Shown here: positions 1-64,000 of the stretch, piece by piece | Layout: each line of letters opens with the position of its first letter | How positions within the stretch are numbered: the first letter of the stretch is position 1 | From: Squalus acanthias | Taxonomy: Eukaryota | Length of the DNA stretch: 64,000 bases | Assembly (NCBI GenBank): GCA_030390025.1 | Contig: CM059426.1 | Coordinates: 72,416,001 to 72,480,000 of the forward strand | Direction of reading: 5' to 3' | Position numbers and translations under genes: made by a program | The notes under the pieces: generated by a model | What the model was told of the DNA's origin: nothing | What the model saw: the letters and a program-made list of their open reading frames with translations, nothing else | Database searches by the model: none

Positions 1-1860
1 AGAAAGTGTAATGGAAAGATGAAAGCGAGAATGTAGGTATGCTAGAAGATGATATGGATCAATTGTTGGAGCTAGCTACAGAAAAAAAATTAGTCCTAAA
101 AAAATTTGCAGACCTCAATGTAGCTAAGTCACCGATGTAGCTAAGGCCCTGATGGCATGCATGCTAGGCTGATGAGGAGATGGCAGAGGCTCTGACCACT
201 ATTTTTCAGTCCTTAAATATGCAAGTTGTGCCAGGAGACTGGGGAGTAACCAATATAACACCTCTAATAAAAAAGGACCAAAGGATAAACCGATTACTAT
301 TGACCAGTTAGTCTAGCATCAGTTGTGGGCAAACTCTTAGAATTCACAATTAGTGAGCTTTTAGAGAGCCATAGGTTAATCAACCACAGTCGGCATGGAA
401 TTGTTAAAGACAGGTCGTGTTTGACAAATTCAACACTTCTTTTAAAGAACTGATAAAGGGGATGCAGTAAATTTTGTGTATATGGATTTTCAGAAGGTAC
501 ACAAAAATGTAGTCTTACAGAAGGCTTGTTATAAAACTCCAGGTGTACAGTACAAGAGAAAATGTAGCAACATGGATAGAAAGTTGGTTGATGGACAGGA
601 AAACACCAGTAGAGATAATGGCCCAGAAATTAAACATGGATGGTTCCCGCGGGGGTAAGGATTCCCCGCGATATCGCACTCCGCGCCTACCTTTTTGCTC
701 CGGGCCCACACGAACTTTAGTTTCAAAGGCTCTCCCTGTTGGAACCATGCAGTGCTTGCGTGACTCAGAGGCGCAATTAGTTCGTGCGAGCTCTGGGATC
801 ACGTGATTCAGTTAGAGCCAATGGCAGCACACCATCTTTCATTCATAGTTTTGACAGGAAGACCTGTCAAAGCTATGAATACTACACACCCCCAAAAGAA
901 CAGCTAAACCTCAATTAAATTTTTTTTTAAAAGCCATCACATTAATAAACTAAGTATAGTTAAATAAATTAACCACTTTGAACAAAAAATTAAATTTTTG
1001 AAAAAATTTAAAATCTTTTTAAAAGTTATAAAAATAAACTTACCTTTCTTTAAAGTCTCTAAAAAAGATAAACCTGTTGAAAAAAATTTAAAATAACACT
1101 TAATTAACTACTTACCTTGTTAAAAGGGGGTCCTACGCCTGCTTTCTTTGTGTGTAAAATCTTCACCACTTACCTGCGCATTCAAAGCTGGAAAAATAAC
1201 TAAGTGCACTGCGTGCACACAGCCTGTAGTGGGCACGCGGTTCACTTAGGAACCGCCCCCTTTTCAATTCACGAAGTGCCGGTTTCCCGCGCATGCGCAG
1301 TGCATGCAGGAAACCGGCAATTCAGGACCTAATACGCGAGAGTACACAGTGCGTACTCTCGCGTATTAGGTTTAATTTTCGGGCCAATAGGTGTTGCTTA
1401 GATTCGAGAAGGGTGGGAAGTGGTGTAATGATGGGTCAGTGCTTGGTCCACTTAGTTCTCAGAGTTGGGTTTATCAAAAAAGGGCAATATCAAAATTTGC
1501 TGATGTCACAAAAGAAGGGGGTTGGTGAAAAGCAAGGAGGACTATAAACAGTTTCAGGAGGACATAGCCAATTTAGCGGAATGGGCAGACAAATGGCAAA
1601 TGCAATTTAATGCCAAGAAGTTTGGGGTGATTCATTTTGGCTGATAAAAACAAGGAATGGAAGTATAAACGCTTTGCGAAAAGATGTGGAGGAACAGAGA
1701 GACGTGGGCTGAAAATGCAAACTTCCTTGAAAGTGCAAGTGCAGATAGATAAAACCATAAGAGAAGGCAACATTTGGAGTTTTATAAACAGAAACAAAGA
1801 ATATGAAACCAAAGAGCAAGGTGAACGGATAGGGTACAGTTAGGAATCTGTGTGCAGTTC
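1..1860 (+). mobile_element. Highly degenerate CR1 LINE ORF2 fragment, split by the MITE at 620-1385
   Basis: Decayed RT-coding motifs (VYMDFQK at ~476, 'ttgacaaattc', 'aaatggcaaatgcaatttaatgcc') collinear with other CR1 copies in the window; sequence reads through across the MITE. Confidence 0.75.
620..1385. mobile_element. Non-autonomous PIF/Harbinger-type MITE (766 bp)
   Basis: TIRs GGCCCAGAAATTAAAC / GGCCCGAAAATTAAAC (reverse complement of right end); 3-bp AAT duplication at 617-619 and 1386-1388; interrupts a CR1. Confidence 0.8.
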
Positions 1861-2574
1861 TCCACCTCCCGCCCTAATCCGCCACCGCCCCCCCCCAAAC
1901 CCCCCAACTGTGGCAAAGTACCGCCCTCCCCAACCAATAGTGTGAGTGAAAAATCTGTGGAACATATGTTAGCCACAACATGTGATGCAGAGACTCTACC
2001 TGGAACTTGGCAAGTACCAGGCAGTCTGGAACACTTTCTTGGAAACCCACACACCTCCCACATAGATCCAGACTACCTCCCAAGGAAGTTAGAATGGAGC
2101 CGCAAGCTAACAACCTTCTCCCAGTACTTTACAAGGTACAATGAGCCAACTCCAAAAGAGCCATAGCAAGCAGGATACTTGGTACCCCTAGACGCAGGCA
2201 AAGCCTGGGGACTGTGGTCAAATTATCCAAATTCCCAAACAGCATGCTGCTCACAATGTGTGCACAGCGAACCAACAACCCTAGTGTACCAATTATTCTC
2301 CCTTAACAGACCATGTGATAGAGCTACACAGTGATGTCACAAAATACACATATGTATTTTCAGTTAAGATTTTTTTGTTAAAAGGAATCTTTTACCTCAA
2401 ATGTTAAATATCAGAAATAATGTTGTGCCAACACCTTTACAAAAGAGCTGGATGAATATCAAGTTAGGAACAAGATTGAAGGTTATAAGGATAAGTACAG
2501 ACAAAGAGAAGCATATGCTGTCAGCAACATAATGGTTCCTGAGAAGCTGAGACCATGGAAATGCTGTTATATTA

Positions 2575-2938
2575 CAGGAAACTCTTTATTAACCGGCACC
2601 GACAGGACCGGCGTGGTGCCGGTTAATCAAAAAGTCCGGATAATGGAGAGTTATATCTCCCAACATACGAGAGCCCCGTACACATTGACATGCGCCTGCA
2701 TTCGGAGCTCCGTCTCCCCGGGGACCGCCAGCTGACCATCTGTCGTGTCCGCTGCCTACCCGGGCTGCACATTCCCCTCCCAATCTACACGCTCCGATAC
2801 AAGGCAAACGCCTCGGGGTTTTTTTTTAAGTTATTTTTAAAGGAGAGATGAAGGAAAACCCCGGTTACCTACTCAAGAATTTTGCCGGTTAAGAAAGATT
2901 TCCGGTTATTTGGGTGCCGGTTAAAAGAGAGTTTCCTG
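2575..2938. mobile_element. pogo/Tigger-family MITE (364 bp)
   Basis: TIRs CAGGAAACTCTTTATTAACCGGCACC / CAGGAAACTCTCTTTTAACCGGCACC with TA on both sides; both ends align with the ends of the element at 59790-62159. Confidence 0.88.
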
Positions 2939-3009
2939 TACTTAGGTATTCTGCAGTCTTGCTTGATTTACTTTTGAAGCAGGGAGAACATTTTCAGAGT
3001 ATTTCCTCA

Positions 3010-5468
3010 GTAAATGAAATGGAGGGTAATCTGTGTGTGGAGGCGGGAGACGTCGGTAGGGTTCTTAATGAATACTTTGCTATCAGGGAGGAGGAGTGTG
3101 AAATATTAGATGAAATAAACATAGTGAGAGAGGAAGTATTAAGGGGTTTAGCAGCTTTAAAAGTGGATAAATCCCCAGGCCTGAATGAAATGTATCCCAG
3201 GCTGTTAAGCGAAGCAAAAGAGGAAATAGCAGAGGCCCTGACCATCATTTTCCAATCCTCTCTGGCTTCAGGTGTGGTGCCGGAGGACTGCTAATGTGGT
3301 ACCCTTGTTTAAAAAGGGAGAAAAGGATAGACCGAGTAATTATAGGCCAGTCAGCCTAACCTCAGTGGTGGGAAAATTATTGGAAAGAATTCTGAAGGAC
3401 AGGATAAATCTTCATTTAGAAAGACATGGATTAATCAAGGATAGTCAGTACGGATTTGTTAAGGGAAGGTCGTGTCTGACAAACTTGATTGAATTTTTTG
3501 AGGAGGTAACAAGGAGGGTAGATGAGGGTAGTGCATTTGATGTAGTGTATATGGATTTTAGCAAGGCTTTTGATAAGGTTCCACATGGCAGACTGGTCAC
3601 GAAGTTAAAAGCCCATGGGATCCAGGGCAAAGTGTCAAGTTGGATTCAAAACTGGCTCGGAGACAGGAAGCAGAGGGTAATGGTTGATGGGTGTTTTTGT
3701 GACTGGAAGGCTGTTTCCAGTGGAGTTCCGCAGGGCTCAGTACTAGGTCCCTTGCTTTTTGTGGTATATATCAACGATCTAGACTTGAATATAGGGGGTA
3801 TGATTAAGAAATTTGCAGATGATACTAAAATCGGCTGTGTGGTTGACACTGAAGAAGGAAGCTGTAGACTGCAGGAAGATATCAATAAATTGGTCAGGTG
3901 GGCAGAACAGTGGCAAATGGAATTCAATCCGGAGAAGTGTGAGGTAATGCATTTGGGGAGGGCTAACAAGGAAAGGGAATACACATTAAATGGTAGGACA
4001 CTGAGTAGTGTGGAGGAACAAAGGGACCTTGGAGTGCATGTCCACAGATCCCTGAAGGTAGCAGGTAGATAAGAACATAAGAACATAAGAAATAGGAGCA
4101 GGAGTAGGCCAATCGGCCCTTCGAGCCTGCTCCGCCATTCAATAAGATCATGGCTGATCTGATCCTCACCTCAAATCTAAAGAACACAAGAAGTAGGAGC
4201 AGGACCCGGCCACTCAGCCCCTGGGCCCGCTACGCCACCCACAGGGCCTCGACCGATCCGAACTCAGCCTCATGTCCAATTTCCTGCCCGCTCCCCGTAA
4301 CCCCTAATTCCCTTTACTTCTAGGAAACTGTCTATTTCTGTTTTAAATTTATTTAATGATGTAGCTTCCACAGCTTCCTGGGGCAGCAAATTTCACAGAC
4401 CTACTACCCTCTGAGTGAAGAAGTTTCTCCTCATCTCAGTTTTGAAAGAGCAGCCCCTTATTCTAAGATTATGCCCCCTAGTTCTAGTTTCACCCATCCT
4501 TGGGAACATCCTTACCGCATCCACCCGATCAAGCCCCTTCACAATCTTATATGTTTCAATAAGATCGCCTCTCATTCTTCTGAACTCCAATGAGTAGAGT
4601 CCCAATCTACTCAACCTCTCCTCGTATGTCCACCCCCTCATCCCGGGGATTAACCGAGTGAACCTTCTTTGTACTGCCTCGAGAGCAAGTATGTCTTTTC
4701 TTAAGTATGGACACCAAAACTGTATGCAGTATTCCAGATGCGGTCTCACCAATACCTTATATAACTGCAGCAATACCTCCCTGTTTTTATAATCTATCCC
4801 CCTAGCAATAAGGTGGTTAAGAAGGCATACGGAATGCTTGTCTTTATTAGCCATGGCATAGAATACAAGAGCAGGAGGGTTATGTTCAACTGTATAAAAC
4901 ACTAGTTAGGCCTCAGCTAGAGTACTGCGTGCAGTTCTGGTCACCACATTACAGGAAAGATGTGATTGCACTGGAGATGGTACAGAGGAGATTTGCAAGG
5001 ATGTTGCCGGGAGTAGAGAATCTTAGCTATGAGGAAAGACTGGATAGGCTGGGTTTATTTTCCTTGGAACAGAGGAGGCTGAGGGGAGACCTTATTGAGG
5101 TGTATAAAATTATGAGGAGCCGAGATAAAGTGGATAGAAAGGACCTATTTCCCTTAGCAGAGGGGTCAAAAACCAGGGGGCGCAGATTTAAAGTAATTGG
5201 TGGAAGGTTTAGAGGGGATTTGAGGGGAAATTTCTTCACCCAGAGGGTTGTGGGGGTCTGGAACTCACTGCCTGAAAGGGTGGTAGAGGCAGGAACCCTA
5301 ACCACATTTAAAAAGTACTTGGATGTGCACTTGGGATGCTCTAACCTGCAGGGCTACGGACCAAGAGCTGGGAAGTGGGATTAGGCTGGATAGCTCTTTG
5401 TCGGCAGGCACGGACATGATGGGCCGAATGGCCTCCTTCCGTGCTGTAACTTTCTATGATTCTATGAT
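3010..5468 (+). mobile_element. CR1 LINE 3' half (RT and C-terminus), interrupted by an antisense CR1
   Basis: ORFs 2914-3294, 3272-4072 ([26 protein letters not shown]) and 4929-5384; ends in a (TTCTATGA)n tail at ~5450-5468. Confidence 0.9.
4074..4807 (-). mobile_element. 5'-truncated CR1 LINE nested in the CR1 above
   Basis: (AAGAACAT)n tail at 4071-4090; ORF 4393-4902 (RPHLEYC...ERLSRLGLYSLEFRRMRGDL); ATAAG at both junctions. Confidence 0.88.
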
Positions 5469-5859
5469 TGGGTAGAATCCATGATAGAGAAGTTTTACAT
5501 TGTGGAAGGAATGCGCTTGAGTGAACTGAGTGGCTTTTTTTTGTTCTATGCTTTATGTTCTTGTATGTAGCAACAATTATGACACGATGATTAAACAATT
5601 ACAACTGCACATGTACTGAACGTGTTAAAATGTAACTCTTTCCACCTACTACAGTGAAAAAACAAAAGAACTGTGTGCATCATAGGCAATACTTTATAAT
5701 GAATTTATAATAGTGGATAATAGACCACAACAACAACTGTTCTTTACTGCATTGAAATAAAACAGTCCTTTATTTCAACACACTACTCCCAGAGTTTTTG
5801 GGCTAGATTTTCCTCACATTTCTTTCAGAAAATAGTATTTTGGGATACAGTATATGAGC

Positions 5860-6115
5860 AATTTGTGACATGACATGTGTTAAGTGTAGCATGCTTGGGA
5901 GCAACAGATAACTTTGGACCTATGGGTTCCAAAGCTCTCCGCCACTGGGGGCTTGCTCGCCTCATGTCTGGGTCTGTTTTAGACTAATTGATAGCGATTG
6001 ATTGCTATGATTAGTCAACAACTTCATTATTGTTGTATTGGGTGAGTACTAGGATGGTAGAAGGCAAACTAGATGGACCCCTGTCTTTTTTCATCTAGAA
6101 ATCCCTATGTTCCTC
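5860..6115 (+). mobile_element. Old CR1-type 3'UTR remnant
   Basis: Ends in 'ggcaaactagatggaccc...tcttttttcatctagaaatccctatgttcct', a typical CR1 3' terminus. Confidence 0.45.
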
Positions 6116-7514
6116 CACTATACCACCTGAAATGAGATAGTACAGCGGCGGAAAATCAAGGCAAATTGGGCAAGGAGGTCTACCGCCGCATCCCCACACT
6201 GACCTAGATTGTCCTCTCCCTGCCCCAGCAGGGAAGACTGCCAGCCAGCCTTCACTTCCCAGCTGCATGTAAATGACAGCGGGGAGGCAGGACCCAGAAA
6301 CCCACCCGATTTCCCAGGCTCCACCACTGGCTCTGTCAATCCCAGTCAGGAATGGCAGTAGTCCCTAAGGCAGTGGCAGAAGGTGCACTTACTGCCTTTT
6401 TGAAGGGAGGGAGCCTAATAGTGGGCACCTCTTCCTCTCTTCAGGCCTCAAAGGCTTACCTAATTTAGGCCTTGGCACAGTCCAAAGCCTAAAAAAATAA
6501 TCTGATGTCAGATTTCTGGAGCTCTTCTGACCACTTTAAGTGGCCTCTTCTCCTCCCGCATTTCCCTCTTCTTGGTAGCTAAGATCCCCCCAGCAGCCCA
6601 GCACACATTGCATAGATAATAACTCCGGATCCAAGAAACTGAGTCAGGGTCATGACCAAATCAAGGCAGCTACAGAAGACCTGACCCACCCTCCTCCTCC
6701 CTATGTACCTATGTATCAATTTATATTTCTTCTAGAGCCAAATTGACAGACAGAGCATGTGTTAGGACATGCAAGCCCTCAACTCTAAGTGGAAATGAGA
6801 GAGCTGATTTTCCTCTGCCCTGTTCCCAAATAAGACCCAAGAAACAGATGCAAACCAGAGGAAGAATGGGTGCTAATTTTTTTTATCCCATTCTGCAGAA
6901 TAACACTGCACCCAAACTTCTTCTATGGCTTATCTGGTGTCTGCACCTGAAGAAGGTGCAGCATTGTAAATTTCATGCAAATGAATGACAGAGGGATTTG
7001 CACCCAGATTTCTTCTAACAGATGAGGGAAAAACTGCCCCCATACAAACCTGGCGCTGGCGGTACCGCTTCCTGAGCTATTGTTTGGACAACATTAACAT
7101 TTTCCTTTCTTTATCAATACCACCTGACTTGGAATGTTTCCAGGATTCTCTGCTTTTGTTTGCAACAAGAGTTGACCAGCTTTGATTTCTCTGAGGCATT
7201 GGGAGCTCAGCGAGCGCATCTCTTGACTCTATGTCTCTATGACTCTTGGGGCAGTAGAGGATGAGAAAGCACACCTTTCAGGGGCAGGGGGGAAGCATTC
7301 ATGGGGGCACTCGGCAAATTTCCCGATACCCAGTCCGCCTCTGCCACTGAACAAAAACCTTTTTATATATATATATAAAAAAGAGTCACGGTGAACAAAG
7401 ACACTCGGATACAGGGGACCAAACCTTTATAAGGCAAATGCAATAACATTAGTAAACTCTGGGCAAGTGTCGCGTGATCAAACATCCTTTGATCAAACCT
7501 CTGGGAAGAACATT

Positions 7515-7666
7515 GGCTGAAACTTTCAACTTTGGTGAGCGTGTAAAATGAGCAATATCAGATCGCTGCCTGGTTTGAACCAAGCCCGATTTTCCTTTCC
7601 ATTAAAGTCATGGGCGGCCGATCCAATACCGCCCGTTTTACGCCCCTGTGGTTGAAAGTTCTGCCC
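7515..7666. mobile_element. Small Harbinger-like MITE (152 bp)
   Basis: Imperfect TIRs GGCTGAAACTTTCAAC / GGGCAGAACTTTCAAC, flanked by ATT on both sides. Confidence 0.6.
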
Positions 7667-8266
7667 ATTGTATAACAGATTACAGCTGTAAACCATCTTT
7701 CACCAATCTGAGGGACACCATTAGTATACAAAAGCCTCTTTAATAGTTGGTTAAATTTTTGGATCTCTGTGTCAAGCACCTGACCCACAAAGTGGGCCTG
7801 AGACCCACTCCAAGGCCATTCTGCCAATACTGGTTTTTGAGGCAATTATTCAGTGTTTGAGTGTAACTGAGCTTACATAGCCTCCAAATTTTCTTTCCTC
7901 CCTGTGCGTAGGTGGGTTTGTGAGTACATGGGTGTGTGAGCGTGCCGGGGGTAGAGTTAACTGCCTCTCTCTTAGTGGCCAAAATGGTAAAATTTGCCAC
8001 GACACAATTACAGCATCCTCTCACTCCATGGTAGTCCAAGTCATGGTCAGTGTTAGGGCACAGGTATACTACCAAATTTGCATCACTTTGAAGGCTTCCA
8101 ATTTCCAATGAGGCGAATGTGACTGTGTAACTTCAGAGTTGAGTTCTGACGTGACTTGAGAATGCAACAGTGTGAACCCACAGGGGAAAGCCATCTCACA
8201 TTGTTGGGCTTGACCTGACGTGGAGTAAAGCTCTATTACAGTCTCAAGCTGGCTTTAAAAAGTGCT

Positions 8267-8924
8267 CTAGAGTCATAGAGTCATAGAGTTAGACAGCACA
8301 GAAAGAGGCCCTTCGGCCCATCGTGTCCACGCCGGCCATCAAGCCCTGTCTATTCTAATCCCATTTTCCAGCGCTTGGTCCGTAGCCTTGTATGCTATGG
8401 CGTTTCAAGTGCTCATCTAAATGCTTCTTGAATGTTGTGAGGGTTCCTGCCTCTACCACCCTTTCAGGCAGTGAGTTCCAGATTCCAACCACCCTCTGGG
8501 TGAAAAAGTTTTTCCTCAAATCCCCTCTAAACCTCCTGCCCCTTACCTTGAAACTATGCCCCCTGGTTATTGACCCCTCTACGAAGGGGAAAAGTTCCTT
8601 TCTATCTACGCCCCTCATAATTTTGTACACCTCAATCAGGTCCCCCCTCAGCCTTCTCTGCTCTAAGGAAAACAACCCCAGCCTGTCCAGTCTCTCTTCA
8701 TAGCTGAAGCGCTCCAGCCCAGGTAACATCCTGGTGAATCTCCCCTGCACCCTCTCCAATGCAATCACATCCCTCCTATAGTGTGGCGACCAGAACTGCA
8801 CACAGTATTCCAGCTGTGGCCTAACTAGCGTTTTGTACAGCTCCATCATAACCTCCCTGCTCTTATATTCTATGTCTCGGCTAATGAAGGCAAGTATCCC
8901 ATATGCCTTTTTAACCACCTTCAT
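8267..8924 (-). mobile_element. 5'-truncated CR1 LINE
   Basis: ORF 8355-8924 ([13 protein letters not shown]...RRLRGDLIEVYK); (AGAGTCAT)n tail at ~8268-8290. Confidence 0.9.
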
Positions 8925-8932
8925 AGGCTAAA

Positions 8933-9140
8933 GGTCATAGGAACATAAGAACAGGAGTAGGTCAGTCAGCTCCTCGAGCCTGTTCCACCATTCAATTAAA
9001 TCATGGCTGATCTGTATCTTAACTCCATTTACCTGCCTTGGTTCCATATCCCTTACCTAACCAAATCCGATCAATCTCAGTTTTAAAATCTTCAATTGAC
9101 CTAGCCTCAACAGCTTTTTGGGGAGAGAGTTCCAGATTCC
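8933..9140 (-). mobile_element. CR1 3' tail fragment
   Basis: 'gaacataagaacaggagtagg...gagcctgttccaccattcaat', as in other CR1 tails here. Confidence 0.75.
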
Positions 9141-9812
9141 AGATGTCACTGAGCGGCTACAGAACATTCTGAGGGAGGGAGGGTGAACAGCCAGAGGGTG
9201 TGGTCCATATTGGTACCAATGACATAGAAAGAGGGATGAGGTCCTGCAGGCAGATTTTAGGGAGCTAGGAAAGAGATTAATAAGCAGGACCCCAAAGGTA
9301 GCAATCTCTGGATTACTCCCGGTTCCACGTGCTAGTGAGTACAGAAATAGGAGGATAGAGCAGATGAATGTGTGACAGGAGAGATGGTGCAGGAGGGAGG
9401 GCTTTAGATTCCTGGGGCATTGGAACCGTTTCTGGGGGAGATGGAAACTGTACAAGTCGGATGGGTTGCACTTCAACAGGGCCAGAACCAATATCCTTGC
9501 GGGGAGGTTTGCTAGTGCTGTTGGAGAGGTTTTAAACTAGATTGGCAGGAGGATGGGAACCTGAGCATAGATTCAGAAGGGAGAGCAGCAAAGCTGGAAA
9601 TGGAAAGCAGAAAATTAGTAAGCATGTTTGGTAGGCAGAGGAAACAAAGGCTAGAAAATAGACAACAAGGGAGTTTGGCAGTGCTTAATGGTATTTACTT
9701 TAATGCAATGAGTCTAGTGAATAAGGCAGATGAGCTGAGGACACAGATAGACATGTGGAAGTATGATATCATAGCTATTACTGAAACATGGCTAAAGAAG
9801 GGCAGGAATGGC

Positions 9813-10448
9813 ATGTAGGCCTTTATTGCAAGGGGGTTGGAGTACAAGGGTAAGGAAGGCTTGCTACAATTATACAGGGCTTTGGTGAGACCATACCGGG
9901 AGTACTCTGCACAGTTTTGGTCTCCTTATCTGAGGAAAGATATACTTGCCTTAAAGGCGGTGCAACAAAGGTTCACTAGATTGATTCCTGGGATGAGAGG
10001 GTTGTCCTTTGAATAGAGAGATTGAGTAGATTGGATCTATACTCTCTGGAGTTTAGAAGAATGAGAGGTGATCTCATTGAAACATATAAGATTCTATGGG
10101 GTATTGACAGGGTAGATGCTGAGAAGTTGTTTCCCCTGGCTGGAGAGTCTAGAACTAGGGGACATAGTCTCAGGATAAGGGGTTGGCCATTTAAGACTGA
10201 GATGAGGAGAAATCTCTTCGCACAGAGGGTTGTGAATCTTTAAATTTTCTATCCCAAAGGGCTGTGGATGCTGAGTCATTGAGTATATTCAAGGCTGAGA
10301 TAGATAGATTTTTGAATTCTAGGGGAATCAAGGGATATGGAGATCAGGCTGGAAAGTGGAGTTGAGGTCGAAGATCAGCCATGATCTTACTGAATGGCGG
10401 AGCAGGCTCGAGGGGCCATATGGCCTACTTCTACTTCTTATCTTATGT
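9813..10448 (+). mobile_element. 5'-truncated CR1 nested in the endonuclease region of the host CR1
   Basis: ORF 10022-10243; tail 'tcttatcttatgt'; approximate AGGAAT duplication at both junctions. Confidence 0.85.
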
Positions 10449-12192
10449 AGGAATCACAGCTGAACATTCCTGGATACAGAGTTTTCAGATGAGATAGAGA
10501 GGGGGGATAAAAAAGATGGGGGGCATTGCAGTATTGATTAAAGAAACAATTACAGCTGTCAGGAGGGATGATATGCTCGAAGGATCATCAAATGAGGCCA
10601 TATGGGTTGAACTGAAGAACAAAAAGGGGCAAACACAATGCTGCGATTGTACTATAGGCCCCAAACAGTCAGCGGGAGATAGAAGAGCAAATATGTAGGC
10701 AAATTTCTGAGAAGTGCAAAAACAACAGGGCAGTAATAGTAGGGTATTTCAACTACCCAAATATTAATTGGAACAAAAATCAGTGTAAAAGGTATAGAGG
10801 GCACAGAATTCTTAAAATGCATTCGGGGAACTTTACTAGCCAGTACGTAGCAAACACAACAAGAGAGGGGGCAGTTCTGGACTTAGTTTTAGGGACAGGT
10901 GGAAGAGGTATCAGTGGGAGAGCATTTTGATGGTAGTGATCATAATTCAGTTAGATCTAGGGTACTTATGGAAAAGGACAAAGATAGACTAGGAGTAGAA
11001 GTACTCAATTGGTGAAAGGCCAATTTTACTAAGCAGAGATGTGAGTTAGCGAAAGTGGACTGGAAACAGCTACTAGAAGGTAAATCAGTGTCAGCAGTGG
11101 GAGGTATTTAAGGAGGAGATAGTGAAGGTTCAGAGCAAATACGTTCCCACAAAGAAAAAGGGTAGGACTCCCAAATCTAGAGCCCCTGGACATCAAAGAG
11201 CATACAGGGTAGGATAAGGCAAAAAAAGGGAAGCTTATGTCAGATACCGAGAGCTCAATACTGCAGAAAGCCTAGAGGAGTATAGAAAGTGCAGGGGTGA
11301 AATTAAAAAGGAAATTAGGAAAGCAAAGAGAGGACATGAAAAAGTATTGGCAAGTAAAATCAAGGAAAACCCAAAGATGTTTTATAAATACATTAAGAGC
11401 AAGAGGATAACTAAGGAAAGAGTTGGGCCTATTAGAGAACAAACAGGTAACCTACGAGTGGAGGCAGAAGACGGGGTATGGTTTGCAATGAAAACTTTGC
11501 GTCTGTCTTCACAAAAGAGAGGGAGGATGCAGACTTTGTAGTTGAGCAGGAGTGCTGTGAAATATTGGATGGGATAAACATAGTGAGAGAGGAAATATTA
11601 AGGTGTGTAGCATCTTTGAAAGTAGATAATGTAATGTATCCCATGCCGTTAAAAGAAGCAAGGGAGGAAATAGCGGAGGCTCTGACCATCATTTTACAAT
11701 CCTCTCGTGCTACAGGTGTGGTGCCAGAGGACTGGAGGACTGCTAACATGGTACCGTTGTTTAAAAAGGGAGTAAGGTATAGACCGAGTAATTACAGGCC
11801 AGTCAGACTAACCTCGTTGGTGGGCAAATTGTTGGAAATAATTTTGAGGGACAGTATTAATCGTCATTTAGAAAGGCGCGATTAATCAAGGACAGTCAGC
11901 ATGGATTTGTTAAGGGAAGGTCGTTCTGACAAAGTTGATTGAATTTTTTGAGGAGTTAAGAAGTAGGGATGATGAGGGTAGTGCATTTGGTGTAGTCTAC
12001 ATGGATTTTAGCAAGGCTTTTGACAAGGTCCCACATGGCAGACTGGTCAGAAAAGTAAAAGCCCATGGGATCCAAGGGAAAGTGACAAGTTGGATCCAAA
12101 ATTGGCTCAGTGGCAGGAAGCAAAGGGTAATGGTCGATGGGTGTTTTTGTGACTGGAAGGCTGTTTCCAGTGGGGTTCCGCAGGGCTCAGTA

Positions 12193-14735
12193 AGAACATA
12201 AGAAATAGGAGTAGGAATAGGCCACTTGGCCTCTCGAGCCTGCTCCGCCATTCAATAAGATCGTGGCTGATCTAGGGCTCAAAGCCACTTCCCAGCCCGC
12301 TCCCCATAACCCTTCACTCCCTTACCTTGCAAAAATTTGTCTATCTCCACTTTAAATGTATTTAATGACCCAGCCTCCACAGCTCTCTGGGGCAGAGAAT
12401 TCCACAAATTTACAACCCTCTGAGAGAAGAAGTTCCTCCTCATCTCAGTTCTAAAAGGGCAACCTTTTATTCTGAGACTGTGTCCCCGAGTTCTAGATTT
12501 CCCCATGAGGGGAAACATCCTCTCTGCATCTACCCTGTCGAGCCCCCTCAGTATCTTATATGTTTCGATAAGATCACCTCTCATTCTTCTAAATTCCAAT
12601 GAGTATAGGCCCAGCCTGCTCAACCTTTCCTCATAAGTCAAACCCCTCATCTCTGGAATTAACCTAGTGAATCGTCTCTGAACTGCCTCCAATGCAAGTA
12701 TATCCTTCCTTAAATAAGGAGACCAAAACTGTACGCAGTACTCAAGGTGTGGTCTCACCAATACCTTGTATAGTTGTAGCAGGACTTCCCTGCTTTTATA
12801 CTCCAACCCCCTTGAAATAAAGGCCAACATTCCATTTGCCTTTGTGATTACTTGCTGTACCTGCATGCTAGCTTTTTGTGTTTCATGTACAAGGACCCCC
12901 AGGTCCCTCTGAACTGTAGCATTTTGTAATCTCACTCCATTTAAATAAGAGTCCTCTGCTCAACTTGCTTTCCCACCCATCTTTGTATCATCCGCAAACG
13001 TGGCTACATTACACTTGATCCCTTCATCCAAGTCATTAATGTAGATTGTAAATAGTTGGGGCCCCCGCACCGATCCTTATGGCACCCCACTAGTTACCGT
13101 TTGCCAACCAGAAAATGACCCATTTATCCCGACTCTCTGCTTTCTGTTAGTTAGCCAATTCTCTATCCATGCTAATATATTACCCCCAACTCCGTGAGCT
13201 CTTATCTTATGCAGTAACCTTTTATGTGGCACCTTATCAAATGCCTTCTGGAAATCCAAATACACCACATCCACTGGCTCACCCTTGTCCACCCTACTTG
13301 TTACATCCTCAAAGAACTCCAGCAAATTTGTTAAACATGATTTCCCTTTCCTAAAACCATGCTGACTCTGTTTGACTGCAGTATGTTTTTCTAAATGCCC
13401 TGCTACTGCTTCCTTAATGAAGGACTCCAGCATTTTCCCAACGACAGATGTTAGGCTAACTGGTCTATAGTTTCCTACTTTCTGTCTCCCTCCTTTCTTA
13501 AATAGGGGTGTTACATTAGCGGTTTTCCAATCCACTGGGACCTCTCCAGAGTCCAGTGAATTTTGGTATATTGCAACCAATGCATCCACTATCTCTGCAG
13601 CCACTTCTTTTAAGACCCTGGGATGCAGGCCATCTGGTCCAGGGGACTTGTCGTCTTTTAGTCCCATTATTTTACCGAGTACTTTTTCCTTAGTGATAGT
13701 GATTGTCTTTAGTTCCCCACTCCCTGTGGCCCCTTGATTATCCATTATTGGGATGTTATTAGTGTCTTCTACAGTGAAGAGAGATGCAAAATATTTGTTC
13801 AGAGTCTCTGCCATTTTCCACGTTCCCCATTATTAATTCCCCAGTCTCATCCTCTAAGGGACCAACGTTTACTTTAGCTACCCTCTTCCTTTTTATATAC
13901 CTGTAGAAGCTCTTACTATCTGTTTTAATGTTTCTTGCCAGCTTACTCTCATAATTCATCTTCTTTCTCTTTATTATTTCTTTAGTCATCCTTTGCTGGT
14001 TTTTTAAAATTTCCCAATCCTCTGGTCTCCCACCAATCTTGGCAACATTGTATGCCTTCATTTTCAATTTGATACCATCCTTTACTTCCTTAGTTAGCCA
14101 CGGATGGTGCTCCCTTCGCTTAAAATCTTTCTTTCTCACTGGAATATATTGTTGTTGAGAGTTATGAAATATCTCCTTAAATGTCCACCACTGCATTTCA
14201 ACTTTCTTACCCTTTAATTTGTTTTTACAGTCCACTTTAGCCAGCTCTGCCCTCATGCCATTATAATTGCCTTTGTTTAAGATCAGGACACTGGTTTGGG
14301 ATACAACTTTCTCACCCTCCAACTGAATTTGAAATTCAGCCATGTATGATCACTCTTTCCTAGAGGATCCTTTACTATGAGATCATTTATTAATTCTGTC
14401 TCATTACATAGTACCAGATCCAAGATAGCCTGCTCCCTGGTTGGTTCCATTACATACTGTTCTAGGAAAACATTCTGGATGCACTCTATGAACACCTCCT
14501 CCAGGCTACCATGGCCAATTTGATTTGTCCAATCAATATGGAGATTAAAATCACCCATGATTATTACCGTACCTTTTTTACAGGCCTCCATTATTTGTTG
14601 ATTTATACTCTGTCCAACAGCATTGCTACTGTTTGGGGGCCTGTAGACTACGCCCACCAGAGACTTTTTCCCCTTATTATTTTTTATCTCCACCCAAACC
14701 GATTCTACATCTTGATCTTCTGAGCCAATATCACT
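12193..14735 (-). mobile_element. 5'-truncated CR1 (endonuclease end to 3' tail) nested in the host CR1
   Basis: ORFs 14283-14693 (VYRPPN, MGDFN, SDH), 13759-14343, 13077-13814, 12279-12935; AAGAACAT tail. Confidence 0.9.
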
Positions 14736-15829
14736 TCAGGCGGGCACAAAAGTGGCAAATGGAATTCAATCCGGAGAAGTGTGAAGTAATGCATTTGGGG
14801 AGGGCAAATGAGGCACGGGAATACACAATAAATCAAGTACTAGGTCCCTTGTTTTTTGTGGTATATATCAATGATTTAGACTTCAATGTAGGGGGCATGA
14901 TTAAGAAGTTTGCAGATGATACAAAAATTGGCCATGTGGTTGATAGTGAGGATGAAAGCTGTAGACTGCGGGAAGATATAAACAGACTGGTCAGGCGGGC
15001 ACAAAAGTAGCAAATGGAATTCAATCCGGAGAAGTGTAAAGTAATGCATTTGGGGAGGGCAAATGAGGCAAGGGAATACACAATAAATGGTAGGATACTG
15101 AGAAGTGTAGAGGAACAGAGGGACCTTGGAGTGCATGTTCACAGATCCCTCAAGATAGCAGGCCAGGTAGATAAGGTAGTTAAGAAGGCAAACAGGATAC
15201 TTTCTTTTACTAGCCGAGGCATAGAATATAAGAGCAGGGAAGTTATGCTTGAATTGTATAAAACACTAGTTAGACCACAGCTAGTGTACTGTGTACAGTT
15301 CTGGTCACCACACTACAGGAAGGATGTGATCGCACTAGAGATGGTACAGAAGAGATTAACGAGGATGCTGCCAGGACTGGAGAATTTTAGCTATGAGGAA
15401 AGATTGGATAGGCTGGGGTTGTTTTCTTTGGAACAGAGGAGGCTGAGGGGAGACTTAATTGAGGTGTATAAAATTATGAGGGACCTAGATAAGAGTGGAT
15501 AGGAAGGACCTATTTCCTTTAGCAGAGGTGTCAATAACCAGGGGGCATAGATTTAAAGTAATTGGTACAAGAATTAGAGGGGAGTTGAAGAAAAATGTTT
15601 TCACCCAGAAGGTGGTGGGGGTCTGGAACTCACTGCCTGATAGGGTTGTAAAAGCAGAAACCTTCATCGCATTTAAAAAGTACTTGGGTATGCACTTGAA
15701 GTGCCGTAACCTACAGGGCTACGGACCAAGTGCTAGAAAATGGGATTAGGCTGTATAGCTCTTTATCGGCTGGCACAGACACGATGGGCCAAATGTCCTC
15801 CTTCTGTGACGTAAATTTCTATGATTCCC

Positions 15830-16055
15830 ACTAGCCTTTTGTGTGAAGAAGTGCTTCCTGACATTACCCCTGAATGGTCTAGCTCCAATTTTAAGGTTAT
15901 ACCCCTTGTTCTGGACTTGTACACCAGGGGATATAATTTCTCTCTATCTACCCTATCAAATCCTTTAATAATCTTAAACACCTCAATTAGATCACCCCTT
16001 AATCTTCTACACGCAAGGGAATACAAGCCTAGTCTATGCAACCAGTCCTCATAAT
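15830..16055 (-). mobile_element. CR1 fragment
   Basis: ORF 15763-16041 (LGLYSL..RRLRGDLIEVFK). Confidence 0.75.
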
Positions 16056-16837
16056 TAAAGCCAGCTGCAAACTGATTCCGTAATTACCAGCCTCAAATTA
16101 AGCACAATATTCACTACAAATTCTGAATACATTGACCACAGTAATCTAGGTCAGCCTTAACTCAGTGGTAGCACTCTTGCTTCTGAGTCAGATGGTTGTG
16201 AGTTCAAGCCCCACTTCAGAGGCCTCAGCACATTGGTTTGCACTTGAGTGCAGTACCGAGGAAGTGCTGCAGTACCGAGGAAGTGCTGCACTGTCAGAGG
16301 TGCCATCTTTTCGATGAGATGTTGAACTGAGGCCCTATTTGCCCGTTCAGGTTGGCACAAATAATCCCATGGCATAATTTGAACAGGAGAGTTCTCCTGG
16401 TGTCCTGGCTAACATTTACCCAAATCAACAGCACTAAAACAGATTATCTGGCTATTTATCTCATTGCGGTTTATGGGACTTTGCTCTGTACAAATTGGCT
16501 GCTTTGTTTGCCTATGTTAGAACAGTGGCTGCACTTCAAGTGCGGAAAATCTGTTTTTGTGGCAAACAGGGCCTCAGCTCAACATCTCATCCAGAAGATG
16601 GCACCTCTGACAGTGCAGCACTTCCTCAGTACTGCACTCAAGTGCAAACCTATGTGCTGAGGCCTCTGAAGTGGGGCTTCAACCCACAACCATCTGACTC
16701 AGAAGCAAGAGTGCTACCATTGAGTCAAGGCTGACATAGATTACTGTGGTCAGTGCATTCAGAATTTGTAGTGAATATTGTGCTTAATATATAGCTTGAG
16801 GCTGGTAATTACGGAATCAGTTTGCAGCCTGCTTTAA
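16055..16837. repeat. Long inverted repeat (arms ~16055-16343 and ~16561-16837)
   Basis: The right arm is the reverse complement of the left arm, including ~95 bp of non-SINE flank. Confidence 0.9.
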
Positions 16838-16925
16838 ACTTAATTGGCAACAAAGCACTTGGGACATCCTGAAGACATGAAAGGCACTATATGAATGGAA
16901 GTTTGTTTGCTTTGTTTCGTTCTTT
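16150..16925 (+). mobile_element. tRNA-head DeuSINE (SacSINE1/AmnSINE1-like), interrupted by an inverted duplication
   Basis: A/B-box-like head (ctcagtggtagc...gagttcaagcccc); Deu core 'ggtgccatcttttcgatgagatgttgaactgaggccct'; tail 'gaaaggcactatatgaatggaagttt' resumes after 16838. Confidence 0.8.
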
Positions 16926-16939
16926 ACTCTTCTATACTT

Positions 16940-17150
16940 TGATCAAAAAATGCTAGGAATACACACCAGGTCAATCATCATCTGAAAGATAGGTCAATGT
17001 GCCAGGTAGGTCTCTTCATCGGAACAGTGTTGTGATGGGGGTTCCACTTGAAATGTTAACCTGTCTATCTCTTTCAGGACCTGACAGACCTGCTTTATAT
17101 TTCCTGTATTTTTATTTCAATTTTCCAGCATTTGTATTTTTTTCTTTGAT
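16940..17150. mobile_element. Degenerate inverted pair of Penelope-like terminal sequences
   Basis: Both halves resemble the Penelope terminus at 54010-54140, in opposite orientations (aaatgctaggaatacac...tcttcatcggaac / ttgtgatgggg...gaaatgttaacct...ttccagcattt). Confidence 0.45.
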
Positions 17151-17289
17151 TTTATTTGTGTGTTTTAGTCATGCAAGTGTAAGTGACATCTATTGTTTCT
17201 TCATTACTAGTTTTCTTTTAGTAAAAAGAACGTTTATCATAATATACAATATTTACTTATTAATATTTCCTGATCCCTGTTTCCATATC

Positions 17290-18949
17290 AGCCTCCTCCT
17301 GAGGTCCCCACCACCACAGAAGCCAGTCTTCAGCAAATTCGATTCACTCCACGTGATATGAAGAAATGGCTGAGCGCACTAGATACAGCAAAGGCTGTGG
17401 GCCCCGACAACATCCCGGCTGTCGTGCTGAAGACTTGTGCTCCAGAACTAACCGCGCCTCTAGACAAGCTGTTCCAGTACAGCTATAACACTGGCATCTA
17501 TCCGACAATGTGGAAAACTGCCCAGGTATGTCCTGTCCACAAAAAGCAGGACAAATCCAATCCGTCCAATTACCGCCCCATCAATCTACTCTCAATTATC
17601 AGCAAAGTGATGGAAGGTGTCGTTGACAGTGCTATCAAGCAGTACTTACTCACCAATAACCTGCTCACTGATGCTCAGTTTGGGTTCCACCAGAACCACT
17701 CGGCTCCAGACCTCATTACAGCCTTGGCCCAAACATGGACAAAAGAGCTGAATTCCAAAGGTGAGGTGAGAGTGACTGCCCTTGACATCAAGGCAACATT
17801 TGACCGAGTGTGGCATCAAGGAGCCCTAGTAAAACTGAAGTCAATGGGAATTGGGGGGAAAACTCTCCATTGGCTGGAGTCATGCCTAGCACAAAGGAAG
17901 ATGGTTGTGGTGGTTGGAGGTCAATCATCACAACCCCATGACATTGCTGCAGGAGTTCCTCAGGGCAGTGTCCTAGGCCCAAACATCTTCAGCTGCTTCA
18001 TCAATGACATTCCCTCTATCATAAGGTCATAAGTGAGGATGTTCGCTGATGACTGCACAGAGTTCAATGCCATTCTCAACTCCTCAGATAATGAAGCAGT
18101 CCATGCCCGCATGCAGCAAGATCTGAACGACATTTAGGCTTGGGCTGATAAGTGGCAGGTAACATTCACGCCACACAAGTGCCAGACAATGACTATCTCC
18201 AACAAGCGAGCGTCTAACCACCGCCCCTTGACATTCAGCGGCATTACCATCACCAAATCCCCCACCATCAATATCCTGGTGGTCACCATTGACCAGAAAC
18301 TTAACTGGACCAGCCACATAAATACTGTGGCAACAAGAGCAGGTTAGAGGCTGGGTATTCTGCAGCGAGTGTCTCACCTCCTGACTCCCCAAAGCCTTTC
18401 CACCATCTACAAGGCACAAGTCAGGAGTGTGATGGAATACTCTCCGCTTGCCTGGATGAGTGCAGCTCCAACAACACTCAAGAAGCTCGACACCATCCAA
18501 GACAAAGCAGCTCGCTTGATTGGTACCCTATCCACGACCTTAAACATTCACTCCCTCCACCACTGGCGTACCATGGCTGCAGTGTGTACCATCTACAAGA
18601 TGCACTGCAGCAACTCGTCAAGGTTTCTGCGGCAGCACCTCCCAAACCCACGACCTCTACCACCTAGAAGGACAAGGGCCGCAGGCGCATGGGAACACCA
18701 CCACCTCCAAGTTCCCCTCCAAGTCACACACCATCCTGACTTGGAAGTATATCACCGATCCTTCATCATCGCTGGATCAAAATCCTGGAACACCCTCCCT
18801 AACAGCACTGTGGGAGTACCTTCACCACACGGACTGCAGCGGTTCAAGAAGGCGGCTCACCACCACCTTGTCAATGGCAACTAGGGATGGGCAATAAATG
18901 CTGGCCTTGCCAGCGATGCCCACATCCCATGAATGAATAGAAAAAAAAA
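17290..18949 (+). mobile_element. 5'-truncated non-LTR retrotransposon of a distinct CR1/L2-group family
   Basis: ORF 17358-18032 ([34 protein letters not shown]), MFADD at ~18040, ORF 18369-18884; ends ATGAATGAAT plus A-run; internal stops. Confidence 0.85.
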
Positions 18950-19469
18950 CTCACGAAACAACCAAGAAAGTGATTAAGTGACCTGTTACTAAGTTTATAT
19001 CAATGCTGCTCTATAATTGACCACGAAGGAACTCTCCCCCTGTCAGATTACACCTGGCTTCCACTCTGCACCTCTACCCAATGGTTGACCTGAAATCTGA
19101 TCCAGTAGGGTAACCGTAGTGTGAACCTGCATCTCATCCCTCAGTTTACAGACCCTGCTTGAGTACCAATGCTATGTCCCACCTTACTACCATTGTTCAG
19201 GTACTTGTATTGATGACACTAGGCATCTATACCTCTCCAAAGATTAAAGTAGTACTAAATAAAAATGTTACTGAAAAAGCCTGAACTTCCACACAATCAT
19301 TTCAGCATCTTTTGAACATTCATGTGGCTCTGTGTAGAACATTTTTTTCATTTATTGAATAGTAAACTGCAATTCATTAACACACTGCAAAGAGTTGCAA
19401 GTACAAAGAAGAAACAATAAAACAGAACTCTTGCAGTCCTCTAGGCACTACAAGACAAAAGTCCTTGAT

Positions 19470-19920
19470 AAAAAGAAAGAACTTGCATTTATATAGCTCC
19501 TTTCACTACCTCAGGATGTCCCAAAGTGTTTTGCAACCAATGAAGTACTTTTAAAGTGTAGTCACTTTTATAATGTATGAAACGTGGCAGCTAATTTTGC
19601 ACACAACAAGCTCCCATAAACAACAATGTGATAATGATAGTCTGTTTTAGAGATGTTAGCTGAGGGATAAATGTTGGCTAGGACACCGGGGAGAACTCCC
19701 CTGCTCTTCTTCGAAATAGTGCTATGGATCTTTAACGTCCACCTCAGAGGGCAGACGGGGCTTCGGTTTAACATCTCATCCCAAAGACGGCACCTCCTAC
19801 AGTGCTGCACTCCGTCAGTACTGCACTGAAGTTTCAGCCTAGATTTTGTGCTCAAGTCCCTGGAGTGAGTCTTGAATCCACAACCTTCTGACTCAGAGCT
19901 ACCAGAGCCACAGCTGACAC
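19470..19920 (-). mobile_element. DeuSINE (SacSINE1-like), near full length
   Basis: Reverse complement shows tRNA head, Deu core (GTGCCGTCTTTGGGATGAGATGTTAAACCGAAGCCCCGTCTGCCCTCTGAGGTGGACG) and tail TATATAAATGCAAGTTCTTTC. Confidence 0.85.
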
Positions 19921-20289
19921 CATGACGATGAAGAAACTCTTAACTAGTAATGCTTTATTGTATTTTGAGGATCGTCTGGCTCTGAAGATGTATGGCCAGA
20001 ACATACGAAGTGTTTTTTCATCAACAAAGTTTTCTCTAGCTACATCAATTGTATTAAAAAAATTTAATGATTCTGTACTACAAAGTAATCAAAAACTGTA
20101 AAAATCACTGCCATATAGAGTCAAGACCATCTGCACAGGACTGTAAGTTATCTGTTTCAGTATTTCTGTGCGTTCTTCAGTATTGTGGTTTCATATAACA
20201 TTTGTACCCACTGTTTAATCCTACATCTTTTCATGAAAGGGAAAAGGATTATATTTTTGTATATTCTCCTGCAATGTAAAGTAAATTAC

Positions 20290-20461
20290 CTGGAACTCCG
20301 CAGTTTGACATGTTGGTTTGATGTCTTTGCCGAATGGAAGAACGCTTGTAAACAACATGAGGGTGGCCTTCGCCATAAGTAAAGTCACTGGTATGGTCCT
20401 CAGATATATTCTGCAATGGCTCAATGAAATACTGATCTTCTTCTGTTACAATCACCCCATG
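20290..20461 (-). CDS. ADAMTS6: ADAMTS6 coding exon 3 (pro-domain, HGVIVTEEDQYFIEPL...HPHVVYKRS...SNCGVP)
   Basis: 172 nt; acceptor ttttctcaag|CAT, donor CCAG|gtaatt; phase continuous with the previous exon; matches recalled ADAMTS6 HGVIATEDEEYFIEPL...HPHVIYKKS...CGV. Confidence 0.93.
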
Positions 20462-21547
20462 CTTGAGAAAACAAAACAGATCAGCATTACTGCATGTAAG
20501 AATTTCAGAATTTTTTAGGAATTAGGCCCAAAAAGCCCATCCCTGAAGTACAGTACAGATATATCTGGATTGTGCATAATGAATGTTCAAAATTCTTTGA
20601 ACTAGTATTGTAAGAAATGTTATAACAAAGGGTGAATCATGAAACTTATAACAATGAGCATACAGCAACTGAGTCTGAGGATTATCCAAAAAAACAAAGA
20701 AATTGAAATATATTAAATCTACTTTTCTTTTAATTTACTACTTTCGAATAGCTATTTTTTCCCCCATTCATCTGGGTATTTAAACTGTTGGACCTTTTTT
20801 GCTGAGGAGTTGCCAGCAATGCACGGGGTTGTTACTCCTTCACTTTGTGTACAGCTTTCTTCCAAAAAATGAGTCAATGCTGATTTCAATGCATTTTATT
20901 ACTTTGAAATAAATATACTAGCCAGGCACCTGTAATAGTGATTTGTATCCCAATCAAATTTGTACTTTTCTTTATTCAAAACTTATGTGATATATTAAAC
21001 ACGAGTAATCATGCATGCAGCAAAACTCTAGTTTACACTCGTTGTAAGTTGGCAGAAGCATATTGTTCCCTTATAGTAGCCATATCTGTGATGGTAAGAT
21101 ATCCATGATTTGTAAACACTGAAAAAAGAGCTAATCAACCTCCCAACTAATGCAGCTTTTACTCCATCGCCAAGAAATATATTATTTAAACAAACCACCC
21201 GACCTGCATGGAACTTTGTCAGAAATCTGTACTTTGGTATGCTACACAGGAAGTGGGATTTTGGTACGTGCTTCTGACTAACATTCGGTCTGCAGAGGCC
21301 AGTGAAAGGGGCCTGCCTCTTTAAGATCTGGCTACCCTTCCCACTGCGGTGGATCATATGCAAATTAGCCATGTGCATCATACAGCGGGGCAGCTGTTTG
21401 TGTTTCCTCTCCTGCCACAGTTCCATTAGTTCAGTTAACATTTCTGGCTGCTGCATAATAACAGGCAATTTATATACTGCAGAACAACGCCACCGAATGA
21501 ATAAAGCAGCATCCCAATTTGAAAAGCAAGTTTAGTGTTCTACTCAC

Positions 21548-21912
21548 CAGACCATTACAGTTGCTTAAAGCCACTCTTGTAGTATTGTGCTCATGTTGTA
21601 CATATCCCACGTAATGGCAGTTATCAATAAAATCGTGTTTCCATTCTGGACCATCATTCCCCCAATATTCTACGATAAAATGTCTGGCGATTAATTTAGT
21701 GTTTAAACTCAAGTTTAAATGAAAGTGCTTGCCATAGGCGGACAGTCTGTAAAATAATTTAGATTCGGTTGGATCACGAGGTGTAACATCCGAACTCCTC
21801 CTTCGCCTTGAATGTCTATAGCTTTTCCCACTGTCGTTCAGGAAATCGCCGTTATGGTCCACTCGGACAGGAACCGTTAGCTGATAATGTTCAAGGTAAG
21901 AAAGGAATTCCT
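21548..21912 (-). CDS. ADAMTS6: ADAMTS6 coding exon 2 (pro-domain with HSRRRRS basic site)
   Basis: 365 nt; acceptor tttcaaag|AG, donor CTG|gtgagt; encodes [21 protein letters not shown]...[12 protein letters not shown]...[11 protein letters not shown]...VALSNCNGL. Confidence 0.95.
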
Positions 21913-22693
21913 CTTTGAAATCACAAGGTGGAAAGATCCAGGAAGTGGGCGTGAAAGGAAAAAAAAAGGACGTGACAAAGTACTACTAAAATACGAGTCA
22001 AAAATCATTCCATCCAATCTAAAGGGAGAGTAGCTGTCTGTCAAGTATTTTCAAAATGCAGCGATGTTAAGCTAAGTAACGACATCACACAGTCCAGTAT
22101 TAAATCAGTTAATGCCTCGGAGAATTAGTGGAACCACGTCACATGCAGTAAGTTGGGAAGGACAAAGACTTCGAAATAACCAGACTTATGCAGAAAGTCA
22201 ACAGTACTATCCCTTAAAAAGTGTGATCTAGTAACAATTTGCATATTGCAAGATATTGATACGAATTTGCCGTTAACACTCCAACTGCGATATGTGGACT
22301 CTGCTATGTAGACAAACCAAATCAATGCAAACTCCTGTCATAACCAAAACATTAAAGAATGTGTTGTGGACCTCGTTCAGCTTGGATCAAATGAGCTACT
22401 TTTGGTCTATCCCGATTCCCAACCTACTATATATAACGGGGCTGTATTCAAAAGGATTGCATCAAATCACGATCAAAGGTCACTCACATATAGCTCAGTC
22501 CAATCGCCTTAATAACTAAATTCTGCTGTTGCAATCGGTCAGAAATGTAGAATTAAAAAGAAATATGACAGACAGTTGTAACAAAGTAAAAATGAACTTG
22601 TGCCAAAAAAGCCAACATCGTTTATTTCTGTTGTAAAGCCTTGGTGATGTGGCGCTAGTCTACAGTGTATTGGTCATGATGAGATGATCCTAC

Positions 22694-22790
22694 CTTGAGA
22701 ACTGTAAGAAAGCCTTGTGTCACTGTCAAATTCCGAAGCAGCCATGACTAGGCTCAAAATCCAAGTCACCGTCTTCCACAAAATTTCCAT
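22694..22790 (-). CDS. ADAMTS6: ADAMTS6 first coding segment (signal peptide [32 protein letters not shown])
   Basis: ATG at 22790; 97 nt to donor CAAG|gtagga; nearly identical to recalled human N-terminus [21 protein letters not shown]; phase 1 joins the next exon. Confidence 0.95.
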
Positions 22791-23058
22791 AATTTAGTGA
22801 ACCTAAAGCTGTTTGTGGCTACCTTTGCGCTAGACAGTTTTGTCGACTCCAGAAGCGCACCATAACAAGCCCATGGGTCGCGGCGTCCTCGGCACGTTTC
22901 CGTGCGGCGGCGGCGGTGCCTCAGCGCCGAATGGCCCAGCAGCGCCTGCACCAGCCCGTGTGCCCACTCATCCCTGCGCCCAAAGCCAGCAGCAAAGCCG
23001 CGAAACCCTCAGCACCGACACTCATTGGCCGTTTATTGGGACTCAGTCATCCGTATGC
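22791..23058 (-). other. ADAMTS6: ADAMTS6 5'UTR part of the first coding exon, with five upstream ATGs
   Basis: Acceptor ttccccttttgcag|G at 23059/23058; GC-rich; uATGs at 23050, 23025, 22971, 22874, 22863. Confidence 0.7.
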
Positions 23059-23653
23059 CTGCAAAAGGGGAACGCAATGCATTAATGATGTCATTGTCCA
23101 CTGTTATTCTCAGTAAATTACTTGTGGGGGTCATTTTAGCAACAAAACCGTGGGATTATACAGATTTATTTTATATCGCAATGAATGCAGTTACTACTGA
23201 CTAAGGTTCGGACTACAGAAGATTCAAAGGCCAGACACGTGAAGTAGATCGGAGAGGAAATGCACATTCTCTCTCCTCCCCCTTTAAAGCCCTGGGATTG
23301 TTGACTTCTTAACATCCGGTTTCTGACAAGGAAAATCACACAATTAAGAAAATACAGCTGACGAGAAAACAGTGCAAACTCATGTTACGTGTCTTCCTAA
23401 TCTAAAGGAAAAGTCAGCAGAATAGACAGCAAACCAAAACTCGCTCTTGTGAGACCTCGTGCCTTTCAAACCGAGTGAAACCAAAGGTTTTTATGAAGTT
23501 AAAAAGTGCTTTCCTGGAGCTCCTTTCTCTTTCCCATAAACCCTGAGCCTACATCAGCCCATTGGCACCAACAAATGCAGCATGAAATGTAAGTGAATAG
23601 TCAAGCTCCCTGTGGAGGAGCCGAGCCGCCCCACACCCGGAGCCCGCTCTCAC

Positions 23654-23764
23654 CTGCTGCTGGGCGGAGCCCGCTCATCCAGCCAATCCACAGGGACCGC
23701 GACCGCCAATCACAGCCGTGAGAGCCATCACCTTCCCGCGAACTGCCCGAATGCAGCAAGAGCG
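23654..23764 (-). other. Candidate non-coding 5'UTR exon or alternative promoter of ADAMTS6
   Basis: Long pyrimidine tract plus catctag|CGC acceptor and CAG|gtgaga donor; also contains a GC box and two CCAAT boxes. Confidence 0.35.
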
Positions 23765-23769
23765 CTAGA

Positions 23770-25020
23770 TGGAAGGGTGGAGGAAGAGGGAGATGATTTG
23801 AGGAACAAGGGGGAGAGGGTGAATGAAGAGGGGGAGGATTGGAGGGGGGATTGGAGGAAGGGGAAGTGTGTAGGAAGAAAGAGGGTGGAGGAAGGCAGAG
23901 GGAATAAGGAGGAAGAGGGGGGCAGAGAGAAGGAGGAGGGAAAGAGTGCAGGGAGAGGGCGGAGGGAGAGGGGAGGAGGGAGAGAGGAGCAGAGAGTGAA
24001 CAGAGAGAGGGAGGAGGGAGAGGGGAGCAAAGACAGGGAGAGGGAGGAGAGGAGAGCAGAGAGAGGGAGGGGGAGAGGGGAGCAGAGACAGGGAGAGGGA
24101 GGAGAGGGGAGCAGAGAGAGGGAGGAGGGAGAGGGGAGCAGAGAGAGGGAATGGGGAGGAGGGAGAGGGGAGCAGAGACAGGGAGAGGGAGGAGAGGGGA
24201 GCAGGGAGAGGGAGGAGAGGGGAGCAGAGAGAGGGAGGAGAGGGGAGCAGAGAGGCAGGCGGGCGAGGGGAGAGGGAGAAGGGAGAAGAGAGGGAGGAGG
24301 GAGAGGGGAGCAGGCAAGGGAACTGAAGGGAGGAAGGAGGAGGATGGGGAAGGGGAGGGAAGGGAGGAGGGAGGGGAGGGCAGACGGGAAAGGGAGAAGG
24401 AAGAGAGGAGGTAGGGCAGAAGGGGGATTGGAGAAATGATGGGTAGAAGGAGAGGGGAGGGAGTGGGATGAGGGATAGGGAAGGGGAGAGGTGAGGGGAA
24501 GGAGAGGAGAGATAGGGGGAGGAGGAAGGAGTGAGGGTAAAGGGGAGGAGGTAGAGAGGAAGAGGAGGAATGAGAGAGGGGGAAGGGGAGGAGGTAGAGA
24601 GGAAGGGGAGGGAGAAGAAGGGAGAGGGGAGGAGGGAGGGGGAGGAAGGCGAGGGGAGGAGGGAGAGGCAAGGAGAAAGGTATGGAATGAGTGGATAGGA
24701 GTGGAGGAGCAGAAAGGGAGAACGGGAGAGTGAACAAAAGGAGATGATAGGAGTGTGGAGGGGGATGCAGCAAGAGAGGTGAGGAGTAGGGATGGGGAGG
24801 GTTAGGGATACTGGAGGGGTAAAGGAGGGGTTGAAGGGCAGGGGAGGAGGAAAAGAGATGGGGAACTGGGAGGGGGAAGATTGGACAGGAGTAGGGGAGA
24901 GGAGGTGTGGAGAGGAGGAGGCAAAGGGTAGGAAGGTGAGGGGAGGAGAGGAGTGGAGGGGAGGAGAGGAGATGGGAGGAGGAGTGACTGAGTAGAGGGA
25001 AGGAGGGAGGAGAGGAGAGT
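23770..25020. repeat. Polypurine (G/A) low-complexity tract with imperfect minisatellite (GGGAGAGGGGAGCAGAGA core)
   Basis: Almost purely G/A on the plus strand; recurrent units at ~23940-24320. Confidence 0.9.
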
Positions 25021-26010
25021 GGCTAGTGGTGTCCCGCAAAGATCTGTGTTGGGGCCTCAACTATTCACTGTATTTGTTAACGACTTAGATGATGGGATAG
25101 AAAGCCACATTTCCAAATTTGCCGATGACACGAAGATAGGCGGTATTGTAAGAAGTGTAGCTGGAAGCATAAAATTACGAAGATAGATTAAGCGAATGGG
25201 CATAAATGTGGCTAATCGATTTCAATGTAGGCAAATGTGAGGTCATCCACTTTGGACCTAAAAAGGATAGAATAAAGTACTTTCTAAATGGTGAAAAGCT
25301 AAAAACAGTGGAGGTCCAAAGAGACTTGGGGGTCCAGGTACATAGATCATTAAAATGTCATGAACAGGTACAGAAAATAATCAAAAAGGCTAATGGAATG
25401 CTGGCCTTTCTATCTAGAGGACTAGAATACAAGGGGGCAGAAGTTATGCTGCAGCTATACAAAACCCTGGTTAGACCACACCTGGAGTACTATGAGCAGT
25501 TCTGGGCACCACACCTTAGGAAGGATATATTGGCCTTGGAGGGAGTGCAGCGTAGGTTTACCAGAATGATACCCGGACTCCAGGGGTTAAATTACGAGGA
25601 GAGATGACAGAAATTAGGGTTATATTCCCTGGAATTTAGAAGGTTAAGGGGTGATTTATCAAAGTTTGCAAGATATTAAGGGGAACAGCTAGGATGGGAT
25701 AGAGAGAAACTATTTCCGCTGGTTGGGGAGTCTAGGACTAGGGGGCATAGTCTATAAATTAGAGCCAGACCTTTAAGGAGTGAAATTAGGAAACACTTCT
25801 ACACACAAAGGGTGGTAGAAGTTTGGAACTCTCTTCTGCAAACTGCAATTGATGCTAGATCAATTGTTAATTTTAAATCTGAGATTGATAGCTTTTTCTT
25901 AACCAAAGGTATTAAGGGATATGGGCCAAAGGCTGGTATATGGAGTTAGGTCGCAGATCAGCCATGATCTCATTGAATGGCGGAACAGGCTCAAGGGGCT
26001 AAACGGCCTT
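25013..26010 (+). mobile_element. 5'-truncated CR1 inserted within the purine tract
   Basis: KFADDTK at ~25115; ORF 25206-25607; 3'UTR 'gatcagccatgatctcattgaatggcgg'. Confidence 0.88.
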
Positions 26011-26730
26011 TGAACGGGGAGAGGGAAGGAGTAAGGGAGGAGAGGGGTAAAGGCTAAGTGGAGGGGAGGGAAAATGCGGGTATAGAAGGGGGAGCAAGAA
26101 AGATGAAGAAAGGAAAGAAGGGGAACCACTGAAGAGAAATAGGGAGCAACGGGGAGAGAGGAGGCCATGGGACGCTTTCCAACGTTAAAGGTGTTATATG
26201 CATACAAGTTGTCGTTGTTGAAAAGGAGGCAGAGCAACGGAAGATGGGGGTGGGTTGGAGCATCGGAAGAACAACCAGGAAGGAAGATAAGCAAGAGAGA
26301 GGGGAGCAAAGGGGAGAGGAACAAGTGAGAGAATAGCACGAAGATGAGAAGTAATCGAGAGCTGAGGAAAGCAATGAGAGAGAGCAAAGGGGAAAAGCAA
26401 AAAGGAAGGTGGAACCCACTAGAGGAAAAGGGGAGAAATGGGGAAATTACAAAAGAGAGGAGAGAACAGGAAGAGGGAAAGAATAAGGGGAGAGAAGAGG
26501 AACAACAGGAGGCATGGAATGCAACTTTGGGTGAGAGAGAGCGACAAGGAAAGAGGGAGAACGGTTGGAAGCAATAGGTAGACAAAGGATAAGAGCAACA
26601 GAGGGGGCAACAAGCGGAAAGCAAAGGGAAAACAAAGGAAGAGGGGGAAAGTTTAAAAAAAACAAGGAGGGGGGCGGAGAGCAACAAGAGGACAGAGGAA
26701 GAGGAGCGAGCGAGAGGGGAACGTGTGGTC
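26011..26730. repeat. Purine-rich low-complexity tract (continuation)
   Basis: Strong G/A bias on the plus strand. Confidence 0.75.
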
Positions 26731-27300
26731 TAAGAGGTAGGAAGCAACACCAGGAGAACGGGCAGTACGGATAGAGCCCCAGACAGTGCACTCGAGGCAA
26801 CAGGAGCCGGCCGCTCCTCGGCACAAAGCGAGACCTGTGTAACACAGGGCGACACCGGGAGAATCCGGAGCGCGAACTCCAGTAACACATTACAACGAGC
26901 AGGACCCGGCAAGGCGAGAGAGAGTTAGATCGAGCCCAGAGGGGAAGGCACCGAAGGCGGTGAGAGTCAGCATCACCTCGCGGTAAACGGGAGCGCTTAG
27001 AAGCGGGAGAACAAATTGGAGTCAAAGGGTCTCACGCTCACCAAACCAAAGCCTGGCCTCAGGCTAAAGCAAGGAGGGATTCTGCATGATCTATATTTAA
27101 AATAAAATATTTTTAAAAGGGACGAGGCAGGAGGTGGGAGGGGCGACCACTGCTGACTGGCGTGTCTAGATTACACTTCCTTGGCACATCCTAACAGCTA
27201 GATAATTTTTAGGCTGAAAAATGAAATTGCGACTCTGAATGTAGTGACATCGGTTTTATATGAGTCAGTGTCAAAATTATGGTGGGTTTGCGAAACAGAG
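26730..27300 (-). promoter_or_regulatory. Probable ADAMTS6 promoter / first-exon region
   Basis: CpG-rich 26730-27030; donor TTG|gtgagc at 27042/27041; AT-rich TATA-like run 27090-27118; GC box GGGAGGGGCG ~27136; ETS site (acttcc) ~27175; upstream of the ATG and TE-free. Confidence 0.45.
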
Positions 27301-29189
27301 GAAATGGACCATGAATTACAATTTGAATAATTTATTTTTAAACACCTAAATACACGCTTTTCTACTTTGATAAAAGTTTTATCATAACTCATTGAGTCTG
27401 AAGTTGTAACACAGTAGTTGGCGATGACCCAGTGCAAACAAAAGGCTTGCGTTACGGGCACACAAAAGTCACATTAGCCCAAGTGCATGCGAAAGTTCGC
27501 ATTCAGTGGGAGTCCCCCGGAATATAAAACAGTGACACGGTGTGAGATTTGAGATAAGCGCGCACCATTAAGTTCCAAACCGATAGGGTTAGCCTGGTAC
27601 AATGGCATGTGTATGTTGCTAGGGAAGTGAAGGGGGAGGGGCAGGAGCTCAATCGAAGGATATAAAGTCCGCGGCTCCCCGCTGAAGTTGCAGAACTGCT
27701 CCTTGTATTGAATGGTTACCGTTTCAGTGGAGAGATAAATAACACGTCCCCCAGCTATCGTCAGAATTCGGCAACGGAAAAAAATCTGACTTGCTTTTTT
27801 AATTAAAAAAATATATTAAAATCTGATCTCCGATACAATGATTGCAGGACACGAATTTTTATCAAATTTTGGGGCGGAAATCACACCACGGATAGACCTG
27901 AAAAGAAAACCAAACTTTGCAGACGTCACCAAAAGTCAGGTTTGGCTTTCTAACCTGTGCTGTGTTTCCTGCGCCGTGCCCAGTAAGTTTTCCAGGAGCT
28001 GTCAGATTTCTGCTGGACAATCCTAAATTTTTCAGTGAAGGAGCTACGAAAAGGCTAGACACTACAAAAACATAGCACACAGCTGGCCGGTCAACGTCAG
28101 CATTTCAACGTCAAAAAATAAGAGAAAATTAAAACCTTTCATACATAGGGGGGAATGGAATAGGCTCCGTACAGTCAATATAAAGTAACATTCAGCAGCC
28201 CATTCCCAGACAGCAGCTCGAAATCTATTTGGATAAAACGCGTGTGACCCAGACAGTTGGCAGTTGGCCCAAATACATCACACCGGCAGCTCAAATAAAA
28301 ACAAGCGTCTCTACAACAATGAAAGAATTGGAGAGTCTGTGCTTTCTTGCACACTTTTAAGTCTTGTTGCGATTTTAAAGATATATATATACGTTGCTTT
28401 CTATACAGTCACACTCCCCACATTCGATTAGTTGGAACGACGCATCCTTAAAAAAAACCCTCACAAATCACACGAGGTACAGATTAAATCAAAGAACACT
28501 ATTCTGCATAGCGTTTGTTACTCTCCTAAAACCATACAAGAAATGGAACTATCTTACTTAAAATGCACAAGAGGATCTGCTAAATTAGGGTTTCAAACAT
28601 ATAATCGCAAAAAAGACCAAACGATTCCTTCAGTGCAGTCCATTTCAGCAAAAAAGTGAAATAATTGAAACTGCTTCAGTGTCCAATCCCATTAGTTTAC
28701 AATACAACTTGTAGTGAGCTTTAGCAGTAAACCGACACTTTAAGATAGACAAAGGGGTCGGAAAAATGTTACTAGTAGCCTTTACCGTTTTCATCTTCAT
28801 TCTGGGAAGGTTTTAAGTGCAGCTTTCAAACAATAGACCGTGCACACTGGCGATCCGTACCAACCAATTCTACTCTCTCGAAACCACAAGAGTTATTTTC
28901 ATCCAGAACAAAATCCTGCAGTTTGGAGGGGGGTGGGGGGAGGTGGGGGGGAGCTTACTGAAGTTACTGACTTGGCAGAAACTGGGATGCCATCAGCCAC
29001 CACCAAGCAACATAGATTTTTTTTCCCCCACTGACTCCTCTCTCCCGGGCAGCTGAGCTCGTACAAAGCTTTATAGGACAGTTGGAAAAGTAAGGCAGGC
29101 AATACAACAAAGTATATGAAACAGCCCCGATCTGACTACCGGCCTTCAGCCAAGTTTAGACTTGCAATCTGGCAATCCGATGTGTGCTA

Positions 29190-29300
29190 CAGAGCGTACT
29201 TACGTCAGTGAAAAATGCAGATGTGCTTTTTTTTCACAGACCGGGTTGTGCGCATGTCTTATGGGTCACGTGAAGGGGAGGGGGCGACGAAGGGGTCCAG
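29190..29300. promoter_or_regulatory. Cluster of promoter-type motifs
   Basis: TTACGTCA (CRE-like), GTGCGCATG (NRF1-like), GGTCACGTGA (USF/TFE E-box) and GGGGAGGGGGCG (SP/KLF) within ~100 bp. Confidence 0.35.
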
Positions 29301-32300
29301 TCAGGGTGAAACTGGCATAGGAGAGCCCAGCATAGACTAAACTTCAAAAAACTACACCATACTCACTTTAAAGTAGGAGAGGAGCGACTGCCCAGCTCGC
29401 ACACTGTTTCTGTTTAATAGTAACACTTTGCATTGTTGATTAAGGACATTAATTTTCTTCAGTTCGTATTCAACAGGGAAACAAATCATACCTCGGAAAC
29501 GCACAAGTCATCTTATTTTAATGTTATTACGGGGGGGGGGGCGGGAGGCATTTACTCTTAGATTGTTATTCGTCTTGATGAGATTACAGCGGGTGCAATT
29601 TTCTTGTTGCAAGCGTTTCCACTTAAGATTATGTTATCTTCAATATTAAGTACCCGGGGGCAATTTATTACAGTTTAAAACTCCTATAAAAAGCTTAACG
29701 CAGTCACAACAGCAGAAGCAGCGTAGTCATTAGTCCTAAAAGCTCTTCCTAAACATGACTTAAATTAAAATGGATTGGAAGTCGATTTAACTATTTACAT
29801 TCCAGTGGCAGCACCAGCATAAACTTTTAAATAGCCTCAAGCCATCATAGCGTTTCTAGGGGAAACACATCCATGCGGTAGTGAAAATAATGTAGTCAAG
29901 CAGATTGTCAGTTGTACTGTAGAAATTAACATTAAAAGTCGGTGACCTGTAGAAATTAACCTCTACATTTATTAATGGGGGAGGGGGTAAAAACTATAGA
30001 GCTAACCATTTAAACTCAATCTGAAAAGAAGCAGCTCAAAAATTAGAAGGAAGGAACATGCTAAAAGTTATGTGGTGCTTAGATCTTCGATGCTTTAAAA
30101 TTAAAACCCAACATGAAGGGATTTGCACATTTTTCCCCCAGACGCCATCGCTGGCCGAACCCACCTTTTATATCGGCATGGTCGCATCGAATAGGTTAAC
30201 GGGGAAGCAGCAGTCGCAACTATTGTTGAGTTCCAAGACATTGTGCGTTACCAACAAAAAGCTGGATAGATAAATATCGTGCAGCATGGTGAGTGTAAGG
30301 AAAGGTCTGCACTAGGCGTTCTAACCGACTGCAATATCAAAGAACACGGAGTAAATGAAACGTCTCACAGAACTTGGCAGAAAGTTCAATCGAACTGTGG
30401 TGCACTTCTGGTTTACAATTGAAGGTTAAAGTGACATTAAGCAATTATAGCCTGTAGGTCTCATAAGATAATCATATTTGAGATAATATTGTAAAATTAA
30501 AATAAATTGTAAACCATAAAAAAGTCTGTTCTTCTCAGCAACACCATAAGTGAAGATTTAAATCAGAGAACGCTAAATAAACATCAAAAAAGCAAAGCTA
30601 CTGGTTTGGACTATTGCTTTCTAAGCGTTTCTAAGAAATGTTCAATAACAACTCATGCATTTGTTTTTAATTGGATTGGTTTCAGTTAATACACAGGATC
30701 CTGTACCTCTAAATAGACATAAGCGTTAAAGTGGGCGGTGAATCGGAGCACGAGCATGAATGTATCTGCAGGTGTCTGTCACCACGATCACAATGTCAAT
30801 GACACAATGTGAGACAACGGTATCGTCGTGAGATGTGCTGAGACAACTGTGAAACCAGTGAATGTTGGGCTCGTTTTGCATTTTTGTTTTTATTTAAAAT
30901 AAACAAAAACAAGACTATTCACAAAGCTAGACATGTGTTCGAAACAGTGTTGCTCTGCCGTTTGACCTGCGTTAGTCTGTTTCATGTGGTTAGAAAAACA
31001 ACGATTGGGAGTAGCAACTTAATCTTATCGATTTCCTAAACAACTCTTCGGCACAGTACACTTACATCTGGTTTGTCTTTCAGTTATTCTGCAAGCTATC
31101 ACGGTTTTCTGTGCTGGGAAAGAATCCTTTGAAAAAGAAGCCTTGAAACTTTTTTTTAAAATCTGGTCGGCCACGCATTGTCTGAAAACAGACAAGATAC
31201 AAAGTTTCCAGTCTTCTGTCTCAATTACTTTGCATCGTGAATCAGGTTTTATTTCCATTAGACTGTTCCAACCCACGCCGGAGGTAGTAGGTGTAAGTCG
31301 TTTGGTGGTCTATGGAACCTTTAGCTAGAGATCTCGATGATTTAAATGTCGCCAAAGAGCCCATACAGACGAGCTTTCTTAGAGGTGAAAGGGAAACGCA
31401 TCAGTCTCCACAGCCGCTAGTCCTCAACGTGACCTTCTCATTACTTGGCTCCACGCCAAACAAGTCTAGAAGGTATAAGTACATCCTGTGGTGGGTATTG
31501 ACAATTTCAAATAAACACGCTCCATATGTTATGCCGAATTGGTGAAACGATTGTTTGTAATAAAATATTGGTCCTGAACTATGATTCCGGAACTGATTCT
31601 TTAATGTCATGAAAAGCAATTATAGAGAAGCCTTTCAACAATGCCCAACGCACATCGTTCTTAGTATATGAGTGTGTGAAAACATTGGGGTTTAGTCCAG
31701 TAAATAAAAAGTCCTTTCAGATTTTTCTTTATTTGCATATTTGTCTTTAATCGATGTTATTGGTAACTGAAATTGAAATACAATTGAAGCTAAGTACCTG
31801 AAATTGTAACACACATTCGCTAAATATATTCACTAGAAAGGCTCTTTAAATGTTGTTACTTCTTGGGCTTGTTTAAGGGTTATACACGAATGACAGTGTC
31901 TTAAAAGTTTGTTTTGAAAGGTAAGTATATTGAACTGGTTCTGTGACAGTCGTATATTTAATAACGATTTCCTGGGAACTGCTAGGTAAAACCGTTGGCA
32001 TTCCCAGGCTACTATCCAAAACGTTAGAGGAGTACATGCTGGTTCAGTATACAGACAGTCAGTTGGCGACTTTCATTACTTCCTCTGTTTATTTAGACAA
32101 CGCCATCGTGTGGCTTCGGGGAATGAAGACAAAGACGACAAAAGTAATGCAAAGAAATACCACTCGGGCAGGCAAGCAGAGAATCCCGTTACACATTTCA
32201 CTGTGTTTTTTAATTATTACAGCACCAGAAAGAAGTAATGGCCGAACAGTATGCAAGGAACACGGAATTGTAATTGCTGTGTATAAATATAAATGGGTTT

Positions 32301-32458
32301 GCCTCGTGTGGTATAACGAAACGTGTCTGTTTTCATTGTCTCATAAATCTGTTATAAAACACTGATGACTTTCACAGAATTAATACTGCACAAAAACACA
32401 GATTATTCGCTACCGCAATGATTTATTATTCGGTTTTCTTTACAATGGTGTTGCTGTT

Positions 32459-32906
32459 ACATAGAAACATAGAAACTAGGAGCAGGAGTAGGCCATTCGG
32501 CCCGTCGAGCCTGCTCCACCATTCAATACGATCATGGCTGATCATCCAAATCCAGTACCCTGTCCCTGCCCCCTCACACAGAATCCCCATCGAGCCTGCA
32601 CCGACACATATCCCACCCTATCCCTGTAACCCCACGTATTTAATTCCCCCTAACATATCCCATCCTATCCCTGTAACCCCACATATTTAATCCCCCCCTA
32701 ACACTAAGGGTCAATTTATCATAGCCAAATCACCTAACCCGCACATTTTTGGACTGTGGGAGGAAACCGGAGCACCCGGAGGAAACCCACGCAGACACGG
32801 GGAGAATGTGCAAACTCCACACAGACAGTCACCCGAGGCCAGATTTGAACCCGGGTCTCTGGCGCTGTGAGGCACCAGTGCTAACCACTATGTCACCGTG
32901 TTGCCC
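32459..32906 (-). mobile_element. V-SINE (shark HE1-like): tRNA head, V-domain, CR1-derived tail
   Basis: V-domain 'ggactgtgggaggaaaccggagcacccggaggaaacccacgcagacacggggagaatgtgcaaactccacacagacag'; B-box at ~32840-32855; tail shared with CR1 3' ends. Confidence 0.88.
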
Positions 32907-35269
32907 ATTGTAGTTATAATTCTTCCTCCCCTTTATAAAATTTCACCACTTTCATTAATTAACAAAAACATTCCTTCAGAGTCTTTTCCTTTCCAATTTC
33001 CAGAAAATAAATTATTGTTCTGTTCTTCATTAATCTTATGGACACTTTGACAGTTTTAAACAACTGGGATAATAATGTCTTCTCTTTAAAATAAAAAATA
33101 TAGCTTATTCGACGAGCATAGAAGTGAGGGAGTTTGCAACACAATGTGTTAGTCTGTTAGACTGTCATCGTTTTGTTTACCTGTCAGGACTGTGACCTCT
33201 GTTACTAAAAAAATAAGGAATTTCGTTCCTTGTAAATACTACAGGATCTAATGACAACTTAATTTCAACCAAAAATGTAATGTAAGTATTTTTTTTGCTC
33301 CCCAATAGCTCAGTGCGTAAATGCAAGTTGGTTGATCTCAGGCTGGGTGGCAGGAAGAGCACCACAATTGGTCTTAGCATCACTGAGCCAGGGAGGGGGA
33401 TATTAGCTAGGATTCTCACTACTGATCACTATCTAATGATAACTGTTGAGAAATTTGCATGTCTAGACATGGGGAGAGGATAGAATTGGGCTTGGTGGTG
33501 ATGCTCTCCACGGTTGAACAGATGCCAATACTCAGGTCTTGATTTCCTGCCTTGTTTCAGCCAATTTTGGGCTAGTAGTTGGGCAGACAGAGGTGGGAAA
33601 TGGAGCAGAGATCCATCACTCCAAATCTTTCCCATTTTAGCACTCCCCCACCCCCCCGCCACCTCACCTCAATTTTCCAATGTTATTTCTGCAGAAGTTG
33701 GAAGAGCCCACCCATTTTGGGGTGGGTAAATGTAAATGAGGCGGGACTGATTTGGTAATATCATATGCTCTATTTGCCATCTTTTCTGCCTTATTTCTGC
33801 TGAGTATAAATTACGCTAGTATAAAACAGATCTCCGAAGTTGCTAGCCATTACCCTGCAGGTAAGTTTAATCAAAAAGAGGGGCAGCAGCCTAATAAGTA
33901 GTGGAGGACAACCTGTTTCTGGCTGCAAGAGGGACATTCATACCAGTCTGATAAAGGAGATCTTCGCTTCAGTACCACAACCAGCATGAAAATCCTCTCT
34001 ACATTCCCTTCCTATCACAAATATGCTATAGTCTACACGCCCTACTCTGTGTGCATCAACTCACACAGCATTGGCAACAAGAACTTTAATGCTGCCATCA
34101 TTTTATTTGAAATCAATAGTTTCTGTTTGTGTTTTGCTTCCTTTTGGTGCCAGTGTTTGATGTATGCATTCTTAAACTTAATCTTGTGCTTCTCCGAGGT
34201 GCGACTTCAGTGTGGCTGGCTACTATGTATCTGGAAGAGCCTCTTGGGGCTGAGGTGCCTCTCAGCTCATGGAAGCTAAGTGCTGGGATAGACTTGCTGC
34301 AGGCTTGTGCTTCTGTGAAGCACCTTGGGACATTTTTTCTACATTAAGACAATATATAAATGCAAGTGTTTCCAGCATTTTCTGTTGTTATTCCATCATT
34401 TGTGTACCTTTTTGCCATGCTACCAGTACTGGGCACTGGCACTATTTGGCTATTGGTCTGCAGGTGTACTTAATGGTTTTAATGAGATCTATGATGCTTT
34501 TCTGCAACTAGTCACCAAGCCTGTCCAAACCAGTAGCAACAGCCTTCTCCAGTATGCTATCTGAGACCTCTATAGCTGTAGTCTGAGCATCCATGAAGGA
34601 AACAAAGATTGACCTTAGGGCTTCTGTCATTGGGGTCTGCACTGTAGATGTTCCTGGAGCTGCCACACATTCCATGGTGGCATGCTATTAAGTGATACTT
34701 CAGTATGCTGCTGGTGAACTCCTCCACCTTTACTGCCATCTACAGTGTACTGTCCAATATGTTTCCTAATACCTGAACCAATGCTTGATGCTTGGAGAGC
34801 ATTATTCTTTTAAATGCAAGCCCCATGAGCTTCATACTTTAGGGTCTCCAGCTGAGAGGTGATGCCTCCTGACCAACCAGGCAGCAACATTTCCCTCTTG
34901 ACATGCCACTTTTAACTACTGCTGCTCATTCATGTTCTCTGTCTCACCCAGTGCACTACCCGCTTCCTCAGTAACTAACTCCCCTGGAGTACATGTCTTT
35001 GGACTGACATTTGGGAGAGATAGAGTGAATGACAGTTCATGCTTTAAAATGCTGGCATTGCTGGATAGTGAGGGGTCTCTTCCTGCAGCACATCTAGAGG
35101 AGAAAAAGGGGAAGAGCAGTTAGAATGGTTTACTAAGAAGCAGAGCTCACATGTCACTTTCAGACAAAGGAGTGACATGAGGGTTTTATGATATGGTTCA
35201 GTAACAATTAATGAAGGGTCCAATAGAAGGAGAAGCAAAATGTTCTGATGAACCCTCAGCTGACACATA

Positions 35270-35938
35270 GGGCTGGATAGTACCAGCCCTGAGGAGGCGG
35301 GTCTGGAGACGGGACTGCTGGGAAAATGCCGACATCGGGAAACCCTGCCAGGGTAAGTGAGGCGTGCTGTGGGTCTGTTGTTATGTTGGTGTTTGGATGA
35401 CAGCTGCAGAAGTGGTGTGAAGCATGCAATCGGACACAGGTTAGTATCAGAGGTAAGGAAAAGATGTGAAAGTAATTTTTAATGTGGTTAGATGTTTCTG
35501 CAGGTGACAAGCTGTGAAGTGTTTGTGTAGGCTCATCTCATCGGGAGAAGTGACAGATGGCTTCTGCAATCTCAGCTGCAGTTGCCATCTGTTTTATCCT
35601 AAGGAGAGAATAATTGGAGAGCCTGAGTGCAAGGGCTCACCTTTGGACAGTGATTGTCAGTGTTTGACAGCACCTCAATGCTGTCAAACACTGTCAAATC
35701 ATCTGTCAAAAATTTAATGGTTCATGTGCCTTTAAGAAAACTGGCAGATGAAGCATCATCCACTGACGTCATCTGACACCGGCTTTCCCTTAATTGGCCG
35801 GCAAGCCCACAGGGCGGGCTTAACAAGGCCAATCAGGGCAAAATAGCATCTGTTCGTCAGACATCGCTGGGGGCGGGACTAGAACCCGGAAGGCAGTAGT
35901 CCCGCCCCCAACGCGTCTCGATGAGTAAAATCCAGCCC
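35270..35938. mobile_element. Harbinger-like MITE (669 bp)
   Basis: TIRs GGGCTGGATAGTAC / GGGCTGGATTTTAC with ATA on both sides. Confidence 0.7.
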
Positions 35939-36621
35939 ATACTGTCCTACCTCCCCATCTGCAACATTCTCAATAGCCTTTCTTTCCAGATGTGCATGGC
36001 GTCCTCCTCATGGTTGTAAGTGGTTTTGGGAGTGTTCCCACCTGTTGCCAATCTGACTTCTCAAAAAAATACAACAGTAAGAATTGCGGTAATTGGCTAA
36101 TGACAGATCCATGCTGGAAAGCAATTGAGGGTCATTGTAGGGGAGTTGCATGCAACTCTGTGAGTGAAAGAACACTTATAGGTGGGTGTAAAGGCAAAGG
36201 GTGTCAAGAGCACTATGCTGCCTCCTCGAGTAGATGGGAAACAATTCAAGCACTTTAACAGAGTGTGACGGAAAGTCAGTGTAAGTGGCAAACATGCTCA
36301 GTACAGTGCATTCCGATGCTGGCTCGTCTCACATTGCCTGACTTGGTAAGGTCATTAAATTACTTCCTGCACTGGAATGAAGTGCTTTAGATCATGGAAC
36401 TGGCAATTATAGCACTGGCCACCTCCCTCCACTGCCCTGAGTTGCCATCATTTGGTTCCTCTGCCTCCATTCCAAACAGGGCCTCCCTTCCAACTCTAAT
36501 CTCCTGCAGGAGCAGTTCCACTTCTGCAGCAGACCTTTCAGACATTCTATGCAGCAGATATATGTTATAATTGGGAAAACAAAAACTTATGAATATGGCT
36601 GCCCTTTAAACTGCTACACAT

Positions 36622-39600
36622 CACAGAGCCATAGAGTCATAACGGCACAGAAGGAGACCATTCGGCCCATTGAGTCCATGCCAGCTCTCTGTAGAGCAAT
36701 TCAGTCAGTCCCATTTCCCCGCTCTATCCCCGTAGCCCTGCAAGTTTATTTCCCTCGTGCCTATCCAGTCTCCCCTTGAAAACATTGAGTGTCTCCGTTT
36801 CCACCACTTCTGTTGGCAGCGAGTTCCAGGTCCTCACCACTCGCTGCATAAAAAAGTTTTTCCTCACCTCCCCCCTGTATCTCTTGCCCAAAACCTTAAA
36901 TCTGTGTCTCCTAGTCCTTGCACCATCAACTAGTGGGAACAGCCTTTCCCCGTCTAGCCTATCCAAACCTGTCATAATCTTGTACACCTCTATCAAATCA
37001 CCCCTCAACCTTCTTTGCTCTAATGAAAACAAATCCAGCTTCTCCAACCTGTCCTTGTAGCTAAGATCCTCCATCCCCGGAATCATTCTGGTAAATCCTC
37101 CTCCGCACCCTCTCAAGGGCCTTCACATCCTTCCTAAAGTGTGGTGACCAGAACTGGACGCAATACTCCAGTTGTGGCCTAACCAGCGCTTTATAAGGTT
37201 CAGCATAACTTCTCTACTTTTGTACTCAATACCTCTAATATGAAGCCTAAGATCCCACATGCTTTGCTAACCACTCTCTCAATATGTCCTGCCACCTTCA
37301 GGGACCTATGCACATTAACTCCCAGGTCCCTCTGTCACTGCACACACTTTAAAACTGTGCCATTAAGTGTATACTGCCTCTCTCTGTTCCTTCTGCCAAA
37401 ATGCATCACCTCACACTTCTCTGTATTAAATTCCATCTGCCACTTGTCTGCCCATTCTGCTAGCCTTTCTATGTCCTGCTGCAGTTGATTGGTATCATCC
37501 TCACTGTTTGCCACACCCCCAAGTTTGGTGTCATCGGCAAATTTAGAAATTCTACTCTATATTCTAGTATCCAGGTCATTTATATATATCAAAAAAAGCA
37601 GTGGCCCCAGCACTGACCCTTGGGGAACACCACTGTCTACCATCCTCCAGTCTGAAAAACAGCCATTTACCACAACTCGCAGTTTTCTATCCTTAAGCCA
37701 ATTCCTTATCCAAGCTGCCACTGACCCACCTATTCCATGAGCCTCAATTTTTGTTAACATAGAAACATAGAAACATAGAATCTAGGAGCAGGAGTAGGCC
37801 ATTCGGCCCGTCGAGCCTGCTCCACCATTCAATACGATCATGGCTGATCATTCAAATCCAGTACCCTGTCCCTGCTTTAATCCCCACAGTACACATATCC
37901 CACCCTACCCCCGTAACCCCACGTATTTAATTCCCCCTAACATATCCCATCACCCCACATATTTAATCCCCCCTAACACTAAGGGTCAATTTATCATAGC
38001 CAAATCAACCTAACCCACACATTTTTGGACTGTGGGAGGAAACCGGAGCACCCGGAGAAAACCCACGCAGACACGGGGAGAATGTGCAAACTCCACACAG
38101 ACAGTCACCCGAGGTCAGATTCGAACCAGCCTTCTATGTGGTACTTTGTCAAACGCCTTCCTAAAATCCATGTAGACAACATCCATTGCATTTCTTTCAT
38201 CAATCCTCCCTGTTACTTCGTCAAAAAATTCAATTAGATTAGTCAAACATGATCTGCCTTTTACAAATCCGTGGTGCCTCTCCTTAATTAGCTTAAACCT
38301 CTCCAAGTGCCCGTTAATTTTTTCCTTGATTATTGTTTTAAAACTTTACCCACCACTGATGTTAAACTGACCGGCCTGTAGTTACTAGGATTGTCCTTAC
38401 ACCTTTTCTTGAACAAGGGTGTCACATTTGCCACTTTCCAAACCTCAGGCACCTCCCCCGCATCTAGGGAAGATTGGAAAATTATGGCAAGCCCATCCGC
38501 TATCTCCTCCCCCAATTCCCTTAGCAACCTGGGATACAAGCCATCTGGATCAGGCGACTTATCCACTCTAAGCATACCCAGCCTTTCTAGTACATACTGT
38601 CTATCAATTATCACCCCTTCCGTTGCTTCTACCTTTTCCAATTCTACCGATATTTTGTCAGCATCCACCTCCTTAGTAAACACCGATACAAAGTACTCAT
38701 TGAATATTCTAGCCTTGCCCTGTGCCTCTAAGCATATATCACCTTCTTTGTCCCTAATAGGCCCCACATCGCCTCTTACTACCCGCTTACTGTTTACATG
38801 CCGGTAGAAGATTTTTGGGTTACCTTTTATGTTAACCGCCATTCTACTCTCATATTCTCTCTTTGCCAATCTTCACTTCCCCTCTCAACTTATTGTATTT
38901 GGTCTGGTTCTCCCTTGAAGAATTCACCTGACATTCATCATACACCCTCTTTTTTTGTTTCATCATCTTCTCTATCTCCCTCGTCATCCAAGGAGCCCTT
39001 TCTTTGGTTCCCTTACCCTTCCCTCTTGTTGGAATGTACCTAGCCTGTACTTGGAACATCTCCCCCTTAAAGATCACCTATTGTTCCATTACAATTTTTC
39101 CTGTCAGTCTTTGGTTCCATTTTACCCTGGCTAGATCCTTTCGTATCCCATTGAAGTTAGCCCTATTCCAGTTTAGAAGTTCCACTCTAGATTGTTCCTT
39201 GCTCCTCTCCTTTGCTAATCTAAATCTTATGATACGATGATCACTTGTACCCAAGTGTTCTCCCACAGACACTTGGTCAACCTGGCCCACCTCATTCCCC
39301 AGCACCAGATCCAGCAATGCCTCCTTCCTAGTTGGACCAAGAACATACTGGTCAAGGAAATTTTCCTGAACACATTTCAGAAATTTCTCCCCCTCCTTTC
39401 CCTTTACCCTAGCATTATCCCAATCGATATGGGTAATTAAAGTCCCCCAATATCACCACTCTATAGCTCTTGCATATCTCTGCGATTTCCCTGCAGATTT
39501 GCTCCTCTACTTCCCTCTCACTATTTGGAGGCCTGTAGAATACCCCCAATAGCGTGATCATACCCTTTTTGCTCCTCAACTCTAACCAAATGGATTCTGT

Positions 39601-41250
39601 CCTTGTCCCCTCAAGAACATCCTCCCTTTCCAACACTACAATGTCATCCTTAATCAGAACTGCCACCCCACCTCCCTTTTTTCCTTCCCTATCTTTTCTG
39701 AACACCTTGTACCCTTGAATATTAAGTGCCCGATCCTCACCGCTTTTAAGCCACGTTTCCGTTATTGCCACAACATCATATTGCCACGCGGCTAATTGTG
39801 CTTGTAGCTCACCAACCTTATTCACCACACTTTGTGCATTTACGAACATGCATTTTAAACCCATTTTTGAATTTTTCGTAGTCATTCTTAGTCTGCTCCT
39901 ATCTAATATGGTACTTCTTCCGCCTCTAGTACTACTTTCTTCTCTAGTACTATCCAACACACTCACTCTTTTATGCACCTTATTCCTCTTTTCTACTCCT
40001 ATATGCTGGTGCCCATCCCCCTGCCAAGCTAGTTTAAACCCTCCCCAACAGCACTAGCAAACCTCCCCGTGAGAATATTGGTCCTGGCTCCCTTGAGGTG
40101 TAACCCGTCCGGCTTGTACAGGTCCCACCTTCCCCAGAAACGGTCCCAATGCCTCAGGAATCTAAAGCCCTCCCTCCTGCACCATCTCTCCATCCACGCA
40201 TTCATCTGTTCTATCCTCCTATTCCTGTACTCACTAGCACGTGGCACCGGGAGTAATCCGGTGATTACTACCTTTGAGGTCCTGCTTTTTAATCTCTTTC
40301 CTAGTTCCCTATAGTCTGCCTGCAGGACCTCATCCCTCTTTCTGCCTATGTCGTTGGTACCGATATGGACCACGACCACTGGCTGTTCACCCTCCCTCCT
40401 CAGAGTGTCCTGCAGCCACTCAGTGACATCCTTGACCCTGGCACCAGGGAGGCAACATACCATCCTGGAATCACGCCTGCATCCACAGAAATGCCTATCT
40501 GTTCCCCTAACCAATGAATCCCCTATCACTATTGCTCTTCCACTCTTCTTCCTCCCCCCCATGCAGCTGAGCCACCCGTGGTGCTGTGGCCTTGGCTTTG
40601 GCTGCTCTCCCCAGAGGAACCATCGCCCTCACCAGTTTCCAGAACTGTGAACCAGTTAGCGAGCGAGATGCACTCTGGGGATTCCTGCCCTACCTGCCTG
40701 GTCCTCCTCCGTCTGGTGGTCACCCATTCTCTCTCTGCCTGCACATTCTGAGGCTGCGGGGTGACCACTTCTAGAAACGTGCTTTCCAAGTATTTCTCCG
40801 CCTTGCGGATGCACTGTACTGACTCCAGCTGCCGCTCAAGCTCCGAAACCCGAAGCTCGAGTTGCTGCAGTTGGCGACACTTCCTGCACACGTGGTCGTC
40901 CAGGCTGCAAGAAGCGTCCAGGATTTCCCACATGGCACAGGACGTGCAAATCACGGGACTGAGCTGCCCTGCCATACCTCTATTTACCAGACTATGGAGG
41001 TAATTTAGCAGAAATAAACTTAAAACTTAACAAGAAACATTCAACAGCTACCCAATAATCAGCACTTCCCTCTATTAGATAGGCTATGAACAACTTAGCA
41101 GAAATATACTCAAAACAGAACAAAAAAAACTTACCACAAATACTCACCCTATACTCACCTCTCAGCTCCCTTGTGCCAGCGACACCTTTGTGATTTTTTT
41201 TCACTTGGTTTGTTGCTCAGCTGCTCCGCTCTGCTCCCACTCTTTTTGGT
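36622..41250 (-). mobile_element. Near full-length decayed CR1 LINE (5'UTR, ORF1, ORF2, tail)
   Basis: ORF1 40975-40029 (CTSC..CRKC zinc-finger-like, leucine zipper, GDSL/SGNH esterase IGDSLV, GTNDI, DGLH; one frameshift ~40560); ORF2 endonuclease 39415-39978; RT pieces 38330-38869, 38115-38306, 37557-37760, 36724-37116. The 5' boundary is approximate. Confidence 0.9.
37757..38127 (-). mobile_element. 5'-truncated HE1-like V-SINE nested in the CR1 RT
   Basis: Closely similar to 32459-32850; truncated at the B-box; host CR1 resumes at 'cagccttctatgtgg'. Confidence 0.88.
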
Positions 41251-42444
41251 ATTTAAATCCTGCGGCGGAATGATATTTCCTGCCCCAAAGGGGTAATCTC
41301 TCAATCAGAGGCAGCTCCAATGCCTAGAGCTTGCTCACATTATTTAAATAGGCTGAGCCCAGAAATTTCAGTGACATCGGCATTCATCATGTCAGGCAAC
41401 AACAAATCCCACCCCAACACACATCTGGCGGGGATTGCTTCTGCAACCCTGAGCCTTGCAGATATAAACTAGTCAATAATTATTGGTAACATAATTTCTA
41501 CGGTAAAGTTATGGAATTTAAACAAGGTAGTCATTTCTGGTAGTGTATTGAAATGTAGTCCCCACAATTGCCTTTTCTTTTAACATAACCTGAAAAAAAA
41601 CTGTTAAAATTAATAATGAAAAAATCTCCCAGTTGTTATCCATTATGAAGATATTTAAACATTCAGAGCCAAGGTCAATCTCAGTAATGCGTGATTTGTT
41701 TGTGTTGCTGACTGATTTTTACTCTCCATTACAGCTCTGTGATTGGCAAGAGCCCTGGGCAAAGACTTGAGTTTAGTGACACAATTACATGAAGTGCACA
41801 TTACTGAAACTGGCTGCCAATGAATACATTTGATTAATTTTACAACAAATGACACTAGGAAGAACATTTTTGAAAAAGGAAAGCTTTTTACCTCTTATCT
41901 GTACATCAGAAAAAAGTAATAAAGCAACTGTGTGACACTACAGTTTGAAGATACAAGAAACAAACACTGTCATTTCCAATAATATTCATGAGATATTTAC
42001 ACTTTCCACAGTGGTTTATCATGGAGGTGCATCTGATTCCTAAGGCCCAATCATGGTGTTAATCAACCAATCTCTGTTAGTCCTCTTCCTCATTTACCCA
42101 GCAGGGATTGGATACATACCCTTCAGAAAAATTGATTTAAAATTCACAAAACTACTCTGAATAGCACAATGCCTCAATGATATCCAATCCCTGGCCAAGT
42201 CTCGGATACTTGAAAGCAAAGAGCTCACAGTGTCTGCATGCTTTTGTTTGTATTTGTGTTTGGAAGATCTGGGACCTGAAATTCCACAGGTGATGTCATG
42301 ATATCGCATCGTAACTTTGGTGGAATCCCAGAGAAATGACATAAAAAAAACAAAAAAAAAGAAATGACCATTTTCAGACATTTATTTTGTTTCCCCAGGA
42401 ATTCCACCGATCTACCACTGAAATTATAGCAGCAGAGCAGGAAT

Positions 42445-43195
42445 ATAGGAATATAAGTAGGCCATTCAGCCCCTCGAATCTGTTCCGCCATTCAGTTAGT
42501 TCATGGCTGATCTGTACCTCAACTCCATTTATCCGGCTTTCTTCCATATCCCTTGCTACTCTTACCCAACAAAAATCTATCTATCTTATTCTTGAAAATT
42601 TAAATTGACCCAGCATCCACAGCCTTTTGGGGGAGCAAATTTCAGATTTTACCCTTTGTGTGAACAAGTACTTCCTGATTTCACTCCTAAATGGCCTAGC
42701 TCTAATTTTAAGATTATGCTCTCTTCTGGATTCCGCTAACAAATCCCATAATCATGTTAAAGACCTCGATTAGATCACCCCTCAACTTTCTAAACTCAAG
42801 GGAATACAAAACAAGTGTACACAACCTGTCCTCTTAATTTAACCCTTTAAGTCCTGGTATCATTCTAGTGAATCAGCGCTGTACCTCCTCCAAGACCAAT
42901 ATAATCTTCCTGAGATGTGGAGCCCAAAACTGAATGCAATACTTCAGATGCAGTCTGACCAAGGCTCTGTACAAACATCACTTGAAGCATCACTTCCTCA
43001 CTTTGTATTGTAACCCCTTGAGATAAAGGGCAACATGCCATTAGCATTTTTGATTACTTTTTGTATCTGTACACTAGCTTTTAGTGATTTGTGGACACCT
43101 AAATCCCTTTGCTCCTCCTCAGCCCTTCGTTTTTCACCATTAAGGAGATATTCTGATTTGTCTTTCTCAGATCCAAAGGGGATGACCTCACACTT
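42445..43195 (-). mobile_element. Degenerate 5'-truncated CR1
   Basis: CR1 tail 'gtaggccattcagcccctcgaatctgttccgccattc' and decayed ORF2 C-terminus. Confidence 0.8.
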
Positions 43196-43464
43196 AGCAT
43201 TTAAGTCTACACACTAAAAATATAATCAATTAAAACCTATTTAGACGCTGCTTAAATATATTTGTCTTGCTAAGCAGCTCTAGTGGGCGATGCATCCATT
43301 ATGATCATTTGATACCTTTTTCACAGAAATACTTTTTTCCCCTCTCCTTTCCTGAAGGTGAGGGGTTTTGCTGTGTAGTTCCACAGAGCTGGAAATCAAG
43401 TAGCCATTCTTTGTGTATGAGTCTGAACAGTGAGATTTGGCAACAAATATACCTATTTACATTT

Positions 43465-45245
43465 ATAAGAACATAAGAAATAGGAGCAGGAGTAGACCAT
43501 TTGGCCCTTCGAGCCTGCTCCGCCATTCAATAAGATCATGGCTGATCTTCTACCTCATCTCCACTTTCCTGCCCTATCCCCATATCCCTTGATTCCCTTA
43601 ATATTCAAAAATCTATCGATCTCTGTCTTGAATATACTCAACGACTGAGCCTCCACAACCCTCTGGGGTAGAGAATTCCAAAGATTCACCACCCTCTGAG
43701 TGAAGAAATTTCTCCTCTTCTCAGTCTTAAATGGCCGACCCCTTAATCTGAGACTGTGACCCCTGGTTCTAGACTCCCCAGCCAAGGGAAACATCCTCCC
43801 TGCATTTACCCTATCAAGCCCTGTAAGAATTTTGTGTGTTTCAATGAGATCACCTCTCATTCTTCTAAACTCTAGAGAATATAGGCCTAGTCTACTCACT
43901 CTCTCCTTCGTTGCACTCCCTCTATGGCAAGTATATCCTTCCTTAGGTAAGGAGACCAAAACTGTACACAATACTCCAGGTGTGGTCTCACCTATATAAT
44001 TGCAGTAAGACATCTTTACTCTTATACTCAAACCCTCTTGTAATAAAGGCCAACATACCATTTGCTTTCCTAATTGCTTGCTGTACCTGCATGTTAACTT
44101 TCAGTGATTCGTGTACAAGGACACCCAGGTCCCTCTGAACAGCAACATTTCCCAATCTCTCACCATTTAAAAAATACTCTGCTTTTCTATTTTTCCTACC
44201 AAAGTGGATAACTTCACATTTCTCCACATTATATTCCATTTGTCATGTTCTTGCCCATTCACTTAGCCTGTCTATATCCCTTGAAGCCTCCTTGCATCCT
44301 CCTCACAACTTACATTCCCACCCAGCTTTGTATCATCAGCAAACTTGGATATATTACATTTGGTCCCCTCATCCAAATCATTGATGTAGATTGTGAATAG
44401 CTGAGGCCCAATCACTGATCCTTGCGGTACCCCACTAGTTACAGCCTGCCAACCCGAAAATGACCCGTTTATTCCTACTCTCTGTTTTCTGTCCGTTAAC
44501 CAATCCTCAATCCATGCTGGTATATTACCCCCAATCCCATGAGCCCTAATTTTGTTTAATAACCTCTTATGTGGCACCTTATCAAATGCCTTCTGAAAAT
44601 CCAAATACACCATATCCACTGGTTCCCCCTTATCTATTTTGCTAGTTATAACCTCAAAAACTCTAACAGATTTGTCAAACACGATTTTCCTTTCATAAAT
44701 CAGTGTTGACTCTACTCAATCCTATTATTATTTACCACATCCTTAATAATAGATTCTAGCATTTTCCCTACTATTGATGTCAGGCTAACTGGTCTATAGT
44801 TCCCTGTTTTCTCTCTCCCTCCTGTCTTAAATAGTGGGGTTACATTTGCTACCTTCCAATCCGCGGGAACCGTTCCAAAATCTATGGAATTTTGGAAGAT
44901 GACAACCAATGCATTCACTATCTCCATAGCCACCTCTTTCAAAACCCTAGGATGTAGGCCATCAGGTCCAGGGGATTTATCGGCTTTTCTCCATTCATTT
45001 CTCCAGTACTATTTTATTACTAATACTAATTTCTTTCAGTTCCTCATTCTCGCTAGAGTCTTGATTCTCCACTATTCCCGTTTTTTGCGTCTTCTTCCGT
45101 GAAGACAGACACAAAGTATTTGTTTAATTTGTTTAATTTCTCTGCCATTTCTTTATTCCCCATTATAATTTCTCCTGTCTCGGCCTGTAAGGGACCCACA
45201 TTTACTTTCGCTAATCTTTTCCTTTTTACATACCGATAGAACTTT
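43465..45245 (-). mobile_element. 5'-truncated CR1 LINE
   Basis: ORFs 44712-44942, 44272-44682 (YLDFQKAFDKV, KFADD), 43988-44239, 43555-44061; AAGAACAT tail. Confidence 0.9.
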
Positions 45246-46855
45246 TAACATAGCTATATATTTATATAGCACTTTTAACACATCAAACCCCATTCAAAGA
45301 GGCTCCACAGATGCATAAACAGATGTCAAACAATAAGAGAAGAATGAGGTGACCTGACAAAGCTTGATTGCAGAAGTTGGTACTGCGGAGGATTATGCCA
45401 CACTATTCCTATTAAGATGCTTGCTTACATTTTTCTGGTCAGCTTTTCTGACTGGCTCTGGGCTTGAAATGGGCAAGTTTTCCTTTGCTAAGCCAGGCTT
45501 CCTCCTGACCTAGCTAGCTGACTGAGTGCCCCTGTGCTCTTTTCTCTCCGTGTATTTACAGGAAGTGAAAAGGCTTCCACCCTATACAGTGATTCGTCAG
45601 TAGGCCTGTCAATAAAACCATAAACCTCTCCTCCCCCCTTGGGGTGTGGGCATCAAGAATCTATCTCCTGCTATTCTCAAAATAAATAGATGGCTTAATA
45701 GGTCTGGGATGAGACAATTGGCTTTCATTATCTCCGTCTGTGAGCTATGACATTCCACAAACTGGTTCATCTGGCATTAATGCACATCTTCAATGCCTGC
45801 AGCATTGTTTTGTTTTTGTTAAACCTATGCAAATTTGCTTTCTTTAAAAACACAACATTTGAACATAATTTATTACCAAATCGTTAATGTGAATTAAAAC
45901 ATTAAATGTGATAAGGATTCACTCATTTATTAATTTGTTAAGAAACCAGAAGGCTAGCCAAGTGAATTAATTAATTTGCTTAAAAAACCCAAACCTTTTT
46001 GCCTGTTATTTTTTTTCTCACTAACTGAATTTTTTAATGTTCAAAACTTAAGCACTGAAGGAGGTCATTTGGTACATTATATCTGTTCTAACACTCCAGC
46101 TGGAGCTGTCTACTCGAATACAATTTTCCTTCCCTTTCCCATATCTCTTGCTTTTCAAACATTTTTCAAATACAATTCCCTTTTAAAGTATGTTATAGTC
46201 TCTGCCTCAATAGCTATTTGTGGCAAAGCATTCCATCTCTACTAATCCTCCATATACTCTATGAAAACTTTTCATGATTTTGAAAGCCTCTATTAGATTC
46301 CTCTGAAAATTCAATGTTCTGGGGGAATAAAAATATTTTTGTGCATATCTTCATAACTATAACCTTTCAGTCATGGTATGATTCTGGTGAATCTTCACTG
46401 CACCTTTTCCATGGTTCCAATAATAATTGTACAGAACTGACACAATATTCCAACTGTGGCTTAACCAATGTCTTATACAAATTCAACATCACTTCCTCGC
46501 TTTTATATTTAATGGCATTATATATAAAACACAGGCCTAGAAATTGGATATGGCCCGAAAATGGCCGGTGTCATGGCCCAGCGCTATTAAGCTGCGCCGG
46601 GTCAAACTGGTCTAGGTAGCACACAAAATTCGTGCTCCGTCCTCATTAACATGATTATAGTGCTGATCTCGGCGCTAAAACTGCTGCTCATTGGCTTACC
46701 GCTCAACAGGTGGGCCAATATCGGGTGCAGTCTAATTCTCAGTCATGTTTGGCCTAGGCTTTATCCAGTACTTAAAGTGGAGGTGCATTGATGCAACAGC
46801 ACCTCATTGTCTTCTACTTGGAACTCCACCTGGAAGCAGAACCAAGTACAAAGAG

Positions 46856-48676
46856 ATGGCTGAGCCTCAGCACAGGGAGAGAGCAAGATGCTTCTCAGAC
46901 GCAGCTCTGGAGGCACTGGTGGTGGCCGTGAAGAGGAGGCGGGCTGTCCTCTTCCCGCAGGCCGGCAGGAAGCCATCGGCCCATACGTCCAGAAGGCTGT
47001 GGCGGGAGATATCTGATTATGTGACGGCCACAAGTGTGGTCCCCAGGTCATCCAATGCCGCCAGATGTTTAATGACATCACACAGCAGGTCAAGGTGAGT
47101 GAAGGCTTCAGCAAATGCCATATCCAACTATCTGCACCACAAGCCTCACACACTGCTCAATGCACCACACCCCCAGCACTCACCTACCAACAATCTCTGC
47201 CTATCACCACTCATACCTTACAATCATAGCTTCACTTCACTTTCACAACCATACCACTGCTGCAACACTCACACCCACATCTCACACCTTGCACACACTG
47301 ACAGCTATTCAACTATGGCAAGCACATCACCCATATACATTGTACTACACTCACTCACACATTTCCCTTTCTCTTACAGTCCAAGGTCGCCGGGAGCAGT
47401 GGCAGGCAGGCAGGGGCAAGCTGCCATACAGGCCAACTGGAGGACTCAGTGCTTGACATAATTGGAGGGGAAGTCACCGAGGCCATGGCAATGGGCAAGG
47501 TTGAAGCCCTTACGGACAATAACGGTACGCTCATTCCTAATCCTTCTTCTCACATCCCACTACCCCTCATCCCACAATCTCTTCTCATTTACAAGCTGCT
47601 GATGACGTATGCATGGTTATCTTGCTTTCCCCCCGCCCTCCCCTCACAATAACCCGACTCGTGCCTTTCTGCTTTCAGATAACCAAGAACAAGCAGCAGC
47701 CCAGCCTGTTCCCGAGGCGATGGAGGAGAGCGAGGGGGGAGAAGAAGAAGACACACTATCACTGCATCTGTCACTCACAGACACCAGCTCAGAAAGGGGC
47801 ACTGCGCGGAATGTAGAGGGTAGTGTAGATGCGGGATCTGCACATGGTGAGGCAGCGGGCACGAGTGGGCTGCAGCAGAGCCAGGGGGAAAGGGTAGCTC
47901 GGGGGCCAGCTCCCCAGAGGGTGAGTTCGCGCGCGAGTTCTGCTACACACTACTCAGATGAGGACCACAAAGGGGTGGCCTTCAGAAGAAGGGTGATGGG
48001 TATGCACACCGAATTGCCAGGTGCAATGGCAAGCCTGCCAGAGAGCCTCTTGGCAATGTCAAGGAGCATGGAGGAGTCCGCCTTCAACATTGGTCCAGGC
48101 TTTGCGCAGAGCTTGGAGCCCATGATTTCCAGTCTGGAAATGATGGAAATCTCCTGGAGAGACCGTGTCGACCCAGACATGATGCTGTGTGTGATGGGCA
48201 ATGTTGCGGCTGCCATTGCAGCAGAGGCCCAACGTCTCAGTGCTGCCACACAAGCTCAGACTGCTGCCACCGTGGCTGGGTTTACCAACGTCGAACAGGG
48301 CTTGCAGGGTGTCGCAGCAGGCCAGCAATCTGTCCTGCACCAGATTGCTAGGAATGCTGAGGCGCCGCCCTGGGGGAGTGGCAGTGGGTCAGTGAAGCAG
48401 GACCCTGCTGTCCTCTCTCAGGATGACAGCATTCCTGCTCCTTCCACTGTAACTCTGCCATTGCTCTTGCCGCTGCATGTCAGCCAGCCAGCCCAGACTG
48501 CTACCGCCCATGCTGAGGTGGTGCAGTCTGCAGCTGGGCCTTCTAGGTCTAGTGCTGTCCTGGAAGGCCATCTGAAGTCTCCCCCACGGAAACTCAGCAG
48601 CCTTCCACCAGCCATGCTTCAGCCACTGGGGGAGCACTTTGTAGGAGCACTAGATCAGGAAAGGGCACCCGAATGA
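46856..48676 (+). pseudogene. Harbinger Myb/SANT-like DNA-binding protein gene (3 exons: 46856-47094, 47380-47524, 47679-48676)
   Basis: MAEPQHRERARCFSDAALEALV...LFP...LWREIS...QCRQMFND motif; GT-AG introns (aag|gtgagt, ttacag|, acg|gtacg, tttcag|); frameshift near 47050. Confidence 0.75.
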
Positions 48677-48879
48677 CAGACACTAAGGAATTGCACATGG
48701 GTGATTAGTTGATATAGTATGTGTAAATTGATTCTTGATAAATTTAATAATTTTGTTTGGAATCATTGTTTTGAAGTGTCTCTCATTTCAGCTTTGTGCA
48801 CAGGAGCACGCTGTGATATTCCATGACAGAGGGATGGTATGATGGAGATGTGGTTGACGGGGATGCGGTGAGCAACGGG

Positions 48880-50003
48880 GATCTGGGGTCCGGAATTGAA
48901 GTCTGATGAGGCATTCATGGACAGCCCGTGCCGAAGGGGGATTTGCTGCCTGTCTCCTCATCCTCCTCCTCCTCTTATTCTTCCCCCTCGTCTTCTTCCT
49001 CAGGTGGTCCCACAATCCCTGCTGGCAAGGGCTGCGCCCTCATGATGGCCAAGTTGTGAAGCATGCAGCAGACCACCACAAAATGGGACACCCGCTCCAC
49101 CGAGTATTGGATGCTCCTCCCGAGCGGTCAAGGCAGCGGAACTATTGCTTCAGTAGCCCGATGGTCTGCGCGATGATGTTCCTGGTGGCAGCATGACTCC
49201 CATTATATGAGTGCTGGGCACGAGTGGTGGGGTTGCGGAGGGGAGTCATCAGTCAGATGCAGACTGGATAGCCCTTGTCTCTGAGCAGCCACCCTCAGGT
49301 TTGACATGGTGGCTGGAAGATTGCTGGCACACCAGACTGGCGCAGGATGAAGGCATCATGACTGCTGTCAGGATAGCAGGCATTCACCATCATGATTCGC
49401 TGGGCATGGTCGTACACTAACTGTACATTAAGTGAGTGGTAGCCTTTGCAGTTACAGAACATCTCAGGATTGTTATGTGGATGCAGTCAATGGCACCCTG
49501 CACCATGGGAAGCCCGCTATCCTGGCAAGCCACATGCGCACTCCTCCTGCTTCTCTCTGCTCAGAGAGAAGAAAACGTAGTCCCTTCTCCAGGTGTAGAG
49601 AGCCTCTGTGACCTCTCAGATGCAGCGATGGAGGCCAAACTGGGAGATGATAGCTATGCCTCCTGCTGCAGACTGGAAGGATCCATTGGCAAAGAAATTG
49701 AGAGCCACGGTGACCTTGAGGGCAATGGGAGAGCCGTGGGTGCCCTGCTCTGAGGTTGCAGGAGGTGGCAGAGTTCTGTGACCACCTCCTTGCTGAAAAG
49801 GAACCTCCTAATACACTGCTCTTTGCTGAAGTGGAGATAAGAGAAGTGCTCTCAGAAGACCCTAGGTGGGTAAGACCTCCTGTTGAGAGCCCTCCTGGCC
49901 GTCCTCCTCCTCCCCCTGCACACATCTTCTCCTCTTCTTCACTGCCTCTGCTCCCTCTCCCTAAGATACTCGAGCGTGAGGGGGACTACCAGTAGAGCCC
50001 CTA
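48880..50003 (-). pseudogene. Harbinger (HARBI1-like) DDE nuclease, disrupted
   Basis: Reverse-strand motifs VQGAIDCIH (~49480), SHDAFILRQ (~49350), WLLRDKGYP (~49275), HAATRNIIAQTIGLLKQ*FRCLDRSGG, CCMLHNLAIMRG; stops and frameshifts. Confidence 0.85.
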
Positions 50004-51044
50004 TGACTGTGAGCAAATGTTGTGACCAGAAGCCTTTAAATAAGAATGAAGGCGTACTCCACTTGCTCCAACACTCCCTGTCACCTTAGGACCTTGAAAG
50101 AAGTTTAGAATGCTGCTGGATTTGCAGAAAGTTCCACAGAGCCAGTCAAACTGAAGAAACATATCAGCTGCAAGTAGTTGCTGATGATCCCTTTTAATAG
50201 TGCTGCTGGAGCCTCCTTCCTGCTTGTCAACGCTTGGTCACAGTTAAGGCATGCCGGTAAGTGGAGCGGCAAAGTTCAAAATGGCAGATCGGGTGTCAAG
50301 TGAGCGTTGCACACTCACTGAAGTCACGATCTGCATCATTTACATAATTTATTGCGAACGCGGACATCGGTAGCACAGCTGGCCAGCCAAAAATTGAGGC
50401 CGCTGCGGGACCCACCGGCAACGGGTCGGCCGTCAATTTTTTCCACGAATTGGGCAGTAACAGCTGGCGCTATACCTCCGAATATTTAGCCCACAGTATC
50501 CCATTGGCTTTTCTTGTGGTGTTTTCTATATGCACTGCCACCTTTAAAGATCTGTGGGAGAAATTTTGAAGCTGCCCACTGGGCAGAAATGGGGCAATGC
50601 TGTGCATGCTACGCCCAGTTCCAGCTGGCAATCCAGCTGTAGAAGAGCCCAAAAGGTCAGTTTTTATTTATTTTTGTGGGACCAAGACAAGCAGGACTCC
50701 TGTCGGCACTATCAGCTAGCCAGCCAGCAGGCTCTGCAAACCACAATGAGGGAAAATCTACCCCTGTGTATCTGCATGTCTAGATCTCTCAATCTCTTAG
50801 TTCCTCTACTTAAGTCTTATACTCATTACCCCTGCAATTCCCGCGATTTGTTCAATCTGTGACAGTCTTATTTGATGGGCCAAGAAGCCCCATGCGTGGC
50901 TTTTGGGAGAGCAAATGTCTGCACTGCACTGTGGGGTCAGTGGGACCTTTTTCCTAAAACCGCCTACCCCCAAACGGGTTCCCACCGAGAGCCCTCTAAA
51001 ATTATGTAAATTAAGCTGACTCCAGATGCTAGACTGGAACCTCA

Positions 51045-51936
51045 GGGGGAAAAATTCAGTTTCGCCCCGTTTGGGGCGCAATTATCGGCCGGGTGCAAAG
51101 ATTAGCGCCTGGCGCTAATTATCGCTTCCGACTGCAAACTTCACTTTTATCGCCCCTGGAGGTGATTGGAGCGCTAAATCAGGCACTACACATCTGTCTT
51201 AAGGCGCAAAGGCCGAGGAGCGAGGCGCTACCTCAGAGCGCTGGCGAAGCTCATGTGATGTCAGTCAGCAATGGAACACAGACACAATGGCCCCGGCCAG
51301 TTCTTAAAGGGGAGGGTTGATCTTGCTTTCCATCCACATCCTGCTCATTGCAGCCTTGAATCTCGGCCTGGAGAGACCTGTACATCAAATCTGCTGGAAA
51401 GAACAATGGAGAGGCCCAGGGAAAGAGCTCAGAGTGCAGCCCCCACAGTCTCTTCTAAATCGATATAAGGAAGGGCAAATCAAAGTGAACCTGCAAAGTG
51501 CTGCTCAGTACCTAAAACTCCTTCACACAGCGTTGAATCTCTCCAGAAGTCTCTCTCTCTCTCTCTCAGAATGCGTGGTTCAAAAATGTCGCCAACAAAA
51601 AAAGCAGGAAGCGGTCGCCTTTAAATAGCGCTCCCCCAGTCCCTTCCTGACTGCAAAACGCTCCCCTCAACCTGTCGTTGCTAGCGGCAGGCAGTAAGGC
51701 AGGGGGCGCCACTCAATATCCGCTCCATGGCACTACCGGGATGTTGCGCACTCGACTGACGTCACGATCTGCCAGCACAGGAGATCGTGGCGGTACTGTT
51801 TAGCGCCGCCGCAAAATGTCTAGTTAATTTCGCGAGTGGTGCAAACATCGCCGCGCCCGGGCGCTAGTTGCTTTGCGCCCCATTAGCGCCCTCTTAAGGC
51901 GCTAACAGGAGGCGCAACCAACTGAATTTTTCCCCC
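51045..51936. mobile_element. Harbinger deletion-derivative MITE (892 bp)
   Basis: Perfect 17-bp TIR GGGGGAAAAATTCAGTT; TCA duplication; internal blocks similar to both ends of 46534-50492. Confidence 0.88.
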
Positions 51937-54007
51937 TCAGTCTCTCACTAGATCACCACCTTGAGCAAGTTTCAATAGAACTGATGTGGTCAAATCTGGT
52001 TTAGATATGGAGGCACCACACTGGAATTTTGTATTGTATTCATGCCATTGTGAGTATAAATATGCCATGAAAATCTAACAAAAATATATGTATTGAATTC
52101 TTTTAGCCGCAACTTGGTGCTATTTTAATTCTGATCACACTCTTTCTTCATAGCACTTTGCAAAAAAGATGCACCATGGTAGATGAGGGCTGAATACGGT
52201 AATGTCTCTATGTCATAGCAAAATGCATTTGCATCATGAAACGCAACACCATACATTATATTTTTGCAATAATGCAAATGGAATTGAATTGAGCCCGTCA
52301 TGATTTTGAATAACCTGGAAACAGAACTATAATAATTTAAGATACAAACTTCGTAATAAAAGAAGTTGAAGGAAATAACCAGCATATCCATATTCATGGT
52401 ATCTTGCATATGCTCTGCAAATCATAGATTTCAGTAATAGAGAAGAGAAGCTTTGTATATGTATCATAACTGAATAAGCAATAGCAGATTAACATATGGC
52501 AGGTTTTGAGTTATCTGAAACTTTTAACTGTGATTCACACAAGTTGCATATACAGAAGATGCCACCATGTGGACATTGCTTGTGTAGCACTGTCGAATTG
52601 AAGGAGAAAGCACAGTAAATTCAAAAACGTATGAATTTTCTCTCATGTTGCAATAGTCGCGGATTATAAAATTTTAACTGTGCCAGATTAATTTTTGATT
52701 AAAAAACTAAATTAAACGAAACAAACGATAGTGAAAGAGTGAACCGCAATAATCATTCAGGATCCCCTCTGGAATCTTCAAAATATCATCATTTTTAGCA
52801 CTATATGTATCCAAATCAGCATCAGCTGCTATAATTAACCTGTAACACACAGTATAACCCACAAAGTATAGTAATTTATTTTAAGAAATCATAGGGCAAC
52901 TAAGTGGTTGACAGAGTAAACAGAACCTGCCATTCATTCACAGCATTTACAATCCATTATAAACCATAATGGTTCCCAGGTTAACATAATCCTGATATTT
53001 TAATATGATGGTGAAATATGGCTTAAGAAAAACATGACACTCTAAAATCAGGGTAAGAGTTTAATACGGAAATTATATAGTTTTAACTTTCCCCCATGTT
53101 TTATCACCCTGAAAATTATTATGTTTATGTAATGGTTAATGATGCAGTACTTGAACTAACTACATTATATTGATTTTATTTTTCAATACAATTAATTTCC
53201 TAATGTTCCAACGAATTGCCTTGCTATCTGTTATGAGATAAAGCACAGAAGGATCACTTTAATTTAAAATGGAGCCAAATTAAATGCTTCCAGTTTTTTG
53301 TGTGTGAGTATTTACACAGGAGCTTAACTAGTGTTTACATTGCATGACATTTGACATCATGCATTGTGATGCAGAGGAAAGCCACCCTCTGGCACAACAG
53401 GAAGGGAAAACCAAATAAGCTTCTGACAGTGGCGACAGAAGTTCTTGACGACTAGAACACCACAGTTGACAACGTCACCATTCAGCACTAGCAGGGAGAG
53501 ATTTCCACATTTTAGACCAGCAATTCAGTTATGTACAGTCACTAATCATTTCTCTTGGATTTTACAGCACAGACCTTCAAGTCTGTTCAGCAAAATTCAA
53601 TGACCAACAAAATACACAAGAATACTAGAAAGTATGCAATTGTGATCTGTGGTGATTTACTCATCCATATTCTCTTCATCCATATGGGGAAGTCCATGCT
53701 CTGTTTGACAGCTTCCCCACTGGTATAAAGGAGATTGGGAACGTGCTCCTTGGAGAATTAAATTCCTGAACTGAATCCTAAACTCTATGGCAAGAGTCAT
53801 TGGGGTTCCACTGCACTGTCACTACAAGTACATATTTAGGGGTCCCTTCCTGCTACTGGAATAATTGGGAAACAACAATTCTTCAAATCTATCTTGCGAT
53901 TGGTGTAATAACAGCACCAGCATTTGATGGTAAGGTCCAATAAGGACTTAATCCAAGTCGCAAAAGTCACTCTCAGCTCTGCAGAAGAGATGTACTCATC
54001 TAGTTTA

Positions 54008-55315
54008 ATCGCAAAATACTGCGATGCTGGAAATCCGAAATAACAACAGAAAACGCTGGAAAAACTCAGCAGACGAGGTAGCATCCGTGGAGAGAGAAAC
54101 AGAGTTAACGTTTCAGGTCGAAGACCTTTCATCAGAACTGGAAAAAAGCAGGAAATTGAATAGATTTAAAAGCAGGTTTAGGGGCGGGGAAATGGGGGAG
54201 GGGATGAAAGAACAAAAGGGAAGGTCAGTGATAGGATAGAAAGCATGATGTGGAGATGCCGGCGTTGGATAGAAAGCAGGAGAGATTAAGAGACATTGAG
54301 AGATATTCAAGACAAGAGGAGGTGGTAATGGGACAGGTTGAGGAACAAAGGATGGCTCTAGATGAAGTGTGAATTGCGCTGGCAGAATGAAGGACAGCTG
54401 CCATGTGGGAGGGAAGAAAAAAGACCAAACAAAAAGTGTGGATAAAAAAATATATATATATATGTGATAGGGGCCGAGGTTATGATCTGAAATTGTTGAA
54501 CTCTATGTTGAGTCCAGAGGGCTGTAGAGTGCCTAATCGGAAGATGAGGTGCTGTTCCTTGAGCTTACGCTGAGCTTCTGTGGAACAATGCAAGAGGCCG
54601 AGGACGGTGAGGTCTGAGTGGGAGTGAAGCGGTGAATTAAAGTGACAGGCCACCGGGAGCTCGGGGTCCCCCTTACGGACTGAAAGGAGGTGTTCCACAA
54701 AGCGGTCACCCAATCTGCGTTTGGTCTCCCCAATGTAGAGGAGACCACATTGTGAGCAGCGAATACAGTATACTAAATTGCAAGAAGTAAAAGTAAATCG
54801 CTGTTTCACCTGGAAGGGGTGTTTGGGGCCCTGGACAGTGGGAAGCGGGGAGGTATAAGGGCAAGTGTTGCATCTCCTGCGCTTGCACGGGAAGGTGCCG
54901 GGTGAAGTGGAAGGGGTGCTGGGGGTGGTAGAGGAGTGGACTAGGGTGTCGCGGAGGGAGCGGTCCCGACGGAATGCTGAAAGAGGAGGTGAGGGGAAGA
55001 TGCGTTTGGTGGTGGGATCACACTGGAGGTGGCGGAAATGGCAGAGAATGATACGTTGAATGTGGAGGCTGGTGGGGTGAAAGGTGAGGACAAGGGGAAC
55101 CCTATCGTGATTCCGGGAGGGAGGGGCAGGGGTGAGAGTAGAAGTGCGGGAGATAGAACGGACATGGTCGAGGGCCGTGTCAACCACCGTAGAGGGGAAT
55201 CCTCGGTTGAGGAAAAAGGAAGACATGTCAGAAGCACTGGTATGGAAGGTGGCATCATCAGAGCAGATGCGGCGGAGACGGAGAAACTGGGAGAATGGAA
55301 TAGAGTCCTTACAGG
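54008..55315 (-). mobile_element. 5'-truncated Penelope-like element (GIY-YIG endonuclease plus terminal repeat)
   Basis: ORF 54480-55226: CKRRRCNTC, NLVYCIRCSQCGLLYIGET, EH..HF, GLN; upstream IPFSQFLRLRRICS; hammerhead-bearing terminus. Confidence 0.9.
54103..54139 (-). ncRNA. Minimal type I hammerhead ribozyme (Penelope-associated)
   Basis: Minus strand AGTT-CTGATGA-A-AGGTC-TTC-GACCT-GAAAC-GTT-AACT: both core boxes, 5-bp stem II, stem I AGTT/AACT, loopless palindromic stem III. Confidence 0.7.
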
Positions 55316-55596
55316 TGTTTTAATGTTTCTGAAAGATGAAGTTTTATTGAATTCAGAATTTTATTATTTCCATATAGTTGTATATCTAAAGAGCATTGAC
55401 ATCAGGAATATATGGCTTGCAAGTTATAAATTTCTACAACCAGTGCTTAGGTAGCAAGAGGAATCGGATTTGCAAGAATTCCATACTGTTAAGTTATTTA
55501 AGGGCCGCTTCAGTAGTGCAGTATTCATACAAAAACAATTCTGTGATGATTGTATCTTTAAAAGTCTATGAAAGTATTTGAAGTGACCTTTCTAAA

Positions 55597-58083
55597 AAAG
55601 AAAGACTTACACAACCTCAGGACGTCCCAAAGCTCAGGACGAGTTCATGGAATACATTCGGGACAGTTTGCTAGAACAATACGTCATGGAATCAGCCAGG
55701 GAACAGGCTATTCTAGATATTGTATTGTGTAATGAGACAGGGTTAATTAGCAATCTCATAGTAAAGGATCCTCTGGGGCAGAGTGATCATAATATGATAG
55801 AATTTCACATTAAGTTTGAGAGTGACTTGCCTAAGTCCGAAACTAGAGTCTTAAACTTAAATAAAACCAATTACATAGGTATGAGGGGCGAGTTGGCTAA
55901 GGTAGATTGGAAAAATAGATTAAAAGGTATGGTGGTAGATAAGCAGTGGCCAGCATTTAAAGAAATATTTCATAATTCTCAACAAAAATACATTCTATTG
56001 AGAAACAAAAACTCCACAAGAAAAGTGATCCATCCGTGGCTAACTAAAGAAGGATAATATTAGATTGAAAGAAGAAGCTTATAATGTTGCGAAGAATAGT
56101 AGTACTCCTGAGGATTGGGAGAGTTTCAGAAACCAGCAAAGGATGACCAAAAAATTGATAAAAAGGGAAAAAATAGAATATGAGAGAAAACTAGCAAGAA
56201 ATAAAGAAACAAATTGTAAGAACTTCTACAAGTATGTAAAAAAGGAAGAGAGTTGCAAAAGTAAACGTTGGTCCCTTAGAGGCTGAGACAGGAGAAATTA
56301 TTATGGGGAATAAGGAAATGGCAGAAACGTTAAACAAATATTTTGTATCTGTCTTCACAGTAGAAGACACAAAATGCATACCAAAAATGGTGGGGAACCA
56401 AGGGTTTAATGAGGGTGAGGAACTTAACATAATTAATATAAGTAGAGAAAAAGTACTAGAGAAACTAATGGGACTAAAAGCCGACAAATCCCCATGACCT
56501 GATGGCCTACATCCTAGGGTTCTAAAAGAGGTGGCTGAAGAGATAGTGGATGCATTGGTTGTGATCTTCCAAAATTCCCTAGATTCTAGAACGGTTCCAG
56601 CAGATTGGAAGGTAGCAAATGTAACACCGCTATTCAAGAAAGGAGGGAGAGAGAAAACAGGGAACTACAGGCCAGTTAACCTGACATCAGTCATTGGAAA
56701 AATGCTGGAATCCATTATTAAGGAAGTGGTATCAAGGCACTTAGAAAATCATAACATGATTAGGCAGAGTCTACATGGTTTTATGAAAGGGGAATCGTGT
56801 TTGGCAAATTTATTAGAGTTTTTTGAGGATGTAACTAGCAGGGTAAATAAAGGGGAACCAGTGGATGTAGTATATTTGGATTTCCAAAAGGCATTCGATA
56901 AGGTGCCACATAAAAGGTTATTACACAAGATAAGGGCTCATGGGGTTGGGGGTAATATAGTAGCATGGATAGAGGATTGGTTAACGGACAGAAAACAGAG
57001 TAGGGATAAACGGGTCTTTTTCAGGTTGGCAGGCTGTAACTAGTGGGGTGCCGCAAGGATCAGTGCTGGGGCCTCAGCTATTTACAATCTATATTAATGA
57101 TGAAGGGACCAAGTGTAATGTATCCAAGTTTGCTGATGATACAAAGCTAGGTGAGACAGTAAGCTGTGAGGAGAACAAGAGTCTGTAAAGGGATATAGAT
57201 AGACTAAGTGAATGGGCAGTAAGGTGGCAGATGGCGTATAATGTAGGGAAATGTGAGCTTATTCACTTTGGTAGGAAGAATAGAAAAACAATATACTTTT
57301 AAATGTTGGTGTTCAGAGAGATTTGGGTGTCCTTGTGCAAGAAACACAGAAAGCTAGCATGCAGGTACAGCAAGCAATAAGGAAGGCAAATGACATGTTG
57401 GCCTTTATTGCAAGGGGGTTGGAGTATAAGAGTAAGGCAGTCTTGCTACAGGGCCTTGGTGAGACCACACCTGGAGAACTGTGCAGTTTTGGTCTCCTTA
57501 TCTAAGGAAGGATATACTTGTCTTGGAGGTGGTGTGACGAAGGTTCACTAGATTGATTCCTGGGATGAGAGGGCTGTCCTATGATGAGAGATTGTATAGA
57601 ATGGGCCTATACTCTCTGGAGTTTAGAAGAATGAGAGGTGATCTCATTGAAACATACAAGATTCTGAAGGGGATTGGCAGGGTAGATGCTGAGAGGTTGT
57701 TTCCCCTGGCTGGAGTGTCTAGAACTAGGGGGCATAGTCTCAGGATAAGCGGTAGGCCATTTAAGTCCGAGATGAGGAGGAATTTCTTCACTCAGAGGGT
57801 TGTGAATCCTTGGAATTCTCTGCCCCAGAGGGCTGTGAATGCTGAGTCTTTGAGTATATTCAAGGCTGAGATAGATAGATTTTTGGACTCTAGGGGAATC
57901 AAGGGATATGGAGATCCGGCGGGAAAGTGAAGTTGAGGTCGATGATCAGCCATGATCTTATTGAATGGCAGAGCAGGCTCGAGGGGCCGTATGGCCTATT
58001 CCTGCTCCTATTTCTTATGTTCTTAAAGCGCTTTACAGCCAATGAAGTACTTTTGAAATGTAGTCACTGTTGTAATGTAGGAA
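55597..58083 (-). mobile_element. DeuSINE 3' tail fragment (55597-55633 plus 58025-58083), split by a CR1
   Basis: 'aagaaagactt...acaacctcaggacgtcccaaagc' continues as 'aaagcgctttacagccaatgaagtacttttg'. Confidence 0.7.
55634..58024 (+). mobile_element. 5'-truncated CR1 LINE
   Basis: ORFs 55647-56057, 56303-56497, 56531-57043, 57553-57930; tail TTCTTATGTTCTT; AAAGC at both junctions. Confidence 0.9.
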
Positions 58084-58244
58084 AATAAAGAAATTGATGG
58101 TGGATTTATGTCTTAGTCAACATCCTTGCTACTATTATCTAGCCACTGCCTGCTTTAATCTCGGTACAATTCCAACTAGAGGCAGCCTGTTGTATCACAG
58201 GAACATAGAAACATAGGAAAATACAGGACTGGAAAAGACTCTAT

Positions 58245-58941
58245 GGGGGAAAAATTTGGTTGGTTTGCACCTTTCGTTAGCGCCCCTGCAGAGCAGTGCC
58301 CTGCGTGGCGCCGCTAACACCACTCGCGAAATTCAGCGGGAGGTTAGTGGCGGCGGTAGTTGGTAGCGCCCCGCGGCGCTGTGCTGCCAACAATGATGTC
58401 ATCGCCGTGCACCGTACCCCGGCCTCAAACTTCCCTTGCGCCCCCTTAACCTATCGCCGGACGATATGTCCGACAGGATCAGGGGGTGTTTTTGCAGCGG
58501 CGGCGCTACTTAAAGGGCAGGTGTTGGGCGGCCATTTTTATTTTGGCCGACTGCCAGCACCTGCCCCCATTCCCTTTTTTATGCAGGATGCTGGCTGCGA
58601 TCGCTCAGCCTGGCACTCCTCTGAGTGGCAGGCTGTTTTCACGGCACCCCACTCCCCGGTGATCCAGCAGGGCCCTGGTGCGCAGAGCGCTAGGCCACTC
58701 CTTTCATCGGGGGGGGGGGGGGCTGCAGTGCCGCCGCGCGTGGCGCTGTTGCACGTAGTACCGCAAACTTCAGTAGTAGCGCCCCAAGAAGGAGGTGCCT
58801 TGCTTCCAGTAGTGCCCCACCTATTGCTTGGGGCGCTACTACTGAATTTACGGCGGAGGGGCGCTAACTTTATCGGGCCGCTAAAATTAGCGCCCCGGCG
58901 ACGTTAGCGCCCTAAAAGGGGCACCACCCAATTTTTACCCC
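58245..58941. mobile_element. GC-rich Harbinger-like MITE (697 bp)
   Basis: TIRs GGGGGAAAAATTTGGTTGG / GGGGTAAAAATTGGGTGG; TAT duplication; many TAGCGCCCC / GGGGCGCTA motifs. Confidence 0.82.
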
Positions 58942-59299
58942 TATAGTTCATCTGGACAGTCCCAAAATCTCTCAATCGCCCACTCCTCTAAATTTCTCCC
59001 CACTGTCTGCTCACAGGGCCTCACTGGGCAGTCCATTCCACACAATCACCACCCTCAGCATAAAATGGTTAAATCTAAACTGTCTGTGTACCTTCCCTCT
59101 CCTAAGCTTGAGCCTGTCTTATCTGGTTCTAGATGTTTGTGGCAATCTCAAACATATTGTCAGCGTTCAAAATATCTATTTCCTTAAGAATGTTAAATAC
59201 TTGAATAATATCTTCCCTGAGCATTCTCTTCTCTAGAGTAAACAATTCCAGGCTCTTCAACCTCTCCTCATAGCTCAGATGTAAGGTATAAGTTTGGTT

Positions 59300-59635
59300 C
59301 GGAGTGTGCCGTCTTTCGGATGAGACGTTAAATCGAGGCCCCATCTATCCTCTCAGGTGGACGTAAAAGATCCCAAGGCACTATTTCGAAGAAGAGTAGG
59401 GGAGTTATCCCCAGTATCCTGGCTAATATTTATCCCTCAACCAACATAACAAAAACAGATTATCAGGTCATTATCACATTGCTGTTTGTGGGACCTTGCT
59501 GTGCGCAAATTGGCTGCCGCGTTTCCCACATTACAACAGTGACTCCACTTCAAAAAGTACTTCATTGGCTGTAAACGCTTTGAGACGTCCGGTGGTCGTG
59601 AAATGTGCTATATAAATGCAAGTCTTTCTTTCTTT
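59300..59635 (+). mobile_element. 5'-truncated DeuSINE
   Basis: Deu core GTGCCGTCTTTCGGATGAGACGTTAAATCGAGGCCCC...CAGGTGGACGTAAAAGATCCC and tail TATATAAATGCAAGTCTTTCTTTC. Confidence 0.88.
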
Positions 59636-59789
59636 TCCCCTCTTCTGCACTGCCTTGAATGCCAGGATATCTTCGTTGTCGTACAGAAAACAGATTTTTA
59701 CACGGTACTCCAGGTGGGCCATACTAGTGCCTTGTAGAGATTCATTATCATCTCCAGGGATTTCTGCACGAACCCTCTGGCCATATATA

Positions 59790-62159
59790 CAGGAAACTCT
59801 TTGGTATCCGGCACCGACGGGCCCGGGATGGTGCCGGTTGATTAAAAATTCTGGATAACGGAGAGGGTTATCTACCAAGGCTATTTTTAACAAACAAAAA
59901 TAAAAACATCAAGAAATGTGCAGTATACAGTAATTGGGTACTCACCTACAGAATGTTGTGTTAAATGGATGGTGGAAGATGCTCGATTAAGTACAGTACT
60001 GCCAGTTGAGGGTAATCCATAACTCTTTAATTACTTAACAGTAAAACAAAACTTATAAACGACTGTATACAGTACTGTAGTTGACTGTACACTTATTCCA
60101 AGTCAGCTGGTTCATCAGGAATATCCATGCCAGCTGGGTCATCAGGATCATGCACTTCCATAGATTCTTCAGGCACTTCCGCTGCTTCAACTCTTTTGGA
60201 AGCTTTCTTAAACATGTCCCAGATGTCTGCTTGCTTAGTGGACTCTTGCCTTTTCTGTAGAAAGGTGGAATGCAGAATATGGAGGTGCATAACTTCTTGG
60301 GCAGAGTAGCAAGGCTGCCTTTCAGCAAATTGGAGGATTGAAGCAAATCCTTCTGCAGCTTTAGCCCAAGAAATCTTCTTCTCTTCAGAAATCTCATCCT
60401 CTTCACTTTCCTTCTCACTTTCCTTTTCTTTTTTTGGATTCAAAACATTCTCAATTATTTCATCATCACTTAGCATATGCACAACACCAACTTCTCTATC
60501 TGCATCAACCCACTGCTCGATATCACTTTCACTGAGGTGACGTAGAGGGTATGCTGGGCCTACATTTTTCACCATGCCAGCCATTTCCATTATTGTACTC
60601 TTCTTGGGACGAACATTGAACCCATGAAATTCCTCCTCTGAAGAAGAACCTTCAGCAAACATTACAGAAGGCCACAATTTGCGCCAGGCTTGCCTCAGAG
60701 TGTGACCTTTCACCAAGTTCCAGGAACATGCAACATTATAGATGGCATCTTTAAGATTGTATTCCTTCTGAAATGCGTGAATATTGTCATCTTGGTTTAT
60801 CAGTTTACGTAGGAAGTCTTTCTTGTAATGACACTTCAGATTTTGGATAACGCCCTGGTCCATGGGTTTTATGAGAAAAGTTACATTTGGTGGCAAATAA
60901 ATGGTGAAAATATTTCCCGAAACCAACTCGGATTCATGCGGATGGGCTCTACAATTATCAAGCAATAAAATGCATTTGCTATCTTCAGGTTTCCCTATTT
61001 TACGGAAATATTCCCTCACAGATGGAACAAAAATATGATGGAACCAATACAAAAAGATTTCCTTATCCATCCAAGCATTTTTTTGAGCTTTGTACTCAAC
61101 AGGTAAGTGCCTCACATTTTTAAATGCACGGGGATTTTTATACTTCCCAATAACAAGAAGTTTAACCCGGTGTGATCCAGCAGCGTTCGCACATGTTAGC
61201 ACGGTTACACGATCTTTATTTTTCTTGTAACCTGAAGCATTAGCCTCACTAGCCCGAGCAAGCGTTGATTCTGGCAAAAACCTCCAAAATAAGCCAGTTT
61301 CATCGGCATTATATATCTGTGCTGGCGACAAATCATGTTGCGGCACAATCCGATTGAAATAATCGCAGTATTCTTCTGCGGCTTCGTGATCAGCTGATTT
61401 CTTCTCCCCGGAAATATCGAGTCGTCGTATCCCGTGCCGTAACTTGAAGCACGTTAGCCATCCCTCGGAGAAAGCACACGTGTCAGTGAGCTCCATCCTT
61501 ACGTAGAAATCCTTCGCTTTCTCGATTAGCATGGGTCCGGAAAGTGGAACACCCTCTGAACGCTTAAGAGAAAACCACTCATAAAGCACGGTATCCAGCT
61601 CTTCAAGCTTAGGCTTACGAAGCGTACGCCGTTTCTCTACACTCTTAGATGTCTCCGAGTTTGAATAAAACTTGAGCAGCTTATCCTTCTGCGATTTGAT
61701 GTCGTAGATTGTTGACGAACCGATTTTGAATTCATTCATAATGTTGATACACTTCTCTCCCCTTTCTAGTCATTGGCATATCTCAATTTTCTGTTTTAAA
61801 GTTAACACCACTCTCTTCCTTTTGTTTGGACCAACTTTTGGGAATTCCATAATGCAAGATGGGGGAGATAATTCACGATAAAGATGGAGAGACACACAGA
61901 ACAATGGTGGATCGGAAGAGACTACCAGCAGCGCGGGAGAATCAGACTCCTGTTACTGCGGTGTTCGGACTTCTGACAGCGCCAGGAAGCCGAGTAGTGG
62001 CACTTTGGAGAACTACCCCCACTGACTAACTCGGCGTTCGTGGGAGACTCGGACTCGGCAACATTGCCGGTTATTGAGGAGTTGCTTTTCGGGGTATGAA
62101 TTTTGCCGGTTAATAGAGAATTCCGGATATTTAGGTGCCGTTTAAACGAGAGTTTCCTG
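59790..62159 (-). mobile_element. Full-length pogo/Tigger DNA transposon (2370 bp), JRK-like transposase
   Basis: TIRs CAGGAAACTCTTTGGTATCCGGCACC / CAGGAAACTCTCGTTTAAACGGCACC; TA on both sides; CR1 flanks rejoin when it is removed. Confidence 0.93.
60093..61739 (-). CDS. Jerky (JRK)-like pogo transposase, CENP-B-type HTH plus DD32D domain; ancestral start probably 61850 with a TGA at 61770-61772
   Basis: 548-aa open frame: [39 protein letters not shown] (32 residues between D2 and D3); in-frame upstream MEFPKVGPNKRKRVVLTLKQKIEICQ*LERGE. Confidence 0.9.
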
Positions 62160-63454
62160 TATCTCAAGATCCAATTAGCTATTCTTACTGCTGCTGTACT
62201 GCACTATTGGTTTCAATGAGCACAAATAGCCACTGAGTTCTCTCTTGTGTTTTGTTCTGCAACTTAGAACTATTTAGTTTATGTTCTCATGGTTTATTTC
62301 CCTATCCTGGCCCTATTAGCTTGACTTTGTCCACATTAAATGTCACTTATCACTCTTTAGGCCACCTTCTCAACCTATCCAGATCCCTTTGTATTTGGTT
62401 TGGCTCTTCACTATTGTTACTAATCCCCTCTAAAAAATGGTGTCATCTGTAAACTCAGACAGCTTTGTTTCTATCCCAGCTACCACTTATTTATACAGTG
62501 CATATAGTCCCAGCACTGCTCCCTGTGGCACCCTGCTAGTGATCAGTTGCCATTTCAATAGAGCTCCATTCACACCCACCTGTTGTTTTCCCTGGTTTTT
62601 CCAATTTTCAATCCACTTCAGAAGCTTGTCTCCTATCTCCTGCCTTCCTACACTCTGGATTAATAATTTGTGTGGAGCAGTCTCAAAATCCTTGATGAAA
62701 TCGAAATATATCACCTCCACAGAATTTCTATTGTTAGCAAGGCCCAGAATTTTGTCAAAGAGCTCCAGTAAATTTGTTAGACAAGACCTATAGACCATGC
62801 ATGGGCATGTGGCAGGTTTATGGCTATGGCTCTTCACATTATGAACTTTTCAATTTGGCCAGATCATCTGGTGGAGTTACTAATGGAAGCATTTTGGTTG
62901 CTTTCAGGAAAGGAAGGAAATTTAATTCAGAGTAGCATCTAGTGGCCTATTACAGGTCAAATCACTTGGCCACCCTTTTAAGGGTTTAACTTTCTCTGTG
63001 CGTTATTTTTAGCAGTTCCTGGCTGGGGTAGAGATTGCATCATACAAGAGGTAGGTACCAAATAATACAGTCATGGTAAATGTGGTCTCCTGGATTAGTT
63101 TTGATCGCCTAGAGGAATCAGAAAGGAATTTTGTTCCCTTTTTGGCCTTGGGTTTTTGATCTGGTTTTTCGCCTCTTCCAGGAAACTTTTGGCACCTAGA
63201 GGGTAAGGAGTGTCTTGACCTGATGCATAAAGCATCACAACTGTATGGGACAAGCTAAATGGACCAGCTAGTTTTTTCCAGTCCAATGTTTGCATATGTA
63301 AATTAAGAAAAAGTCAATCCTATTGATTGGAAAGCTGGGCACTTAGAGCAAATAAGGAGGTAAACCTAAAAAGGAAGGGGAAAAAGTGACTAATAAAAAG
63401 GGAGAAACAAAATAAATTGTTTCAGATTCTAGTAGCTCCACACAGTTTAGATAC

Positions 63455-64000
63455 ACATCTCACCCTCAGTAAGCTCCCCGCTGCAGTGGAGCTAATCTAC
63501 AGAACAAACGGGAAACTGTTCAACCTCCGTCGCCTCCAGTCCAGATCCAAGGTCATCCCATCCTCAGTCATCGAATTACAGTATGCAGACGACGCTTGCG
63601 TCTGCGCACACTCTGAGGTCGAACTCCAAACCATCGTCAACACCTTCACCGAAGCGTACGAGAGCATGGGCCTTACTCTAAACATCCGTAAGACAAAGGT
63701 CCTCTACCAACCTGCCCCTGTCACACAGTACTGCTCCCCGATTATCAAAATCCATGACGAGGCCTTGGACAACGTGGACCACTTTCCATGCCTCGAGAGC
63801 CTACTGTCAACAAGGGCAGACGTCGATGATGAAGTCCAACACCGCCTTCAGTGTGCCAGTGCAGCCTTCGGTCGCCTGAGGAAGAGAGTGTTTGAAGACC
63901 AGGACCTCAAACCCAGCACCAAGTTCATGGTCTACAGAGCAGTAGTGATTCCCGCCCTCCTGTATGCTTCAGAGATATGGACCATGTACAGCAGGCACCT
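63455..64000 (+). mobile_element. 5'-truncated RTE-clade LINE, running off the window
   Basis: Open frame VELIYRTNGKLFNLRRLQ...ELQYADDAC...GLTLNIRKTKV...ASAAFGRLRKRVF...KFMVYRAVVIPALLYASE. Confidence 0.88.

What the first reader, a model, noticed from the sequence alone, without database searches (positions are those of the whole stretch)
59790..62159. Intact-ended pogo transposon whose transposase looks like the mobile counterpart of mammalian JRK (Jerky)
Seen: a 2370-bp element with 26-bp imperfect TIRs and a TA duplication, inserted into an old CR1, encoding a CENP-B-HTH/DD32D transposase. Recalled (needs confirming): it matches human JRK along its length, including segments outside the generic Tigger motifs: [75 protein letters not shown] and FAERQPC.SAQEV. 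JRK is a domesticated pogo transposase without TIRs and, as I recall, has E at the third catalytic position (PMEQG), whereas this copy keeps PMDQG. Inference: this is a recently mobile family from the lineage that gave rise to JRK, which would expose the ancestral TIR and DNA-binding site of that gene. An automated pipeline could mislabel it as a JRK orthologue.
Basis: partly seen in the sequence, partly recalled or inferred. Interest (0 to 1): 0.82.

Follow-up and report, generated by a model that had tools for sequence, protein, structure and literature searches.

The report
Shark Tigger transposon, cousin of JRK
This is a nearly intact but disabled cut-and-paste transposon in a shark- or ray-type genome, from the same transposon lineage that gave mammals the JRK gene; that lineage was already known, and closer relatives of JRK exist in turtles.

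Summary
The element is real: 2370 bp (59790-62159), TA on both sides, imperfect 26-bp TIRs (20/26), and a 585-codon CENP-B-HTH/DD32D transposase with one in-frame stop at codon 27. It interrupts a decayed CR1 about 37 kb upstream of ADAMTS6 in a cartilaginous fish. A 364-bp MITE with the same ends lies at 2575-2938. The protein falls in the Tigger clade that holds mammalian JRK (95/93 support). It is not JRK's closest mobile relative: it groups with shark proteins, turtle elements are sister to mammalian JRK, and 'element + mammals' is rejected (AU p 2.4e-5). Gao et al. 2020 already list those turtle and alligator elements with TIRs, and their TIR matches this one at 20 of 24 bases. The Codebook papers already report that JRK binds Tigger15a ends and propose Tigger15a as its source. 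The D-versus-E argument fails: 23 of 38 mammalian JRKs keep DDD. A better marker turned up: 37 of 37 therian JRKs lack 8 residues just after the third catalytic residue, which this element keeps. Verdict: a new shark member of a known family, of modest interest.

The parts
59790..62159 (-). Full-length Tigger (pogo superfamily) transposon, 2370 bp
59788..59789 (.). TA target-site duplication, left copy (within a TATATA run)
62160..62161 (.). TA target-site duplication, right copy
59790..59815 (+). TIR at the 3' end of the transposase; holds one TAWCCGGM site (59805-59812); first 24 nt are 20/24 identical to the turtle Tig1-like TIR of Gao 2020
   Evidence: comparison by eye
59816..59867 (+). 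Subterminal region shared with the MITE (64/78 over the whole end) and with turtle elements (22-nt motif at 59830-59851, 3 mismatches)
62134..62159 (-). TIR at the 5' end of the transposase; its inner motif copy departs from TAWCCGGM
62066..62129 (-). Three further TAWCCGGM sites (62122-62129, 62105-62112, 62066-62073), inferred transposase binding sites
60093..61850 (-). Transposase ORF, 585 codons
61770..61772 (-). Single in-frame TGA (codon 27) inside the first HTH; no frameshift in the ORF
61668..61823 (-). CENP-B_N HTH (aa 10-61)
61422..61604 (-). HTH_Tnp_Tc5 (aa 83-143)
60684..61304 (-). Catalytic domain with D183, D298, D331 (DD32D); RNase H-like fold closest to Metnase/SETMAR, Mos1 and Sleeping Beauty
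60825..60848 (-). aa 335-342, start of the helix after the third Asp (includes conserved K339); present here, deleted in all therian JRK rows
2575..2938 (.). 364-bp MITE of the same family, TA on both sides, TIRs 24/26, six TAWCCGGM sites, interior unrelated to the element
62162..62789 (-). Host CR1 ORF2 remnant upstream of the insertion (RT region)
59002..59787 (-). Host CR1 ORF2 C-terminal remnant downstream of the insertion, itself interrupted by a repeat at about 59301-59631

Best explanation
An autonomous-type Tigger/pogo cut-and-paste transposon of the JRK lineage that inserted at a TA in a dead CR1 in a cartilaginous fish and has since picked up one nonsense mutation. Inferred mechanism, from family knowledge of Tc1/mariner/pogo: the paired N-terminal HTH domains bind the repeated TAWCCGGM sites in both ends, the two ends are brought together, and the DD32D RNase H-like domain cuts the element out and joins it to a new TA, which is duplicated on repair. 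The same enzyme mobilised non-coding MITEs such as 2575-2938. This copy cannot make full-length transposase, because the stop lies in HTH1 and restarting at M38 would lose half of that domain, but it might be moved in trans. It is a cousin of JRK's source, not the source. Shown: anatomy, domains, fold, tree position, end-sharing with the MITE and with turtle elements. Inferred: binding sites, catalysis, trans-mobilisation, age.
For: TIRs and TA TSD in an interrupted CR1. Domain set and intact triad. Domain model pLDDT 72.9, pTM 0.74; best matches Metnase Z 12.4 (rmsd 3.7, 168 aligned), Mos1 12.0, Sleeping Beauty 11.5. TAWCCGGM occurs 11 times in the window (chance mean 2.9, max 8 in 100 shuffles), 10 of the 11 in the element or the MITE. 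Turtle-element end motifs hit only these two elements (3 matches vs chance 0.13; 2 vs 0.00). Careful tree: 25-row clade with mammalian JRK 95/93; query + Rhincodon + Chiloscyllium 100/100; turtles + mammals 100/98. Query + mammals rejected, p-AU 2.4e-5. Young relative to its host: CpG o/e 0.73 vs 0.04 in the right CR1 flank and 0.41 for the window; at most one stop is expected up to about 8% divergence; 4 of 113 conserved columns differ, one of them shared with both shark relatives.
Against: Only one coding copy and one MITE were seen in 64 kb, so genome copy number and divergence are unknown. The tree has no JRKL, TIGD, CENP-B or Tigger15a rows, and the branch leading to the JRK clade is short (0.076); its SH-aLRT support was 99 under LG+G4 and 93 under the mixture model. 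The left CR1 flank has CpG o/e 0.53 on only 4 CpGs, so the CpG contrast rests mainly on the right flank. The full-length model was poor (pLDDT 55, pTM 0.26). Binding of TAWCCGGM was not tested.
Confidence: 0.9

Rival explanations
1. The element is the direct mobile counterpart (sister or source family) of mammalian JRK.
For: All 38 named mammalian hits among the best 120 are JRK/jerky, none JRKL or TIGD. It is 58% identical to marsupial JRK vs 45-53% for named invertebrate relatives. It shares C-terminal motifs with JRK.
Against: AU test rejects it. Turtle, alligator and one coelacanth protein lie between it and mammals. The turtle element is closer to marsupial JRK in every region: 87/77/80/59% vs 60/72/67/46%. 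Tigger15a is published as the best Dfam match and binding target of JRK.
Confidence: 0.04
2. A domesticated or once-domesticated JRK-like host gene (orthologue or pseudogene) that happens to keep TIR remnants.
For: ORF almost intact; Gao 2020 reports JRK 'pseudogenes' in cartilaginous fish, lobe-finned fish and Anura.
Against: Clean TSD, insertion into a CR1 that has decayed much further, a same-family MITE nearby, a stop in HTH1, and an ADAMTS6 neighbourhood. That human JRK lies elsewhere (8q24.3) than ADAMTS6 (5q12) is recalled, not tested.
Confidence: 0.03
3. The family reached this host by horizontal transfer rather than by descent, so its likeness to turtle and coelacanth elements reflects transfer.
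For: The JRK clade does not follow host phylogeny exactly: two coelacanth lineages, and turtles rather than alligator next to mammals. In the wider tree neither invertebrate nor chondrichthyan rows form a clade (p 6.5e-6 and 0.022). Tigger transfers are reported as common.
Against: Nearest relatives are other shark proteins (100/100), and 63-67% identity to turtle, alligator and coelacanth proteins does not point to a recent transfer. Sorting of old paralogous families explains the same pattern. This concerns origin only and is compatible with the best explanation.
Confidence: 0.3

Closest known systems
Turtle and alligator 'Tig1-like' Tigger elements (Gao et al. 2020, PMC7386202, Table S1 and Fig. 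S5)
   Same: 2.3-2.75 kb, 22-26-bp TIRs, TA TSD, 524-601-aa transposase, DD32D in three of eight rows, listed next to JRK in the tree text. TIR 20/24 identical and subterminal motif shared. Proteins 63-66% identical.
   Different: Host is a cartilaginous fish; the TIR starts CAGG rather than CAGT; it belongs to a shark sub-clade further from JRK. The TIR start was not found in Table S1 of Gao 2020 or in the supplement of PMC9219625, and the single cartilaginous-fish row of Gao's table has a different TIR.
Mammalian JRK / mouse Jerky
   Same: Same domain order and DD32 spacing; 47-58% identity over about 90% of the length; same clade.
   Different: JRK is a host gene. 37 of 37 therian rows lack residues 335-342, and 14 of 38 mammalian rows have E at the third position. 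This element has TIRs, a TSD and a nonsense codon.
Tigger15a (Dfam/Repbase)
   Same: Published as the family whose ends JRK binds and the best TBLASTN match of JRK among Dfam Tigger/Pogo consensuses, so probably the same lineage.
   Different: A mammalian fossil, therian in distribution according to PMC11601254.
Shark 'jerky protein homolog' proteins of Rhincodon (P0011) and Chiloscyllium (P0007)
   Same: Sister group, 100/100; 64-71% identity; DDD kept.
   Different: Known only as predicted proteins here; their flanks, TIRs and copy numbers were not seen.

Membership tests
Tigger family, pogo superfamily | Short TIRs (up to 40 bp) and TA TSD | tested here: met
   26-bp TIRs, TA on both sides; definition
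Tigger family, pogo superfamily | CENP-B_N + HTH_Tnp_Tc5 + DDE_1 in one ORF | tested here: met
   definition
Tigger family, pogo superfamily | DD29-36D triad | tested here: met
   D183/D298/D331, DD32D
Tigger family, pogo superfamily | Dispersed multi-copy family | tested here: inconclusive
   One MITE in the window; the host genome could not be searched
JRK-lineage Tigger elements (Gao's Tig1-like1) | Groups with JRK and the turtle/alligator elements | tested here: met
   95/93; 69 named hits only, no JRKL or TIGD rows
JRK-lineage Tigger elements (Gao's Tig1-like1) | Shared TIR and subterminal sequence | tested here: met
   20/24 by eye
Direct source family of JRK | Sister to mammalian JRK | tested here: not met
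   AU p 2.4e-5; turtles are sister, 100/98
Tigger15a | Nucleotide identity to the Dfam consensus; JRK PWM sites in the ends | not testable with these tools
   Neither the consensus nor the PWM was found as text
JRK orthologue (domesticated gene) | No TIRs or TSD, intact ORF | tested here: not met
   TIRs, TSD and a stop codon are present
JRK orthologue (domesticated gene) | Synteny with the mammalian JRK locus | tested here: inconclusive
   The neighbour is ADAMTS6; JRK's own neighbourhood is recalled, not from a call
Active transposon | Intact ORF and demonstrated excision | tested here: not met
   TGA at codon 27; activity not testable here

The most novel reading that the evidence does not exclude
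This shark family still has intact, mobile copies, and its end motif (TAWCCGGM repeats, shared with turtle elements) is the site that JRK binds in Tigger15a. One transposase-TIR code would then have lasted from the shark-bony fish split to a human transcription factor, and the 8-residue loss after the third catalytic Asp would be the lesion that switched off therian JRK's catalysis while sparing DNA binding. That would give a working transposase and JRK as a matched before-and-after pair for domestication.
Probability: 0.15. Interest if true: 0.6.

Novelty: new member of a known kind. Interest (0 to 1): 0.3.

Why it matters
It extends TIR-bearing JRK-lineage Tigger elements to cartilaginous fish. 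It suggests that some non-mammalian 'jerky homologs' or 'JRK pseudogenes' are transposon copies, which matters for annotation. With a single stop and a full triad it is a practical outgroup for asking what JRK lost on domestication. The side result (8-residue deletion in 37 of 37 therian JRKs, absent in echidna and in non-mammals) is a concrete, testable candidate for loss of catalysis. The headline question, which transposon gave rise to JRK and what JRK binds, already has a published answer.

Tried and rejected
D vs E as a marker of mobility: rejected. Full-length structure prediction: too poor to use; only the catalytic-domain model was searched. PDB sequence search found only the CENP-B DNA-binding domain, 1hlv, E 7.5e-7. 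Rfam found nothing in 58000-64000. No other transposase remnant of this family in the window. MITE as a simple internal deletion of this element: no interior match. A fuzzy TIR scan treated IUPAC letters literally and is uninformative; the blastn covers the question. Cluster membership of the top hits could not be looked up, so whether they are multi-copy rests on Gao's table (4-9 copies in seven rows, blank in one). Literature searches for a shark JRK-lineage element or for the therian deletion found nothing relevant. These cover only open-licence PMC and bioRxiv, and Repbase/Dfam were not searchable, so the family may be catalogued there. Dupeyron 2020 has no mention of JRK or jerky in its main text. 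Rows left out: 51 of 120 hits without an organism name (all 54% identity or less), and 22 of 36 eutherians for the trees.

Full report
Observation. The element spans 59790-62159 (2370 bp) with TA on both sides; its ends match at 20 of 26 positions, the first 11 exactly. The minus strand carries a 585-codon ORF (61850-60093) with one in-frame TGA at codon 27 and no frameshift. Pfam finds CENP-B_N, HTH_Tnp_Tc5 and DDE_1, and the triad is D183/D298/D331, DD32D. The flanks are consecutive parts of one decayed CR1 ORF2.

Surroundings. Three ADAMTS6 coding exons lie at 22790-22680, 21916-21548 and 20461-20291 on the minus strand. The second is 87-89% identical to the three best hits, which include catshark and skate ADAMTS6, and at most 71% to the other 117 listed, so the host is a cartilaginous fish. 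The element lies about 37 kb upstream of that gene's start. A second member of the family is in the window: a 364-bp MITE at 2575-2938 with TA on both sides and 24/26 TIRs. Its ends match the element's at 64/78 and 55/62, and its interior does not match. The motif TAWCCGGM occurs 11 times in the window against a chance mean of 2.9, and 10 of the 11 lie in the ends of these two elements. The motif was drawn from these ends, so this shows repetition and restriction to the ends, not function. I infer that these are transposase binding sites.

Relatives. The homology search listed 120 of 722 hits. The best are 'jerky protein homologs' of coelacanth (67%), painted turtle (65%), Chinese alligator (66%) and sharks (64-71%), then marsupial JRK (58%); eutherian JRKs are 47-55% and named invertebrate proteins 45-53%. 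All 38 named mammalian hits are JRK. I used the 69 hits with an organism name, and 48 of 70 rows for trees (22 eutherians dropped). In the careful tree (quick trees agree on these groups), a 25-row clade (95/93) holds the query, two shark proteins, two coelacanth proteins, alligator, three turtles and all mammalian JRKs. The query is sister to the sharks (100/100), and turtles join mammals (100/98). Forcing query + mammals is rejected (p-AU 2.4e-5). The turtle protein is closer to marsupial JRK in every region: 87/77/80/59% against 60/72/67/46%. No JRKL, TIGD or Tigger15a row was available. Their exclusion rests on hit ranking and on DD32 versus DD34 spacing for JRKL, TIGD2 and TIGD7 (Gao Table 1).

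What is in print. Gao et al. 2020 (PMC7386202): I read main-text parts 1-4 of 7, searched rows of Tables S1 and S2, and read part 3 of 5 of the Fig. S5 text, not the drawn figure. The paper derives JRK from Tigger, gives DD32D/E, and notes JRK pseudogenes in cartilaginous fish. In the Fig. S5 label order, six turtle and two alligator 'Tig1-like' transposons follow the JRK block. Table S1 gives them 22-26-bp TIRs, TA TSDs, 524-601-aa transposases and 4-9 copies where stated. Read by eye, the alligator and Pelodiscus rows match my hits P0004 and P0006 in species, length and N-terminus. Their TIR matches 59790-59813 at 20 of 24 bases. A 15-nt inner motif and a 22-nt subterminal motif from those rows hit only the element and the MITE. 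The Codebook papers (passages only: PMC13538051 main text and supplementary note, with supplementary file 13 not searched; PMC11601247; PMC11601254; bioRxiv 2024.11.11.622097) report that JRK binds Tigger15a, that the Tigger15a TIRs hold JRK PWM sites, and that Tigger15a is JRK's best Dfam match. So the source lineage, its TIRs and JRK's binding to them are known. I found no listing of this shark element: its TIR start is absent from Gao's Table S1 and from the supplement of PMC9219625 (passages; long table cells are cut at 400 characters). PMC5753468 only names Tigger15a, and PMC7325037 does not mention JRK. Repbase and Dfam could not be searched.

Catalytic residues. All 37 therian rows lack the 8 residues matching 335-342. 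Echidna and all 31 non-mammalian rows that cover the region, the query included, keep them; one further row does not cover it. In the domain model (pLDDT 72.9, pTM 0.74) these residues begin the helix that follows the third Asp and include K339, conserved in at least 90% of the non-mammalian alignment. The model's best matches are Metnase, Mos1 and Sleeping Beauty catalytic domains (Z 12.4, 12.0, 11.5). That this helix carries DNA-end contacts in DDE enzymes is recalled. That the deletion disables therian JRK is my inference; one literature search for it found no paper.

Age. One stop and no frameshift fit a divergence below about 8% (simulation). Four of 113 conserved columns differ, one shared with both shark relatives. 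CpG o/e is 0.73 against 0.04 in the right CR1 flank. Against very recent activity: 6 TIR mismatches, a damaged inner motif in the 5' TIR, and 11-18% difference from the MITE ends. The copy is young relative to its CR1 host but not shown to be currently mobile.

Mechanism. Shown: TIRs, TSD, repeated end motifs, two HTH domains, a complete DD32D fold and a cognate MITE. Inferred from Tc1/mariner/pogo biology: HTH binding to the end repeats, pairing of the ends, cut-and-paste into TA, and mobilisation of MITEs in trans. This copy is disabled in cis by the stop in HTH1.

Verdict. A real, well-preserved shark member of the already catalogued JRK-lineage Tigger elements: a cousin of JRK's source, not the source. 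Interest 0.3.

Noticed in passing
window 2575-2938: 364-bp MITE of the same family, lying downstream of the third ADAMTS6 exon found and so probably intronic; CpG o/e 1.02, TIRs better preserved than the long element's.
   Followed up: yes
therian JRK proteins (P0009, P0014, P0064 and others), aligned to element residues 335-342: 8-residue deletion directly after the third catalytic residue in 37 of 37 therian rows, absent in echidna and non-mammals.
   Followed up: partly
P0003, P0006, P0008 (turtles) and Gao 2020 Table S1 rows: Turtle elements keep long ORFs in several species, and both softshell rows share DD32Y. They may be orthologous insertions or a separate or earlier domestication; synteny untested.
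   Followed up: no
P0010 (Pelodiscus), P0069 (Geotrypetes): Jerky-like transposases carrying Pfam PF01352 (recalled as KRAB) in two different branches of the tree, suggesting independent fusions.
   Followed up: no
window 59784-59789: The left flank is TATATA; with one TA removed, the CR1 frame is still offset by 2 nt at the junction. Slippage or an older footprint; unexplained.
   Followed up: partly
window 59301-59631: Repeat inserted in the same CR1, with further copies at 19472-19797 (83%), 16300-16539 and 58021-58084; resembles a shark SINE (recalled, not tested).
   Followed up: no
window 20291-22790 (minus strand): First three coding exons of ADAMTS6.
   Followed up: yes
window 46736-48676 (plus strand): Myb/SANT-like ORF (Myb_DNA-bind_5, E 1.1e-4) followed by a 356-aa ORF without Pfam match; possibly a Harbinger-type element (inference).
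   Followed up: partly
window 54480-55319 (minus strand): 279-aa ORF with a weak GIY-YIG match (E 0.0014, below the curated cut-off), as in Penelope-like retroelements (recalled).
   Followed up: partly
window 58766-58912: GC-rich cluster of short hairpins (32, 27 and 26-nt arms) just left of the host CR1; probably the end of another mobile element.
   Followed up: no
window 63480-64000: Degenerate reverse-transcriptase-like sequence on the plus strand, judged by eye to be a different LINE.
   Followed up: no
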